A DNA stretch of 64,000 nt from the NCBI GenBank assembly GCA_963719505.1, contig CAVRCF010000005.1:192001-256000 (forward strand), read 5' to 3'. Shown here piece by piece: positions 1-64,000 of this stretch. Each line of letters starts with the position of its first letter. Positions within the stretch are counted from its first letter, which is position 1. The stretch comes from Halobacteriovoraceae bacterium (GTDB lineage: Bacteria; Bdellovibrionota; Bacteriovoracia; Bacteriovoracales; Bacteriovoracaceae). A model generated the notes under the pieces. The model did not search any database. It had not been told where the DNA came from and saw only the letters and a list, made by a program, of their open reading frames with translations. The position numbers and the translations under genes are program-made.

Positions 1-38
1 TGAACAACACTATAAAACCAGAGACGGAAAAGTAATTT

Positions 39-3000
39 ATGGCCACTGAAGCACCTTTACCAGACTCTGAGGAAGAGAGAATTGAACAGCTTAAAAGCTT
101 TAGCATTCTCGATACTGAGGAAGAAGAGTTATTCGATGAGATAGCGCGAACAGCAGCAGCTATTTGTGAAACCAAAATTTCATTAATTAGTCTTGTTGAC
201 TCTAATCGTCAGTGGTTTAAATCTCACCATGGATTGGAAGCTCGTGAAACACCCCGAAATATTTCTTATTGTGGTCATGCAATACTGGGTGATGATGTTT
301 TCATTGTTGAAGATTCTCAAAAGGACGAAAGATTTCGAGACAACCCTCTTCATTTGAGTGCACCACATGTAAGATTTTATGCCGGTGCACCTTTAGTAAC
401 ACAATCTGGCCATAAAATTGGAACTCTTTGTGTTATAGATCACGAACCAAGAAAACTGACTAAAACGCAGGTATCGGCTCTAAAGTCTTTATCGCGGCAA
501 GTTGTATCCTACCTAGAGCTACGAAAAAACCAAAAAAAAATTAGTGATCTTGAGTCAAATGCTAAAAAACTACTGTCCAATATGGCCGAAGGTTTTGTTA
601 TCCAAAACCAAAAAGGGGAGATAGTTGAATTTAATGATTCCGCTTTGAAAATTCTAGATGTTTCGGCTGACCAGCTCTTAGGAGCAGATCAACTCGATCC
701 GAAATGGCAAACTATAAAAGAAGATTACTCACCTTTTCCTCCTATTGAGCATCCTTCTTTAGTGTGTTTAAAGACAGGCAAGAAGGTTCAAGATGTTATT
801 ATGGGGGTAATGACTCCTACTAATAAACTGAGCTGGATTAAAATTAACTCTAGTCCTATAAAGATAGACAATGAAAGTCATTGTCTTACAACCTTTCAGG
901 ATATCACTCAAGAGAAACTTCAGTTAAATTCAAAAGAAGAGGTCCTTGCAAGTATTAGTGAGGGATACTGGGACTGGAAAATACAAGAAGACTTTGAATA
1001 CATGTCTCCAAAGTTTTGGGAGATTTTAGGGATCGATCCTAAAACGAAAAAACATCATCCTGGAGAATGGCAAAAACTCATTTTTCCTGATGACTTAAAG
1101 TTATTAAATGAAAATTATGATCTTCACGTTGAGTCCAAGGGAGAGCATGTATTTAATCAAAATGTTAGATACTACCACTCTGATGGAAGAATTATTTGGG
1201 TTAAGTACGAAGGAAAAGTCATCGAGTGGGACGGTGATAAACCTGTTCGAATGGTTGGTACTCAAAGAGATGTTACAGATGAATTAAAAAGAACTCTAGA
1301 CAATGAGGCCTATGCTAAAGGTCTAGATACTTACGCAATAGTTGCGAGAACAGATTTCAACGGTGTCATCACTTACGTTAATGATAAATTTTGTCAAATA
1401 AGTGGATATGACTGTGAAGAACTAATTGGAAATACTCATAGCCTAATAAATTCCGGATACCACGACGATGCTTTTTTTAAAAACTTTTGGGAGACGATCA
1501 AAAGTGGAAAGCAGTGGAGAGGGGAAATTAAAAATAAAGCTAAAAATGGTGATATATACTGGGTGGATACAACCATTACTCCCGCCTTAGATGACCGTGG
1601 AAATGTCGTCGATTTTTTTTCTTTTCGCTATGATATAACAGAGCGAAAAAACAAAGAGAAAAGAGATCTCTTTATCTCTCAGATCCGAAAGCAATACATT
1701 AAGAGCTACGAGGATCCAAAACCTTTCTTTGATTATCTCTTGGCGAGAGTTGTTGAAATCTCTGATAGCGAGTATGGTTTTATCGGAAGAATTCTTTTAG
1801 ATGAAAATGGTGAAAAGTATTTAAAGACCTACGCTTTAACAGATATTTCTTGGGATGAGAAAACGAGAGAGCTCTTTCAAAACAATTCACTAGAAGGGCT
1901 TGATTTTAGAAACTTAGACACTCTTTTTGGACAAGTTATTAAAACTGAGACAAAACTTATTACGAATAATCCCAGTGAGCACGAAAGCTCCGGTGGGCTT
2001 CCCTTTGGGCACCCTCCTTTAAAATCTTTCTTAGGGATTCCTTTTTTTCAAAGTGATAAATTTATTGGGATGGTGGGAGTAGCCAATCGAGCCATTGGTT
2101 ACTCAGAAGAGTTTTATCAATTCATCGCCCCTCTCATTGAAGTCATCGGAGAGACAGTCGGTAGTTATCATCTTCAAAAACAAATCAAGAGAAAAGATCA
2201 TGAACTTCTAGAAGCATTAAGGATTATTGAGATACAGAATAAAATTTTGACAGTTTCAACTCAAGATAAACCTTTAACCGAAAAACTAAAAGATTCATTG
2301 GATATTGTTTTAAGCATTGATTGGCTTTCAATTAAAAAACAAGGTGGAATCTTTCTTAAAAAAGATAATGCTGACAAACTAATATTAACTGCTCAGTACG
2401 ATTTAGCGACTCCACTTTTGAGCATTTGTAGAGAAATCGACTTTGGCGAGTGCCTGTGTGGAAGAGCTGCAAAAGAGCGAAAAACAATTTTTACTGGATG
2501 TGTCGATCATCGTCATGAAAATACCTTTGAGGGAATGAAGCCTCATGGACATTATAGTGTTCCCATTTTTTATGGTGAAAAACTGCAAGGTGTTATTGTA
2601 CTTTATCTTGATCATGGACATATTGGAGATGAAAGTGAAGTTAATGCTTTAGAGCGAATTTCTCAAAGTATTGGTACTCTTATTTACACCTCTAAAGTTA
2701 AAGAACAACTAGAGAAACAAGAACGTTTCTCCTTTCATAACGCTAAACTAGCCTCACTAGGTCAACTTGCTGCAGGGGTTGGACATGAAATAAACAATCC
2801 CATGGCCATCGTGAAAGGACACACAAGCTTTCTTAAAAAATATATAGACCAGGATACACCTAATCGTGAAAAGTTTAATGAGAGCCTTAATATAATAAAT
2901 TTAGCTGTTGATCGGGTTACGACGATTGTAAAAGGCTTAAAAACTTTCTCTCGATCCGATATGGGGGATTTTACCACTTTTAATATGTCAGTGATGCTAT

Positions 3001-3863
3001 TTGAAACAGTAGATATGTTAAAGGAGATTTACGTTAAAGAAGCTGTTTCAATTGAGGTTGATATAGAAAGTGATCTTTATATAATGGGGGATCGAGGACG
3101 ACTTCAGCAGGTCATTATAAATCTTTTTTCTAATGCAAAAGATGCCATGAAGGGTAAATTCAATAAGATCATTTTAACTGCCAAATCTTCCTTTGGATCG
3201 GTTGAAATATGGGTGAGAGATAATGGAGCGGGCATCCCTGATGATATCATCGATAAAGTTTTTGATCCTTTTTTCACCTCAAAGGGTGTTAACGAAGGAA
3301 CTGGTATAGGTCTGGCTTTGTCCCATCAAATTGTTGTTGAACATAGTGGCAAACTAGAGATAGAGAGCACGGGTGTTAATGGGACAACATTTTATATTAG
3401 TTTGAAGCAAGCAGCTTTTGAGAAGACAGTTTCAGAAAATATTCATCCAGAACCATCAATTGAGGCTGCTGAAATATCCGGAACAGTTTTAATTGTTGAA
3501 GACGAAAAGCCTATAAGAGATATTATAGAGCTCTTTGTAAGTGAATTTGGACACAAGGTGATTACTGCTGAAAATGGGAGAGTTGCTTGGGATCTTTATC
3601 AAAAGGAAAGTGCATCTATAGATATTATCATTACTGATATGCAGATGCCAGAGATGGATGGCCAAGAACTACTGACAAAGATCCATTCTTTTTCTGATTC
3701 AAGACCAGGATGTCTCATTATTACTGGTGGTGTTAATATTAATTTTGAAGATCAAAATTCAGATTTAGGAAAACTTATCGATGGGTTTATTCCAAAACCT
3801 TTTGATATGGATATTGTTGGTGGCAAGATAAAAGATCTTCTGATTAAAAATAAATCAAAGTAG
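39..3863 (+). CDS. Hybrid sensor histidine kinase (GAF-PAS-PAS-PAS-GAF-GAF-HisKA-HATPase-REC)
   Basis: N-terminal GAF (VRFYAGAPL...GTLCVID), PAS/PAC repeats, H-box AAGVGHEINNP, N/G boxes (NLFSNAKDA, DNGAGI, GTGIGL), C-terminal receiver (IVEDE, IITDMQMP, KPF). Confidence 0.95.
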   Translation: MATEAPLPDSEEERIEQLKSFSILDTEEEELFDEIARTAAAICETKISLISLVDSNRQWFKSHHGLEARETPRNISYCGHAILGDDVFIVEDSQKDERFRDNPLHLSAPHVRFYAGAPLVTQSGHKIGTLCVIDHEPRKLTKTQVSALKSLSRQVVSYLELRKNQKKISDLESNAKKLLSNMAEGFVIQNQKGEIVEFNDSALKILDVSADQLLGADQLDPKWQTIKEDYSPFPPIEHPSLVCLKTGKKVQDVIMGVMTPTNKLSWIKINSSPIKIDNESHCLTTFQDITQEKLQLNSKEEVLASISEGYWDWKIQEDFEYMSPKFWEILGIDPKTKKHHPGEWQKLIFPDDLKLLNENYDLHVESKGEHVFNQNVRYYHSDGRIIWVKYEGKVIEWDGDKPVRMVGTQRDVTDELKRTLDNEAYAKGLDTYAIVARTDFNGVITYVNDKFCQISGYDCEELIGNTHSLINSGYHDDAFFKNFWETIKSGKQWRGEIKNKAKNGDIYWVDTTITPALDDRGNVVDFFSFRYDITERKNKEKRDLFISQIRKQYIKSYEDPKPFFDYLLARVVEISDSEYGFIGRILLDENGEKYLKTYALTDISWDEKTRELFQNNSLEGLDFRNLDTLFGQVIKTETKLITNNPSEHESSGGLPFGHPPLKSFLGIPFFQSDKFIGMVGVANRAIGYSEEFYQFIAPLIEVIGETVGSYHLQKQIKRKDHELLEALRIIEIQNKILTVSTQDKPLTEKLKDSLDIVLSIDWLSIKKQGGIFLKKDNADKLILTAQYDLATPLLSICREIDFGECLCGRAAKERKTIFTGCVDHRHENTFEGMKPHGHYSVPIFYGEKLQGVIVLYLDHGHIGDESEVNALERISQSIGTLIYTSKVKEQLEKQERFSFHNAKLASLGQLAAGVGHEINNPMAIVKGHTSFLKKYIDQDTPNREKFNESLNIINLAVDRVTTIVKGLKTFSRSDMGDFTTFNMSVMLFETVDMLKEIYVKEAVSIEVDIESDLYIMGDRGRLQQVIINLFSNAKDAMKGKFNKIILTAKSSFGSVEIWVRDNGAGIPDDIIDKVFDPFFTSKGVNEGTGIGLALSHQIVVEHSGKLEIESTGVNGTTFYISLKQAAFEKTVSENIHPEPSIEAAEISGTVLIVEDEKPIRDIIELFVSEFGHKVITAENGRVAWDLYQKESASIDIIITDMQMPEMDGQELLTKIHSFSDSRPGCLIITGGVNINFEDQNSDLGKLIDGFIPKPFDMDIVGGKIKDLLIKNKSK

Positions 3864-4598
3864 TTATATAATCGGTTTAATTTTTATCTCATTTAAAACT
3901 TCTTCTATCACTTTTTTAATTCCCTCTTGATTGGCGATGCCATAGAGTTCGTACTGCGATTGAGTGAGGACTTTATTTATTTCTCTTTTTTCATCTTTAG
4001 TTTTGTGATGACTATTTGAAAAGTCTAACTTTTTCAAATTCACGTAAAATAAGATGTTAAGATCAGCCCCATCCATTTTAAACTGGATAATCATTTTTTG
4101 AATACTGGCCCATTCTTTAGAGTCAGGGGCTTTCGCAGCTGCTTCAATAAAGCCTTTTTTATTTTTAAAAGCCTTAAGTTGAAAACGAAAAAATTGTTCA
4201 AAAGTTTTCACAAAATATAAGATAGGTTTTATTGGGGTGATATTAATTTGTAAAAAGCCTGCATCAAAAGGAGTCTTTATATCTCCGTAAATAATATAAA
4301 GACTACCAGAGGTGTCTGTAATGGGACAGTTATCTGAGAGATTAAAATTGAATTCCATCTCAGAGGCTTTTGATGGCAGAGCTATACTTTCAAGGACGGT
4401 TATAGCCTTTTCATCTTTGGCCTTAAACTTTTTACTCGCACAAAAACACAAATGACATCCAAGAAAAGATAGATCTGATTTTTGATCAGTGTGGTCTAAG
4501 GCCTTAAAGGTTCCTGATACTGTCTCTCCCTGGCTCCATGACTCTCCATCAATCGTTATATTTAATTCGAGTGGCTTTTTAAAGAATGTTCCTTTCAT
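3864..4598 (-). CDS. Hypothetical protein, possible arrestin/SpoOM-like N-terminal beta-sandwich
   Basis: 244-aa ORF convergent with the kinase; N-terminus ITIDGESWSQGETVSGTF and FNFNLSDNCP resemble arrestin_N/SpoOM starts. Confidence 0.6.
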   Translation of the reverse strand: MKGTFFKKPLELNITIDGESWSQGETVSGTFKALDHTDQKSDLSFLGCHLCFCASKKFKAKDEKAITVLESIALPSKASEMEFNFNLSDNCPITDTSGSLYIIYGDIKTPFDAGFLQINITPIKPILYFVKTFEQFFRFQLKAFKNKKGFIEAAAKAPDSKEWASIQKMIIQFKMDGADLNILFYVNLKKLDFSNSHHKTKDEKREINKVLTQSQYELYGIANQEGIKKVIEEVLNEIKIKPII

Positions 4599-4650
4599 AG
4601 GAGGACTTTATAGAAACCAAAGCTTGGAGTCAAAAGCTTATCCTCTTCAA

Positions 4651-4666
4651 TGGCACGAACCATGCA
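4651..4666 (+). promoter_or_regulatory. Putative sigma54 (-24/-12) promoter
   Basis: TGGCACGAACCATGCA: GG-N10-GC spacing, about 100 nt upstream of the metalloprotease ATG. Confidence 0.6.
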
Positions 4667-4764
4667 ACATATTATTATATAAACAGTTAAGTTTACGTGA
4701 AAACGACAAGTTATAGTGTTTTTGGGTGTCACATTCCTAACACTTGTACAAAACGGGAGATTGC

Positions 4765-5820
4765 ATGAAGTTACTATCTTTTTTATTACTCGGAGTATTC
4801 CTTTTAAGTTCAGGGACAGTTTTTGGTCAAAGTTCTACCGAAGATAGTGGTCCAAGGCTTGATCCACAAAAGATTACCAAATTCATCTCAGATCTCTTTA
4901 GAGAAAAGACTCCAGAAGAAAAAGCTTTGAGAAAAGAAAATAGAGAACAAAGAAGAGCGGCCAGGGAAGCTAGAAGAAGGAAAAAAAGACAATTAAAATG
5001 CTCTATTGCAAAGTCTTTGAAGCCTGATTGTTGGCAAGAAAGAGATGAAGCCGTTATTAATGTTGCTCTTGTCTATTACGGTGATGATTCGATGAAATTA
5101 AGTGATCTCAATAGAATTGAACCAATACTGCAAGAGAGATTTCTTAAGGCCACAGATCACGCCCTTCGACTAAACGTCGTAGCAAAGAGAGTTCTTCCAT
5201 TTAAACAACAAATGCCAAAGAATTTCACGTATAAAGATATCACTGACAAAAAAAGACTTCAAAGAATTTGGTACTATGAAAATGTTGGAGCAAAAGTTCT
5301 AACAGAAGTTTATGAAGAATACACTTCAGCTGAAGATATCGAAACTGTTCACAGACTTGATGCCGTTTTAACAATAACCAGCGCACAGTTTAATGCTCTT
5401 GGATTTGCGACAGGAAGAATGTCAGTGACAGAGTATCCTTCAGAAGTTGCTTTTGGAGCGCCAGGTGGAGGACGAGTCGATTATCCATCTGACTTTACTC
5501 TTGTTGATGAACTTATCCATGAGCTTGGACATAATATGTTTTTAGGCCACACTTCAACTCCTTGCCTTGTTTCAAAAATACAAGAACAAATGGGGATTAC
5601 GACGATCACAAGAGAATTACTTCAAGAAGTTGATAGATGTTGTGCTGATTCTCCAAGTGGTAATGATGTTATGTCTTACTGTAGAAAAAGAGGAAATGTT
5701 TCAGAGGACTTTATGCATGGGTTTGAGAGTTGTAATCTCGATATGATTAAAAATAAGATCATTCCAAATATGCTTAAGGGTGGAACTTGGTTTACTCCTA
5801 ATAGATCTCGATGTATCTAG
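4765..5820 (+). CDS. Secreted zinc metallopeptidase (metzincin-like)
   Basis: Signal peptide MKLLSFLLLGVFLLSSGTVFG (ATG 4765 after GGAG); HELGHNMFLGH zinc motif and Met-turn DVMSY. Confidence 0.75.
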   Translation: MKLLSFLLLGVFLLSSGTVFGQSSTEDSGPRLDPQKITKFISDLFREKTPEEKALRKENREQRRAAREARRRKKRQLKCSIAKSLKPDCWQERDEAVINVALVYYGDDSMKLSDLNRIEPILQERFLKATDHALRLNVVAKRVLPFKQQMPKNFTYKDITDKKRLQRIWYYENVGAKVLTEVYEEYTSAEDIETVHRLDAVLTITSAQFNALGFATGRMSVTEYPSEVAFGAPGGGRVDYPSDFTLVDELIHELGHNMFLGHTSTPCLVSKIQEQMGITTITRELLQEVDRCCADSPSGNDVMSYCRKRGNVSEDFMHGFESCNLDMIKNKIIPNMLKGGTWFTPNRSRCI

Positions 5821-5859
5821 CATATTGATATAGTGAAAATCTTCAGTTATGGTAGGGTG

Positions 5860-6888
5860 GTGAAGCAATCATTCTACCAATTAACCCATCCTCAATTAAC
5901 GGCAATTCTGAAAAAACAGAACTTTAATAGCTCCGGGGCAAACCTCCTATTTAATTGGCATTATAAAAAAAGAGAAACCTCTGCGTGCACGACTGATTTG
6001 GCCAAAGAGACAAGACAATATCTAGAAGAGAATTTCGACTTCCAACTTCCAACAATTGATCAAGCCTTTGAATCCAAAGATAAGACAGTTAAATTTTTAT
6101 TTAAACTTAAAGATGGAAATAAGGTTGAGACGGTGCTCATTCCCTTTAATAATCGCTATTCTATTTGCCTGTCTTCCCAGGTAGGGTGTGCCATGAAGTG
6201 CTCTTTTTGTTTTACGGGAACCCAAGGCTATAAAAGAAATCTTACGGCTGATGAAATTGTTGGGCAGTATCTTAAAGCTTGTCAGTGGCTTGAAAGCGAA
6301 AGACCAGAAGATGGGAAAATTCTCAATATCGTTTTTATGGGACAAGGCGAGCCACTGCATAATTTTGATAATGTACGAGATGCCTGTGAGATTTTAATTT
6401 CACAAGCTGGAACTTCAATAGCCACTCAGAAAATAACGATATCGACCTCGGGTTATTTGCCTGGTTTAAAAAGGTGGATTGATGAGATGCCTGGAGTTAA
6501 TCTCGCATTGTCTTTGCACTCTCCCATAAAAGAGAAAAGAGATGAGCTTATTCCTATTAATAAGAATTATCCTCTGCAAGACGTCTTGGCCTATATAGAT
6601 AAAATCCCTCTTAAGAAAAAACAATTCATCGTTTTTGAATACCTTCTCGTTGCCGACTTCAATGATACCAAAGATGATGCTCATGCAACTGGTGCTCTTC
6701 TTCGTGATAAAGGGGCCCATGTCAATTTAATACCCTTTAATCCCTTTCCGGGCTCAAAGTATAGAAGACCAGACAATGGGAGTATCTTTGCTTTTCAGCA
6801 TATCTTGGAATCCTATGGTATCGCCGCCTTAGTAAGGGCTACCAAAGGTGATGATGTCCTGGCCGCTTGTGGACAGCTGAAGACCTAA
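5860..6888 (+). CDS. rlmN: RlmN-family radical SAM RNA methyltransferase
   Basis: CLSSQVGCAMKCSFC, FMGQGEPL, SLH, NLIPFN, AACGQL; start GTG 5860 inferred (ORF track 5833). Confidence 0.88.
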   Translation: MKQSFYQLTHPQLTAILKKQNFNSSGANLLFNWHYKKRETSACTTDLAKETRQYLEENFDFQLPTIDQAFESKDKTVKFLFKLKDGNKVETVLIPFNNRYSICLSSQVGCAMKCSFCFTGTQGYKRNLTADEIVGQYLKACQWLESERPEDGKILNIVFMGQGEPLHNFDNVRDACEILISQAGTSIATQKITISTSGYLPGLKRWIDEMPGVNLALSLHSPIKEKRDELIPINKNYPLQDVLAYIDKIPLKKKQFIVFEYLLVADFNDTKDDAHATGALLRDKGAHVNLIPFNPFPGSKYRRPDNGSIFAFQHILESYGIAALVRATKGDDVLAACGQLKT

Positions 6889-6985
6889 AAAATTTGTAGT
6901 TTTTATATGAGTAGATGGTTTCTATTTAGGATGTCTTTAAAGTGGGGTATCAAAGTTTTCATAACCGAAAGTTAAGGATTACCCT

Positions 6986-7474
6986 TTGAAAATTATAATC
7001 TTATCATTTATTTTGCTCACCCAAGTCAGTTTTGCTCAATCTTTGCAGGAGTTTAATCTTCTGTCTGACGATCAAAAAATTGAGCTCATTTATTCAAGTG
7101 AATTTATAGAAGTTGATGATCAACAGACAATGAGTGAATTACTTTTGCCCGAGCTTTTAGGGAAGGTTCATACTTTGGCCAATTCCCTGGTGGACGTTTG
7201 GGGTGATACTGTCCTTGAAGGTCCCTATGCTATTGTTCAGGTGGATCTGTCAGTGACAGTTGAGAGTCTCTTTATTAAAAATAATCAGATCTATGCCATT
7301 AAAGCGAGTGTCTCAAATCCGGCTATTATAATTGAATCAGAGGACTGTCATTACAGTTACGAGTCAAGTCAGTATACGGATGAATGTTACGAGGGAATAA
7401 TCTCTCAAGACTTTTATCTCGATGTTAATGGGCAAGAGATAGAATCAGATAACTATGCAGATTTTGATAGTTAA
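6986..7474 (+). CDS. Secreted acidic hypothetical protein
   Basis: TTG start after AAGGA, signal peptide ...QVSFA, D/E-rich mature region. Confidence 0.75.
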   Translation: MKIIILSFILLTQVSFAQSLQEFNLLSDDQKIELIYSSEFIEVDDQQTMSELLLPELLGKVHTLANSLVDVWGDTVLEGPYAIVQVDLSVTVESLFIKNNQIYAIKASVSNPAIIIESEDCHYSYESSQYTDECYEGIISQDFYLDVNGQEIESDNYADFDS

Positions 7475-7725
7475 ATAAGAACATCAACATAAGTCGTTCC
7501 ACTATTAACGGAAGACTTCGCCTTGGCACTTTGACCTTTTATAAGAACTTTCTTCTCAGTAAAAAGCCTCTTCATATGAAGTTTTGAGATCTGGCTGAGC
7601 TGTTCGTTTTCTGTCTGAGAACGAAGGGCTTCCATAAGAATTACATCCAGTCTTGGAGCAGAAGCTTCAAGTTCTAAAGTAACACGAAAGGAATTGTCTG
7701 GTTGTTCTGGTATCTTATAAGTCAT
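7471..7725 (-). CDS. Small S4-like RNA-binding domain protein
   Basis: RLDVIL...SK...KRLFTEKKVLIKGQSAKAKSSV resembles the S4 motif; start ATG 7725 inferred. Confidence 0.65.
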   Translation of the reverse strand: MTYKIPEQPDNSFRVTLELEASAPRLDVILMEALRSQTENEQLSQISKLHMKRLFTEKKVLIKGQSAKAKSSVNSGTTYVDVLI

Positions 7726-7878
7726 GCCTTGATTTAGCATTCAAGCTTCAGAGAGTCAATTTAACCTTATGCTAATCTCATATGTAAAATCTCTAGTTAT
7801 GCGGATCATTGATGGCCATATAGGATATTTACAGTTAACTACAGTCTTTAATAAAATTTGATGAATTTGCGGTAAAAG

Positions 7879-9378
7879 ATGATCCAGTTAAACAGTATTT
7901 CTAAGCACTTTGGTGTTCAAGTTCTTTTCGATGATTTAGATCTTATGGTGGGACGTGGTGAGCGGATCGGCTTTGTGGGAAGAAATGGTTCGGGAAAATC
8001 CACTCTTTTTAAAGTTATTCTAGGTGATCTTACTCCTGATGCCGGGGAAATCAATATCCCAAAAGGCTACAGAATTGGAGCCCTCGATCAGCATATTCAT
8101 TTTACTAAGCCCACAGTTCTTGAAGAATGCTGCCAGGTTTTGACTGAGGATGAGCAATATGACTGGTGGAAAGCCGAAAGAATCCTTTTTGGTTTAGGTT
8201 TTACTGAAGAAGACATGCAAAAAGCCCCGGAGAGTTTCTCTGGAGGATATCAAGTGCGCATCAACCTCACAAAAGCCCTTGTTCAAAACCCTAATCTTCT
8301 TCTTTTAGATGAGCCTACCAACTATCTGGACATCGTCTCTTTGGCCTGGTTAAAGGGCTTTTTAAGATCATTTACAGGTGAGGTCTTATTGATTACTCAC
8401 GATAGAGACTTCATGGATTCTGTGGCGACTCACACCGCTGGTTTGACAAGAAAAAGACTCAGAAAATACAAAGGTGACACCTCAAAGTTCTATGAACAAG
8501 TTGCCGTAAGTGATGAGATGTATGAGCAGACGAGACTAAATCAAGAAAAAAAGAAAAAAGAACTTCAAGGATTTGTCGATCGCTTTGGAGCGAAAGCTTC
8601 AAAAGCGGCTCAGGCCCAGTCCAGAGCAAAACAAATTGAGAAGATGGGAACCATTGCAAAACTTAGTGATGAGCACAGTCTGGGGTTTCGTTTTCATTAT
8701 AAAGAATGTCCAGGTAAGGTTATCTTAGAAGCTAATGATTTAAGCTTCTCATATTCAGGTGAGGCTTGTGATGATCTCTTTTCAAACCTCTCTTTAAGTA
8801 TCGGCCGCCATGACAGGATTGGTATTATTGGGAAAAACGGAAAAGGGAAGTCGACTCTTTTAAATGTTTTAGCCGGTGAACTCAAGGCCAGAACAGGAAC
8901 AATAACAAGCCACCCTTCAATTTCTATGGGGCATTTTGGTCAAACGAATATTGAAAGACTCCATCTTAATAATACGATTCAAAATGAAATAACTGAAAGT
9001 AATCCCGACCTGTCTTTTGCACAGGTGAGAAAAATTTGCGGAACAATGATGTTTGAAGGAGATTTGGCCAATAAGGAAATCTCCGTTCTCTCCGGTGGTG
9101 AAAAAAGTCGAGTGATGCTTGGAAAAATTTTGGCCCATAAATCAAACATCCTCCTTTTGGATGAGCCCACCAACCATCTTGATATGGAATCAATTGAGAG
9201 TCTCACCAATGAGATTGAAAACTTTGAAGGGGCCGTTGTTGTCGTTACTCACTCTGAGCTTATGCTTCGGGCCATCGCCAATAAACTGATTATCTTTCAT
9301 AAAGGCATCGCCGAATTTTTTGACGGAACATATGATGAGTTTCTTGAAAAGATTGGCTGGGAAACAGAAGAATACTAA
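7879..9378 (+). CDS. ABC-F family ATP-binding protein
   Basis: Two ABC domains (GRNGSGKST, FSGG, LLLDEPTN; GKNGKGKST, LSGGE) with linker KAAQAQSR; no TM segments. Confidence 0.95.
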   Translation: MIQLNSISKHFGVQVLFDDLDLMVGRGERIGFVGRNGSGKSTLFKVILGDLTPDAGEINIPKGYRIGALDQHIHFTKPTVLEECCQVLTEDEQYDWWKAERILFGLGFTEEDMQKAPESFSGGYQVRINLTKALVQNPNLLLLDEPTNYLDIVSLAWLKGFLRSFTGEVLLITHDRDFMDSVATHTAGLTRKRLRKYKGDTSKFYEQVAVSDEMYEQTRLNQEKKKKELQGFVDRFGAKASKAAQAQSRAKQIEKMGTIAKLSDEHSLGFRFHYKECPGKVILEANDLSFSYSGEACDDLFSNLSLSIGRHDRIGIIGKNGKGKSTLLNVLAGELKARTGTITSHPSISMGHFGQTNIERLHLNNTIQNEITESNPDLSFAQVRKICGTMMFEGDLANKEISVLSGGEKSRVMLGKILAHKSNILLLDEPTNHLDMESIESLTNEIENFEGAVVVVTHSELMLRAIANKLIIFHKGIAEFFDGTYDEFLEKIGWETEEY

Positions 9379-9393
9379 ACAAAATAGGAATTT

Positions 9394-10659
9394 ATGGCAG
9401 ACTTTAGTGCATTAAAACTTTTACCTGAAATTTTAGAATCAATCAGTGCGAAAGGGTATAAATACCCCACGATTATTCAGGAACGGACTATTCCCGTTCT
9501 TCTTAAAGGTCATGATCTTTTGGGGATAGCTCAAACTGGTACTGGTAAAACGGCTTCGTTTTCACTTCCTCTGATCGATAGACTTCTTCGAAAAAAGGTA
9601 GATGTTAAACCCAATCATTGTCGGGCATTAGTTTTAGCGCCAACTAGAGAGCTTGCGACGCAGATTCATAAAAATATTATCTCTTATTCAAAAAATTCAG
9701 AACTGACATCAACCATTATCATGGGTGGAGTTCGAAAAGAGCGTCAAATTGAATTTATGACTGGGGGAGTAGACGTTATAGTGGCCACTCCTGGCAGACT
9801 TTTAGATCTCATGGGAAGTGAAGATATTCTTCTTGATCAAGTTGAAGTGTTTATTTTAGACGAAGCGGATATGATGCTCGATATGGGTTTTTATCAAGAC
9901 GTTCAAACTATCTGTGACCTTTTACCAACTGACAGACAGACGGTTATGTTCTCTGCAACGATGCCAAAAGTTATAGAAAAATTGGCAAAGTCTATTCTTA
10001 AAAATCCAATAAAAATAGCCGCTGCTCCGCAGTCTTCAACTATTGATAAGATTGAGCAGTCTGTATACTTCACTTTGGAAGACAATAAAATCCCTCTTCT
10101 TTTAAGCCTATTGGAAGATGATTCAATTGAGAGAGTGTTAGTTTTTTGTAAGGCAAAATATTCAGTTTCAAGTATTGTTGAGGCTTTAACTGCAAACGGC
10201 ATCACAACGGGTGAGATTCATAGTAATAGGACTCAGACCGAGAGAAACGAAGCCATTGCTGACTTTACTGAAGGAAATATAAGAGTTCTTGTTGCCACAG
10301 ATATCGCTTCTCGTGGTATCGATATTGATGATGTCACTCATGTTATCAATTATAATATGCCTGAAGACGCTACCTTCTACGTTCACCGAATTGGAAGAAC
10401 GGCACGGGCGGGTCGAGAGGGGACGGCCATTTCTTTTTGCGCTGAGAGAGACCTCGCTCTTCTTCGAAATGTTCAAAAACTTATAGGTTTAGAGATTCCA
10501 AAAGTTGTAGATCAGCCTTTTCACCACGAGTATGCCCCGTTAAAAAAGCAGGGCAATCATAAAGACTCAAGTGCGGCGATGAGAAGAAATGATAGAAAAC
10601 GTCCATCTCAGGCTAGACGAGCCTCTAAGAAAAAGCTTTTGGAAAAATTAAGAAAGTAA
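9394..10659 (+). CDS. DEAD-box RNA helicase (RhlE-like)
   Basis: AQTGTGKT, PTRELA, TPGRLLD, DEAD, SAT, HRIGRTARAG, basic tail. Confidence 0.95.
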   Translation: MADFSALKLLPEILESISAKGYKYPTIIQERTIPVLLKGHDLLGIAQTGTGKTASFSLPLIDRLLRKKVDVKPNHCRALVLAPTRELATQIHKNIISYSKNSELTSTIIMGGVRKERQIEFMTGGVDVIVATPGRLLDLMGSEDILLDQVEVFILDEADMMLDMGFYQDVQTICDLLPTDRQTVMFSATMPKVIEKLAKSILKNPIKIAAAPQSSTIDKIEQSVYFTLEDNKIPLLLSLLEDDSIERVLVFCKAKYSVSSIVEALTANGITTGEIHSNRTQTERNEAIADFTEGNIRVLVATDIASRGIDIDDVTHVINYNMPEDATFYVHRIGRTARAGREGTAISFCAERDLALLRNVQKLIGLEIPKVVDQPFHHEYAPLKKQGNHKDSSAAMRRNDRKRPSQARRASKKKLLEKLRK

Positions 10660-10664
10660 GAGTT

Positions 10665-11015
10665 TTATCTTTTTTCACAACCGTATTTTGCACTTCTAAA
10701 AATTTCGTTTCTTCGATCGATGTTGGTTGTAACAGAGACACGCTTTGTAACGGAGTTGAAGTTTACTTGTGTTTTTCCAAACTCTCTTCCTAAATATGAA
10801 GCAAAAATATATGAATTTCCATGTTTCTCTTTAAGAGCAATTCTTCCAGATGATTGGTGGACTCTAAAACTTGCTGTTGAGTCATTCACATCATTTGAAT
10901 TGATCATCACTTCTACGTAATACTCTTCGATTCCTTCTAGATAATCACAGTAGTAATAATCTGAGGCAAATGCGCTCATAAAAGTAATAAAAGAAAGTAA
11001 TAGAAAGGTTTTCAT
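10665..11015 (-). CDS. Secreted hypothetical protein
   Basis: GGAG RBS before ATG 11015; signal peptide MKTFLLLSFITFMSAFA. Confidence 0.75.
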   Translation of the reverse strand: MKTFLLLSFITFMSAFASDYYYCDYLEGIEEYYVEVMINSNDVNDSTASFRVHQSSGRIALKEKHGNSYIFASYLGREFGKTQVNFNSVTKRVSVTTNIDRRNEIFRSAKYGCEKR

Positions 11016-11169
11016 GTTTTTCTCCAAAAGGGGTATTTTCTTTAATTTTAACTGCTTCAAGCATTTTTCCCTAGGACCTGTGAAAGATTTATGCAGTGGC
11101 AAATGTGCAGAATCCAAGACCCAGACAAGTTAAGTTCCTGATAAGACAATTAGTTAAGAGAAAGAAGAT

Positions 11170-12058
11170 CTAGATTTGAGAAATGAGACCAGCACATATC
11201 AGAGCGATCTCTTCGTCAGTTCCGGGATCAGACAGAACGGTAAGAGAGTAGTAATTATTTTTTTTCTTAAACACCATAGTGTGGTGTTTAGATTTTGAAT
11301 TTATAAGTTTTCCATCAACAGTAGTTTTACCATTGTAGGTTCCAGTTTTTCCACCGATATTCATCTTTTTAGGTAAATATTTTCTACCTCTAAGCTTTCC
11401 CGTACGAGACAAAAACATCGTTTGAAAGAGGTGAAGGCTTCCTGGGTATTTCTCATCATATGAGTCTTGTATAAATTTTGAAATATCGACGGCATTGACT
11501 TCATTTCCGTGGGTTGTGCCCAAATATCCTCTAAAGCCAATAGATCGAGTTATGCCCAAAAGTTTTAAAAAATCATCCACTCTCTTTCTTCCGATGTTTT
11601 CGGAGCCTTCTCCAATTAATATTTGCAGCGCACTCCAAGATGTATTGCTCGATACAATGATTAAGTTGTTCAAATGCTCAATGGCATCTTCGCTTGGGTA
11701 ACCTTGAGTAAAATTTAAGTATGAGCCAGCGACAAAAATTTTACTTACTGATGCTCCGTAAAACTGTTTAGCTGCATTTGTACTTTGAGAAATTATTTTT
11801 TTTGTTTCTAAGTTTCTAAGAACCCATTGAATATTTGGACTTTGTTGCTGAACTATTTTTAGGTATTGCTGCTTTTTTTTATTATCAAAAAGATAACCGG
11901 ATCCATAGGCCTTTAAGTTGGTCTCTTGATTACTGAAAAAGTCTAAATAATTTCCACCTTCAAAATGATAGAAGCTATCATCCTGGGGCTTTGAGTACAA
12001 CCTTTGAAAAGGTATTCATCGATAGAGATAATATGAGAAGAAAGAAAATATTTTTCAT
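11170..12058 (-). pseudogene. Class A beta-lactamase-like serine hydrolase with a +1 frameshift near 11983 (pseudogene or sequencing error)
   Basis: ASVSK (SxxK), SSN and KTGT motifs. Signal peptide MKNIFFLLILSLSMNTFS from ATG 12058 lies in another frame; removing one base at CCA-G-GAT joins the frames (span 889 = 3n+1). Confidence 0.75.
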
Positions 12059-12133
12059 AGGTGCTTTCTAGCATTAGAAGATTCTTTTGATAATAGATTT
12101 TTCGAGGTCATTAATTTGTAACTATTGGATATT

Positions 12134-12418
12134 TCAAGTGTTATTTATGGTTTTTAAAAGATCTGGGTAGGACTTTTCAATCTCTGGATTAATGGAGAGA
12201 TACTTTCTAACACCTTCAACTCTTTCACAAAGTATATTGGATTCAATAAGTATCTTAATATGATGGGAAAAGGTGGCTTTTTGCACACAGTACTCAAAAT
12301 CACCACAGGTGATCTCAGGCTTTTCAGATTTGAGAAGCTGCTTAATAACTCCAAGCCTGATTGGATCACCAAGGGCCTTAAGTATTTTATCTAATGGTAA
12401 TTGTTCTGTTTTTTTCAT
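12134..12418 (-). CDS. ArsR/SmtB family transcriptional regulator
   Basis: KALGDPIRL, KATFSHHIKIL winged HTH; divergent from the OYE gene; start ATG 12418 inferred. Confidence 0.9.
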   Translation of the reverse strand: MKKTEQLPLDKILKALGDPIRLGVIKQLLKSEKPEITCGDFEYCVQKATFSHHIKILIESNILCERVEGVRKYLSINPEIEKSYPDLLKTINNT

Positions 12419-12490
12419 TGTTAGATATATATCTAACATACTTCTTGCTTTATTTAAAGAGTGGGTTTATTGTTAGATAAATATCAAACA
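12419..12490. promoter_or_regulatory. Two palindromic operator sites, probably for the ArsR regulator
   Basis: Perfect 20-bp palindrome TGTTAGATATATATCTAACA (12419-12438) and an 18/20 copy TGTTAGATAAATATCAAACA (12471-12490). Confidence 0.8.
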
Positions 12491-12502
12491 ATGGAGACAT
12501 AT

Positions 12503-13552
12503 ATGAGTTCATTATTTAACCCCTTAAAACTTGGTGATCAAACTCTTAAAAATAGAATTATCATGGCGCCTTTAACAAGAGCGAGGGCCGGAGAAGAAAG
12601 AATTCCCAACGATCTTATGGTCGAGTACTACACTCAACGTGCTAGTGCTGGCTTGATTTTAACGGAGGCCACTTCTATTAATCCTATGGGTGTCGGGTAT
12701 GCAAATACACCTGGAATTTGGTCTGATGACCAAGTTGAAGGTTGGAAGAAAATTACAAGTGCCGTTCATGCACAAGGTGGAAAGATCTTTATACAGCTTT
12801 GGCATGTAGGGAGAATTTCACATTCTTCATTTTTAGATGGAAATAAGCCCGTTGCACCCTCGGCGATAAAACCCAAAGGGCATGTCTCACTAGTGAGACC
12901 AGTGACTGAATACGATACGCCTCGTGCCCTTGAAACTGAAGAAGTTAAACAGATTGTCGAAGACTATAGAAAAGGCGCACAAAATGCCAAAAAAGCGGGC
13001 TTTGATGGCGTTGAAATTCACGCGGCCAATGGCTATTTACTCGATCAATTCTTACAAGACTCGACTAATAAAAGAGATGATATCTATGGTGGGTCGATTG
13101 AAAATAGATCAAGATTTTTGCTTGAAGTTGTCGATGCGGCTATAAGTGTTTGGGGAAGTGAGCGCGTCGGAGTTCATCTTGCTCCAAGATGCGATAGTCA
13201 TGATATGGGGGATTCAAACCCTCTGGAAACCTTCGGCCACGTTGCACGTGAGCTAGGTAAAAAGAATATAGCCTTTATTTTTACAAGAGAACATCAAGCG
13301 GATGATAGCCTTACACCAAAACTTCGTGAGCTTTTTAGTGGAGTCTTTATCGGTAATGAGAAATACACAAAGGATCTTGCCGAAGAAGCGATAGACTCTG
13401 GTCTTGTTGATGCGGTCTCATTTGGAGTTCCTTTTATTGCCAATCCAGATCTTGTGAAGAGATTTGAGACGGGTGCTGAGCTTAATGACCCCGTACCATC
13501 GACTTTCTATGGACCTGATGAAAAAGGCTATACTGATTACCCAACTCTATAA
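12503..13552 (+). CDS. Old yellow enzyme family alkene reductase (NemA-like)
   Basis: NRIIMAPLTRAR, QLWHVGR, GVEIHAANGYLLDQF, FIANPDL, GYTDYP; GGAG RBS before ATG 12503. Confidence 0.95.
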   Translation: MSSLFNPLKLGDQTLKNRIIMAPLTRARAGEERIPNDLMVEYYTQRASAGLILTEATSINPMGVGYANTPGIWSDDQVEGWKKITSAVHAQGGKIFIQLWHVGRISHSSFLDGNKPVAPSAIKPKGHVSLVRPVTEYDTPRALETEEVKQIVEDYRKGAQNAKKAGFDGVEIHAANGYLLDQFLQDSTNKRDDIYGGSIENRSRFLLEVVDAAISVWGSERVGVHLAPRCDSHDMGDSNPLETFGHVARELGKKNIAFIFTREHQADDSLTPKLRELFSGVFIGNEKYTKDLAEEAIDSGLVDAVSFGVPFIANPDLVKRFETGAELNDPVPSTFYGPDEKGYTDYPTL

Positions 13553-13564
13553 GTAATAATTGTT

Positions 13565-13592
13565 TAAGCTACCTGTCTTTTTGGGTAGCTTA
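13565..13592 (+). terminator. Putative hairpin terminator after the OYE gene
   Basis: TAAGCTACC ... GGTAGCTTA inverted repeat; U-tract weak. Confidence 0.5.
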
Positions 13593-13631
13593 AATATCTG
13601 CAATAAAAAGATCAAACTGGTCAAGTAGTTC

Positions 13632-13659
13632 TATAGAATTTCCTTTTTTAAACCGATAC
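13632..13659 (+). promoter_or_regulatory. Putative sigma28 (FliA) promoter
   Basis: TATAG-N15-ACCGATAC versus consensus TAAAG-N15-GCCGATAA. Confidence 0.55.
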
Positions 13660-13667
13660 CAATAATA

Positions 13668-15143
13668 GTGAAATTTCTGATAAACTTACTTTTCATTTTT
13701 TCTTTGAACGCAAATTCATTTTGTGAATCAGCGTTTGTTTCAAAATTTCCTCACAGTCTGAACACATCTTCGATTGAAGAGATATCTCAAGCTCTAAAAG
13801 CGAGCTTGAAAGGTCGTAACGAAACAATAGTCCTTAAAAGTATTGAAAAAGAATTAAAAAGGAATTCTGACTTTAATCATTTAAAACTCCTTCAAGACGG
13901 AAAACTGGAGTCTGAGGTTGTCGTTCTGGGAGGAGGGATTCACGGATCCATAACAGCTAATGGCTTGAAGCAAGCCAATGCAAAGAGAAGTGTCCTAGTG
14001 GTCGATAAATTGGATTGTTTAGGAGTCTTTAATTGCCTTGGAGATACCTTTTTTATCAATAGTCCTGAGTTTTTAAAAGCCAGAAGCTCTGAGCTGTATA
14101 AGCTTAGTAAGAATCATATGACAGGAATGCCTATTCAGCCCTCTGATTTTTCAAACTTGAAAATAAAATCCATGGAAGTTGGTGATAGTGAATTCTTTAT
14201 TCCTGGAAAGTATATCGGAAATAGTTCAAATATGAATATGGCAAGCTCCGGGGCTGACCTGTTGATGGGTGAGAAAATAATGAGTGTGAAAAGGATAAAT
14301 GGATCTCGTTTCAAATATGAGCTTAAACTCTCTGGTGGAAAATCCATTTTTACCAATAAAATTATCATGCCCTCCGGACTTGGGACTCCGAGTATCCCTT
14401 TGAAGGATCTTACTTCTTTAGAAGTGGCCAAAAAGCATCTTGGACAAAAAATCAATCATATAGAGAGCTATATGAGAAAGATGCAATTAAAAATTCAAGA
14501 AGGGACAAATATCTTAAAAGTAATCAAAGGCAAAAAAATAGCCGTGGTTGGTGGTGGAGATGGTGGTGCTATTATAACTGAGCTTCTTTTAGGGAAAGGT
14601 CCAAGTAAGGCCTATATTGGGGGCATAACAAAGTCGGATCTTCCAAAACAGATTGTATGGTTTGGACAAAAAAAATTAAACTCCACTCAGTACATAGAAA
14701 ATACTTGGGAGAGATATAGGGATTTATCTGTTCATTTTCCAGGTGGGAAAGAGAAGCAGTTGATAAATCCAATCGATGGGTACCTAGAGAAAATTAAAGA
14801 GCTTCCTAATGGAAAGTTTAAAGTCTCTCATGAAAATGGTACTGAAATTGTGGATGAAATTGTCTTTAGTGCTGGTTATAAAGATGAATCCAAAACGATT
14901 TTTAAAGAGTTCTTAAAAGGCAGTGGCGAATTTAGCACGAGCGCTAAAACTTTAGACTCGGGCGAAGTCGTCGCCAGAAAACTCACAAATGAAGAGGTTT
15001 ACTTTGTAGGGCCGCAAGGTCAAAATATTGTTCCAGGCGGTGGTGGACTCGCTACTACGGCCCTGGACCCAGGTGGAGTAAACTCCCCACGAATAGAGGT
15101 TTTGGCTCCAAAAACCTTCAGCTTTGCGATCACACTTGACTAA
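13668..15143 (+). CDS. Secreted FAD/NAD(P)-binding oxidoreductase-like protein
   Basis: Signal peptide; two Rossmann motifs VVVLGGGIHG and IAVVGGGDGG; later VDEIVFSAGY and VYFVG motifs of pyridine nucleotide-disulfide/FMO-type flavoproteins. Confidence 0.7.
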   Translation: MKFLINLLFIFSLNANSFCESAFVSKFPHSLNTSSIEEISQALKASLKGRNETIVLKSIEKELKRNSDFNHLKLLQDGKLESEVVVLGGGIHGSITANGLKQANAKRSVLVVDKLDCLGVFNCLGDTFFINSPEFLKARSSELYKLSKNHMTGMPIQPSDFSNLKIKSMEVGDSEFFIPGKYIGNSSNMNMASSGADLLMGEKIMSVKRINGSRFKYELKLSGGKSIFTNKIIMPSGLGTPSIPLKDLTSLEVAKKHLGQKINHIESYMRKMQLKIQEGTNILKVIKGKKIAVVGGGDGGAIITELLLGKGPSKAYIGGITKSDLPKQIVWFGQKKLNSTQYIENTWERYRDLSVHFPGGKEKQLINPIDGYLEKIKELPNGKFKVSHENGTEIVDEIVFSAGYKDESKTIFKEFLKGSGEFSTSAKTLDSGEVVARKLTNEEVYFVGPQGQNIVPGGGGLATTALDPGGVNSPRIEVLAPKTFSFAITLD

Positions 15144-15235
15144 CGAATCGGACCTGCAAATTTTACAAGTTAACTAGTTGAAAATTCAGATGAATGATAC
15201 AAGACTTTTTTAAATATTAATTTCAAAGGTTAAGT

Positions 15236-15451
15236 ATGTCCGCTCTTAAGAATTTTCTTATTGTCTCTTTAGTCATGGGTAGTATTTCTGCTTTTGCTGG
15301 TTCACTAGGCCAGTACAAAAGTGAAATGGACCTTATATCAAATGTCCTTTTAGAAAAAAACTCAGATATCGAAACATCTAATATCTTTAAAGCCTCAAGT
15401 TTAAATCAACTGGTTTTAAAACTTGAATCAATGAAAGGCCTACCGAATTAA
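15236..15451 (+). CDS. Short secreted hypothetical protein, possibly a truncated 5' gene fragment
   Basis: Signal peptide ...MGSISAFA; ends just before transposon-end-like repeats. Confidence 0.5.
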   Translation: MSALKNFLIVSLVMGSISAFAGSLGQYKSEMDLISNVLLEKNSDIETSNIFKASSLNQLVLKLESMKGLPN

Positions 15452-15674
15452 CCAAAAATACAAGCTGTTGAATCAACAAATGCTTGTTTGAACATGGAGG
15501 TTCGAAAATGATTATTCTAAACACCCTTTATCATTATCTTTTAATTCATTTATCCAAGCTTTGTAGAAATTCAAAAATCTTACCCAAATTCAAACTTTAA
15601 CTCTGATTTTACAAACCGTTGAATCAGAAAGATCTTACCGAAATTAAATAATCACATGAATTTGGAGTAATAAA

Positions 15675-16834
15675 ATGACACTAGAATTTAAATCAACCTA
15701 TATAAAAGCAATTCAGAAACGATACTATATGGCCTCAAAAAAGGAAAAATCTGCCATACTTACTGAGCTTTGTAGCATTACAGGATACCACCGCAAATAT
15801 GCTATTGAGATACTTGCAAAGGGCCATAAGACTGGCAAAAAGGCATCAGGAAGAATAAAGGTATACTCAAATCAGTCACTATCCCATTTAAAGAAATTAT
15901 GGCATATTCTAGGGCGTATTTGCTCAAAGAAGATGGTCGCAGCCTTGCCAGTTTGGCTAGAGTATTATGAGCATGAACAGTTTAGCGAGGAGATTAAGCA
16001 AGAAATACTAAGTATGAGTTCAGCTTCAATTGATAGATATTTGAAGCCTTATAAAGCTCAGTTTAGTCGTAGAAAAAGAACTGGAACTGTTAGAGCCAAG
16101 AAGTTTGCGCATGTGATTCCAATCAAGAAATTCGACGAAAAAAATGAAGAACCTGGATACCTTCAAGCTGACACTGTAGCTCACTGTGGAAACTCTTTGT
16201 CAGGCTAGTTCATTTGGACAACAACGATTACTGATGAATACTCTGGATGGACAGAAAATCGAGCGAGTTTTGGTAAAGATGCAACAAGTGTTTTAACCGC
16301 TATTACCGCAGGACTTTGGAACTTTCCGTGTACTGTTAAATCTTTTAATACCGACTCAGGAACAGAGTTTATCAATCACAAGCTTCAAGAATTTTTAGAT
16401 AAGAAAGGCATCGAGTTTACGAGATCAAGGCCTTATAAAAAGAATGACAATTGTCATGTTGAGCAAAAAAATTTCACCCATGTAAGAGAGCTTTTTAGCT
16501 ATGAAAGATTTGATAAGGAAGAATTAGTTTTTATTATGAATAGCATTTATTCAAGCTATTTTAATGTTCTCAAAACTTCTTTGTGCCTCAGTTAAAAGCA
16601 ATTGAAGTAACTCGTATTGGTGCAAAATACAAACGCAAATACGACAAAGCCAGAACCCCCTATCAGCGACTGATTGATTCAGGAAAACTCAGTAGTTATC
16701 AAGTTCAACAATTAACTGAGAGATACGAATCACTAAACCCTATTCAACTTAAGAAAGAATTGAATGACATGATGAAGAGATTCAACAGGTTTTTAGAGGG
16801 GAAATCTGACTTTAAGTATAAGTTTGTAGCTTAG
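15675..16834 (+). pseudogene. Degenerate DDE (rve-type, ISNCY/IS481-like) transposase
   Basis: RY..ASKKEKSAIL.E.C..TGYHRKYAI N-terminus; DDE motifs YLQADTVAHCG, NTDSGTEF, NCHVEQKN. In-frame TAG at 16206-16208 and a frameshift near 16570 (resumes QNFFVPQLK...RTPYQRL). Confidence 0.9.
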
Positions 16835-16922
16835 AAGCAAGAAAGCCTGCTTTGTGAGCAGGCTATATTGCTCACTCATAAATTATTAATCTTTATGAGT
16901 GAGGCTTGTACTTTATATTAGT

Positions 16923-18161
16923 TGGAAGTAACACGAATTGCGTTTACAACACCTGACTAAATATTGCCGGTAATATTTGAGTCATGCGTTCTCAGTTAAA
17001 ATTGTAGTAACCACAAAACAATTTTTAACAAAAGGAAAACACATGACTCAACAACAGTATCTCATTAATCGTAAGCTCAACATAGTTGAATTTGCAGACA
17101 CTTTAAAAAATATTACAAAAGCATGCAAAAGACTTGGTGTAAGCCGACAGCATTACTACGATATTAAAACTGCCATACAAGAAGACGGACTTGAAGGCCT
17201 TATAGAAAAGTCTAGAAGAGGTCCAAGAGTTGGAAACAGGTGCGCTCCAGAAGTCGAGAAAGCTGTTCTAGACTATTCTTTACAGTATCCTACCCATGGA
17301 CAAGTTCGAGTTTCGAATGAGCTTAAAAGAAAAAGCAATATTGCTATTAGCGCTGGCGGAATTCGCTCAATCTGGCTCAGGCATGACTTACAAGTAAAAC
17401 ATCTAAGGTTAAAACGTCTAGAGAAATGGTCGGCTCAGGAGAATAATATTTTAACTGAGTCTCAAGTCCAAGCACTCGAAGAGAGAAAGCAAGAGAAAGA
17501 AGCTCATGGCGAAGTAGAGACTCATCACTCTGGATTTCTATTCGCCCAAGATACTTACTACGTTGGCTACATTAAAGGTGTTGGAAAAATTTATCAGCAA
17601 ACAGGAATTGATACCTATTCTAATGTGGGGTTTGCAAAACTCTATCTGGATAAAACTCAAACTGTTGCGGCAGATTTTTTAAACAGCAAAGTACTTCCAT
17701 TCTTCGACGAACACAGGATCTCAGTTCTTAGGATTTTGACAGACAATGGACGAGAATATTGTGGTCACAAAGATGCGCATCACTATCAATTATTCATGCA
17801 CTTGAATGATATAGAACATAGTCGAACAAAAGTAAGACATCCTCAAACGAATGGATCAGTAGAGAAATTAAATCAAATCATCCAAAATGAATTTTATAGT
17901 GTTGCATTTAGAAAGAAGCTTTATACGAGCCTAGAAGGACTGCAGTATGATCTTGATTTTTACATGAAGGATTACAACTTCGACAGAACAAATCAAGGAA
18001 AGAGGTGCAAAGGAAGAACTCCTTATGAAACATTTTCAGAAGGAGTAAAATTGTATAAAGAAATGGTTTTTGACACCGAGGTAGAAAGTAGCGAAATAGA
18101 TTTACAATAGTTTTATATTTTGACTGAGAGCGTTTTGTAAACGCAAGTCGTGACTACTGCA
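16923..18161 (+). mobile_element. IS481-family insertion sequence
   Basis: 27-bp imperfect terminal IRs (core CACGA(A/C)TTGCGTTTACAA, 17/18 match); 7-bp direct repeat TATTAGT at 16916-16922 and 18162-18168. Confidence 0.9.
17043..18110 (+). CDS. IS481-family transposase
   Basis: N-terminal HTH (NITKACKRLGVSRQHYY); DDE core AQDTYYVG, LTDNGREY, PQTNGSVE; AAAGGA RBS before ATG 17043. Confidence 0.95.
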   Translation: MTQQQYLINRKLNIVEFADTLKNITKACKRLGVSRQHYYDIKTAIQEDGLEGLIEKSRRGPRVGNRCAPEVEKAVLDYSLQYPTHGQVRVSNELKRKSNIAISAGGIRSIWLRHDLQVKHLRLKRLEKWSAQENNILTESQVQALEERKQEKEAHGEVETHHSGFLFAQDTYYVGYIKGVGKIYQQTGIDTYSNVGFAKLYLDKTQTVAADFLNSKVLPFFDEHRISVLRILTDNGREYCGHKDAHHYQLFMHLNDIEHSRTKVRHPQTNGSVEKLNQIIQNEFYSVAFRKKLYTSLEGLQYDLDFYMKDYNFDRTNQGKRCKGRTPYETFSEGVKLYKEMVFDTEVESSEIDLQ

Positions 18162-18177
18162 TATTAGTGCTTGACGA

Positions 18178-18615
18178 CTATTTTAGTTTATCGCAATTAG
18201 GTAAAGTTCTAATTGTTTTCAGAACTATGGATCTTTCCATAGATTTACTAGGTATTCCAAGATTAGGTAATCCTCGCCTAGAGCTTCGAGACAAGACAAA
18301 ACCATCAGAAGGATCTTTAATTAATGCTTTCGCTGACCATCTTTCAGAAAGCTTTATAGACAATCTTTCAAAAATGTCATCTTTTACTCGATATTGCCCT
18401 TGATTTTTATGGTACACACTCGATGAATAATTAATAATAAAATCTGGGGATTCCCCGTCAAGTGCCTTTTCAAAACCTTTATCTAGTAATGTTGACTCGA
18501 CTTGCACTGCTAAGCTCTCGTTTAGTGGAAAGCTCGAGCTCGTTTGAAAAGTACATATATTTGCAAAAGCAGAAATACTTCCTAATGCTAATAATCCAAT
18601 TAATAATTTTTTCAT
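18178..18615 (-). CDS. Secreted hypothetical protein (passenger gene)
   Basis: GGAG RBS; signal peptide MKKLLIGLLALGSISAFA; Cys near both ends. Confidence 0.8.
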   Translation of the reverse strand: MKKLLIGLLALGSISAFANICTFQTSSSFPLNESLAVQVESTLLDKGFEKALDGESPDFIINYSSSVYHKNQGQYRVKDDIFERLSIKLSERWSAKALIKDPSDGFVLSRSSRRGLPNLGIPSKSMERSIVLKTIRTLPNCDKLK

Positions 18616-18826
18616 AATTTGTTCTCCATATTTACAGTCATAAACCAAATGGTTTTAATTCAAACCTTGCTTTATAATTTCTTTATATAAGTGAGTATAC
18701 AGACCCAGTAGCGCAGCGCAATACAAGATCCTCATTGATGTAATATCTTCACGATTCAGAGCTGGTATATAACTGGATAGCTCCACGTGGGATTACCTCT
18801 TAAGTTCTCGCTCAACAATATCAGAC

Positions 18827-18856
18827 AAAAAAAGACCTGCTCAAAAAAGGCAGGTC
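18827..18856 (-). terminator. Rho-independent terminator of the 18904-19299 gene
   Basis: Minus strand GACCTGC-loop-GCAGGTC followed by T7. Confidence 0.8.
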
Positions 18857-18903
18857 CAGTTATTCATTATTCCTTAGGTTTTATGTCTAAATATTAGCAA
18901 GTA

Positions 18904-19299
18904 TTACTCTGACTTAAACTTTAGAGATTCGATAAGACTATTAATAGTTCTTTCGTCGTATACTGTGGCTTCATTTAAGTTTAATACTCTCTTAATTGAG
19001 TATCCTGGCTTTCTACCATGCTTATCACACATTTCAATATACACTGGGATGAGGGGCTTATTTGTTATACCAATCTTTAGATTTTCTCTAATATCAACCA
19101 AATCAAAAGATTTTACTGTTAACATCTCAAGACCATTTTCTCCTTTACAGTTTTCAATTGAAAATTCATCTTTCTGATTTTTATACAATTGAGATACCTC
19201 TTCATTCAATTCATCAATTCTTTGTTTGAGTTCTTTCTTAGTTTGAGCTTGTAAAGTAAAGCTTCCTAAAACTAACAAACCAAGTAATAATTTCTTCAT
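18904..19299 (-). CDS. Secreted hypothetical protein (passenger gene)
   Basis: GGAG RBS; signal peptide MKKLLLGLLVLGSFTLQA, followed by a short coiled coil. Confidence 0.8.
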   Translation of the reverse strand: MKKLLLGLLVLGSFTLQAQTKKELKQRIDELNEEVSQLYKNQKDEFSIENCKGENGLEMLTVKSFDLVDIRENLKIGITNKPLIPVYIEMCDKHGRKPGYSIKRVLNLNEATVYDERTINSLIESLKFKSE

Positions 19300-19544
19300 A
19301 ATTTACTCCCGAGCCATCGCCCATTTAACTAATTAATGTTTTTTATTTTTCTAATACTCACATTCTCTCAGCTTTTATGATTGAGCGCATTCGACATGGA
19401 AATATCTACAGACGGTGTCAGGATAGTTGACACTTTTTCAACGAAATATAATTTCAAGTACTTAGATTCAATATAAATGATATAATAGAAATATAGCAGC
19501 TAGATTCTTACGCTGTTTCGGTAAGCTTATTATCTGATTCAAAA

Positions 19545-19886
19545 CGACGACTAAAAAGGGAAAATAGAGGTATCAAAGAAGTCAGTAAGCAAGACAATAT
19601 CGACTCAAATGATGTCGTGAGCTTTATTTTTGATGTCGTTGGTTGGCAGCCAATCTTTTGTGAATCGTTTGTTAGCATTGACCTAAAGGCTGATAGTAGC
19701 TGTAGAATGAACCTCAGTCGCGTTCTTACCCCCTTAGATACCTTGGGGTTTGAAAATACAGGTATGCTCTATGTAAATGGAGATGATCAAACTGATGACT
19801 ATAAAGTCCTCTATATTATTGGAAAGAATGTTTCCGAATCTGAATTTGTTGTCACAAAACTAACGATTTGGGACGAAAGAGAGTAA
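19545..19886 (+). pseudogene. Probable 3' remnant of an interrupted gene
   Basis: Frame of ORF 19617-19886 stays open upstream to the right inverted repeat; no clear RBS or start. Confidence 0.45.
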
Positions 19887-19891
19887 AAGAG

Positions 19892-19919
19892 TAGAGTTTT
19901 CATAAAAAAGCTCCGATAG
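19892..19919 (+). promoter_or_regulatory. Putative sigma28 (FliA) promoter
   Basis: TAGAG-N15-TCCGATAG, 20 nt upstream of ATG 19940. Confidence 0.55.
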
Positions 19920-19939
19920 TTATTCATAGGAGCTTTTAT

Positions 19940-20581
19940 ATGAAAAATATAATATCAAAATCTAGTCTTATTTTTGCAATCAGTTTATCCGCATTTTCTC
20001 AGGTCGGAAGTCCAGTGGACTTTGAAGATAGATCTTTACTCGATCTACCGGTGGGGACAGTTGTAACTCTTGATGGCAAGCACCTAAGAAAAATTCAATC
20101 TGAGTGTCCTAATAAAAACAAAGTAAAAATGCTCGTTAATGGAAGAGAAGAAGTTGAGATAGAAACAGCTGATTTACTTTTTCGTGACGGAGATGTGGAA
20201 TGTTCCGGTGGAACTGATCTTGCCCTTATCTACAATGATATTGCCGGTCGCCATATAAGTGTGAAGGGAAAAATCCAAGATAAAACACCGCTAAAATGTA
20301 CAGTTAAAGAAGTGACAGAATTTGAAGGGAGTCTTGCCGTCTATCTCGATAGTCCATGTTCTGTAGCTGTTTTCTTTAAAAGAAGTCTGCTCGACTTTAG
20401 ATCTGTTAAAGACCTATCGATCAAAAGCTTTCAGTACAATCTTGGTAAGTATATAACTTTCAACCTCGATCACACTCATAAAGCACCTTTAAATGTAAGT
20501 TCTGAGTCTGGCCAAAAAGCGGATACTTCACCAAGTTTAAGTTCATCAACAAACAGTCCAAGTCGCGCTATTTTTGAATAG
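19940..20581 (+). CDS. Secreted hypothetical protein with Ser-rich C-terminal tail
   Basis: AGGAG RBS, signal peptide, four Cys, low-complexity tail. Confidence 0.8.
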   Translation: MKNIISKSSLIFAISLSAFSQVGSPVDFEDRSLLDLPVGTVVTLDGKHLRKIQSECPNKNKVKMLVNGREEVEIETADLLFRDGDVECSGGTDLALIYNDIAGRHISVKGKIQDKTPLKCTVKEVTEFEGSLAVYLDSPCSVAVFFKRSLLDFRSVKDLSIKSFQYNLGKYITFNLDHTHKAPLNVSSESGQKADTSPSLSSSTNSPSRAIFE

Positions 20582-20590
20582 AAAAAGGCG

Positions 20591-20953
20591 CTATTTTTTA
20601 GCTTTTTCCAAGTTAATAAAAAAATCATCTGATTTAAATGAAGGTTTGTAGTAAGCGTAAATCTTACTCGTAAGACTCTTAATGGGTGCTCCAATTTGAA
20701 AGATCTATTTTTTCTCAATCTCCACTTGTACTGAGTTTGTGGGAGGAATAGCAAAACAATCTAGGTTTAAGAGAGTTTTCTTTGTTAGGTTTATATCATC
20801 AATCTCCGCAATTGTTACGGGATTAACCTTTTGGTCATGCAAAAAGGTTAGTATCTTGAAGTGGAGATCTGAATCAGATGTATAATTAATAAACTTGAAA
20901 TTTGTAAGAGCCTTTATTTTATTGGTTTTTGATATTCACTCAGGAGAGCTCAT
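20591..20953 (-). pseudogene. Decayed fragment of a LysR-type substrate-binding domain
   Basis: 121 codons in one frame with stops at 20936 (TGA) and 20705 (TAG); reads FINYTSDSDLHFKI...PVTIAEIDDINLTKK...FAIPP.NSVQ.EIEKK*IFQIG. Confidence 0.55.
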
Positions 20954-21018
20954 AGATCTAAATATAAACTTCGAGTCAATTCTTAAAAATATAATGGAAA
21001 TTTATCGCCTAGACTAAA

Positions 21019-21954
21019 TTAGATTTGCGCTATCAAACGATTAGCTTCATCGGTTGAGTAGTCATGACGATTCAGATGTTGGATAAGTCTATCTTTTTCA
21101 TCACCTTCATAATCTAGACTCGACTCTTGATCGGCGCATTCCTCGTAAAGAGAAAACCAGGGTTCTTTGTTAAATCTGTCCATCATTAAGTTGTAGAGTA
21201 ACTCCTGAGTCGCATCACTAAGGTCCATTGTATCGACAGTAAGTTGCTCAAAAAGGTTGAGAAGTTTAGATATCTCAATTGTGGACACAAAAGCTTTTAG
21301 GAATTTATCAGAAGATTTCGTATTGATTGACTGAAGATAGTCGGCGTAAAATATTTTTTTAAGGACACTTTGCTCAGTCTCTTGCTTTAAAATACTCAAG
21401 CCATTATCGAAATAATGCCACTGAGGGGTATCGAGATCAGTAATAGTTCTAATACACAGACTAACTGTGGGAGCACTTAAATGGACTACCCTGTGGTTAA
21501 AGCTTACTCCTCTTGGGATGATTTCACAGTCACCAGGACTTAGTATTTTTGAGTTCTCTTTGATAAGTGCGTTTAGAGCAACATCTTGAGAGAATTCATT
21601 TTTCATCTCGATTTTAAAAGTCTCGTGAAGTGACTTTCCAAAGAGAACCTTAAAAGCTCCATTAAAAGCATGACTATGCAAAGATGTATCTGCATGCATC
21701 CAAAAGTAGATATCCACCACAAAACTTTCATTATTAAAGACTGTCACGGGAGGTTGACCAAAAGCATTATAGACATTGAGTTGTCTTGGTAAGGGGTTTT
21801 TAAGAAGCCATTTTCCCAGACTGTCACTAAAGGATTCTAAATCAGTTGTGATATCAAGACTGGATAAAACCTCAAGACACTTTTGATTAAATTCGTCGGG
21901 TTTGAGGTTCTCTTTTTCTAGCGCTGGGCCAATTTCTAATATTTTTTCTAGCAT
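21019..21954 (-). CDS. Hypothetical protein with cupin-like (cysteine dioxygenase-like) motif
   Basis: YFW...TSLHSHAF.GAFKVL.G and a later HRVVH. Confidence 0.55.
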   Translation of the reverse strand: MLEKILEIGPALEKENLKPDEFNQKCLEVLSSLDITTDLESFSDSLGKWLLKNPLPRQLNVYNAFGQPPVTVFNNESFVVDIYFWMHADTSLHSHAFNGAFKVLFGKSLHETFKIEMKNEFSQDVALNALIKENSKILSPGDCEIIPRGVSFNHRVVHLSAPTVSLCIRTITDLDTPQWHYFDNGLSILKQETEQSVLKKIFYADYLQSINTKSSDKFLKAFVSTIEISKLLNLFEQLTVDTMDLSDATQELLYNLMMDRFNKEPWFSLYEECADQESSLDYEGDEKDRLIQHLNRHDYSTDEANRLIAQI

Positions 21955-22030
21955 TTTTTTAATTTACCACAGCTTTTGCGTGAAGATTATTTTTTTAGCC
22001 AATTATTTTTACTTCGCCTATAATGAGCGA

Positions 22031-23137
22031 ATGAAAAATATATTAGTTCTTAGTTCTCTCTTTTTTACTTTTTATTCTCACTCTCAGGATATATCCAAAG
22101 AGTTGGAGGTTATTCGATCCGAGTATTCCTTGCCCTCTCTAAGTGGTGCGACTGTTAAAAAGGGTGAGATGATTATTTCTGGAGTGACAGGTATTAGAAA
22201 GATTGGTTTCTCAAACAAAGTGGAACTGGGTGATAAGCACCATCTGGGCTCGTGCTCAAAATCAATAACGGCTTTATTGGCAGCCAAACTAATTGACTTA
22301 AAACTTTTATCTTGGAAGTCTAAATTATCTGAGCTTTTACCAGATATTCAGATGCATGAAGAGCTTAAAAATGTTGAGTTTGAGCTTCTTTTTGTTCACC
22401 GCTCAGGCTTAGTTGAGAACCTAGAGTATTTTTCAAAGGAGTGGATTGAAGAGCACCTACAAAATAAAAAGTACTCAGCTAGAGTAAGCAGATCGTTTCT
22501 GGCAAATGCGGTGTTAACTCACAAACCCAAATACCAAGCTAGGGTAGACGATAAGTATTCTAATATGGGGTACATGATAGCGGCCCATATATTAGAGAAT
22601 CTAACAAATTCAAGCTTTGAAGATCTTTTGAAAAAATATATATTTAAGCCTTTAAAGATGACTTCTTGTGGAGTTGGTTTAGCGACTAATCCAGCTCTTA
22701 AAGATCCCTTACAGCCTTGGGGACATTATCTTGATGAAGATAACCTAAAGCCCGTCCATGATGATAATCCACCAGCATATGGTCCCGCTGGGGCGATTTT
22801 TTGCTCCCTTAAAGATTGGGGTAAATACCTGAGTCTTCACATAGAGGGTTTTAATAATAGAGGCCAGTTTTTGAGTAAAGAGAATTTTGCAAAGCTATAC
22901 GAGAAATACCCAGCAAAAGATAATAATTATACTTTTGGTGGATGGAATAGGCTTGAGCGTAAATGGTCAAATGGAGATGTCCTGCAACATACGGGGACGA
23001 ATACTTTTAATTATGCAAACGTTTGGGTGGCGCCCCATATTGAAACAGCTCTCATGAGTACAATAAACGCCTACAGAGGTTTTAAAGCGACAGACTCCGC
23101 GATCGCTTTAATGATTAAAAAGCTCAAGACTCCGTGA
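22031..23137 (+). CDS. Secreted serine hydrolase (class C beta-lactamase fold)
   Basis: Signal peptide from ATG 22031; GSCSK (SxxK), YSN, HTG. Confidence 0.9.
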   Translation: MKNILVLSSLFFTFYSHSQDISKELEVIRSEYSLPSLSGATVKKGEMIISGVTGIRKIGFSNKVELGDKHHLGSCSKSITALLAAKLIDLKLLSWKSKLSELLPDIQMHEELKNVEFELLFVHRSGLVENLEYFSKEWIEEHLQNKKYSARVSRSFLANAVLTHKPKYQARVDDKYSNMGYMIAAHILENLTNSSFEDLLKKYIFKPLKMTSCGVGLATNPALKDPLQPWGHYLDEDNLKPVHDDNPPAYGPAGAIFCSLKDWGKYLSLHIEGFNNRGQFLSKENFAKLYEKYPAKDNNYTFGGWNRLERKWSNGDVLQHTGTNTFNYANVWVAPHIETALMSTINAYRGFKATDSAIALMIKKLKTP

Positions 23138-23164
23138 TGTTTTTGAGAATCTTGAGCTGTTAAC

Positions 23165-23335
23165 TTATTTTTCAAGAGTCTTTTCAATTTCTGTGTGGTC
23201 GTTTTGAACAAGATGTCCATCCGCTTCAGCGCCTTTGCCAATAACGTCTTCCTTTAGGAATTCCTCTTCCTTTTGGATGGCTTTTTTAGCGGTTTCATTG
23301 TCTTTTAAATAATTTCTTTCTTTATTTTTTTCCAT
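23165..23335 (-). CDS. Small charged protein (56 aa, not in ORF track)
   Basis: AGGAGG RBS; MEKNKERNYLKDNETAKKAIQKEEEFLKEDVIGKGAEADGHLVQNDHTEIEKTLEK. Confidence 0.7.
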   Translation of the reverse strand: MEKNKERNYLKDNETAKKAIQKEEEFLKEDVIGKGAEADGHLVQNDHTEIEKTLEK

Positions 23336-23533
23336 AATTCCTCCTGAGATTAATCTATCTCAATTGTTTTTCGCAAACCTTAAAGAGATATGAAAAAATG
23401 TGTAAGAAACTAGTTACATACTAATAAAGAGACTTAATATGAAGATTTTTTTACTTTTACTAGGGGCGTTGAAGCACCATAAAATAGCTTTATCTATTTT
23501 TTAAATTGTTTATAATTAAAGAGCGAGGTAACC

Positions 23534-23872
23534 ATGTTTGAAGTGCTTTATAATTTATCTAATGAAAAATTTTGTGTCGTTGAAATAAGACGTCTCGATC
23601 TAGCTGATGAGAGCGACAAGTCGAAAGTCTATTCATGGTTCCACGTAGATATTGAAAAAAAGAATATTGAAAAGTTGTCCTTTAAGTCATCGCGAGAAGA
23701 GGATGTTCAGGGCAAAATGATGAATATTAGAATCTTTGAAAATGCAGAGCTTCGATTTGATAAGATGTTTAGCCGTTTTATCTCAAACGCTCATGAGCAT
23801 ATTCTGATGAACTGCGCGGGTTCAGCCCTTCCAAAAGAAGTGAAAGAGCTGATAGAGAACTATTTAAAGTAA
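23534..23872 (+). CDS. Hypothetical protein
   Basis: GAGG RBS, TATAAT upstream, 112-aa ORF. Confidence 0.7.
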   Translation: MFEVLYNLSNEKFCVVEIRRLDLADESDKSKVYSWFHVDIEKKNIEKLSFKSSREEDVQGKMMNIRIFENAELRFDKMFSRFISNAHEHILMNCAGSALPKEVKELIENYLK

Positions 23873-24165
23873 TTTAATTTTTCGTCGCGAGAGAATGTGA
23901 GTATTTTTGTCTGTTTCTTCTCGGTACTAATATACTCTATAAAATCTTTCGATTTCGAATTGCTTACATTTCTATCGACAATGACAAAGTCATAGGGATC
24001 ATGCTCTAACTTTTGAACAAGCTTTGCTCCGTCCATATAGCTGTCGACAAATTTTATTCCAAGGTCAACTTCTTGGTCTTTAAAGAAATCTAAAATCTCA
24101 ACTCTCATTGTGGGTTTTGTGAGTACGATAAGGGCTTGCTTAAAATTTAAGTCACTTAGTTCCAT
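23860..24165 (-). CDS. Small degenerate receiver-like protein
   Basis: YDFVIVD resembles the REC phosphoacceptor strand; overlaps the YcaO gene end. Confidence 0.5.
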   Translation of the reverse strand: MELSDLNFKQALIVLTKPTMRVEILDFFKDQEVDLGIKFVDSYMDGAKLVQKLEHDPYDFVIVDRNVSNSKSKDFIEYISTEKKQTKILTFSRDEKLNYFK

Positions 24166-26327
24166 GAATTCCTTTTAGTGAGAAGCTTTTTATAGCTCTC
24201 TATTAACTTTTGATGTTTGTCTAAATTATCTAGTTTGCTATTTGTTTGTTCCATTCCATAAAATTTCACATCCCCTCGAAGAGTGCTTATTGCAGTGGAG
24301 TAGAGTTTGTCGGTGAACATTCTTTTCAAGTTTTCTTCATAGTTTTTATGACTCTCTTCTTCATCTTGCTCTATATGGATAAGAGCATCTAAAAGTTGAA
24401 AGAATCTTCTTCTTTTGGGGAGATTGTCATTAAACTTACTAAGCATTTCAACGTACTCTTGGGCCTCTTCTAAGTTGCCTATAGCAAGGAGTGAGAGAGC
24501 TTTCAGTTCTCCGATATTGAGTTGTCCCCATACTGAGTTCTCATCAAAAGCGATACCAATAAGCTCGGAGATAGGCATATAATTATCGAGCTCACTCTCA
24601 TCTAGATTCGAGACAAGTGTCGCAAGCTCTTCATTTGTTAAAGAGTGTATATTTAAAATTCGTTCTCTGTAATTTAGGGCTTGATTATTATTATTCCAAA
24701 TTAAATCCTCAATAGGATAAATTTCAGAAAATCCTGGAACTAAGATTCTACAACCTTTTGCCCCTAAGTCTTCATAATCTGCTATATAGGCTTCTAACTC
24801 CAACTCTTCTAACATGTTGAAAAGATAGTCGTGTTCGACTTGTGTCGATCCTTCTATATTCCAGTCGACAAATTTGTAGTCAGGACTATTGCTAAAGAAT
24901 CTCCACGATATAACGCCTGTGGAATCAATAAAGTGATCAATAATATTATTTTGTTCACTGATGGCAAAACTAGAAAACGTCGGAGGAAGAATATCATTCA
25001 TGCCTTCAAAACTTCTTCCCTGCAATAGTTCTGTAAGACTCCTTTCAAGAGCCACTTCAAACTTTGGATGAGAACCAAATGAGGCAAAGACGCCGCCATT
25101 TTTTGGGTTCATAAGGGTGACACAAAGAACAGGGAATTGACCACCCAAAGAAGCATCCTTGACCACAATGGGGAATCCCTTGCTTTCAAGTTCTTTGATA
25201 CCTTCTTCTATCTTTGGAAATCTTGCGATGACGTCCTTTGGAACATCTGGGAGAGTGATCTCTTCAGTAATAATCTTGTTTTTGATAGCTCTTTCATAAA
25301 TCTCAGAGAGCGCTTGTACACGTGCTTCAGTGATAGTATTTCCAGCACTCATACCGTTGCTAACGAAAAGATTACCAATAAGATTAACTGGGATAAAGCT
25401 CACTTTTTTATCCGAAAAACGGGTAAAAGGAATGGCACATATTCCTCTTTCACTATTTCCTGAGTTTGTATCAATAAGATGCGAGAGTTGAAGTTCACCA
25501 TCTTGAGCGTAGGTTTCTAAAAGGTATCCATCCATTAATTCGGGATGAAAGTCTTCTGAAACTGGAAACCATCTTTCATCTTTGTAATGGACAAAGGGTG
25601 AGTTTGAGATTTCTTCCCCTAGATAAAAGTCGTTATAGAAGTAATTATTACTTATTCTTTCTAGGTATTCTCCAAGTGCCGAACAAAGAGCTGCATCTTT
25701 CGTTGCCCCTTTTCCATTTGTGTAACACATAGGACTGTGGGCGTCTCTAACATGAACGGACCAAACATGGGGGACAAGGTTTCGCCAAGAGGCAATCTCT
25801 ATTGTGATTCCTAGATCTTCAATGATTGATGTCATGGTTTTTATTGTCTGTTCTAAAGGGAGATCTTTGCCAAGAATATGTGTTTTTGAGTCCTTTGTTT
25901 CAGACTCATAGATAACTCCTCCAGAAGGTTTTGAAGCGGTTATGGCATCAATTTTAAATTCTGGTGAGTTTTGAATCACTCTTTTAACGGAGCATCTCTC
26001 CATTGCGGCAATGATTCCTTTTTGATCTTTATCAGATATTGTGTCTGGGAGTTGTAATTGGATATGAATCGTTTGTTTGTACCTATTTTCAGGATCAACA
26101 ATATTGTTTTGTGTCAGGGTAATATCATTTGTAGAGATATCGCGGGCTTTGCAGTAGACCTTAACGAAGTAGGCCGCACACATGGCCGAGGATGCTAGAA
26201 AGTAGTCAAAGGGACCAGGCGCTGTAGCGTCACCTTTATAGCGAACAGGCTGATCAGAGACAATATTGTAATCATCAAAATTAGCTTGAAGCCTTAAATT
26301 TTCTAAATACTCTACGTTAACTTGCAT
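24156..26327 (-). CDS. OsmC-domain/YcaO-domain fusion protein
   Basis: N-terminal OsmC (DQP...GP.DYFLAS.AMC, C-SVKR); YcaO motifs TNGKGAT..AALCSALGEY.ER, SNGMSAGN, SEIYER, LERSLTELLQGR. Confidence 0.92.
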   Translation of the reverse strand: MQVNVEYLENLRLQANFDDYNIVSDQPVRYKGDATAPGPFDYFLASSAMCAAYFVKVYCKARDISTNDITLTQNNIVDPENRYKQTIHIQLQLPDTISDKDQKGIIAAMERCSVKRVIQNSPEFKIDAITASKPSGGVIYESETKDSKTHILGKDLPLEQTIKTMTSIIEDLGITIEIASWRNLVPHVWSVHVRDAHSPMCYTNGKGATKDAALCSALGEYLERISNNYFYNDFYLGEEISNSPFVHYKDERWFPVSEDFHPELMDGYLLETYAQDGELQLSHLIDTNSGNSERGICAIPFTRFSDKKVSFIPVNLIGNLFVSNGMSAGNTITEARVQALSEIYERAIKNKIITEEITLPDVPKDVIARFPKIEEGIKELESKGFPIVVKDASLGGQFPVLCVTLMNPKNGGVFASFGSHPKFEVALERSLTELLQGRSFEGMNDILPPTFSSFAISEQNNIIDHFIDSTGVISWRFFSNSPDYKFVDWNIEGSTQVEHDYLFNMLEELELEAYIADYEDLGAKGCRILVPGFSEIYPIEDLIWNNNNQALNYRERILNIHSLTNEELATLVSNLDESELDNYMPISELIGIAFDENSVWGQLNIGELKALSLLAIGNLEEAQEYVEMLSKFNDNLPKRRRFFQLLDALIHIEQDEEESHKNYEENLKRMFTDKLYSTAISTLRGDVKFYGMEQTNSKLDNLDKHQKLIESYKKLLTKRNSWN

Positions 26328-26330
26328 TTA

Positions 26331-26681
26331 TTACCTTGCTGAGCAGTTCATATAACGAGTGAAGTAGAAACCTTCGAACATCGCCTCAATATGACCTTTT
26401 ATTTTATCTGGTCTGTTTTGGACATCAGCGTTTTTAAAAGACAAGACTGTGGGCTCTGTTTGGCCGTAGAAAAAGAATGACGTGACCTTTTGACCACGCT
26501 CAATACTACCAGCATAAGCCTGAGTGATAAGGTCATATCTGCTTATATCTCGTACCCAAATATGAGTTGATCTATCTGTATGAAGATCGAGTTCAATTCG
26601 ATAACCATTTGTTTCACAAACATAGTCTTTGGCCATGGCAAAATTTGAAAGAACAAGTGAGAGAAGGATAATGACTTTCAT
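26331..26681 (-). CDS. Secreted hypothetical protein
   Basis: Signal peptide ...NFAMA; terminal Cys pair; tightly spaced in an operon with ycaO. Confidence 0.75.
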   Translation of the reverse strand: MKVIILLSLVLSNFAMAKDYVCETNGYRIELDLHTDRSTHIWVRDISRYDLITQAYAGSIERGQKVTSFFFYGQTEPTVLSFKNADVQNRPDKIKGHIEAMFEGFYFTRYMNCSAR

Positions 26682-27539
26682 TTAATTTCCTTTGTTTAAA
26701 AATTGTTTAAAGTTTTCTTTAAGTGTTGGACAGTTAAAAATATTTTTATGATTGATACGGACAAAAGGAATATGTTCTTCTTTTGAGATACAATTGACTG
26801 AAAGATTAAGGTTGATGTCTGCTGAGGGAATTGAATTTCCTCTCACTTTTGCAACGCCTAGACTTCCGTCATCACTTTTTTGATAGTGATTAATAAAAAG
26901 CTCAGTGTTTTGAAGTTTCTTATAAAACCTAGAGTTAGACATCGTCAAAATATTTCGAAGAGCACCAAAGGCGAGAAACCCTTTTCTTACGGGATCAAAA
27001 AAGATAACAGCTTTTATAGGCTCATTTCTAGCATTGAGAGATCTTATAAATCTATGTGCGCCATTAGATCCCCAGCTTGTTGCGATAACTTTTATGTTTT
27101 TACCAATGAGGTCTTTATGACATTGAAGTGCAGCTTTTAAGTCAGAATTTGAAAAGTAAAAATATTCTCGATCTTTATCAAAAGCTTTCTGCTCTCGCAA
27201 AAAACGAAGGGTAGAGGAGTTGGATTTTTTTAGCTCAAATAGGGATAGGGCATAGGAATCAAAAAACCTTTTAAAGCTTTCATCAGGATATATCACTTTG
27301 TCTTCGCGGCTAACAATATTGAAAAATCTTGGAGAGTAGACTCCGCCGCCTTCAAAAACAAAAATAACATCTTTTGTTTGAGGGGAAACTTTATTTGAAC
27401 AATTTAGTTGGGTTGTCTCATAGGATAGTTTCTCAAGCATTGAGCTAAAATCGCACAATTTTTTGGATTCCTCTGATAGAGAATCGCAGTTCGCATGTGC
27501 GCCTAATGCGAATAAAAAGATAAAGAAGTAGATTTTCAT
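26682..27539 (-). CDS. Secreted alpha/beta-hydrolase-like protein
   Basis: Signal peptide from ATG 27539; nucleophile-elbow-like IATSWGS, then FFDPV and a C-terminal His. Confidence 0.55.
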   Translation of the reverse strand: MKIYFFIFLFALGAHANCDSLSEESKKLCDFSSMLEKLSYETTQLNCSNKVSPQTKDVIFVFEGGGVYSPRFFNIVSREDKVIYPDESFKRFFDSYALSLFELKKSNSSTLRFLREQKAFDKDREYFYFSNSDLKAALQCHKDLIGKNIKVIATSWGSNGAHRFIRSLNARNEPIKAVIFFDPVRKGFLAFGALRNILTMSNSRFYKKLQNTELFINHYQKSDDGSLGVAKVRGNSIPSADINLNLSVNCISKEEHIPFVRINHKNIFNCPTLKENFKQFLNKGN

Positions 27540-27632
27540 TGTGTGGATATAGCTTATGGAGAGGCATAAACCTAGTATAGTGTTGATTTTATACACTTCA
27601 CGCGAAACATCTTTATGTGATTTTAGATAGTT

Positions 27633-27673
27633 ATACTTTGGGCTTGGTCATTTCTAGGTCAGGCCCAAAGTAT
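27633..27673 (-). terminator. Inverted repeat, probable terminator of the 27696-27968 gene
   Basis: ATACTTTGGGCTTG / CAGGCCCAAAGTAT 14-bp stem with one non-Watson-Crick position. Confidence 0.55.
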
Positions 27674-27695
27674 TATCTTTTAGAAAACTATTTTC

Positions 27696-27968
27696 TTAGT
27701 GGCGAGTTTCTTCTCGGACAGCGTCTATGAGTTCATCCTTATTCATATAACTTCGCCCTTCTATTTCAAGTTCTCGGGCCATATTATACATCTGTTCTTT
27801 TGTTCTATATTCATAATGACTATGAGGCACACCAGTGTCTAAATCGGGCTCTTGTTGTAAAGGCTCAAGACTTTCACTTTCTTCATGAGAAACTAGCGGA
27901 TGCCCAATAATTTGTGCATAAACTTCTTTAAATTTCTTAGCGTTAGCATTTGTCATTCCAGTAATCAT
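27696..27968 (-). CDS. Small protein with Rho-N (helix-extension-helix) domain
   Basis: AAGGAG RBS; TKEQMYNMARELEIEGRSYMNKDELIDAV matches the Rho_N-like pattern. Confidence 0.8.
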   Translation of the reverse strand: MITGMTNANAKKFKEVYAQIIGHPLVSHEESESLEPLQQEPDLDTGVPHSHYEYRTKEQMYNMARELEIEGRSYMNKDELIDAVREETRH

Positions 27969-28077
27969 AATAGCTCCTTGTTGCTTTATTCTTGTTAAAA
28001 TCTTATTTCTTTGGACGGTAATATAATTCCTGTGTTTAACTAAATATTATGTAGATTTCTTTACTTGATTTGAACTG

Positions 28078-29402
28078 TATAGAAACTAGACGATTATGTC
28101 CTATCCTTATTTCTCAGCGATTATGTCCTATTCAATAATATTTATGTACCCTGATTCCAATCAGTTATCAGGGGAATTGAATGGGAAAAGTCACTATGTC
28201 ACAAAAAGAATTGAAGCAGTATCGCCTGGCCATGGATGTTATTGAAGGTAAGTTAACTATAATTTCCTTCTCTGAACAGATTGGAAAATCGTATCGACAA
28301 TCTCAGAGAATTATCAATAAAGTTAAGGCCAAGGGTTCGATTGGTGTCTTACATGGAAACATTAATCGAACTCCTCACAATAAAACTCCATTCGAAGTTG
28401 AAGAAAAAATAGTCTCTCTTCTAAAAAATCAATATCGAAACTTTAATCTAACTCATTTTCGAGAAAAGATAGAAGAGTATGAGGAAATTAAAATCAAAAA
28501 AGATGCACTTCACTCAATTGCTAGGAAACATTGCCTTGTAAAACATCCTAAACGAAGAGGAAGACGGTGCCATAAACCAAGAGCAAGACTTCCAAAAGAA
28601 GGGATGATGATTCAGTTTGATGGAAGTGATCATACTTGGTTCGGTGATGAAAGAACTGATTTGATTGGAGGAATTGATGATGCTACCGGGATTGTTGTTG
28701 GTGCTGAATTTTTCTATGGAGAGACGTCAAATAACTCTCTGAAGGTGATTAGGGAGATCGTTGATAACTATGGATTGCCAGAAAGTTTCTATATGGACCA
28801 AGCAGGTATTTATGGTAAGAAAGAGCGCGAGTGGGAATCACAAATTTCGAGAGCATTTGATCAAACAGGAATTCAATTAATCTTAGCAGGTTCTTCTCAA
28901 GCAAAGGGAAGAATAGAGAGACTCTGGAGAACATTCCAAGACAGACTGGTAGCGGAGTTAGAATTTAATCACATAACAAATATTGAAGAAGCCAATTATT
29001 ACTTAAAAGAGATTTTTATTCCTGCATACAATTTTCAATTCTCAGTCAAAGCCGAAGAAGAAGAAGAAAAAGCCTGGAGAAAAAATGTTTTTGGAGACCT
29101 AGATATTATATTTTGTAAAAAGATTAGGCGAAAAATTATGGTTGGAAATGTATTTAGTTGGGAGAATGTGACTTGGGTGTTGGATGAAAAAAGGTGTTTC
29201 TATGGACGAGAAATCAATATAAATATTCACCTTGATGGAAGCTACAGCTTCGATGTGATGGGCAGAAAAGTTCAATGTAAAGTTAGTAATAGGAAAAGAT
29301 TAAGTGACTATGGTGATAAGTCGAAACACAGAAAAAGCGCTTAAAGTCTGATAGGACATAATCGCTCAGAAATTAACCGGACATAATTGCCCAGAAACAA
29401 CA
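28078..29402 (+). mobile_element. IS1202-family insertion sequence (ISTde1-subgroup-like)
   Basis: Tandem binding repeats CGATTATGTCCTAT at 28091 and 28118, inverted at 29351 and (shorter) 29379; ends TAT/TGT; flanking direct repeat TACTTGATTTGAACTG (28062-28077 and 29403-29418), extendable to 21 bp. Confidence 0.85.
28181..29344 (+). CDS. IS1202/ISNCY-family DDE transposase
   Basis: HGN..R.PHN, MIQFDGSDHTWF, IDDATG, FYMDQ, SSQAKGRIERLWRTFQDRL; RBS within hairpin CCCTGAT/ATCAGGG (28149-28173). Confidence 0.95.
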   Translation: MGKVTMSQKELKQYRLAMDVIEGKLTIISFSEQIGKSYRQSQRIINKVKAKGSIGVLHGNINRTPHNKTPFEVEEKIVSLLKNQYRNFNLTHFREKIEEYEEIKIKKDALHSIARKHCLVKHPKRRGRRCHKPRARLPKEGMMIQFDGSDHTWFGDERTDLIGGIDDATGIVVGAEFFYGETSNNSLKVIREIVDNYGLPESFYMDQAGIYGKKEREWESQISRAFDQTGIQLILAGSSQAKGRIERLWRTFQDRLVAELEFNHITNIEEANYYLKEIFIPAYNFQFSVKAEEEEEKAWRKNVFGDLDIIFCKKIRRKIMVGNVFSWENVTWVLDEKRCFYGREININIHLDGSYSFDVMGRKVQCKVSNRKRLSDYGDKSKHRKSA

Positions 29403-29511
29403 TACTTGATTTGAACTGTATAGCTTTTAGACAGCCCTCTGTAATAGTGTAAAGAGCCTTAATTCCAAGCTTAAAGTTTGCTAGTATTTATAAAAACTTG
29501 TTGGAGCTCAG

Positions 29512-30516
29512 ATGAAGTTAATTGTTACTCTTTTTATTCTCTCTTTTTATAGTTATGGTGAAAGTACCTGTATTGTGACAAGGGCCGGTATTGATATCGG
29601 TAGTGGCACAACCAAATTAAAAGTGGCAAAAGTTGATTTTTGTACGCAAAATATAGTCTCTATTATTCATCAATCCAATATTGCTGTCGGTTATAAAGAG
29701 GATCTAAAGTCTTCTTCGACAAATGAGCTCAGTCTTAATATTTTCAACCAAGGTCTTAGTGCTTTAAACGAGCTCAAGTCAAAGGCGATAAGTTTTGGAG
29801 CTGACTCGGTTAATGCGGTTGCGACATCGGCTTTTAGAACAGCAAAAAATGGTCATCAGTGGGCGAAAAGACTCGAGTTAAAATCGGGTGTGAAGATTAA
29901 GATTATCACTCAAAAAGAAGAAGCTATCATTGGATTCACTGGAGCTATCTCAAAGTCAGACAGCTCAGGAGATACAAGCGTTGTTTGGGATATTGGCGGT
30001 GGATCCATGCAGCTGACGGGTTTTACAACTCATAATGACTTTGAAATCTATGAAGGAAAACTAGCGGCTGTCTCTTTTAAAAATCATATCCTCAGTGAAA
30101 TTAAAATGAATTCAAGTTTGTCTTCACCTAATCCTATGACTAATGATCAAAGGGAGATTGCTTTAAGAGATGCCAAAATAATAGCTAAAATTACCGTCAG
30201 TGATAAGATGAAAGAGAAAATAAAATCTTCAAGCATTATTGGTATTGGGGGAGTTCACTTTAATAGTCTGTTAAAAAATATTACCGATAAAAACTTCTAC
30301 ACCATTGAAAATATTGATAAAAGACTGGAGGAGACAAAGGAGCTTTCAGATCACCAAATTGGTAGTCCTTATGCAAGTACTGATATTTCTAATTTAATAT
30401 TGGTCAAAGGTTTTATGCAGGCTCTAGGTATAAAAAAAGTTATGGCCATTGAAGTTAATTTGGTAGAAGGCATATTAGTTAATCCTGCTCTTGTCACTAA
30501 TGCCAACTCGTTATAA
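29512..30516 (+). CDS. Ppx/GppA-family (ASKHA) phosphatase with signal peptide
   Basis: GIDIGSGT, VATSAFR, EEA, WDIGGGSMQ; hydrophobic N-terminus. Confidence 0.85.
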   Translation: MKLIVTLFILSFYSYGESTCIVTRAGIDIGSGTTKLKVAKVDFCTQNIVSIIHQSNIAVGYKEDLKSSSTNELSLNIFNQGLSALNELKSKAISFGADSVNAVATSAFRTAKNGHQWAKRLELKSGVKIKIITQKEEAIIGFTGAISKSDSSGDTSVVWDIGGGSMQLTGFTTHNDFEIYEGKLAAVSFKNHILSEIKMNSSLSSPNPMTNDQREIALRDAKIIAKITVSDKMKEKIKSSSIIGIGGVHFNSLLKNITDKNFYTIENIDKRLEETKELSDHQIGSPYASTDISNLILVKGFMQALGIKKVMAIEVNLVEGILVNPALVTNANSL

Positions 30517-30775
30517 AGCCAAACATATTCTACTAGAGGATATGGACGATGCCATGGAGATTCGTGAGCAAATTCTTCTAGGAGAGTCTTTCGAAAAACT
30601 TGCCAAGGACTTTTCCGAATGCGATTCCAGTGAAAAAGGGGGAATGCTCGGTTGGTTCTCCAGTGGCGCGATGGATGCCGAGTTTGAAAAAGCTCTTTTT
30701 CATCTCAAGAAGGATGAAATATCAAAACCGGTTAAAACAAAATACGGCTATCATCTTATTGTTAGATTAGAATAA
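30500..30775 (+). CDS. ppiC: Parvulin-type peptidyl-prolyl isomerase
   Basis: AKHILL, FEKLAKDFSEC.S..KGG.LG.F, FEKA.F, PVKTKYGYHLI. Confidence 0.9.
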   Translation: MPTRYKAKHILLEDMDDAMEIREQILLGESFEKLAKDFSECDSSEKGGMLGWFSSGAMDAEFEKALFHLKKDEISKPVKTKYGYHLIVRLE

Positions 30776-30817
30776 AAAAGTTTGGAGAAAAGAGTGGGAG
30801 GACATCCTTTCTCCAAA
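30774..30817 (-). terminator. Rho-independent terminator for the minus-strand riboswitch RNA
   Basis: 10-bp stem TTTGGAGAAA/TTTCTCCAAA; T6 tract follows only on the minus strand. Confidence 0.75.
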
Positions 30818-30866
30818 ACTAATTAAAACTTAAAAAGCGAGAAAGAAAATCGAAATTAATTGATTT

Positions 30867-31027
30867 ACTATAAAGCACTCCATCACATTGATGACAGTAA
30901 GTAGGATTCAACCCAATCTTCCCAAGAAGTAGTTACCAGTTACTTCTTTCGGCTCATTATCCCTGGGAAGGTTTCGCGGGCATTTGGTTGCCTCCACCTT
31001 CTTACTTATAAGAGCACCTCTTTAAGT
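30867..31027 (-). ncRNA. Lysine riboswitch (L-box) aptamer
   Basis: Minus strand AGAGGTGC..AGTA..GCCGAA..TGG..ACTGTC..GGAGTGCT in correct order. P1, P2 (GCTC/GAGC), P2a (GAAGGT/ACCTTC), P2b (GGCA/TGCC), P3 (AGAAGTA/TACTTCT) and P5 can form; L2 ACCA pairs with L3 TGGT. Confidence 0.85.
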
Positions 31028-31034
31028 TATTAAT

Positions 31035-31062
31035 ATGATACGTAGATTTTTGAAAAATGCAA
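31035..31062 (-). promoter_or_regulatory. Putative sigma70 promoter of the riboswitch RNA
   Basis: TTGCAT-N16-TATCAT ending 7 nt upstream of aptamer P1. Confidence 0.6.
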
Positions 31063-31070
31063 TAAAGGAA

Positions 31071-31532
31071 ATGATGAAAAATTTTAAAGTTTGGATAGAT
31101 GCTGATGCCTGCCCCAAGATGGTCAAAGAAGTTGTCTTTAAAGCATGCAATAAACAACAAATTAACCTTATTTTGGTCGCCAACTCTTATATGCAAATAC
31201 CCCAGTCCCCTTATATAAGGCTGATTCAAGTTGAAAAAGGGGATGATGTCGCCGATCAGTACATCGTCGATAATCTAGACCCAAATGATCTGGTTATAAC
31301 CGCTGACATTCCCCTGGCCGCTTTCGTGGTTGAAAAAAAAGCCACGGCCATTAATCCTAGAGGAGAGCTCTACACTGAGGAAAATATAAGAGAGAGGCTC
31401 TCTGTGAGAGACTTTATGGCTGATCTTCGAGATTCTGGGGTAGACACTGGTGGTCCAAGTGCCTTTGATCTCAAGGATAAGGAGCGCTTTGCAAATTCTT
31501 TCAATCGAATGGTTACAAAGCTTCTGAAGTAA
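31071..31532 (+). CDS. YaiI/YqxD (DUF188) family protein
   Basis: WIDADACP, D.ADQYI, DLVITADIPLA, INPRGELY. Confidence 0.92.
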   Translation: MMKNFKVWIDADACPKMVKEVVFKACNKQQINLILVANSYMQIPQSPYIRLIQVEKGDDVADQYIVDNLDPNDLVITADIPLAAFVVEKKATAINPRGELYTEENIRERLSVRDFMADLRDSGVDTGGPSAFDLKDKERFANSFNRMVTKLLK

Positions 31533-31545
31533 CGTATAAGCAGGT

Positions 31546-32787
31546 ATGACTAAATTCAAAGACTTAAAATTAGATGAAAAGATTCAAAAAGCACTTATTG
31601 ATAAAGGCTACACTGAACCCACTCCCATTCAAGCCCAGGCGATTCCAGACCTTTTAAAAAGAAGAGATCTTTTAGGAATTGCTCAAACTGGTACAGGAAA
31701 AACTGCAGCCTTTTCTTTACCACTTCTTCATAATCTCAATGAAAACCCTATCAAAACCAATCGCAATAATTGTAGGGCGCTTATACTAACTCCAACAAGA
31801 GAGTTGGCTTCTCAAATAGAGGCAAACATCTTGGGGTATTCAAAGTTTCTGAACTTCTCAACTAAAGTTATCTTTGGTGGTGTTTCGGAAAAACCTCAGA
31901 TTTCAGCCCTCAACTCAGGGGTCGATATCGTGGTTGCCACTCCAGGAAGACTCCTCGATCTTATTGGGCAAAAGAAAATTAAATTTGATCAACTCGAGAC
32001 CTTTATTTTAGACGAAGCCGACAGAATGCTTGATATGGGCTTTCTTAATGATGTTAAGAAAATAGTAAAATTAATTCCAAAGAAGCGACATACTCTTTTA
32101 TTTTCAGCGACTATGCCTGCTGAGATAAAGAAACTTGCTATGGATCTGTTGGATAATCCAAAAAAAGTAGAAATAACACCAGAGTCGACGACTGTTGAAA
32201 AGATTGAACAAACACTTTTATTTGTAGAGAAATCAGATAAGCGACGTCTTCTTGAAAGTGTCCTTGAAGACAAGGATATAAAAAAGGTTTTGGTTTTTTC
32301 GAGAACGAAACATGGCGCTGATAGAATTGTTAAAAATTTAACTCAGGCCAAGGTCTCGTCAGTTGCAATTCATGGCAATAAGTCTCAAAATGCTAGAGAG
32401 AGAGCTCTGAGCGAATTTACAAACGGCAAGGCCCGAGTCTTAGTTGCAACCGATATTGCGGCTCGTGGAATCGATATAAAAGATGTCTCTCATATTATAA
32501 ACTTTAACCTACCAGAAGATTCTGAAAGTTATGTCCACCGAATTGGTCGTACGGCCAGAGCGGGAAAAAGTGGTGTTGCGATCTCTTTTTGCGATGGTTC
32601 TGAATTGAAGTTTTTAAAGGGGATAGAAAAAACTATTGGGATGGAAATTCCAAAAAATACTGATCATCCTTTTCACACAGATAAAAAAAGCTTAACACCT
32701 CCAGCTCCTAAAGAGCCAAGAGGTCAAAGGCCAGCACAAAACAAGAATCAAAGCCGTAAAAAACAACAGCGAAGAGGAAGAAACTAA
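31546..32787 (+). CDS. DEAD-box RNA helicase (RhlE-like)
   Basis: PTPIQ, AQTGTGKT, DEAD, SAT, ARGID, HRIGRTARAG. Confidence 0.95.
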   Translation: MTKFKDLKLDEKIQKALIDKGYTEPTPIQAQAIPDLLKRRDLLGIAQTGTGKTAAFSLPLLHNLNENPIKTNRNNCRALILTPTRELASQIEANILGYSKFLNFSTKVIFGGVSEKPQISALNSGVDIVVATPGRLLDLIGQKKIKFDQLETFILDEADRMLDMGFLNDVKKIVKLIPKKRHTLLFSATMPAEIKKLAMDLLDNPKKVEITPESTTVEKIEQTLLFVEKSDKRRLLESVLEDKDIKKVLVFSRTKHGADRIVKNLTQAKVSSVAIHGNKSQNARERALSEFTNGKARVLVATDIAARGIDIKDVSHIINFNLPEDSESYVHRIGRTARAGKSGVAISFCDGSELKFLKGIEKTIGMEIPKNTDHPFHTDKKSLTPPAPKEPRGQRPAQNKNQSRKKQQRRGRN

Positions 32788-33404
32788 AACTTATTTCTTC
32801 TGTAACCTTCGATGTTTGGATCATTTTGGTAATCAATTTGAGTTTGAATCATTTTTCTAAAAGGATTAAGAAAAGTGTCTGTCTGGGTCTTCGTTACTTT
32901 TTCTAAATTTATTGCACTCAATTCTTCTAAGACGACTTTTACAGACTCTATAGTAGAGAGGCAGTAGTCTTTGGGCTGCTTTTTAAATTCATAGATCGAT
33001 TCTGACGTTGAATGAAAGCTTATTTTTGGTAGCGCCCGAAGGTTTGGAGAGAGCTTCATTAACTTTTTTGAACACGGCCAGGTTGCATCGATAATAAAGA
33101 TCGTATTGTCTTCTTCAGTTGGAATTGATTGGACTTCAAGAGCATCTTCTCCCGGATAGAGAACATAGCAGTTTGTGGTCTGGATAAGTTCATTTACCCT
33201 TTTATGATCAGCAAATGATTCCCCCATGTAAAATTCAGAATTCACAAGGGACAGGTGAGTCATGCGACCTGTATTATTTTTAACTTTTTTAAACTCGTGC
33301 ACATGAATCAGAACAACGAAAAGGGTCTTAGTCTCAATAGGATTAATATCTTCACAAAAGCAAAGTGTTCTTGGCCTCATACATTTATAGCATTTCTCTC
33401 GCAT
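32784..33404 (-). CDS. tapT: tRNA-uridine aminocarboxypropyltransferase (DTW domain)
   Basis: N-terminal CxxC...CxC, HE, NTG, IIDATW, LSTIE. Confidence 0.88.
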   Translation of the reverse strand: MREKCYKCMRPRTLCFCEDINPIETKTLFVVLIHVHEFKKVKNNTGRMTHLSLVNSEFYMGESFADHKRVNELIQTTNCYVLYPGEDALEVQSIPTEEDNTIFIIDATWPCSKKLMKLSPNLRALPKISFHSTSESIYEFKKQPKDYCLSTIESVKVVLEELSAINLEKVTKTQTDTFLNPFRKMIQTQIDYQNDPNIEGYRRNKF

Positions 33405-33745
33405 TAAAAACCGTTGTTGAAAATACCTATAAACATGATGGCCAAGCCTGCAAGCATAAGAGCGAAGTCATAGGAGTTTTGGATATCGGCTGCTCGGTTA
33501 ATAATGGATTGTTTTGAACTGCTTGCTGGCAGTGACTTTTTCGCTTTTGCAAGGTTTGATTTGCTTGATGCGTTACTTTTGACAACGAATATTTTTAGAC
33601 AAAAAAGCCCAATCAGAAAGAATGAGATCAGGTAGGGGATATTGAAGTCTAGTTTGAAGTTTAAATAGAAAGGAATCACGACAAAGACGAATAAAATAAG
33701 GATAAATTTAAACTGTAATCTTAGGTAGAGAGTGATCTTTTTCAT
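33404..33745 (-). CDS. Membrane hypothetical protein
   Basis: Three hydrophobic segments; stop overlaps the tapT start. Confidence 0.7.
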   Translation of the reverse strand: MKKITLYLRLQFKFILILFVFVVIPFYLNFKLDFNIPYLISFFLIGLFCLKIFVVKSNASSKSNLAKAKKSLPASSSKQSIINRAADIQNSYDFALMLAGLAIMFIGIFNNGF

Positions 33746-33901
33746 AGCTTAAGGTAAACAAAATTTTGATAGGCGTCAATAAGACTTAAACGTATAAGAT
33801 GTGCTTATGTTTATTATAATTATCTCTAAAAAGACTTGGACATTTTGATTAAAGACTGTGAATATGCCGCTTACAAAAAGACAGGTCACCGGGAGATTTC
33901 C

Positions 33902-34957
33902 ATGAGAAATAAAGCGTTAGTTTTAATGATTGTTCTATTCAGTTTTTCAGCATCGGCAAAAACATTTTCTATCATGTCTTACAATATTGAAAATCTCTTT
34001 GATACTGTTCATGACGAAGGTAAAAAAGACTACACCTACCTTCCTTTAAAAGTGAAACAATCCAGTCCTAAAATTCAAGCTTACTGTGCGGCTATGAGAG
34101 TGAGGCATTACAAAAGAAGCTGTTACAAGCTTGATTGGAATATGGACACTTATAAAGCCAAAATTAAAAACCTCGCTCGAGTCATTCTCTCTTTCAATAA
34201 AGGCTTAGGGGCTGACATTATCGTTTTCCAAGAAGTTGAAAATAAAAATGCCTTAAAAGATTTGATCAAATACGGCCTAGAAGGCCATGGTTATAAATAT
34301 ATCTCCCTCATCGAAGGTCCAGATGCTCGTGGGATTGATATTGGAATGATCTCTCGTTATCCCATCGTTTCAGAAAAACTTAATCAAGTAGATATCTCAA
34401 CAGCTGCAAGGGGTAGTAAGACCAGAGGGATCTTGGAGACGACCTTTGATATAGACTCAAAGCTTGTGACTGTCTTTGGTAATCACTGGCCTAGTCAGGG
34501 AAATAACGACAGAACAAGACTAATTGCTTCAAAGGTTCTGGAAAAAGCCGCACTTGCATCTAAGTCAGATTTAGTTATCGCCCTAGGTGACTTTAATCAA
34601 ACCCACAGCGATTCTCCTCACGGAATAAATTTAAATATTCTTCCCCTTTTTGAGGACGTAGAAGTTCTTGGGAGGACATTTTCAAATGAGTCAGCTTACG
34701 GAACTCATTGGTATAGAGGTGGTTGGGAATCATTAGATAGAATTTTTGTTCTAAAGTCTTCGCTAAAGTCGACCACCTATATTGATCACAGTGCTTTTGA
34801 TATTGTTAACGAAAACTTTATGGTGAGAGACTTTGACTGGACGGACTTTGATACTGGTGGTCAAAATTTAGATAACAATATCCCATGGCGATTTAATACT
34901 AAGTCTAAAGAGGGTTACTCTGATCATCTTCCGGTGGGAATAAGTATCAATCTTTAA
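33902..34957 (+). CDS. Secreted endonuclease/exonuclease/phosphatase family protein
   Basis: Signal peptide; YNIENLFD, FQEVEN, NHWPS, GDFN, LDRI, SDHLP. Confidence 0.9.
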   Translation: MRNKALVLMIVLFSFSASAKTFSIMSYNIENLFDTVHDEGKKDYTYLPLKVKQSSPKIQAYCAAMRVRHYKRSCYKLDWNMDTYKAKIKNLARVILSFNKGLGADIIVFQEVENKNALKDLIKYGLEGHGYKYISLIEGPDARGIDIGMISRYPIVSEKLNQVDISTAARGSKTRGILETTFDIDSKLVTVFGNHWPSQGNNDRTRLIASKVLEKAALASKSDLVIALGDFNQTHSDSPHGINLNILPLFEDVEVLGRTFSNESAYGTHWYRGGWESLDRIFVLKSSLKSTTYIDHSAFDIVNENFMVRDFDWTDFDTGGQNLDNNIPWRFNTKSKEGYSDHLPVGISINL

Positions 34958-35192
34958 ACAGATCTCGTTTTTGATCTCGGGAGAGTTGCTTGATAGCGTA
35001 CTCTCTTTTTAAGGCTTCACTTTTTGTCTCAACCGTTTCTGAATAAACAATTTTTATGGGTGGATCGGTGCGAAAAAACTTAGCTCCCTTGCCAGACTTA
35101 TGTTTTTCGAGCCTTGCATCTAAGTCTTTGGTGATACCGGTATATAACCGCTTCTTTTTCGTTTCAATGATATAAATAAACCATTTTTCCAA
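34947..35192 (-). CDS. GIY-YIG nuclease (YhbQ/UPF0213-like)
   Basis: WFIYII...LYTGIT.DL.ARL..H.SGKGAKF, ALKREYAIK; TTG start inferred. Confidence 0.88.
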   Translation of the reverse strand: MEKWFIYIIETKKKRLYTGITKDLDARLEKHKSGKGAKFFRTDPPIKIVYSETVETKSEALKREYAIKQLSRDQKRDLFKD

Positions 35193-35238
35193 GTTAAAAC
35201 CTTTGCTATATCCCTGATCTGTTGGGTATAGTTTTCGG

Positions 35239-36345
35239 ATGAATAAATACAATCTCAAAGACATAAGTATTGTTAACACAATATTTCTTATACTTACGCC
35301 TACTACTGCTTTGCTATCTCTTGTCATGTGGCTAAGGACAGCTTCTTTTGATATTAACGTCTTAGTTTTTATAGTAGCAACTTATATTATATCAGGAATT
35401 TCAATTACTGCAGGCTACCATAGGCTTTTTGCCCACAAGACATATTCGGCAAATCCTTTTGTTAAATTTTTCTTTCTCATCTTTGGGGCCACGGCTTTTC
35501 AAAACTGCGTTTTAAAATGGGCCAGCGATCACAGACTCCACCACTCAAAAGTAGATGGACAAGATGATCCCTATAATATCAACGAGGGCTTTTTCTATGC
35601 CCATATGGGATGGATATTTTTAAAGAAGAACTCTGAGATTAAGACTCGTTACGCAAAGGACATGTTGAGTGATAGGCTTATCATGTGGCAACATAAATAC
35701 TACACATCTATTGCTGTTGTGTTTGGAATACTTCTCCCAGGCGCTTTAGCCTTTTTACTTTTTAATAATATCTACGCGGCGATCGCTTGTGTTTTTATGC
35801 GAATTGTTCTCGTACACCACTGTACATTTTTTATTAATTCTCTTTGCCATGTCTTTGGATCGACTCCTTATACAGCTATTAATTCCGCTAAGGACAACTG
35901 GTTGATGGCTTATTTTACCTTCGGTGAGGGCTATCATAACTTTCATCACTTTTTTCAAACCGACTTTAGAAATGGTATCCGCTGGTATGACTTTGATCCT
36001 ACAAAGTGGTTGATAAAAACTTTGGCCCATTTAAAATTGGCAAGTGATTTAAAAGTTACTCCAAAAAGAAGTATTATCAAAGCGAAGCTCAACATGAGAA
36101 TGCAAGCTCTTGGAAGCCATGATGTCTCAAGACTCTCTGACCTAGAAGAGTTACAAAAACAAATACTGGAATCTTTGAAAAATCTAGAACACTTTAAAAA
36201 TGAATTAAAACTCAAAAAAAGAGAATTTGATAAATTTTCAAAAAAGATTTTAAAAAATAGAATTAATCAAGCCAAGAAGGAACTTCACCTGCATTTGGTT
36301 TTGTGGAAATTAAGTATAAAAAGACTTGAACAATCCTATATCTAA
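35239..36345 (+). CDS. Delta-9 acyl-CoA/lipid fatty acid desaturase
   Basis: His boxes HRLFAH, HRLHH, GEGYHNFHH; DPTKW. Confidence 0.93.
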   Translation: MNKYNLKDISIVNTIFLILTPTTALLSLVMWLRTASFDINVLVFIVATYIISGISITAGYHRLFAHKTYSANPFVKFFFLIFGATAFQNCVLKWASDHRLHHSKVDGQDDPYNINEGFFYAHMGWIFLKKNSEIKTRYAKDMLSDRLIMWQHKYYTSIAVVFGILLPGALAFLLFNNIYAAIACVFMRIVLVHHCTFFINSLCHVFGSTPYTAINSAKDNWLMAYFTFGEGYHNFHHFFQTDFRNGIRWYDFDPTKWLIKTLAHLKLASDLKVTPKRSIIKAKLNMRMQALGSHDVSRLSDLEELQKQILESLKNLEHFKNELKLKKREFDKFSKKILKNRINQAKKELHLHLVLWKLSIKRLEQSYI

Positions 36346-36359
36346 AAAAGTAATCATCT

Positions 36360-37979
36360 ATGTTAAACGTCTCAAATGTAACTAAAATTCAAGGTGGAGA
36401 AACTCTCTATTCTAAAGCCACTTTTCAAATTAACCCCGGAGAGAAGGTGGGACTTGTTGGTCCAAATGGTTCAGGAAAATCCACACTTTTCAGAATGATC
36501 ATCAAAGAAGATAGTAATTTTGAAGGTCAAATTAGTTTTCCAGATAAATTAAAGCTTGCTTATTTTTCTCAAAATGTCGGTGAGATGAAGGGCAAAACAG
36601 CTCTTCAGGAAGTGATTGAGGGTGATGAGAAGATAAAAGTTTTAAGTCAAAAACTTAAAGAATTTGAGGTTAAGCTTTGTGAGCCCATGAGTGACGATGA
36701 AATGAATGCCGTTCTTGTGGAAATGGGCGATGTTCAAACAGAATTCGAAAAGCGTGGTGGCTACGATATTGAAACCAGAGCGGAAGAGATTCTCACAGGT
36801 CTAGGAATTGCTCCATCAGATCATCATAAAGATACTGGAGATTTCTCTGGTGGTTGGAAAATGAGAATCGCTCTGGCAAAGGTTCTTGTTTTAAAGCCCG
36901 ATCTCATTATCATGGATGAGCCTACCAACTATCTGGATATGGAAACTATTTTGTGGCTAGAGAATTGGCTTCAAAATTATCCCGGTGCCATTTTTATGAC
37001 CACCCATGATCGCGACTTCATGAATAATGTTTGTAAAAAAATAATAGAAATATCTAATAAAACAATGACTGTTTATTCTGGAAATTACGATTTCTACCTT
37101 AAAGAAAGGGAGATAAGACTCGACCAGCTTAAAGCTGAGCACGCTAGACAAGCCGAGATGCTTTCAAAGGAAGAAGAATTTATTGCAAAGTTTAAAGCTC
37201 GTGCTTCCCATGCGGCTCAAGTTCAGTCTCGTGTGAAAAAAATTGATAAAATTGAAAGGATCGAGCTTCCACCTGAGCAAGAAGTGATGAATTTTGATTT
37301 TCAAGCTCCTCCAAGGGGTGGAGATGATGTCGTGGTCTTCGAAGATCTTGGAAAAGTTTGGCAAAAAAATAATGGTGAAGATCATAGAGTTTTCAAAAGT
37401 CTAAGTGGAACCATTCAACGCCAAGATAAAATTGCCCTCGTGGGAGTGAATGGTGCAGGTAAGTCTACACTTCTAAAAGTTATTTGTGGTCGTACAGAAC
37501 CTACTGAAGGAACCTACAAAATTGGTCCAAGCATAAATGTAGGCTATTTCTCCCAGTATTCATTTGATGTTTTAAATCCTGAAAGTACAGTTTATGAAGA
37601 AATTCAAGGCAGTCTTCCGCTAGCTTCTGACGGGTTTTTAAGAAACCTTCTGGCGGCTTTTTTATTTCGTGGTGATGATGTTTTAAAGAAAGTTAAACAT
37701 TTATCTGGGGGAGAGAAAAGTCGGCTTATTATGACCTCGTTACTTTCTCAAGGAAATAATTTTCTTGTTCTAGATGAGCCCACTAACCATTTAGATATTG
37801 CCTCTAGAGATGTCCTGCTCAAAGCCTTGAAAGGTTTCGAAGGAACCATTCTTATTGTCTCTCACGATAGACACTTCCTCCACGGCTTAGCACAGAAAGT
37901 CTACGAAGTAGACCAAGGCGAGATCAGAGTGTATCCAGGTAATTATAAATACTATCTTGAAAAAACTAGTTCAATATAG
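36360..37979 (+). CDS. ABC-F family ATP-binding protein
   Basis: GPNGSGKST, FSGGWKMR, DEPTN twice, QVQSR linker. Confidence 0.95.
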   Translation: MLNVSNVTKIQGGETLYSKATFQINPGEKVGLVGPNGSGKSTLFRMIIKEDSNFEGQISFPDKLKLAYFSQNVGEMKGKTALQEVIEGDEKIKVLSQKLKEFEVKLCEPMSDDEMNAVLVEMGDVQTEFEKRGGYDIETRAEEILTGLGIAPSDHHKDTGDFSGGWKMRIALAKVLVLKPDLIIMDEPTNYLDMETILWLENWLQNYPGAIFMTTHDRDFMNNVCKKIIEISNKTMTVYSGNYDFYLKEREIRLDQLKAEHARQAEMLSKEEEFIAKFKARASHAAQVQSRVKKIDKIERIELPPEQEVMNFDFQAPPRGGDDVVVFEDLGKVWQKNNGEDHRVFKSLSGTIQRQDKIALVGVNGAGKSTLLKVICGRTEPTEGTYKIGPSINVGYFSQYSFDVLNPESTVYEEIQGSLPLASDGFLRNLLAAFLFRGDDVLKKVKHLSGGEKSRLIMTSLLSQGNNFLVLDEPTNHLDIASRDVLLKALKGFEGTILIVSHDRHFLHGLAQKVYEVDQGEIRVYPGNYKYYLEKTSSI

Positions 37980-38634
37980 GACTTTCAAACTTTAAGCCTA
38001 TTCCTTGGGGATAGGTCCCTTTGGCCAATGTTTTTCTCGCGATAGTCGCTTTGATTAAAATGGGTTTTTTAAGATTAAGTCTAACGGTTAATAAAGCATC
38101 GTATGGCAGATTAAAAACATCTCCAAAACCTTTATCGATAATAAAAACCCCAGTCTTTGAAATATCGTAAGTGAGAGACTTTATTTTTTTGCCATTGCAT
38201 TCAATCTCAACAGGTATCTCTTTCATCTCTCTTTTAGGAGTCATCCAATATCTAAATTTTTCATCTTCAATAACCCGTCTTATGTCTTTACGGTAAAAGC
38301 CCAAGCTTATCGTTAAAAAGAAAAGACTAGAAAGACCCGTTTGAAGATGGGTATAAATCTGACCATACTCGGCAACGATATAGTTATTTAAACAAATGGC
38401 AATATTGAGAATAGGTAAAACGTAAAAAAGATTCTTACTCATCTTTAGGGTAAAGATTCCGGTGAGAACTAAGAACGCCGCACTGATAAGGTTTAGGGGA
38501 GTGAGCTTGCTAAAGACAAGTCCCATATCAAGGGGATTTAGATCAAAGAGGTAACAGATTTGAACAGGAAACATAAGGGCACTTATAAAAAGGTAGGTGC
38601 TCATAAAGGTTAAAAACAATGGCTTTTCTTTCAT
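37966..38634 (-). CDS. Membrane protein with C-terminal PilZ domain
   Basis: Four TM segments, then PKRE...DISKTGVF...GIGLKF. Confidence 0.75.
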   Translation of the reverse strand: MKEKPLFLTFMSTYLFISALMFPVQICYLFDLNPLDMGLVFSKLTPLNLISAAFLVLTGIFTLKMSKNLFYVLPILNIAICLNNYIVAEYGQIYTHLQTGLSSLFFLTISLGFYRKDIRRVIEDEKFRYWMTPKREMKEIPVEIECNGKKIKSLTYDISKTGVFIIDKGFGDVFNLPYDALLTVRLNLKKPILIKATIARKTLAKGTYPQGIGLKFESPILN

Positions 38635-38641
38635 TTTTGAC

Positions 38642-39706
38642 CTACTTGTTAAATTGATGACAATAACTTTTTATATTATTAACGTATTTTCTGGCTTCAC
38701 CTAATTCACTAGACCAAATCCATTCTTCTTTGTGTTTCTCTATATTTCTTTTTACGCGTGATGCTCCTGAATTATAGCTTGCAAGAATAATGTCGGTTGT
38801 TTTATGAGCTTTTAAGTTTTTCGTTAAAAACTCATTATTGTATTCATTTTTCCAAAAATTTACTAAATGTCCTAAGTATATAGCACCACCTTCTAAACTT
38901 TTTTTCTCATTGAGACGCCAGTCATTTTTTTCATTGATGACACCTCTGAAGATTTTGTACTTTAAGTCTAGATAGGACAACTTATTCGAGCCGGGATAGG
39001 ACTGAAAGGTTGGATCAATCATTCGGATATCATGGTCTGCAATTGGAGTCACCTGGGTTAGCCCCACGGCTCTTGCGATACTGACGGCTTTGGGATTAAA
39101 TGAAGATTCCTGGGCCACAAGGCTAGCCAGAAGAACGGGATTGAGAGTTTTATTTTTTGCAATCTCGTTAATCTCTTTAATAAGGTATGATTTTTGATTA
39201 AAAGGACTGAGGTGAGTAAGCCTTTCAAGATCCTTATAAGAGCACTCAGGTTCACCAAGGTCGTAGTAGATGGGGGCATGATTATCTTTATCGTAATAGA
39301 GAAATGAGATCTCATTGCGAAGGCCTGGAAGAAGAGACAAGTTTCTAAAAATAACTTTTGCCTGTGTTCGCTCTTTGTTAAAAACTATATCTTCACTTTT
39401 TAGCCACCTAAAGACGATTTCTCCATTATACAAAATATTGTATTGGAATGGTTCTCGAAGACCGCTTTTATTTTTAATGATAAAAGAGAGATCAAAGTTT
39501 TGATGATAAATTTTGTGCTTTGGTATTGATTGGATTGTCACGTCATCGGCTTGTGCCATTTTTCTAAACAGATTCGTCGGCTTTACCTTGTCCTCTTTAT
39601 CTTGAGGAGTGATAGATGCTCCAAAGGGCGAAGTTGGTCCGGCACAAGAGAACAACAAAATGCTCGTCATATACATGAGGGTGATAGTCGTCAGTTGTTT
39701 TTCCAT
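38642..39706 (-). CDS. Lytic transglycosylase (SLT domain) lipoprotein
   Basis: Lipobox LFSC; QESSFNP.A.S...AVGLTQV, LASYNSG, E...YV. Confidence 0.88.
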   Translation of the reverse strand: MEKQLTTITLMYMTSILLFSCAGPTSPFGASITPQDKEDKVKPTNLFRKMAQADDVTIQSIPKHKIYHQNFDLSFIIKNKSGLREPFQYNILYNGEIVFRWLKSEDIVFNKERTQAKVIFRNLSLLPGLRNEISFLYYDKDNHAPIYYDLGEPECSYKDLERLTHLSPFNQKSYLIKEINEIAKNKTLNPVLLASLVAQESSFNPKAVSIARAVGLTQVTPIADHDIRMIDPTFQSYPGSNKLSYLDLKYKIFRGVINEKNDWRLNEKKSLEGGAIYLGHLVNFWKNEYNNEFLTKNLKAHKTTDIILASYNSGASRVKRNIEKHKEEWIWSSELGEARKYVNNIKSYCHQFNK

Positions 39707-39844
39707 TTGGGCATAGTAACAGAAATCAAAATCTGAGACTGGAAAGTTTACAGCTTAATAAAAAAGGGTGGTTAGCTTGGGACTGCTAATGGGAAAAACG
39801 TAAAATACGCAACGATTTGTCGCCATTTTTGCTTTTTCAATACC

Positions 39845-40669
39845 TTACAGTTCGATCTGATCCATCATCATAACGTACTCTAGAGCGGAGCTATTGCTGC
39901 GGTTGAGAGACGTTCGACAACCCCGAGTCGAAGTATAATCATTTGGACCCCAAAGATACATACCAATGGGTCTTAGAGTTTGCTTGTCAAAAACGGGAGA
40001 TCCAGCTGATCTTGTTTCTGAATCCAGATCAGCTTTAAAAAAGGTCTGATAGATATACTGGGACGAAGCCATTGAAGAATACTTTAAAGGAAGACCATGA
40101 GGGTGGCCAAGCATGATGATGGATCCATCTTTCACAGGGGCTTCTGATGTTTTTAAATCAATAAACGTTTTATCCACAGCTGGTCGGTCTAGTTCGACTA
40201 TTGCATAGCTTACTCGTCTTCCAATATTTTGAACTCTTTTAATTATTTTTTTACAAGAGAAGATATCTTTTGAATCAGCTGTCTTCACTCGGTGGGATTT
40301 AAAATTTCTTTTGAAGTTAAAGACCCATTTATTATTGTCGCAATCTGTTTGGTTTGAAATGCATGAGCCCGTTGTTAAAAGAGTGTTTTCAGAAATTAAG
40401 AAACCTGTACAATTTGCAATCGTTGTTTGATTGGAAAACTTGGTATCATCACAATAATTATCGCTCCCTAAGCTGACAGCGATAAATTTACTATAATCAC
40501 CTTTGTCTATCATGGATTGAGCTGGAATCATGGCCGCTACCGACTGGGACAAACGCTCAATCTCTGGACTATTAATATCGTAAAAATCAACTCTAGAATC
40601 TGATCCGTAGATAGTTTTGTGCGCAGCAGAAATATTGATTGATAGTAGTATTATTAAGAGTTTAAACAT
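39845..40669 (-). CDS. Secreted trypsin-fold protein lacking catalytic residues
   Basis: IYG.DSR, CTGFLI, LGHP.GLP.K scaffold; triad positions read LTTGSC, VSYAIV, RSAGSP. Confidence 0.75.
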   Translation of the reverse strand: MFKLLIILLSINISAAHKTIYGSDSRVDFYDINSPEIERLSQSVAAMIPAQSMIDKGDYSKFIAVSLGSDNYCDDTKFSNQTTIANCTGFLISENTLLTTGSCISNQTDCDNNKWVFNFKRNFKSHRVKTADSKDIFSCKKIIKRVQNIGRRVSYAIVELDRPAVDKTFIDLKTSEAPVKDGSIIMLGHPHGLPLKYSSMASSQYIYQTFFKADLDSETRSAGSPVFDKQTLRPIGMYLWGPNDYTSTRGCRTSLNRSNSSALEYVMMMDQIEL

Positions 40670-40767
40670 TTTTTCTCCAGTGTTCATCCCACTATATCTA
40701 AAAAATCTTAAGACGCCAATAAAGGGTTTTTACTTGTCTAAGTTAGTCCAATATTGGATGGTAACTT

Positions 40768-41805
40768 ATGATTATTGTTCTTCTTCTTATAAGCTGTGTT
40801 TTAGGTGCTACGTGTTTTTCAACTCAGTCGAGTGACGCTTTTTCTCGCCAAAAAGAATTGACGGCATTTGTGAACAAGCAGGTGCAAATTTCTGGGATAC
40901 CAGCTCTTTCGGTTGTGATCGGTAACTCACATGGTGTTATTTATAAAGAGTCCTTTGGGTTAGCAAAGAAGAATTCGATCTATGATCTTGCATCAATCAC
41001 TAAGGTTTTTACGGCCACAGCTTTTTTAAAAGAACTTGAAGGTCAAAACATATCTGTCGATAGTCAGTATCAAGATGGCGTTAAGTTCTCTAACCTTCTA
41101 AGGCATAGCTCTGGTTTTAAAGCCGGTTTGTCGAATCATGATTTTAAAACAACACCAGCTGAGACTTTTAAGCATATAAAGACGATGAGACCCACAAGAA
41201 CATCGGGGCTTTTTCATTACTCTGATATTAATTATCTCATCTTGGGTCTTGAGTTAGAGAGGCTTTCAGGGTTGAAACTTAATGAGTATCTGACATCGAA
41301 TGTTTTAGCTCCTTTGGAAATGGATTCAACTTCCTTTAGGCCGAAAAACTGCGAACGATGTTTAGAGACAGTGAAAGATAAAAAAGGTGTGGTCCATGAT
41401 CCGACCTCAAGGTTTCTTGGAGGTGTGACTGGCGATGCAGGAGTCTTTTCTTCTCTTGATGACCTTGCAAAGTTTACTTCTGTGTTTCTTAACGATGGTC
41501 TCTATTGCGGCAAAGAAATTATAAGCTCTCGACAAGTCAAAATGATGAAAGAAAAAACGGCGTCGGTTAGGGGGCTTGGGTTTGATATTACAAGTCCTTA
41601 CTCGAGACTTCCAAGAGGTGATTCGTTCGCTTTAAATGACTCTTTTGGACACACTGGTTACACTGGGACTTCTGTCTGGATCGACCCTACTAAAGATATC
41701 TTTGTTATTGTGCTCAGTAACTCCGTTTTAAAGCCTAAAACAAAGCCAAAGTTTCTAAAGCTTAATAACAAGATTTCAAGCTTTATAGGTCAATCACTTC
41801 TTTAA
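40768..41805 (+). CDS. Secreted serine hydrolase (beta-lactamase fold)
   Basis: DLASITK, LLRHSSG, YSD, VHDP, FGHTGYTGT. Confidence 0.9.
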   Translation: MIIVLLLISCVLGATCFSTQSSDAFSRQKELTAFVNKQVQISGIPALSVVIGNSHGVIYKESFGLAKKNSIYDLASITKVFTATAFLKELEGQNISVDSQYQDGVKFSNLLRHSSGFKAGLSNHDFKTTPAETFKHIKTMRPTRTSGLFHYSDINYLILGLELERLSGLKLNEYLTSNVLAPLEMDSTSFRPKNCERCLETVKDKKGVVHDPTSRFLGGVTGDAGVFSSLDDLAKFTSVFLNDGLYCGKEIISSRQVKMMKEKTASVRGLGFDITSPYSRLPRGDSFALNDSFGHTGYTGTSVWIDPTKDIFVIVLSNSVLKPKTKPKFLKLNNKISSFIGQSLL

Positions 41806-43647
41806 TAAACGTCTAAAAATTTTGATGTTCTTCTTATTGAGGTCTCCAGCATACTTCATTTTTTCATAGTGATCGATAATTTCCTTAGCATGGGGAATGT
41901 GTCCAATCTTTTCTCTCATTTCGACAAGTGAATCGCTTGGGCTGACGCAGTTTCCAATCTTTTTTAAGTATTTATCGAAGAGTTTGTCGATAAGCTCTTT
42001 TTTCTTTCGTCGCTCACTTGGTTTTAAAAAGTAAAAAAGGAAAAAAATAATGATTAAAGAGGCACCCAAAAGATAAAAGACTTTCTTTGTGATCTTTAGA
42101 TCTTGGGAGTAGGCGTCCTGCTTTTCCATATCGTAATTATCTAAAAAGAGTGACGCTCTATAGTTGATGTAGCTCCATATCTTTTTTGCATTGATAAAAA
42201 GGCTATTTTTTCTTCTTCTGTCGCTAGTGAAGTCATCACTAGATGAATTAAAGTATGTCTGGCCGCCGAGGGTAATTCTTGAGGGGTCGATAAACCCAGT
42301 GGGGTCAACTTTAATCCATCTTTTGTTGACCAAAACTTCAACCCACGCATGAGCGTCATTTGACGAGACTGTATAGTAGCCACCTAGATCATTATAGATA
42401 CCACCTTGAAATCCAGAAACTAAGCGAGTAGGGAAATCTAAATACCTAAAAAGAATACCAGCGAAAGAGGCGTAGTGGGTGCAATAACCAATCTTCCTTT
42501 GAAGAAACTTTTTTAAAGTTGTAGAGTCACCAGGAGACAAAGAGTAGGTAAATTTGTTTTTGATTAAAAAAGCTTTGAGTTTTCTTTGAACAAAGTTAAA
42601 ACTTTTTCCTTTAAGCTTTTGTTGTTTAACAAAGGTCTTAAGCTCATTTGGTATAAAACTTGGTAGTTGTGTGTAGGCCTCACGGTTTCTGGAGCTAGAA
42701 TCTAGAATCCTTCCTCCCAGTGAACTAATGGCATTTACAATGGCCTTTCTTCCTTTATTGTAAAAAGTAAAAGTATTCGTCGTTGCCGTTTTGTACTGAC
42801 CGATATTGCTCGATTCTATTTCATATGGAGTCTCAAGAAGGATAATGTCTTTTTCTAGGTCTATTTCATACTTGACCTGATACACGATAGGACTTTTTAT
42901 TTTCACCTTGGGGGTGGACGGTCTGAGTTTTCCCGTGTTCCAGTTAAAACCATCTGTATAGCTTAGGACTCTTCCCCTCCAGTAGAGTTGTTCACTAAAA
43001 AGTTCTCTATCTGTTCGCGCGACAAAAGCGGTTTGGGATGAATTTTGCAAGTTGAAGATCGAAGAGTTATCAATATTTTTACTATAGCCAATTTTTCCTT
43101 TTGTTTGATTATTTCTTCGTGGAAAAAATCCTGAGTATCGAGGAAAAAAGATAAAGAGCAGAGCGATAAGAGTGAGGCTAATGAGTGATTCAAATCCACC
43201 TATAGATGTAAAAGATAAAAACTTTAAAGGGTGAGTTTTTTCATCATCATGTTTATCAAGAGTTAAAAAGATAAAAGAGATACTGTAGATCATGACTAGA
43301 AAATATAAAATATCCGTTTTAAAAAGGGAGAAGGCCGCAATCCAGAGGAAAGCCAAAGTGCGGGCTACTTTATCTTGAGAAGATTTAGTATAGATGATTC
43401 TAAGAAGGCATGTGGTTCCCAGGAAAGTGATCATTGGCTCGGGCAGATAAAATGCACCAAAGCTTTGTTTCAAATTATAGATAACTAAAGCGGCCAGAGC
43501 AAAGATGAGATATTTGGTTTTTTCCTTCCAAAACGCTAGCACAAGCATGGCCACCAGAGGTGCGATAACAGAGATATCTAAAAACTCTAAAGCTAAAAGA
43601 GGAAAGGGCATCAGGCAAAGAATAAAGAGATACTTAACCTTAATCAT
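41794..43647 (-). CDS. TgpA-like membrane transglutaminase-domain protein
   Basis: N-terminal TM region, FFPR, LYWRG, GYCTHYA, GFQGG, HAWVEV, DPT. Confidence 0.9.
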   Translation of the reverse strand: MIKVKYLFILCLMPFPLLALEFLDISVIAPLVAMLVLAFWKEKTKYLIFALAALVIYNLKQSFGAFYLPEPMITFLGTTCLLRIIYTKSSQDKVARTLAFLWIAAFSLFKTDILYFLVMIYSISFIFLTLDKHDDEKTHPLKFLSFTSIGGFESLISLTLIALLFIFFPRYSGFFPRRNNQTKGKIGYSKNIDNSSIFNLQNSSQTAFVARTDRELFSEQLYWRGRVLSYTDGFNWNTGKLRPSTPKVKIKSPIVYQVKYEIDLEKDIILLETPYEIESSNIGQYKTATTNTFTFYNKGRKAIVNAISSLGGRILDSSSRNREAYTQLPSFIPNELKTFVKQQKLKGKSFNFVQRKLKAFLIKNKFTYSLSPGDSTTLKKFLQRKIGYCTHYASFAGILFRYLDFPTRLVSGFQGGIYNDLGGYYTVSSNDAHAWVEVLVNKRWIKVDPTGFIDPSRITLGGQTYFNSSSDDFTSDRRRKNSLFINAKKIWSYINYRASLFLDNYDMEKQDAYSQDLKITKKVFYLLGASLIIIFFLFYFLKPSERRKKKELIDKLFDKYLKKIGNCVSPSDSLVEMREKIGHIPHAKEIIDHYEKMKYAGDLNKKNIKIFRRLLKK

Positions 43648-44495
43648 TGCATGGCCAATTGAGTGAGACATAAATGAAGGTGTTCAGCGCCTTTCGAGCT
43701 ATCAGAGGTAAAGCCTTTAAGCTTAAGTGTCCATGGAATATTTGTTTTATTAAAATGGGCCACTAAAAATGCAAGCTTTTGGATTTTTGTCTCAAGATCA
43801 CCAGAGACACTTTTAAGGGTTAGAACCTGAGGAGTGTAATTATGGGTTTCAAATTTTTTCCAATAGAGTTGTTTGTTCTTTGCAAAAATTCGCCAATTAA
43901 TTCTTTTGGCGGGCATATCTTTTTGATAAGGGATGTGGAGGCTAAATTCATCATCACTGGTGTGATCATGAGCATGACTTTCATTTAAAAGAGTCTCTAA
44001 ATTGTAGATGACCCTTTTGGGATAAATGACCAGCTCTTTGTTTGTTTGATAAAACTTCCAACAATAAAAAAGTCCAAAAGATCCACTGTTTTCAATTTTA
44101 ATTTTTGAAACTTGGTAAACCCCTCGCGGGATGGTTTGGTTTTTACTCAAATCAATATAGTCTTTGTTGATAAGGGCTTTTAACTCTGTAGTCTTAGGAA
44201 CAAAAGACAAGCTAAATGAGTGATGGAGAGATTCTTCTTGATAGGAGTGGTTGAGTTGAAAATTTTCAATTTTAAGCTTTTGGACCTCTTTATGGGTCTT
44301 GAGCATTTGGATAAGTAAAACGGTTAAAAGCCAAAAAGCGATAATCAAAGTGACGTTATTGGTGTAGGTCAAAGCGATGAGAAAAATAGAAAATGTTATC
44401 GCTGTGTAAATAAAGCCAAAAGCAGTTGGGACGATGTAGATATTCTTTCTATTTTGGGTCTTTTTAACCAGAAAGTTTATCAGTCTTTGGATCAT
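43644..44495 (-). CDS. DUF58-type protein
   Basis: IYIVPT.FG, Y.NN, YP, Y..D...RINW...AK; position between MoxR and TgpA. Confidence 0.8.
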   Translation of the reverse strand: MIQRLINFLVKKTQNRKNIYIVPTAFGFIYTAITFSIFLIALTYTNNVTLIIAFWLLTVLLIQMLKTHKEVQKLKIENFQLNHSYQEESLHHSFSLSFVPKTTELKALINKDYIDLSKNQTIPRGVYQVSKIKIENSGSFGLFYCWKFYQTNKELVIYPKRVIYNLETLLNESHAHDHTSDDEFSLHIPYQKDMPAKRINWRIFAKNKQLYWKKFETHNYTPQVLTLKSVSGDLETKIQKLAFLVAHFNKTNIPWTLKLKGFTSDSSKGAEHLHLCLTQLAMQ

Positions 44496-45400
44496 TATCT
44501 TATAGCGACTGAGTTTAGCACTTCTTGAGCTTTTTGATGTTCTATTGCAACCGATGAGTTTGATTGTGAAACAAGGCGATGACCACAGACAAAAGGAAAG
44601 AGGTATTTGATATCGTCGGGAATAACATAATCTCTGCCTTTTAAATAAGCAAAAGACTTGGATACCTTGGTCAGGTCAATACCTGCTCTATTACTTAGTG
44701 AGATGATAGATGCATTTGATCTGGTGTATTCGAGAAGATTATAAATGTACTCATAAAGTGAGTCGTCAATTCTTATATTTTTAACTTCTTCTTTGGCCTC
44801 TTTGAGTTCACTGTTAGAGATCTTTTGAGTGATAATAACTTCTTTTGAACCCATATCAGTCTTTAACATTTTTAAGGTCGATTCTTTATCTGGATAGCCA
44901 ATGTCGAATTTCATGCAAAATCTATCAAGCTGAGACTCTGGAAGATCAAATGTTCCTATTTGAGTGCTTGGGTTTTGGGTGGCAAAGACTGTAAAGTTAG
45001 TTGATAAATCATAAGACTTCCTATCAACTGTCACTCTTTTTTCTTCCATGGCTTCTAGGAGAGCACTTTGAGTTTTAGCCGGAGCTCTATTGAGTTCGTC
45101 GGCCAAGACGAGGTCACCAAAAATGGGACCTTTATGGAATTCAAAATTTTGTTTATTAATATCAAATATACTCGAACCAATAATATCACTGGGAAGAATA
45201 TCGTTTGTGAACTGTACACGGCTGAGATCAAAGTCAAAAAGATTTCCAATGATTTTCGCCAGCGTTGTCTTGCCGACTCCAGGGTGGTCTTCAATAAGGA
45301 CATGTCCCGAGCTTAGGACAGCACAAACACTAAGAATAATGCGCTCATCTTTACCTAAAAGATAATTCTGGGCCTCACCAAGCCATAGTAGTTTTTTCAT
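44495..45400 (-). CDS. MoxR-family AAA+ ATPase
   Basis: HVLIEDHPGVGKTT, RVQFT.D.LPSD, LADELNRA..KTQSALLEAMEE, ATQNP, LPESQLDRF. Confidence 0.95.
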   Translation of the reverse strand: MKKLLWLGEAQNYLLGKDERIILSVCAVLSSGHVLIEDHPGVGKTTLAKIIGNLFDFDLSRVQFTNDILPSDIIGSSIFDINKQNFEFHKGPIFGDLVLADELNRAPAKTQSALLEAMEEKRVTVDRKSYDLSTNFTVFATQNPSTQIGTFDLPESQLDRFCMKFDIGYPDKESTLKMLKTDMGSKEVIITQKISNSELKEAKEEVKNIRIDDSLYEYIYNLLEYTRSNASIISLSNRAGIDLTKVSKSFAYLKGRDYVIPDDIKYLFPFVCGHRLVSQSNSSVAIEHQKAQEVLNSVAIR

Positions 45401-46143
45401 TATTTAAGCTTTGAGGATTTAAATTGATTCTCTTTAAGCTTAAGACCAAGTTTTCTGTCATCCCATGTGATGATTGATCTTTTTTGTGTCTGCACATTCT
45501 TCATCTCAATCTTATTGGCCAAAAGAAATGACTTATCACCAACTTTATACGTTTTGAAATCTGATATTGTGGACTCTTTTAATAGCTCGCCTCTTCTATC
45601 GAAGTACTTTATCTCTAAAGGGGTGAGGTCAGTTTTAGAAATTTTGGTTATCAGTTTTGTATAACCAGATTTCTTCTTTGGCGTAGACTCAATAGTCCAA
45701 GTTTCTTTATCTTCTGATTGTATTTTATAAGTGTATTTATCTAGAACCTGACCACCAATATCTTCATAGCTAAATTCACTTCCCATAAAAGATCCAGCTT
45801 GGTTTTTTGAATTAATTTTTTTTACACGTTTGAATTTTGGAAGGTAGAGCCACTGCTTATTATCGTCATCAACTAAAGTCCATGTGAGTAGTTTTGTTCC
45901 TTTGATATCGGCTGGCTTCACAAATTCTGTGATGGATTTATCACCCTCTTTGTTGTTTTCCAAAACACTTGCCTCCATAATTCTTTCAACTTGAGTACCG
46001 TGGGCATCGATCAAGATCATCTTCATCTGAGCTTCAGAGCCGATAAATCCTTGTCCTTTCTTTTCCACCTTTTGCATAACTTCTAGCCCAGTCATAGCAA
46101 AAGCCTGATAGAGGAAAATGAATGATAAGATAAAAATTTTCAT
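45400..46143 (-). CDS. Outer-membrane lipoprotein-sorting (LolA-like) protein
   Basis: Signal peptide; F..PADIKGT.LL, QWLYLP..KRVKKI, SFMGSEFSYED. Confidence 0.88.
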   Translation of the reverse strand: MKIFILSFIFLYQAFAMTGLEVMQKVEKKGQGFIGSEAQMKMILIDAHGTQVERIMEASVLENNKEGDKSITEFVKPADIKGTKLLTWTLVDDDNKQWLYLPKFKRVKKINSKNQAGSFMGSEFSYEDIGGQVLDKYTYKIQSEDKETWTIESTPKKKSGYTKLITKISKTDLTPLEIKYFDRRGELLKESTISDFKTYKVGDKSFLLANKIEMKNVQTQKRSIITWDDRKLGLKLKENQFKSSKLK

Positions 46144-46155
46144 GTTTTGCTTCCT

Positions 46156-47433
46156 TTAAAAAAATCTAGTTAATTCTATATTAAAGGAGTCCCCATTTGC
46201 AATAGCCCTTAATCCTTCAAAGTTTGACAAGTCTAGTCCATCTTTAGGGTTTTGAGCTTCAATAATTCTGAGACCAGTTTCCAATTTCCATCCTTGAAAG
46301 ACCCTGTATGAATGGCTAACGGAGTAGATTCTCTCTTCAAAATGGTCGACGTCGTTGATGAGAAAAGCGATGATTTCGTGTCCTTTAAAATCATTAAAAT
46401 TGTGACGGTATCCAATAGCTGCATCTCGTTGAAATGGGGAGAGTATCCTTGCAGAGTCTTGAGTTGTTCCAAGGACAGTTTGATATTCAAGAAAAACTGT
46501 TCCCTCTGTATCATTACCATAGGTAAAGGATCTCTCAATTCCAAATGCTGTAAGTGAGAAATCTTCTTTTGAATTTTGCACCGATAGAGTTGGGGGGATA
46601 AAAAGTTCAACCGAGTCTTCATCGTAATCGTAGCGAGCGTGTTCAAATTTTACGATATAAGCATCTATATTCTTTTGAAGTGTAAGTCCGTATTGGTGCA
46701 TCTTTAAGTAATAAGGTGTGATTTCTAGTTGCTCAATTGTTGGCGAATTATTTTGAGTTCTTGGCGAAGAAATTAAAGGATTGTTGGTATCATATTTTCT
46801 AGCGTAGTGAAAATCAAAGTCAAAGCTTTCAAAGTTATGCTGATAACGAATAATAAATTCAAACATGTCGGGCTCGTCTTCGATTTTTTGATCACCATTA
46901 ACATACTTTGTTTTCTCAAAATCTATCAAAGCTCCATTTCTATTGCTCTCATCTGGAAAAATAGAGGGAATGTTTTTAACAATGGCTATTAATTCAATAA
47001 AGGAGGACTCAAAGTCTTTGTGATAAACGATTGATGGCAGACCCAGTCGCTCAATGAGATCACCATTTGAATCAAAGTTTTTTGCATTGATAGTATCTAC
47101 AGGGTGAAAAACCTCTAGCACTGACCAATTAAAAATATGATTCCCAGCTGAAAGTGAGCTCGCGCGAAATTCTTTTTTTAAGTATGTCTCATCAAAGTTG
47201 AGAATATTTCTTTTTGAATTGTTTTGATCTACTCTTGAGAAAAATCCCAAATGAAATCGCAGGCTATCTGCTTCGTAATCAGATTGAAATTTTGTTTTCA
47301 AGTCCAGCTGATAGTCTTTTGTTTCGGGCTTATTATCATCAGGAAAAGCTTTATACCTTACTCCCACTTGTGCTCTATAATCAAAGTCAGCAAATGCCAT
47401 AAGAGGAAATAAAAAGCCTATGAGTAGTTTCAT
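46156..47433 (-). CDS. Putative outer-membrane beta-barrel protein
   Basis: Signal peptide; G...F.W......P.D.IN motif; amphipathic strands; C-terminal Phe. Confidence 0.7.
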   Translation of the reverse strand: MKLLIGFLFPLMAFADFDYRAQVGVRYKAFPDDNKPETKDYQLDLKTKFQSDYEADSLRFHLGFFSRVDQNNSKRNILNFDETYLKKEFRASSLSAGNHIFNWSVLEVFHPVDTINAKNFDSNGDLIERLGLPSIVYHKDFESSFIELIAIVKNIPSIFPDESNRNGALIDFEKTKYVNGDQKIEDEPDMFEFIIRYQHNFESFDFDFHYARKYDTNNPLISSPRTQNNSPTIEQLEITPYYLKMHQYGLTLQKNIDAYIVKFEHARYDYDEDSVELFIPPTLSVQNSKEDFSLTAFGIERSFTYGNDTEGTVFLEYQTVLGTTQDSARILSPFQRDAAIGYRHNFNDFKGHEIIAFLINDVDHFEERIYSVSHSYRVFQGWKLETGLRIIEAQNPKDGLDLSNFEGLRAIANGDSFNIELTRFF

Positions 47434-49718
47434 TTCTTATCTCGATCTAAAATGAGAAGGACTGCTGGTAGGATGATAACATCTGCTAGCAACGCGACAG
47501 TGAGGATTAAGGCGACCATAACACCAAAATTTGAATTCGGAACGTATTGGGCAAAGTAGAAGACTCCAAAGCCTGCAACGATAATTAAAGTCGTATTTAC
47601 CAAAGAAGGTATCGTTGTTTCAAAGACATTTTCTAAAGTGCTTAATGTCGATTCTCCTTTGTCTTTTAGTTTCTTATAAGAGAAAAGAAAGTGGATACTA
47701 TCATCAACGGCAATTCCCAAACACACTGAAGCGATAATGACACTTCCCATGTCGATATCCCATCCAAAAAAGACGAAGAATAAGCTTCCAATGATGAGGG
47801 GGTAAAGATTAGGGATCAAGGCCAAAAGACCTAATTTTAGGGATTTCAAAGTGATGATTAAGATCAATGTTATTAAAACAAAAGCCAAGACAAAAGATTC
47901 AACAAAGCTTGAAACAACATAAGGGGTAAGTTCATGAAAAAGGGGGGTTTTACCTGTAACCTTGGCGTCGAGTCCGATCTCTTTGGCTTTTTTCTCCATC
48001 GTTCTAAACAGGCCCAAGGCTTCTTGTGAATTCCTAATGGTCCATTTCGCTGAAAGATTAATATAATCATTCTTTAGACTGATTTTATCATTGAGCTCTT
48101 TTCCCGGAGGTAATCCCATAGAATAGAAAACAAGTTCTTGGGCTATCGTCTCTCTATCATCCGGTATGGTTTCAAAAGATTTATTATTTTGGTTTAGAGT
48201 CTTATTGATATCTTTAATAATATCTGTGATGCCAAAAGTTGAGTGGATATAGGGCTTAGACTCCAACCACTGCTGGAAGCTATCGACTTTGACTAAAAAC
48301 TCAGAAGACTTCGCTTGGTTGATACCACCAGCATCTATAAGAAAAACAATAGAGTCACTTGGCCCGTTATGTTTTTCAATTTTATTGATATCTTGAATAA
48401 ATTTATAGTCGCTTGGAAATTGGCTATAGGGATCTAAATTGACTTTGAGATTCTTAACGGCCATATGGATCGAGAATCCTATGCTTAAAATAGTAAGAAT
48501 AAGAATGGGCCAGCGATAATTATTGATGAAAGCAATTGATTTTTTACTCTTCTCACTAATGATGACTTTTACGTCGTTTTCAATCTCACCTGAATGTTCG
48601 TCTTTTACAAACTTTAACAAAAGAGGTGCGATAAGTCCGTAGGTGAGTAGCCAAGCGAATATAACGCCGAATCCGACCATCACCCCCATCCCACTGATAG
48701 GATCAATCTTAGCATTAGAGAAGCTTAAAAAACCGACACAAGTTGTAAGGCTTGTCAGAAGGGTTGGGTAAACGTTCTTAATAAGAGCGTGCCTTACAGA
48801 ACTTTGAACACTATTGCCGTGGGATTTCGCAATAAAGAACACGGTAAGTAGATGAATACTATCAGCGATGGCCACAGTTAATAAAATGTTGGGAGCGACA
48901 GCTGAGAGTGTGTTTACCTTTATGCCAAGATAGCCAGACAAACCCATCATCATGATTATTGAAGTTATAAGGATGACGTAAGGGATGAGGACACCGCTGA
49001 TGTTTTTATAAATCATCCATAAAATAAGGGTAAAAATCACAAAGAGAATAGGAACAAGCCTTCCCACATCTTCTTGTGTTATTTCTTTAAAGATATGAGT
49101 GAGTATGGCCGTGCCAATGATTTGATACTTATAATTCTCCATTCCTTTTTTCTCTACCAAGGCCCTAATTTGCTTGGTGATAAGCTCATTGTCAGCAATT
49201 GAGTTAAAGGATGGTTTGATTTTAGCAACGATGACTGAGAGCTTTCCGTCTTTTGAGATATAGTTTTCTTCAATAAAGCTGTGGTCTTTTACTTTTTTCT
49301 TGAGTTTCTCGATATAACTTTGGTCTATACTTTGGGTATCAACGAGTGCTCCGACATCGATTTCATCTTCGACAATATCAACGTAGTCAAAATTTGTGAG
49401 CGAATCAACTCTTATAACCGAGTCTACCTTCCAGATATCGTTTGTGAGCTCTTCCAAGTGAACAAGTGATTCTTCGTTGTAAAGACCCTCTTCGCGATAG
49501 ATGCCTAAAACTAAGGAGTCATCATTACCAAAGAGTTTTTCATAAAAGTCGTAGCGCTGAAGAAGAGGATCTTGTTCAGAGTACCAAATACGATATGAGA
49601 AATCGCTTTTGATTTGAAAGAGACCAGGAATTGAAACCAAGACCATCAAGATCGAAATCATGATGGCACGGTTTGGGTGGTCTATAATACTTTGAGTGAT
49701 CTTCTCTCTAAAATTCAT
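47430..49718 (-). CDS. MMPL/RND family transporter
   Basis: Two repeats of 1+5 TM; AIADSIH, LTSLTT.VGF, GIAVDDSIHF. Confidence 0.92.
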   Translation of the reverse strand: MNFREKITQSIIDHPNRAIMISILMVLVSIPGLFQIKSDFSYRIWYSEQDPLLQRYDFYEKLFGNDDSLVLGIYREEGLYNEESLVHLEELTNDIWKVDSVIRVDSLTNFDYVDIVEDEIDVGALVDTQSIDQSYIEKLKKKVKDHSFIEENYISKDGKLSVIVAKIKPSFNSIADNELITKQIRALVEKKGMENYKYQIIGTAILTHIFKEITQEDVGRLVPILFVIFTLILWMIYKNISGVLIPYVILITSIIMMMGLSGYLGIKVNTLSAVAPNILLTVAIADSIHLLTVFFIAKSHGNSVQSSVRHALIKNVYPTLLTSLTTCVGFLSFSNAKIDPISGMGVMVGFGVIFAWLLTYGLIAPLLLKFVKDEHSGEIENDVKVIISEKSKKSIAFINNYRWPILILTILSIGFSIHMAVKNLKVNLDPYSQFPSDYKFIQDINKIEKHNGPSDSIVFLIDAGGINQAKSSEFLVKVDSFQQWLESKPYIHSTFGITDIIKDINKTLNQNNKSFETIPDDRETIAQELVFYSMGLPPGKELNDKISLKNDYINLSAKWTIRNSQEALGLFRTMEKKAKEIGLDAKVTGKTPLFHELTPYVVSSFVESFVLAFVLITLILIITLKSLKLGLLALIPNLYPLIIGSLFFVFFGWDIDMGSVIIASVCLGIAVDDSIHFLFSYKKLKDKGESTLSTLENVFETTIPSLVNTTLIIVAGFGVFYFAQYVPNSNFGVMVALILTVALLADVIILPAVLLILDRDKK

Positions 49719-50596
49719 TACTTAAACGACATTGTCCGTGCTTCGTTGAATTCTTTCCAAGCTTTGTTAACTTCTTTTTTATCACTTTTCTTAAAGCTAT
49801 TAACTTGGTCATCAATCGCTCCGTAGCGATAGGTCACTAGATCGATTTCTTTTGTATTACCAAGGATTTGCTGCATTCTTTTTGTATGCTTAACGTGATC
49901 ATCAGCAAAGACTATCGCTTTAAAGTTTGAACCTGTTTTATGTAAAAGAGTCTTGAGCATAATTCCTTTATTCATTCCCGATGTCATAAACACGCCATTC
50001 ATATAACTTGCATACAGTGGTGACTTATTTCCCGAAACCTCTAAGTCATTTTTTGTCAGTCCATTTTTACTTGGATTTTCAAGGGAGTAGGGTTTGTAGA
50101 CACCAGCGTATCCGTACTTTGGACCAATGGCAGAATCGACAAAGTTAAAGTCATTCATCTGTAGTGCTCTTTGCGTGGCATTTCTAAAACCTGGTCCACG
50201 ACTGGTAAGAAGAATAACTTTGTATCCTCTTTTTTGAAGATGTCTAACAACTCTTGGTGTTTCTTTTTGAGCTGGAATCATATTAGACATGGCAAATATT
50301 TGACCTTGAATATCGAGAAGTTGATTAAAGTCATTAGTGACACAAAAATCAGGAGCTTTCTTTTTTATACAGTTCTCTGACTGCCATCCCCACCATTGAT
50401 CAGCACCGAAGTCTTGAGGCATCGCCATTAATGTATTATCGATATCAAAAACGACGAGAACATTGTCTTTGCCATACTTATTTCCCATCTCCATAACTTT
50501 TCTTTCAATTTCTAGGATTGAGTTTGTCTCTTTTTGCTCGCCGGAGAAAGCTAAGTAGCTCGATAAAAGAATTAAAATAAATAGAACCATTCTCAT
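49718..50596 (-). CDS. Secreted HAD-like protein (DUF2608-type)
   Basis: Signal peptide; VVFDIDNTL, LTSR, K, VFADD HAD motifs. Confidence 0.8.
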   Translation of the reverse strand: MRMVLFILILLSSYLAFSGEQKETNSILEIERKVMEMGNKYGKDNVLVVFDIDNTLMAMPQDFGADQWWGWQSENCIKKKAPDFCVTNDFNQLLDIQGQIFAMSNMIPAQKETPRVVRHLQKRGYKVILLTSRGPGFRNATQRALQMNDFNFVDSAIGPKYGYAGVYKPYSLENPSKNGLTKNDLEVSGNKSPLYASYMNGVFMTSGMNKGIMLKTLLHKTGSNFKAIVFADDHVKHTKRMQQILGNTKEIDLVTYRYGAIDDQVNSFKKSDKKEVNKAWKEFNEARTMSFK

Positions 50597-50610
50597 TTAA
50601 ACCTCGTTTA

Positions 50611-51208
50611 TTATATTTTTAACATTAATGTTCCAGCACTGCTGAAGTCTTCTTGCGTTTCAAGTCCATCGCCGCGGGTGTAGATGGTGTATAAGGACAG
50701 ACCAAAAGATCTGCTAAACCAAATATTCATCCCAGTAGAGAGATAAAAGTAACTGAGGTCATAGTCTGTGACTGTCACGTTACCTACTGTCTGCTCCTAA
50801 ATCCACATCATTTTCGTCTGTTGTTACACTGACATATCTTGGATTTATAAAGAGTTCGAAAAAATCACTAAAAGCATTTGAAGCGATTAAGCCTCCGTAG
50901 TAATAGGTTGAATCTCCCCCTGCACCGTAGCCCGTTTCAAAAGCGTATGACGATCCCAGTTGGGCGTTTTTAAATGAGTATTTTGCGTACAGACCAGAAC
51001 TTGCAAATCCACCAAACTCCATGACATAGCCAAAATCTAGATTGGCCGATGCCCCAAAACCCATCTTTAAATAGTAGCTAGAGTTTGCACTTCCAAGTTC
51101 AACCTGTGAGTTTCCAGCCCCTAAAGAGCGAGCGGATTTGTTGGAAGAAAATGGCGCAATTGAGCAGCCTGAGATGATAAAAAGAATCGTGATAAGAAGT
51201 ATCTTCAT
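50611..51208 (-). pseudogene. Outer-membrane beta-barrel lipoprotein with a +1 frameshift near 50794
   Basis: Lipobox ISGC; ORF stops at 50780 but the shifted frame continues QTVGNVTVTDYDLSYFYLSTGMNIWF...LMLKI to TAA at 50611. Confidence 0.7.
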
Positions 51209-52401
51209 TTTAGTTTAAATGTTCCTATAATGGGGTAGTGATCGGAGGCGTCTTTAAATAACTTATAGCTTTTATCGACAATGGCCCAGCATGTTTTTGA
51301 TTTTTCTCTCCAGTTCACTAAAACTTGAGAAGCTGCGACATTTGGATTCTCCGGCTTTTTTGAACAGCCAAGCCCAGTTCGGCTAAAGTCTGGATGAAGT
51401 ATCTCACCTTTGATCACTTCAATGTTTTTGCTCGTTCCAATATAGTCAAGCATCAAGCGAAAAGGCTCTGCACCGTAACTACTTCCCTCGTTGGTAAAAC
51501 TAAGTTTTGATGGTGGGATCCACATATTTATTTTTTTAAAAAGTCTTCTTAAAATTAAAGAGCCAGGGTTGGCGGTCGAGTCATATGCAGTATTCCAATC
51601 ACCAACAGCGACGAAATAGTCAGTTGATTTAAGAGGTTTTATTTTGGGTAGATTGACAGGGATATCAGTCGATCCGGTGAGGTACCATTCAAGAAAACGA
51701 AGTTGATCGCGGTTTCTTTTATAGTTTGGAGATTTGGCATTTCCAAAATTGAAGGCGGCCACGGTATGAAGAAGAATGATATGAACTTCTTTATTATCTA
51801 TAGAGACAGTAATATCGGAGAAATTTTTATCAAAGAGTTCAGCACTTTCAGGAAAAGCTGATCCATCGGCAGTTCTAAATTCTTTTAGATCTATGGCCGC
51901 ATTAAAGTCGCTCCAGAGGATTTTTGAGAATACTTTTTTTGAGATGATTTCGTATTTTGATAAAAGAGCTGAAGAGTACTGTCCTGGCATAGTTCCAAAG
52001 TTAACTTGATCGGCACTCGCCCGCGCTTGTGGTGCATTGGGATCGATATGGTAGTGACCATTTTCTTTTTTCTTGGCCTTTAATCCTGTGTTGGCAGGGT
52101 CGATACTTTTATCTTTAAAGTCCTTGAGGTCGAGATACTTGGCAAGTGTTGTTGGGTTCTCAGCAGTTGTCGTAAAGCTTGGGTTTGGAACATTTGGTAA
52201 ATCGTATTGAATCTCATTTATGGAGAGAAGATCGAATTTATGCTTTGATAGAATCTCTTTAACGGCTTTTAATTGATCACTTCCATCTTTAAGCTTTTTA
52301 GAATCTAGCTCTTTGATATTGTAATGAAGCAATGTGAAAGAGTCGCGGGCCATAGTTGTCCAAGAACACAAAATGATCATAAAAGTTAAAATGTTTTTCA
52401 T
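51205..52401 (-). CDS. Secreted endonuclease/exonuclease/phosphatase family protein
   Basis: Signal peptide; YNI, SINEIQYD, GDWN, LDYI, ASDHYP. Confidence 0.88.
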   Translation of the reverse strand: MKNILTFMIILCSWTTMARDSFTLLHYNIKELDSKKLKDGSDQLKAVKEILSKHKFDLLSINEIQYDLPNVPNPSFTTTAENPTTLAKYLDLKDFKDKSIDPANTGLKAKKKENGHYHIDPNAPQARASADQVNFGTMPGQYSSALLSKYEIISKKVFSKILWSDFNAAIDLKEFRTADGSAFPESAELFDKNFSDITVSIDNKEVHIILLHTVAAFNFGNAKSPNYKRNRDQLRFLEWYLTGSTDIPVNLPKIKPLKSTDYFVAVGDWNTAYDSTANPGSLILRRLFKKINMWIPPSKLSFTNEGSSYGAEPFRLMLDYIGTSKNIEVIKGEILHPDFSRTGLGCSKKPENPNVAASQVLVNWREKSKTCWAIVDKSYKLFKDASDHYPIIGTFKLK

Positions 52402-52563
52402 AGGTAGTTCCTATCAAACTATCAGGTATTTGACCATTATCATCAAAAGTACGGATATTCTTGTTTATAAGGATCCGTAAATATTACATAAAGCCGGAAG
52501 GTTTATTGCGCCGTATTAACCACTATGTTACTTATGGCTCCAAATAACCCCTAAGGAGAATGT

Positions 52564-54477
52564 ATGAAGTTTAATAAAACTCTGCCTCTAGTGCTTTTAG
52601 CTGCTGTAAGTATCGGAAATCTTTCGGCTAACGAAGAAGTTGAAGCAAAGAAAAAATTTGAACCGCCTAAAAACCAATATGGAAAGAGCATCTATCCTTT
52701 TGTTCCTGTTTCAACTGAATATATAGAGCAAAGAGCTCGAATTATGAGTGAAGATACAAACTATATTTCTAATTTTAACGACATTATCAAAAAAGGTTTG
52801 TCTGAGAGAAATACTGAAACGGCAATTGAGCCAGGTGCAAAGCCTTGGATGAGTACTTATTGGCCACTCAATAAAGGTCTTATTGCTGACCCCTATACAC
52901 CGAACTTTAATCCACTAAAAGATTTTATGTGGAAACCAAATCACAATAAACTTGTTAAAAGACAAGAAGAAGTTCTTCCAAAATGGAGAGAACTCGATAA
53001 CGAAGAACTTGATGTTCTCGCACCTTCTGAAAAATACGACATTCTGATAGGGGATGAAAATTTCACACTTACAAAGAAAGTAGTGAAGTATATGGACGAC
53101 TGGGGAAGTAAAAAAGAAGACGCTTCTTTATCCAAAGTGGATAAAGTTGGTGCTGATACCTATCAGATCGCAACAAACTACGTTAACTGGGGATGGACGA
53201 ATTCTAATAACGATCCGTTCACTTCTGTCGAAGACGCATATCCTTTGGCCAGTCGTCTAAGAGGTGGTTTAACTGATCATATTGCCAAGTATCTTTTAGA
53301 TGAAGGTAAAGCTAGAACATTAAAGTCGGCGCTTACGATGGCAAGACCAATTGCTATTAGTGAGCAAACAAACTTTGTGATGAAAAAGCCATCGGGCTCG
53401 ATTGCAACTTGGGAAGGAATTTGTCACGGCTGGGCCACAGCTGCTGGAAATGTTCCAAGACCAAGAAAGACAGTTTCTTTTACACTTGAAAATGGAAAGA
53501 TCTTAAAGTTTTTTCCAGATGATATGAAAGCTCTGGTCTCATATTTGTGGGCAAACTCTCTCGTTCAAGATTCAAGAATATATGATGACAAAACGGATAG
53601 CTTCTCTGGTGGTGGGATTCTTATGCAAGGTCTTCGTTGTAACGATAGTTTTCCTAAAAAAGATCCATGGGGAAGAGTTTACGATGATCAGCCAGATGAG
53701 CACTCAAGAGAGCTTGAGCCAAGATGTGTAGGGGTTCACCCAGCACTTTGGCACTTAGGACTTGTGAATATTATTGGTAAGCAAGGTAGAAGCTTTGTTG
53801 TTGAAAGAAAAAAATCAAAGAAAGTTGATAACCATCCAATGTATGGTTATAAAGCCGAATACTTTAATCCGTATGACGGTGAATACGAAGGGGATATCGC
53901 TTCAAAGGTTAAGCCAATTACAAAAGAAGATCAGTTTTTTGACTTCAGAAATAAAGAGGCAACTCATATTGTGGGTGTTCGTTTAACGATGTCATATATC
54001 AACTGGAACAGACCACAAAGATTAGAAACTGACGATGAGTCAATGGATGAAGTTCGCGACATCGATATGCTCTACGATCTTGAACTGAATAAAGATGGCG
54101 ATATCGTTGGTGGTCAGTGGAGAGCGACTGAAGTTGGCCGAGGTAATATGTTTAATGCGGAAAGAAAACAGCCGGATTTCTTTTGGGCCGTAACAAAAGA
54201 TTGGAAAGGATACTTTAAAGGAAGAAAAGATCTTCCTGAGTGGAAAAGTGGACTCCCTCCAAAAGAATACAAAAAGGCTTCGATTGCCTCTACAAATCAA
54301 TTGTATCACTCAACTCCAGAATTTGGGTGGTATGACAGATGTACGATCAAAAGAGACAAGAGAACTAAAATTAACAAGCATCTTCCAAAAGAGATTCGCG
54401 TTAATTGTGAGCATATCTACGAGAGACCTCAGCCACTGATTCAGGTCATCGATAAATTGATAGATATGGCGAAATAA
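52564..54477 (+). CDS. Secreted transglutaminase-elicitor-like (GP42-type) protein
   Basis: Signal peptide; PW.STYWP, LAPSEKYD, WEGICHGWA, DMKAL, NHP, Y.LEL...G.IVGG.W, PDF.W. Confidence 0.8.
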   Translation: MKFNKTLPLVLLAAVSIGNLSANEEVEAKKKFEPPKNQYGKSIYPFVPVSTEYIEQRARIMSEDTNYISNFNDIIKKGLSERNTETAIEPGAKPWMSTYWPLNKGLIADPYTPNFNPLKDFMWKPNHNKLVKRQEEVLPKWRELDNEELDVLAPSEKYDILIGDENFTLTKKVVKYMDDWGSKKEDASLSKVDKVGADTYQIATNYVNWGWTNSNNDPFTSVEDAYPLASRLRGGLTDHIAKYLLDEGKARTLKSALTMARPIAISEQTNFVMKKPSGSIATWEGICHGWATAAGNVPRPRKTVSFTLENGKILKFFPDDMKALVSYLWANSLVQDSRIYDDKTDSFSGGGILMQGLRCNDSFPKKDPWGRVYDDQPDEHSRELEPRCVGVHPALWHLGLVNIIGKQGRSFVVERKKSKKVDNHPMYGYKAEYFNPYDGEYEGDIASKVKPITKEDQFFDFRNKEATHIVGVRLTMSYINWNRPQRLETDDESMDEVRDIDMLYDLELNKDGDIVGGQWRATEVGRGNMFNAERKQPDFFWAVTKDWKGYFKGRKDLPEWKSGLPPKEYKKASIASTNQLYHSTPEFGWYDRCTIKRDKRTKINKHLPKEIRVNCEHIYERPQPLIQVIDKLIDMAK

Positions 54478-54500
54478 TTTAATAAAAGATAAAGTTTGCA

Positions 54501-54532
54501 CAGGGACCTCAAAGTGGGGTCCCTCTTTTTTT
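54501..54532 (+). terminator. Rho-independent terminator
   Basis: AGGGACCTC/GGGGTCCCT stem then T-tract. Confidence 0.8.
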
Positions 54533-54618
54533 CACACGACTTCGTTTTCTCTAGAAGGCTAGAATAATTATCAGTATAACCGCAAATAACAAAAACCAAT
54601 TAACTAAGGAAGTATATT

Positions 54619-54915
54619 TTGAAAAGAATATTAGTTGTAATTTTAGCTTTAGGAAGTCTTTTCTCTTTTGCAAACAGTAACGAGATTCATGAGCTTGTTT
54701 GCAAAGAGATAGTTGCTGGCTACAGTTCTGCGTTTTTTGATGTAGAAAGCTGTGTCTTAGAGACTGAACTTGAAGGATCAGTAGAAGCAGGTGATACAGA
54801 GTTGAGTCTTAATTTTTATGACTGTGATAGTGAATCGGATGTTACATATTTTTATGATGTTAAAGAAAAATCTATATCATCTGGAGACTCTTGGATTGGT
54901 GTCGCTTGTGATTAA
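54619..54915 (+). CDS. Small secreted acidic Cys-containing protein
   Basis: TTG start, signal peptide ...SLFSFA, four Cys. Confidence 0.7.
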   Translation: MKRILVVILALGSLFSFANSNEIHELVCKEIVAGYSSAFFDVESCVLETELEGSVEAGDTELSLNFYDCDSESDVTYFYDVKEKSISSGDSWIGVACD

Positions 54916-54946
54916 AACTCTTAATCAAAAAATTTCAAACAAACTC

Positions 54947-54982
54947 AAAAAGGCTAGGAGATGAAATCTTAGCCTTTTTTTT
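54947..54982. terminator. Bidirectional terminator
   Basis: AAAAAGGCTAGGA...TCTTAGCCTTTTT between convergent genes. Confidence 0.8.
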
Positions 54983-55385
54983 AGATTCTAATCTGCCCTT
55001 TTTGATAAGGAAGATCTTTTCTTTTCTTGGCTTTTTCTTCATAAAGTTTTTTCTCCATTGAAATCACACTACAAGGAAGTTTTCCATCACAAAGCTTAAA
55101 GCGATCAAGAAGATACTTGTACTGGTAGTTGGCCAGTGCCTTTTGCTTTTTAGTAAGAAGGACCACCACAATATGCTGTCCATCTTCGCTTCTTTTTATA
55201 AGTTCGGAGACCGGTGGATTGACTTCACTTTCTCTGTAGAAGAATTCAATAGTGTCACCTTCAGTAGATTTTGCTTCGACAACTATTTTTAAAGGCCTGA
55301 TCATAAGAATATATATACATCCAATGCTTCCAAGAAGGCACAGCACCATAAAGGCTATAAAAACGGTATTTTGTTTTGTCTTCAT
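54981..55385 (-). CDS. Membrane-anchored hypothetical protein
   Basis: Single N-terminal TM helix; GGAG RBS before ATG 55385. Confidence 0.7.
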   Translation of the reverse strand: MKTKQNTVFIAFMVLCLLGSIGCIYILMIRPLKIVVEAKSTEGDTIEFFYRESEVNPPVSELIKRSEDGQHIVVVLLTKKQKALANYQYKYLLDRFKLCDGKLPCSVISMEKKLYEEKAKKRKDLPYQKGQIRI

Positions 55386-55514
55386 TTTTCTCCCAATATC
55401 CAACCAATGTCTTTTATAACTAAAGCGTCAAAAATCAAATACTCTTGACACTATTGGAATAGATATTATCTTTAATTGTGTATTCAGACAAAAAAACTTT
55501 TAAGGAGTTTAGCG

Positions 55515-56411
55515 ATGTTTAAGAGAGTGGGTTTATTTTTACTAACAAATATAGCTGTTATTGCTATGGTGACCATTATTACCCAGGTTTTTGGTCTAGA
55601 GCCCTATATGAATGCCAATGGCTTAAATTATCAAGCCCTTCTCATCTTTTGTGCTATTTGGGGGATGGTGGGTTCATTTATCTCTCTTGCTATGAGTAAG
55701 TTCATGGCAAAACAGATGATGGGTGTAAAGATTGTGGAACAAAATGGTCAGTTCTCTGGCTTAGTTAATACAGTCCATCGATTGGCCAAAGCGGCAAACC
55801 TTCCAAAGATGCCTGAAGTTGGAGTTTATGACTCTCCAGAGGTCAATGCCTTCGCAACGGGTCCTTCAAAGTCAAATTCCTTGATCGCTGTATCAACGGG
55901 CCTATTAAATGGAATGACTGAAGATGAAGTAGAAGGTGTGCTCGCTCATGAAATAGCACATGTGGCCAATGGAGATATGGTCACGATGGCGCTTGTCCAA
56001 GGTGTCGTGAATGCCTTTGTTATGTTCTTTGCAAGAATCGCAGCTTTCGCCGTTCAAAACTTCCTAAGAGGAGATGATGATGAAGGTGAGGGATTTAGCT
56101 ATATGATCAACTTTGTTTTGATTATGGTTTTTCAAATCGTTTTTGGGATACTAGGGTCGGTTGTTGTGGCTTTCTTTTCTAGGTACAGAGAGTTTAGAGC
56201 AGACTCCGGGGGAGCTCAGCTCGCTGGTAGAGAAAAAATGGTAGCGGCGCTAAAAAGACTTCAAAATCAGTTTGAGAGAGGAAACTTTAACGACGATGCT
56301 CCAAGCATGAATGCGATGAAGATTTCGACAAAAGCCTCACGCTTTGCAGCGTTACTGTCAACGCACCCTCCACTGAGCACAAGAATTAAAGCACTACAGA
56401 TGAATGCATAA
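55515..56411 (+). CDS. htpX: Protease HtpX (M48 zinc metalloprotease)
   Basis: NAFATG, AHEIAH, NGDMVT, SRYREFRAD, THPPL..RI; TTGACA-N16-TATCTT upstream. Confidence 0.96.
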   Translation: MFKRVGLFLLTNIAVIAMVTIITQVFGLEPYMNANGLNYQALLIFCAIWGMVGSFISLAMSKFMAKQMMGVKIVEQNGQFSGLVNTVHRLAKAANLPKMPEVGVYDSPEVNAFATGPSKSNSLIAVSTGLLNGMTEDEVEGVLAHEIAHVANGDMVTMALVQGVVNAFVMFFARIAAFAVQNFLRGDDDEGEGFSYMINFVLIMVFQIVFGILGSVVVAFFSRYREFRADSGGAQLAGREKMVAALKRLQNQFERGNFNDDAPSMNAMKISTKASRFAALLSTHPPLSTRIKALQMNA

Positions 56412-56440
56412 AAAAAGGGAGCTTATAGCTCCCTTTTTCT
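56411..56440. terminator. Bidirectional terminator
   Basis: A-tract GGGAGCT/AGCTCCC T-tract. Confidence 0.85.
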
Positions 56441-56442
56441 TT

Positions 56443-56766
56443 TTATTTTTTCGTACAGATAACTGTGTCGTAATTTTGTGAACACTCGTCTTTGGTTGTT
56501 AATGAGAAACTTCCGTCCTCATAAACGAGCTCTCTTGTATATCCATTCCAACTTGTTAAATAAACAGCAAATTCATCTCTCATATCTTGAGAGGTGTGAT
56601 GCAGCTTTGATGATCCATCTGGTGCAATTTCCTTAACAAAAACATCTCCGTGATGAATTGAAATATCGACAGACTTGATATCCGAGTAGTTAAAGTCATT
56701 ACAGATGAAACCTTCTGCACTGAATACTGAAGTTGAAAGCATAAGAGCTAAAAGAAGCTTTTTCAT
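56443..56766 (-). CDS. Secreted hypothetical protein
   Basis: AGGAG RBS; signal peptide MKKLLLALMLSTSVFS. Confidence 0.78.
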   Translation of the reverse strand: MKKLLLALMLSTSVFSAEGFICNDFNYSDIKSVDISIHHGDVFVKEIAPDGSSKLHHTSQDMRDEFAVYLTSWNGYTRELVYEDGSFSLTTKDECSQNYDTVICTKK

Positions 56767-56868
56767 TGGGGGTCTCCTAAATTAAGTTTCCACCTTCATA
56801 CCGCTCTTTCCTACAATTTTCACCCTTTTTTGTTGAATACGAGTAAAAAATACTTAAACTTAACATTA

Positions 56869-57306
56869 ATGAGAATATTACTTTTTCTTTTCACATTCTG
56901 CGCCTTCTCAAGTGAACTTAAGCATTTCTATACGGATTTCTGTACATTTTTTCCTGAGGGAACACGGCTCAAGCCCAAGCTTTGGGAAGAGTGCTGTGTG
57001 CGCCACGACCTCGTTTACTGGGCCGGTGGAACAAAAGATCAGCAAAAGCAATCTGACTTAGAGCTCAAGCAGTGCGTGACAATCAAAGCGGGTAGAGCTT
57101 GGGGTTCACTCATGTACAGGGGTGTGAGAATTGGGCATCTGTCCCCGATTAAAAGTGAGATGAAATGGGGCCACGGCTGGGGAGATGATAGATCTTTTCA
57201 ACCTCTAAAATCTGTCGAGATAGATCATATTCGAGACCTTTTACAAACTACTGAAATTAAAGAAGAATTCAAAGATCACTACATAAATACTTATTTAACT
57301 GATTAA
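56869..57306 (+). CDS. Secreted protein with phospholipase A2-like CCxxHD motif
   Basis: TDFC..FPEG, W..CCVRHDLVYWAGG, SDLELKQCV. Confidence 0.6.
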   Translation: MRILLFLFTFCAFSSELKHFYTDFCTFFPEGTRLKPKLWEECCVRHDLVYWAGGTKDQQKQSDLELKQCVTIKAGRAWGSLMYRGVRIGHLSPIKSEMKWGHGWGDDRSFQPLKSVEIDHIRDLLQTTEIKEEFKDHYINTYLTD

Positions 57307-57311
57307 AAAGC

Positions 57312-57339
57312 TCAAGTTTTAACCTCAGCTTGCCGATAC
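57312..57339 (+). promoter_or_regulatory. Putative sigma28 (FliA) promoter
   Basis: TCAAG-N15-GCCGATAC, 7 nt before ATG 57347. Confidence 0.7.
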
Positions 57340-57346
57340 CATTAAC

Positions 57347-57961
57347 ATGAAAAATTTATGGTATTTATCTCTTATTTTTGTCTCGTCTCAAGCTCTTTCC
57401 AATGAAGATTGTATTAATAAATACAAGCAAAAATACTTCAAGCATAAGCATCGCTACGAAAAGGCAGTTGATCGATACGATAGAAGGCGGGAAGCCGCAC
57501 GAAACCAAATTTTCTCTGCCCAAGCTTCAGGCTCAATAACGGCAGGATCAATCTTTGGTGCGGCGACAATTCAAAACGATGTTAGACCTAAGAGATCAGA
57601 CTATAATTTAAGCGGTGAACCGATCATTAATGCTTATGATTTTAATTTAGACTCTCGTCAATCAAAGCCCAGTTATTTAGATGAGCTTTACAACGAGGCT
57701 TTGGCCGTTGATGCCGATACCACTTATGAAGCCGTACAAGGTCTTTTGAAAAAAGGCATGCACGATGGAGAGTTTTGTTCTTGGTTTGGTTTAAAAGATA
57801 AAGATAAAATTACAAAATTTGTTCTAGAGGGTCTTGCTAAAGATAGATCTCTTACAGCGTCGAACTTAAATGTTAATGACTCCCACCCAGGCCAGGCCCG
57901 GGAAGTACCTAGGGAGACAGAAGAATCAAGTCAGTCTACAGTTTTTGCAACTGGGCAATAG
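57347..57961 (+). CDS. Secreted hypothetical protein
   Basis: Signal peptide; helical region; low-complexity C-terminal tail. Confidence 0.78.
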   Translation: MKNLWYLSLIFVSSQALSNEDCINKYKQKYFKHKHRYEKAVDRYDRRREAARNQIFSAQASGSITAGSIFGAATIQNDVRPKRSDYNLSGEPIINAYDFNLDSRQSKPSYLDELYNEALAVDADTTYEAVQGLLKKGMHDGEFCSWFGLKDKDKITKFVLEGLAKDRSLTASNLNVNDSHPGQAREVPRETEESSQSTVFATGQ

Positions 57962-58874
57962 TTCTATTATATTCACTGATCAATTGATCTACCACTTGTT
58001 GAGTCGATGGAATATCTTTGATCAAAGAACAAACCTGTCCAATTTCTAATTCCCCTTGATCCACATCGCCATCGAGCATTCCTGCTTTGGCACGACCGCG
58101 ACCAAGATGTTCGAGGCGCTTTTCTTTATCAGCTCCTGTTAACTCCAACTTCTCAACTTCCTCAAAAAACTTATTTTTAAAAAGTCTAACGGGAACAAGA
58201 TCTTTCATCATAAGCTTTGTTGATCCACTTTGAGAATTGAGGAGAAGATTTTTATAATTATCATGAGCACTACTTTCTTTGGTCATTAAAAAACGAGTAC
58301 CCATTTGGATGGCCTGTGCACCAAGAGCTAAGCCCGCGGCTATAGAAGCTCCTGTGGCAAAACCGCCGGCGGCAATAACAGGTATTTTTACAGCACGAAC
58401 AACTTGTGGAATTAGTGCAAGCGTTGTTATCTCATCGCGCCCATTGTGCCCACCTGCTTCAAAGCCTTCGGCAATAATAGCATCGACTCCGGCTTCTTCG
58501 CATTTATTTGCAAGCTCAGGTGTACTGGTAACATGAATAACAATACAGCCTTTATCTTTTAAAAACTTGGTGTACTTTTTAGGACTACCTGCACTTGTAA
58601 TAAAAACTTTGATTTTATTTTGTAAAGCGATCTCAATTTGTTCCTCAACTTTTGAATACAAAAGGGGAAGATTAATGGCCACGGGTTTATCAGTCAGTCT
58701 ATTTACTTTTTGCAACTGTGAATCGAGCAAATCAAGACTCATGGAACCAGCGCCCACGACACCCAAGCATCCCGCGTTTGCTGCAGCCGCGGCTAGGTTA
58801 GCTCCTGAGACCCATACCATTCCCGCTTGAATAAGGGGGTATTGTATTTTTAAAAGATCGGTTATTTTATTCAT
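57936..58874 (-). CDS. Nitronate monooxygenase / FabK-like FMN enzyme
   Basis: YPLIQAGM, AEGFEAGGH, PVIAAGG, MGTRF, GQV..LI. Confidence 0.9.
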   Translation of the reverse strand: MNKITDLLKIQYPLIQAGMVWVSGANLAAAAANAGCLGVVGAGSMSLDLLDSQLQKVNRLTDKPVAINLPLLYSKVEEQIEIALQNKIKVFITSAGSPKKYTKFLKDKGCIVIHVTSTPELANKCEEAGVDAIIAEGFEAGGHNGRDEITTLALIPQVVRAVKIPVIAAGGFATGASIAAGLALGAQAIQMGTRFLMTKESSAHDNYKNLLLNSQSGSTKLMMKDLVPVRLFKNKFFEEVEKLELTGADKEKRLEHLGRGRAKAGMLDGDVDQGELEIGQVCSLIKDIPSTQQVVDQLISEYNRTIAQLQKL

Positions 58875-58877
58875 GTC

Positions 58878-59618
58878 TTAGTCCAATGTATAAGTAATAT
58901 AATTTTCATCAGTGATGGTAATTACGGGTGACTTTTCTAGATGATCAAGAATGTACCTTTCAGTCACTCCGGTTGTCTTCGCTCGTGTTGACGCTCTTTT
59001 ATTGCCAAACTTCTCTCCATCATAAACTGTCCAGCCTCCGGCGATCATTGATTTTCTGATAGAGGATGAAGCGGAGTAGGTGCTCATAATACAATCGGCT
59101 TTGGCACTTTCATAAAGATCTTGAAACCACTGGCTTGTCCAGAGTATCGCGTTTCTTTTTGGACTAAAGGCATCTTGATAGATGCAGTCATAGCTAAACT
59201 TCATTTCTTTTTGAAATTTTGGAAAAGTTTCTCGGCCATTACCAATAAGAAGATACAGCTCAAAATCTTTGTGTTTTACATGATAGAAGTAGTCACTTTT
59301 TATATAGTTTGAAAAAAGGGGATCTTTTTTAAGAGTGTATAAAACAAGATCCTCATCTATTTCAATAGAGACAAAAGTAAAGCGAGATAAAGAAGCTTTA
59401 TATGTTTCATAAAAACCAACACCGACGCCAAAGCCTGCTTCAAAGATGTTTATTTCTGAGTCTTTTGATTTGTTAACGACATCACAGCCATCAATATAGT
59501 GGACCTTTGTTTCACTTGCGGCTCCAGCTATTGAATGACAGGTTTCATTATAAAGCTTTGAGAAAACGGTCAGACTACCATCATCAGTTTTTATAAAATC
59601 GTAGTTTTTTAGGTCCAT
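58878..59618 (-). CDS. MnmC methyltransferase-domain (MnmD-like) protein
   Basis: T.DGSLT, E..HS..GA..E, FEAGFG.G, YQDAFSP..N..LW, STYS, KR. Confidence 0.85.
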   Translation of the reverse strand: MDLKNYDFIKTDDGSLTVFSKLYNETCHSIAGAASETKVHYIDGCDVVNKSKDSEINIFEAGFGVGVGFYETYKASLSRFTFVSIEIDEDLVLYTLKKDPLFSNYIKSDYFYHVKHKDFELYLLIGNGRETFPKFQKEMKFSYDCIYQDAFSPKRNAILWTSQWFQDLYESAKADCIMSTYSASSSIRKSMIAGGWTVYDGEKFGNKRASTRAKTTGVTERYILDHLEKSPVITITDENYITYTLD

Positions 59619-59640
59619 ATCATTTACTATAACAAGCTAT

Positions 59641-60393
59641 ATGCAAAAATATTATCACTTTTATGAGAAATCCTATGAAAACTTCACTCCAGATTGGTTT
59701 AGTGAGAACAATATTGAAAAAATCGAATTGTTTCTCAAAGAAAACACGGAGAGTATCAAGAAGTTTATTGAAAGCTATGAGCGTCAATTTGACTGGGGTA
59801 GTGACTCTCTGAGAGGCAAAGAAGTTCTTGTCGCAGGTTGTGGTTTTGGTGGACTTTGTTTCTATCTAGAATCCAGAGGGGCTATTGTGACGGGAGTTGA
59901 TGTCTCAAAACTTGCTATCTCAGGTGCGATAGAGATTAAAAAGCTTTTAAATAAACACGTAAACTTTAAGTGCATGGATCTAACAGAACACAGCAATCTT
60001 GAAAAATACGATTTGATTTTTGACGATCATCTTTTGCACTGCCTTACAACAAAAGATGACCGTTTAAGTTATCTAGCTCATCTCAAAAAAAAATTAAAAC
60101 CTGATGGATTGATTTTTATTGAGTCCATGGCCTTTCATTCAAGCCTGCAAGTACCTGCTGATTACAATTTTGATGAAGAAAATATTCTTTGGAGGAAAGA
60201 TCTAATGGTTCGAAAAATTGCCGAGTCGATAGAGATTGAACAAGAAGTAAAAGAGTCGGACTTGTTTATCAATTATCTTTTCTTTCACTCGGAACTTTGT
60301 TTCCAAGCTTTCCCAGAGTACAAAGACTATCCGGCGCACTTTTTGCCAAAAACTATTCGCCTTACATGCATGGCGGAATCACCTTTTGAATAA
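59641..60393 (+). CDS. Class I SAM-dependent methyltransferase
   Basis: VLVAGCGFG, TGVDVS, YDLIFD..LLHCL, LKPDG. Confidence 0.85.
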   Translation: MQKYYHFYEKSYENFTPDWFSENNIEKIELFLKENTESIKKFIESYERQFDWGSDSLRGKEVLVAGCGFGGLCFYLESRGAIVTGVDVSKLAISGAIEIKKLLNKHVNFKCMDLTEHSNLEKYDLIFDDHLLHCLTTKDDRLSYLAHLKKKLKPDGLIFIESMAFHSSLQVPADYNFDEENILWRKDLMVRKIAESIEIEQEVKESDLFINYLFFHSELCFQAFPEYKDYPAHFLPKTIRLTCMAESPFE

Positions 60394-60485
60394 CACTGTA
60401 TGTCTAAGAAAAATTTTTCTCGTTCCCAGAATCACTTTCATTGACTATCATCTAGAGACTAATAATTTAATTTAAGGATTTATCT

Positions 60486-62159
60486 ATGAAAAGAGTATGG
60501 CAAGAAAGTTATCAAGAAGGTGTTCCTCATGAAATTAATATCAATGAATACAAAAGTATTCCAGATATATTAGAACAATCCTTCAAAGACTTTGCCGATA
60601 GACCTTCTTTTCATTGTATGGGAAAGACTTTTACTTTTGCTGAAATAGACTCTCTTTCTCAAAAATTTGGCTCTTACCTTCAAAACGATCTCGGTCTTAA
60701 AAAAGGCTCGAGAGTGGCGATTATGATGCCGAATATTTTACAATATCCAGTCGCTCTTTTTGGAATTCTAAGAACGGGAATGATTGCGGTAAACGTGAAT
60801 CCTCTTTATACAGCGAAAGAGCTTGAGCATCAACTTATTGACTCAGGAGCTGAGGCGATTATTATTTTTGAAAACTCTGCTCAGATATTACAAAAAGTCA
60901 TTTCAAAAACAAAAGTTAAGCACGTTATTACAACAAGCATTGGTGACATGTTAGGTTTTCCAAAATCAATCCTTGTAAACTTTGTTATCAAGCATGTTAA
61001 AAAGATGGTTCCTTCTTGGTCACTTCCAGGAAATATTAAATTTAATGACGCTCTTGCTGCAGGTGATGCTTCTAAATTTAAAAGAGCAAAATTAACTCTG
61101 GAAGACACAGCTTTTCTTCAATACACCGGTGGAACGACAGGTGTTTCAAAAGGTGCTGATTTAACTCATGGAAATATTGTGGCCAACGTACTACAAGCAA
61201 AAGTTTGGATCGCAAAAGATTTAAAACTGGGGGAAGAAATTATTATCACACCTCTTCCGCTTTATCATATTTTCTCATTAACAGCCAACTGCATGATCTT
61301 TAATTCCATTGGAGCTCTTAACGTTCTTATTACAAATCCAAGAGATATTCCGGCCTTTGTTAAAGAATTATCTAAATGGAAATTTTCTGCCTTTACTGGG
61401 GTTAACACACTTTTTAACGTTCTTGTGAATAATGAAGACTTTAAAAAATTAGACTTTTCAAATCTTAAAGTTACTTTGGGTGGTGGTATGGCCGTGCAAA
61501 AAGCTGTAGCAGAAAAATGGAAAAAAGTGACAGGAAAACCACTTATAGAGGCTTATGGACTAACAGAAACAAGTCCCGCAGCATGTATTAATCCACTAGA
61601 TATTCCTGAATATAATGGAAAGATTGGTGTGCCGATTCCGTCAACAGACATGAAAGTTATCGATGAAGAAGAGAATGAAGTTGCTCTAGGTGAGAGAGGC
61701 GAGATTGCTATTAAAGGGCCACAAGTAATGCGTGGTTACTGGAACCAACCTGAAGAGACGGCTAAAGTCATGACTAAAGATGGATTCTTTAAAACCGGAG
61801 ATATCGCGACACAAGACGAGAGAGGATTTTTTCAAATCGTTGATAGAAAGAAAGATATGATTTTAGTTTCAGGCTTTAATGTCTATCCAAACGAAATTGA
61901 AGATGTTGCCACTTCTCATGAAAAAGTTTTAGAAGCAGCGGCCATTGGTATCCCTAATGAAAAATCAGGAGAGGTCGTTAAGCTTTTCATTGTTAAAAAA
62001 GATCAATCTTTAACGGCTGATGAGATGATCGCTTTTTGTAAGACAGAACTTACAGGTTATAAGATTCCAAAAATCGTTGAGTTTAAAGATGAGCTTCCAA
62101 AAAGTAATGTCGGAAAGATTCTTAGAAAAGATTTAAGAGATATGGAAAAGAATAGTTAA
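60486..62159 (+). CDS. fadD: Long-chain fatty acid--CoA ligase
   Basis: LQYTGGTTGVSKGA, PLYHIF, YGLTETSP, TGD, DRKKDMILVSGFNVYPNEIE, LPKSNVGK. Confidence 0.95.
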   Translation: MKRVWQESYQEGVPHEININEYKSIPDILEQSFKDFADRPSFHCMGKTFTFAEIDSLSQKFGSYLQNDLGLKKGSRVAIMMPNILQYPVALFGILRTGMIAVNVNPLYTAKELEHQLIDSGAEAIIIFENSAQILQKVISKTKVKHVITTSIGDMLGFPKSILVNFVIKHVKKMVPSWSLPGNIKFNDALAAGDASKFKRAKLTLEDTAFLQYTGGTTGVSKGADLTHGNIVANVLQAKVWIAKDLKLGEEIIITPLPLYHIFSLTANCMIFNSIGALNVLITNPRDIPAFVKELSKWKFSAFTGVNTLFNVLVNNEDFKKLDFSNLKVTLGGGMAVQKAVAEKWKKVTGKPLIEAYGLTETSPAACINPLDIPEYNGKIGVPIPSTDMKVIDEEENEVALGERGEIAIKGPQVMRGYWNQPEETAKVMTKDGFFKTGDIATQDERGFFQIVDRKKDMILVSGFNVYPNEIEDVATSHEKVLEAAAIGIPNEKSGEVVKLFIVKKDQSLTADEMIAFCKTELTGYKIPKIVEFKDELPKSNVGKILRKDLRDMEKNS

Positions 62160-62164
62160 GGTCT

Positions 62165-63391
62165 ATGTTTAGTGACTTAATCGTTTTTGCCACTGCGACA
62201 GCACTGGCCTTTGGCATTAAGTCACTGACGAAGAACTTGTTGTGGGTCATTCCCACATCAATGATTGCTGGCTTTTTAGTTTTTATCGGCTCAACTGAAG
62301 TCTTGGGTTTTTATAAGCTTTCAAGCCATTTCTCTTTTTATATTGATATCCTTCTCGCTTATATCTTTGGAAGTTTTCCTCTATCCATTTCTTCCGTAGA
62401 TAAATCATTTTTTAGTAAAGTAAAAACTCTTTGGCAGTATTCAGCTTTGCAATACGTCTCCCAGTGGGGGATATCTCTGGTTATAGTGATCTTAGTGCTA
62501 AAGGGTCTCTTTCCCTTTCTTACTGATCAGTTTTCTGTTGTGTTGCCTGCTGGTTTTGCCGGAGGCCATGGGTCAGCTGCAGTAGTGGGGGATATCCTGG
62601 GCAAGATGGGCTTTCAAGAAGCCTTGACCCTAACGATGACAATGGCCACCGTTGGTGCTCTTTTCTCACTAGTCGGTGGCGTTGCGTGGATCTACTGGGG
62701 AAGACGAAAAGGGTACCTTGAAAACATTAATTTTGATGTCCAAATCGAAAATAAAAAACCTTTTTATATAAATCCTAAAACCTTTATTGTTTTAACTGCA
62801 GCGATTATTGTGGCTTTTTTCTTAAAGCCTTTTTTCTCAAATCTTTTGCGCTTTGAGATCCCAATCTTTGCTGTAACAGTTGCAGTCTCTGCGGCGATTA
62901 GATTCGTTAGACCAAAAATAAAAATTCATGCCCTCACTCTTGAGAAAACCACAAACTTTTCAACAGACTTTCTTGTGCTCATTGGAATAGCAGGGATTAA
63001 GATCTTTGTCGTTGAACTCTATATCTGGCCTCTTGTTATTATGTCACTCGTTGGACTATCTCTTTGTATTATCTACTTTAGATGCCTAGGTATGCGGGTT
63101 TTTGAAGAAGATTCATTTACTAAAGCGGTTTTTACCTGGGGGTGGTCAGTTGGTGGACTCGTCTTTGGTTTGGCCTTAGTTAAGATGATTAAGAAACAAG
63201 ATAATATGGGAATTCTTGAACAATTTGCTTTCACCTATCTCATGCTCGCTCCAATTGAAATTGGTCTGCTTTTATCCATGCCTTTTCTCACAACCAAAGG
63301 CATCGCCCTTTACGCCGCTATACCCCTGTTATTATTGGCACTTATACTCATAAAGATTCTTGCTGGAAAAGCCGATAAGGTATTGAAATAA
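62165..63391 (+). CDS. Sodium/glutamate symporter (GltS-like)
   Basis: Polytopic membrane protein with GFAGGHGSAA and ATVG motifs. Confidence 0.8.
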   Translation: MFSDLIVFATATALAFGIKSLTKNLLWVIPTSMIAGFLVFIGSTEVLGFYKLSSHFSFYIDILLAYIFGSFPLSISSVDKSFFSKVKTLWQYSALQYVSQWGISLVIVILVLKGLFPFLTDQFSVVLPAGFAGGHGSAAVVGDILGKMGFQEALTLTMTMATVGALFSLVGGVAWIYWGRRKGYLENINFDVQIENKKPFYINPKTFIVLTAAIIVAFFLKPFFSNLLRFEIPIFAVTVAVSAAIRFVRPKIKIHALTLEKTTNFSTDFLVLIGIAGIKIFVVELYIWPLVIMSLVGLSLCIIYFRCLGMRVFEEDSFTKAVFTWGWSVGGLVFGLALVKMIKKQDNMGILEQFAFTYLMLAPIEIGLLLSMPFLTTKGIALYAAIPLLLLALILIKILAGKADKVLK

Positions 63392-63446
63392 CAGTTGTGT
63401 TACCAATTAAAAATCTCTCTTTAGTTGGACTAGGTATAATGAAATG

Positions 63447-64000
63447 ATGAAGCTAATACTCTTATTCATATTAACTGTCTCAGTTGTTGCTGCACCTAAA
63501 AAAGATGAAGCTAAGGAAGAAGTAGATCTTGCTGTATCCGCAATTTACGAGAAAAGAAATGAAGACCAGATTGTTGAAGGTAATGAACTTTTAAAAAGTT
63601 GTAAATCCGAATTTAAAGACGATATTAATGGTGCTGAAGATTGTATTAACAAAGCTATAAAGAATTTCAAAGAAGAAGATCTGGAAAAGATTGCAGATAA
63701 AATTAAACTTGGCTCTTATGATACCAAAGCCTCTAAAAGTGCCAAAACGATTAGAGAATATTTGTCTGAAAGAATGAGTAATGCTCTTAGAGGCGCACCA
63801 AAAAACGGCGTGAAAGAAATTTCAATTAGAGATATGAAATTTGTTGATCACGCAGTTTACGCAAAAATTTATAGATCACAAATAGGTAAAAATATTCTTT
63901 TAGAAACCACTAATTACTGCCTTTCCAATTTTGGATACAAGGGAGAGCCAGGATACCTAGTTACACCTGTTGGTGTACCTATTGCAGGTCCTGATGGTGA
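63447..64000 (+). CDS. Secreted hypothetical protein, partial (runs off the window)
   Basis: MKLILLFILTVSVVAAPKK...; frame appears open to the window end; TATAAT 6 nt upstream. Confidence 0.75.
   Translation, partial: MKLILLFILTVSVVAAPKKDEAKEEVDLAVSAIYEKRNEDQIVEGNELLKSCKSEFKDDINGAEDCINKAIKNFKEEDLEKIADKIKLGSYDTKASKSAKTIREYLSERMSNALRGAPKNGVKEISIRDMKFVDHAVYAKIYRSQIGKNILLETTNYCLSNFGYKGEPGYLVTPVGVPIAGPDG

What the first reader, a model, noticed from the sequence alone, without database searches (positions are those of the whole stretch)
30774..31062. Orphan lysine riboswitch transcription unit aimed antisense at ppiC and a Ppx/GppA-like gene
Seen on the minus strand: a sigma70-like promoter (31062-31035), a lysine-aptamer-like fold (31027-30867) with ordered core motifs and a complementary L2-L3 kissing pair, and an intrinsic terminator (30817-30774). 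The ORF track shows no minus-strand ORF between this unit and the IS1202 element, and ppiC converges on the terminator. Known: lysine riboswitches normally precede lysC/dap/lysA or lysine transporter genes; other riboswitch classes are known to control antisense or trans-acting RNAs (SAM in Clostridium, B12 in Listeria). Inference: this is a roughly 250-nt lysine-sensing RNA that either acts in trans or reads through to silence ppiC/ppx, or it is a relic of a deleted gene. The usual GAAAGG opposite AGUA reads CCAGGG, so ligand affinity or specificity may differ.
Basis: partly seen in the sequence, partly recalled or inferred. Interest (0 to 1): 0.8.

Follow-up and report, generated by a model that had tools for sequence, protein, structure and literature searches.

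The report
Gene-less lysine riboswitch facing ppiC
A genuine lysine-sensing RNA switch with its own promoter and terminator but no gene behind it points at the tail of a protein-folding gene, has been kept intact by selection in two related species, and so probably controls a non-coding or antisense RNA rather than a lysine gene.

Summary
Rfam's Lysine model (RF00168) matches window 31030-30865 (minus strand) over its full length at 67 bits, against a cut-off of 30. It is the only copy in this genome. A strong hairpin plus U6 follows at 30820-30774, and its U-tract overlaps the ppiC stop codon. No credible minus-strand ORF follows.

In the family survey, 51 of 58 examined aptamer sites precede lysC or asd-lysC. 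In this genome, asd and lysC are 86 nt apart with no switch.

It is not a decaying relic. Congener G002 has the same unit converging on its ppiC. Between the two species, 13 of 30 aligned stem pairs changed on both sides and none broke. ppiC third codon positions are only 47% identical.

A conserved antiterminator and a conserved mimic of the P1 3' strand point, weakly, to a lysine-ON design.

My best reading is a lysine-gated non-coding RNA whose read-through form is antisense to ppiC. That design is known for SAM and B12 switches, not for lysine. The "altered specificity" idea is not supported. This scan earlier found gene-less B12 and c-di-GMP switches on other DNA.

The parts
31035..31062 (-). 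Promoter-like site: TTGCAT (31062-31057), 16-nt spacer, TATCAT (31040-31035). The predicted start is about 31029-31027.
   Evidence: Read. It falls below the scan's threshold. The homologous G002 site is TTGATA-16-TATAAT, 11 of 12, with the same spacing to the aptamer.
30865..31030 (-). Lysine riboswitch aptamer (five-helix junction, P1-P5).
   Evidence: RF00168, 67 bits, E 3.6e-17, full length. All 28 columns invariant among the 16 family aptamers are kept. Folding each domain alone gives the canonical helices.
30839..30851 (-). Strand X: the 5' strand of a putative antiterminator. It pairs with the 5' arm of the terminator (30814-30803).
   Evidence: The hairpin at 30854-30800 folds at -13.8 kcal/mol, z -3.0, with 2 of 200 shuffles as good. 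The G002 counterpart folds at -16.0, z -4.5, 0 of 200, and carries a compensating U-A to G-C change.
30827..30837 (-). Strand Y: a mimic of the P1 3' strand, complementary to the P1 5' strand (alternative helix 'P1alt').
   Evidence: In both species the full-length minimum-energy fold pairs the P1 5' strand with Y and keeps the terminator. The pairing is 11 bp in G000 and 9 bp in G002 (counted by eye).
30774..30820 (-). Intrinsic terminator: a stem-loop followed by U6 at 30779-30774, which overlaps the ppiC stop codon (30773-30775).
   Evidence: -16.7 kcal/mol, z -3.89; coordinates. On the plus strand no U-run follows the hairpin.
30491..30775 (+). ppiC (parvulin-type peptidyl-prolyl isomerase), convergent on the unit. 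The likely start is ATG 30500.
   Evidence: Pfam Rotamase, E 8.9e-25. NCBIfam PpiC/PrsA-type models match.
29512..30516 (+). Ppx/GppA-like gene overlapping the ppiC start. Long read-through from the switch would also be antisense to it.
   Evidence: Pfam Ppx-GppA, E 7.2e-23, N-terminal half only. This gene is absent from the G002 locus.
31071..31532 (+). yaiI/yqxD (DUF188) gene, divergent from the switch promoter. It is not part of the unit.
   Evidence: NCBIfam PRK00124, 178.8 bits. In G002 this gene lies on another contig.

Best explanation
This is an intact lysine riboswitch, maintained by selection, that has been uncoupled from lysine genes. It forms a self-contained non-coding transcription unit on the minus strand: promoter (31062-31035), aptamer (31030-30865), antiterminator/terminator platform (30851-30774).

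Lysine binding decides between two products. One is a terminated RNA of about 250 nt. The other is a transcript that runs on, fully antisense, through ppiC, and in this genome also through the ppx-like gene. The most likely output is cis control of ppiC by antisense pairing or transcriptional interference. This is how the B12-gated AspocR in Listeria and the S-box antisense unit in Clostridium acetobutylicum work.

Shown here:
- the aptamer is present and intact;
- the terminator is present;
- the gene layout is convergent;
- the unit is conserved, with compensatory change, in a second species.

Inferred:
- that the unit is transcribed from this promoter;
- that lysine changes termination;
- that ppiC is the target.

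The direction of the switch is unresolved. I lean about 60:40 to lysine-ON. When P1 is locked, Y and X are free to build the antiterminator. Without lysine, the P1 5' strand pairs with Y and the terminator forms.
For: 1. Family membership: 67 bits against a cut-off of 30, full-length match.

2. Context: there is no same-strand ORF downstream. ppiC ends inside the terminator's U-tract.

3. Conservation: G002 has a 72.9-bit aptamer at L032:2011-1838 (minus strand). It again converges on a ppiC orthologue (64% identity) and has a -17.1 kcal/mol terminator with a U-run. The flanks differ on both sides. On one side G000 has the ppx-like gene and an IS, G002 a ceramidase-like gene. On the other side G000 has yaiI and a DEAD-box gene, G002 an Ig-like protein gene.

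4. Selection: of 30 aligned P2-P4 base pairs, 15 are the same, 2 changed on one side, 13 changed on both sides and 0 are broken. The L2-L3 kissing pair covaries, ACCA:UGGU in G000 and GCCA:UGGC in G002 (by eye). The aptamer is identical at 115 of 164 aligned columns. ppiC third codon positions are identical at 42 of 90.

5. Platform: the antiterminator hairpin is significant in both species. P1alt is present in the minimum-energy folds of both. The terminator's energy advantage over the antiterminator state shrinks when P1 is enforced. In G000 it goes from -10.2 to -5.5 kcal/mol, and in G002 from -9.7 to -3.6.

6. Uncoupling: in G000, lysC and asd are 86 nt apart. In G002, lysC has a spacer of about 130 nt. 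Neither leaves room for an aptamer.

7. Precedents: riboswitch-gated antisense RNAs (PMC7154746, passages of section 1.1) and lysine-ON switches on catabolic genes (PMC5584792, passages of section 13).

8. Weak hint of transcription: one 208-nt metatranscriptome contig, 100% identical, covers 30698-30905 and so crosses the terminator.
Against: - No strand-specific expression data exist. The one contig carries no strand information and could come from DNA or from ppiC read-through.
- I know of no physiological link between lysine and a parvulin isomerase.
- The G000 promoter does not pass the scan's threshold.
- RS-ppiC linkage was seen in only 2 genomes. It was not found at the ppiC loci of G001 and G003, nor at 20 ppiC loci of other genera.
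- Because the unit abuts ppiC with no spacer, linkage could persist without any function.
- The helix that would tie P1 to strand X is not significant in G000 (-1.2 kcal/mol, z -0.3).
- The equilibrium-fold logic behind the ON lean did poorly on 9 evaluable relatives: 5 went in the expected direction, 2 were unchanged and 2 went the opposite way.
- The zero count of broken pairs is partly by construction, because each structure was predicted on its own sequence.
Confidence: 0.45

Rival explanations
1. The RNA is a trans-acting or ligand-buffering riboswitch RNA. The terminated RNA of about 250 nt would be the functional product. It would act as a base-pairing or protein-binding small RNA whose abundance or shape reports lysine, or as a lysine sponge. 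Its position next to ppiC would be incidental.
For: The unit is complete and ends in a stable hairpin with a U-tail. The terminator loop holds a C-rich run (UCCUCCC) that is conserved in both species. In another predator, a gene-less c-di-GMP riboswitch RNA (merRNA) is massively expressed and was proposed to act as a sponge (PMC3627812, passages). This genus's lysC has no cis switch, so a trans regulator would fill a gap.
Against: I scanned the terminator-loop region against 2625 crude translation-initiation regions. This did not pick out lysine genes: asd ranked 271, lysC 1275, dapB 1495, dapA 2203 and dapD 2335; lysA was not in the list. A sponge for an abundant amino acid such as lysine is implausible (inference). 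No expression level is known.
Confidence: 0.2
2. The unit is a functionless relic. The switch would be left over from a lysine gene lost or moved in the ancestor of G000 and G002, and would simply not yet have decayed.
For: In 51 of 58 examined family sites the switch precedes lysC or asd-lysC. An ISNCY element lies 1.4 kb away. G000 scores 67 bits, near the low end of the 55-106 bit range among the 14 relatives found. A second gene-less copy, in G095, sits in a genome where lysC was not found, so gene loss that leaves a switch behind does occur in this family.
Against: Two species whose ppiC third codon positions are only 47% identical keep all 28 family-invariant core columns. They show 13 two-sided compensatory pair changes with none broken, a covarying kissing loop, a promoter with the same geometry, an antiterminator with a compensating change and a terminator. 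A neutral 290-nt stretch would not retain all of this.
Confidence: 0.1
3. The unit is the long leader of a distant same-strand gene. Read-through would cross ppiC in antisense and then express a downstream minus-strand gene. In G002 that gene is a 251-aa ceramidase/DUF6962-like membrane protein, about 400 nt past the terminator.
For: In G002 the next gene beyond ppiC lies on the switch's strand (L032:1359-604). It is a multi-pass membrane protein (Pfam Ceramidase, E 1e-8). An ON-type switch would suit an exporter.
Against: In G000 the homologue of that gene lies on another contig, C1:130890-131621, behind a different upstream gene. On the switch's strand in G000, the next ORFs lie beyond the ppx-like gene and the IS. 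The family has no known link to lysine. A convergent gene nested inside a leader would be unusual.
Confidence: 0.07
4. The hairpin is mainly ppiC's own (bidirectional) terminator, and the switch merely shares it. The aptamer would then modulate nothing, or only insulate ppiC from the genes downstream.
For: The hairpin also folds on the plus strand: -14.7 kcal/mol in G000 and -18.5 in G002. ppiC has no other terminator.
Against: On the plus strand no U-run follows the hairpin in either species, whereas on the minus strand U6 follows in both. This idea does not explain the conserved aptamer, the antiterminator or the P1 mimic.
Confidence: 0.05

Closest known systems
Lysine riboswitch (L box, Rfam RF00168) in lysC / lysC-dap leaders. 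This includes the lysC-dapB-dapA-dapD-lysA operon listed for Bacteriovorax marinus (PMC5584792, table passage).
   Same: The aptamer architecture and core are the same (67 bits). The aptamer is closest to those of family relatives that precede lysC; for example, L098 shares nearly the whole P4 stem-loop.
   Different: No lysine gene, or any gene, follows on its strand. The platform is a terminator/antiterminator. In 14 relatives the gap is short (21-105 nt in 13 of them) and I saw no terminator; in some a CUCC-type run faces the SD (by eye). This genus's lysC has no switch.
AspocR (rli39), the B12-riboswitch-gated antisense RNA to pocR in Listeria monocytogenes (Mellin et al. 2013, as summarised in PMC7154746, section 1.1).
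   Same: A riboswitch with its own promoter lies convergent to a protein gene. Ligand-dependent termination decides whether an antisense RNA is made.
   Different: The ligand class is lysine rather than B12. In Listeria the ligand and target are metabolically linked (B12 and propanediol use), whereas no link between lysine and ppiC is known. Nothing has been tested experimentally here.
S-box (SAM) riboswitch antisense unit downstream of ubiG-mccBA in Clostridium acetobutylicum (Andre et al. 2008, as summarised in PMC7154746).
   Same: A convergent riboswitch-terminator unit sits at the 3' end of its target. A cis mechanism (transcriptional interference) was proposed there, and that is also my preferred reading here.
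   Different: The ligand class and the phylum differ. There, the target operon belongs to the ligand's own metabolism.
merRNA, the gene-less c-di-GMP riboswitch RNA of Bdellovibrio bacteriovorus (PMC3627812, passages).
   Same: It is a riboswitch with no conserved downstream ORF, found in a predatory bacterium and conserved only within a narrow lineage.
   Different: merRNA is 445 nt, massively expressed, and was proposed to store its ligand. Here the expression level is unknown, and a sponge for lysine is unlikely.
Lysine-ON riboswitches before lysine catabolic genes (kal/kce) in Clostridium sticklandii, Fusobacterium and Thermoanaerobacter (PMC5584792, section 13 passages).
   Same: The aptamer class is the same, possibly with the opposite (activating) logic, as the platform here hints.
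   Different: Those switches sit in front of protein-coding genes of lysine degradation. The ON logic here is only a computational lean.

Membership tests
Lysine riboswitch (Rfam RF00168) | A covariance-model score above the curated gathering score, over the full model. | tested here: met
   67.0 bits against 30, E 3.6e-17, model positions 1-182 of 182.
Lysine riboswitch (Rfam RF00168) | A five-helix junction with the conserved junction nucleotides. | tested here: met
   All 28 columns invariant among the 16 family aptamers are present. P2, P2a, P2b, P3, P4 and P5 fold when each domain is folded alone. Which nucleotides contact lysine is recalled, not tested.
Lysine riboswitch (Rfam RF00168) | An L2-L3 kissing-loop interaction. 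| tested here: met
   L2 ACCA pairs with L3 UGGU in G000. In G002 the pair is GCCA with UGGC, a compensated change (sequences, pairing read by eye).
Lysine riboswitch (Rfam RF00168) | Binds L-lysine selectively. | not testable with these tools
   This needs in-line probing or ITC. The CCAGG variant of the P2 internal loop is shared with lysC-linked switches of relatives, so there is no sequence reason to expect another ligand.
Lysine riboswitch (Rfam RF00168) | Lies in the 5' leader of a lysine biosynthesis, transport or catabolism gene. | tested here: not met
   No ORF of 70 aa or more starts within 450 nt on its strand in G000 or G002. ppiC converges on the unit.
Riboswitch-gated antisense RNA (AspocR / S-box-ubiG type) | A riboswitch with its own promoter, convergent to the 3' end of a protein gene. 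| tested here: met
   The layout is shown. The promoter-like site scores 11 of 12 in G002 and is below threshold in G000.
Riboswitch-gated antisense RNA (AspocR / S-box-ubiG type) | A ligand-controlled terminator placed before the target, with an alternative antiterminator. | tested here: inconclusive
   Terminator and antiterminator hairpins are significant in both species. Dependence on the ligand is inferred only, and the control of the folding logic was weak.
Riboswitch-gated antisense RNA (AspocR / S-box-ubiG type) | A read-through transcript that overlaps the target mRNA. | tested here: inconclusive
   One 208-nt metatranscriptome contig at 100% identity spans 30698-30905, across the terminator. 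Its strand and its RNA origin are not shown.
Riboswitch-gated antisense RNA (AspocR / S-box-ubiG type) | A functional link between the ligand and the target gene. | tested here: not met
   The target is a parvulin isomerase. No lysine-related function was found. ppiC loci of other genera have no switch (0 of 20).

The most novel reading that the evidence does not exclude
In this predatory-bacterium genus the lysine riboswitch would have been detached from lysC and rebuilt as a lysine-ON transcriptional switch. The rebuild uses a P1-strand mimic together with an antiterminator. The switch's only product would be regulatory RNA. High lysine, for example from digested prey, would drive an antisense transcript through ppiC. 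Alternatively, a stand-alone lysine-sensing small RNA would act in trans. Either way this would be the first amino-acid riboswitch known to work purely through non-coding RNA. A second, independent gene-less copy in G095 hints that this may recur in the family.
Probability: 0.3. Interest if true: 0.8.

Novelty: new variant of a known kind. Interest (0 to 1): 0.6.

Why it matters
Lysine riboswitches are textbook cis-regulators of lysine synthesis and transport genes. A copy that is kept by selection with no gene behind it would extend the short list of riboswitch-gated antisense or stand-alone RNAs. That list currently covers SAM, B12 and c-di-GMP switches; this case would add an amino-acid sensor, in a little-studied predatory lineage.

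It also offers a natural pair of diverged templates, G000 and G002. With them one can test an unusual platform, in which a mimic of the P1 3' strand competes for the P1 5' strand, and ask whether that platform inverts the usual OFF logic.

There is a practical lesson too. Default Rfam filters missed a 67-bit riboswitch in a 64-kb scan. The genome search's first look missed the 72.9-bit copy in G002. Absences reported by such screens therefore need a second method.

Tried and rejected
- **Default Rfam scan.** The gathering scan of the whole window gave 0 matches. This was a filter artefact, overturned.
- **CM search of congeners.** The search of G001-G003 found nothing, but it missed G002's 72.9-bit copy, so I did not use it as evidence of absence. 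A core-motif pattern then found 1 site each in G000 and G002 and none in G001 (87% complete) or G003 (82% complete).
- **Exact 16-mer search of genome contigs.** 42 loci were returned. I scanned L066 and L068 with Rfam. L066 has an aptamer with the same alignment and score as G002's and is not counted as independent. L068 has none.
- **Gapped lineage-specific pattern.** Metagenome contigs gave 6 loci, none riboswitch-like by eye. Genome contigs gave 4 loci, of which only L098 (lysC-linked) and L066 are relevant.
- **Tool scans for promoters and terminators.** The scan lists no terminator in either species and no promoter at the G000 site. I relied on folds with shuffle controls instead.
- **Helix between the P1 tail and strand X.** It is not significant in G000 (z -0.3) and only moderate in G002 (z -2.3). 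I dropped it as a pillar of the model.
- **Trans-target scan.** Scanning the terminator loop against 2625 crude start regions gave no enrichment of lysine genes.
- **Control of the P1-enforced against free folding logic.** Of 12 relatives, 9 were evaluable: 5 went as expected, 2 were unchanged and 2 went the opposite way. The ON/OFF call stays tentative.
- **Small ORFs.** A 12-codon ORF inside the terminator and a 10-codon ORF antisense to ppiC were considered. The first is not conserved in G002. The second is imposed by ppiC coding (read by eye).
- **ppiC synteny.** rpsA-ppiC-xth occurs only in G001; none of 31 other ppiC loci has rpsA or xth beside it. No ancestral context could be inferred.
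- **Sequencing runs.** Only one run, with a small share, was found. Apart from one contig, the laid pieces are short conserved DEAD-box fragments with mismatches. Parts without cover say nothing.
- **Earlier notes of the scan by place.** Nothing was found.
- **Literature.** The listing (20 of 107 papers shown) and the passages read describe no gene-less or antisense lysine riboswitch. Supplementary tables of PMC5584792 were not seen and could list such cases.
Full report
**What is there**

On the minus strand, Rfam's Lysine model (RF00168) matches window 31030-30865 over its whole length (positions 1-182). The score is 67.0 bits against a gathering score of 30, with E 3.6e-17. A search of the window's own genome (3.69 Mb, 5 contigs, 83.5% complete) finds this place and no other. 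The default gathering scan of the full 64 kb found nothing. That was a speed-filter miss and is a warning about negative screens.

Upstream lies TTGCAT, a 16-nt spacer, then TATCAT (31062-31035, read). This falls below the promoter scan's threshold. Downstream, 30822-30768 folds into a hairpin of -16.7 kcal/mol (z -3.89; 0 of 200 shuffles as good). U6 follows at 30779-30774. The tool's own terminator scan misses this hairpin because of its loop limit.

The U-tract overlaps the stop codon of ppiC (30491-30775, plus strand; Pfam Rotamase, E 8.9e-25). All real neighbours lie on the plus strand:
- a Ppx/GppA-like gene (29512-30516),
- ppiC,
- yaiI/DUF188 (about 31071-31532),
- a DEAD-box helicase gene.

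Between the unit and the ISNCY transposase gene (28181-29344), the only minus-strand ORFs of 40 aa or more are 41 and 45 aa. Both lie inside ppiC/ppx antisense.

**What relatives do**

A covariance-model search of 61 genomes found the switch in 14, all in the same family (14 of 36 family genomes). That run used stricter filters and missed G000 itself.

I then used a core-motif pattern, AGAGGNGC...GCCGAA...CTGTCA. It has 59 sites in 58 of 151 family genomes, and its reversed control has 0. I examined 58 of the 59 sites; the G063 site, which looks like a chance match, was not fetched. The first same-strand gene at these sites is:

| First same-strand gene | Sites |
|---|---|
| lysC | 47 |
| asd (in the two checked by Pfam, lysC follows) | 4 |
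| dapA (G133) | 1 |
| Na:alanine-symporter-family transporter (G005) | 1 |
| 349-aa lipoprotein of unknown family (G125, first copy) | 1 |
| none called (201 nt from a contig end; G125, second copy) | 1 |
| none (G000, G002, G095) | 3 |

Sources for the table are. For lysC, 46 sites come from my own lysC profile and 1 was read by eye. The usual operon, lysC-dapB-dapA-dapD-lysA with a divergent asd, is the one listed for Bacteriovorax marinus in PMC5584792 (table passage).

In the 14 relatives first examined, the gap between aptamer and start codon is short (21-105 nt in 13 of them). I saw no intrinsic terminator. In some, a CUCC-type run faces the Shine-Dalgarno sequence, which looks like translational control (by eye).

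**Uncoupling from lysC in this genus**

G000 has lysC and asd back to back on another contig, with only 86 nt between their start codons. G002, a congener, has lysC behind a spacer of about 130 nt. Neither spacer can hold a 166-nt aptamer. In these two species the single lysine switch is therefore not at lysC.

**The same gene-less unit in a second species**

A DNA search placed window 30511-31056 on G002 at 68% identity. cmscan then found a full-length Lysine aptamer there at 72.9 bits (L032:2011-1838, minus strand). The genome tool's first look had missed it.

The G002 unit again converges on a ppiC orthologue (64% identity). Its terminator folds at -17.1 kcal/mol (z -3.93) and is followed by a U-run that here lies inside the ppiC reading frame. 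Its promoter-like site is TTGATA-16-TATAAT, 11 of 12, with the same distance to the aptamer as in G000.

Both flanks differ between the species. In G002, ppiC is preceded by a ceramidase-like membrane-protein gene and a C92 peptidase gene. Their G000 homologues lie on contig C1. On the other side, G002 has an Ig-like secreted-protein gene where G000 has yaiI and the helicase gene. A DTW-domain gene follows in both.

The switch was not found in G001 (87% complete) or G003 (82% complete), either with the pattern or at their ppiC loci. It was also not found at 20 ppiC loci of other genera.

**Selection, not decay**

All 28 columns that are invariant among the 16 family aptamers are kept in G000 and G002. 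I folded each aptamer domain on its own in each species and aligned the helices from their bases. Of 30 base pairs in P2, P2a, P2b, P3 and P4:
- 15 are identical,
- 2 differ on one side,
- 13 differ on both sides and still pair,
- none is broken.

There is a caveat. The structures were predicted per sequence, so pairs are canonical by construction. What is not by construction is that the helices have the same positions and lengths in both species.

The L2-L3 kissing pair also covaries: ACCA:UGGU in G000 and GCCA:UGGC in G002 (by eye). The aptamer is identical at 115 of 164 aligned columns. For ppiC codon positions 1, 2 and 3, identity is 65, 67 and 42 of 90. The lineages have thus diverged enough to randomise unconstrained sites, and a neutral relic would not look like this.

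However, the same variant occurs in switches of relatives (G014, G024, G031, G077, G129, G141 and others) that are followed by lysC, or by asd ahead of it. It therefore gives no reason to expect altered specificity.

**The expression platform**

Three elements downstream of the aptamer are shared by both species.

1. Strand X (30851-30839) pairs with the terminator's 5' arm and forms a hairpin that excludes the terminator. It folds at -13.8 kcal/mol (z -3.0) in G000 and -16.0 (z -4.5) in G002, with a U-A to G-C compensation.
2. Strand Y (30837-30827) lies inside that hairpin. It is complementary to the P1 5' strand, so it mimics the P1 3' strand. In the full-length minimum-energy fold of both species the P1 5' strand pairs with Y and the terminator is formed.
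3. The terminator itself.

When P1 is enforced, the terminator state is favoured over the antiterminator state by 5.5 kcal/mol (G000) and 3.6 (G002). Unconstrained, it is favoured by 10.2 and 9.7. This suggests an ON design. Lysine locks P1, Y and X are free, the antiterminator forms first, and transcription reads through. Without lysine, Y captures the P1 5' strand and the terminator forms.

I hold this only loosely, at about 60:40, for three reasons:
- A helix that would couple the P1 tail to X is not significant in G000.
- The two alternative helices cross, and the folding program cannot score crossing helices.
- The same kind of equilibrium comparison on relatives that should be OFF switches gave the expected direction in only 5 of 9 evaluable cases, with 2 unchanged and 2 opposite.

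Lysine-ON switches are described for catabolic genes (PMC5584792, section 13 passages).

**What it most likely does**

The layout is that of the known riboswitch-gated antisense RNAs. Examples are the B12 switch rli39/AspocR facing pocR in Listeria, and the S-box unit facing ubiG-mccBA in Clostridium acetobutylicum. For the latter a cis interference mechanism was proposed (PMC7154746, section 1.1 passages).

I therefore rank first a lysine-gated non-coding RNA whose long form is antisense to ppiC (confidence 0.45). The weak points are that lysine has no known link to a parvulin isomerase, and that linkage to ppiC could persist simply because the two abut.

A trans-acting or buffering RNA is the main rival (0.2). 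merRNA of Bdellovibrio is a gene-less riboswitch RNA in another predator (PMC3627812, passages). However, a duplex scan of the conserved C-rich terminator loop against 2625 crude start regions did not single out lysine genes.

The other rivals are a relic (0.1), a leader for the G002 membrane-protein gene (0.07) and a merely shared ppiC terminator (0.05).

**Expression**

One public metatranscriptome run holds a 208-nt contig that is 100% identical to 30698-30905. It crosses the terminator, from the 3' part of the aptamer into ppiC. Contigs carry no strand information, and DNA carry-over is possible. It therefore shows at most that some nucleic acid from this locus, spanning the terminator, was in an RNA library.

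**Novelty**

The aptamer class and the antisense design are both known. The combination is what I did not find described: a lysine switch with no gene, conserved under selection, with a terminator platform unlike its relatives' and possibly inverted logic. This rests on the listing (20 of 107 papers shown) and the passages read. Supplementary files were not seen.

This scan has earlier noted gene-less B12 and c-di-GMP-II switches facing genes on other DNA, so the kind recurs. I rate the finding a new variant of a known kind, with interest 0.6.

Noticed in passing
L167:2974-3147 (minus strand; genome G095, another genus of the family): A second, independent gene-less lysine riboswitch (77.1 bits). 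It is followed by a GC-rich terminator and then by two convergent subtilase (Peptidase_S8) genes. lysC was not found in G095 with a lysC query at E 1e-20, and the genome is 99% complete.
   Followed up: partly
L166:1492-1665 and L166:3007-3178 (genome G125, same genus as G095): Two lysine riboswitches lie 1.5 kb apart on one strand (72.3 and 76.6 bits). The first has a terminator and precedes a 349-aa lipoprotein with no Pfam family. The second lies 201 nt from the contig end. lysC is on another contig.
   Followed up: partly
G000:C2:409622-410271 (outside the window): dapB appears split by a frameshift. Two tblastn pieces lie in different frames, and a stop follows the first. This is either a sequencing error or a decaying gene. 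lysA has only a 27%-identical hit.
   Followed up: partly
window 1-64000; also G002: Screening tools missed true riboswitches. The default Rfam gathering scan of 64 kb missed the 67-bit match. The stricter-filter genome run missed G000 itself. The genome search's first look missed the 72.9-bit copy in G002.
   Followed up: yes
window 28181-29344 (+): An ISNCY-family transposase gene (NCBIfam NF033594, 313 bits against a cut-off of 250; no Pfam hit) lies between a minus-strand gene block and the ppx-like gene. Its ends and copy number were not examined.
   Followed up: no
window 24156-26327 (-): A 723-aa protein that fuses an N-terminal OsmC-like domain to a YcaO cyclodehydratase with its C-terminal domain. 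Two family-less ORFs with hydrophobic N-termini (116 and 304 aa) lie just upstream of it on the same strand.
   Followed up: no
window 30698-30905: The only part of window 29500-32800 held at 100% identity in the one public metatranscriptome run found is a 208-nt contig centred on the terminator. The neighbouring genes have no identical cover.
   Followed up: partly
window 34947-35327 (-) and L042:1239-1499 (+): By eye, a small protein that looks GIY-YIG-like (no family search was run) is encoded 4 kb from the unit in G000. A similar gene lies directly upstream of, and overlapping, the ppiC-like gene of G003.
   Followed up: no
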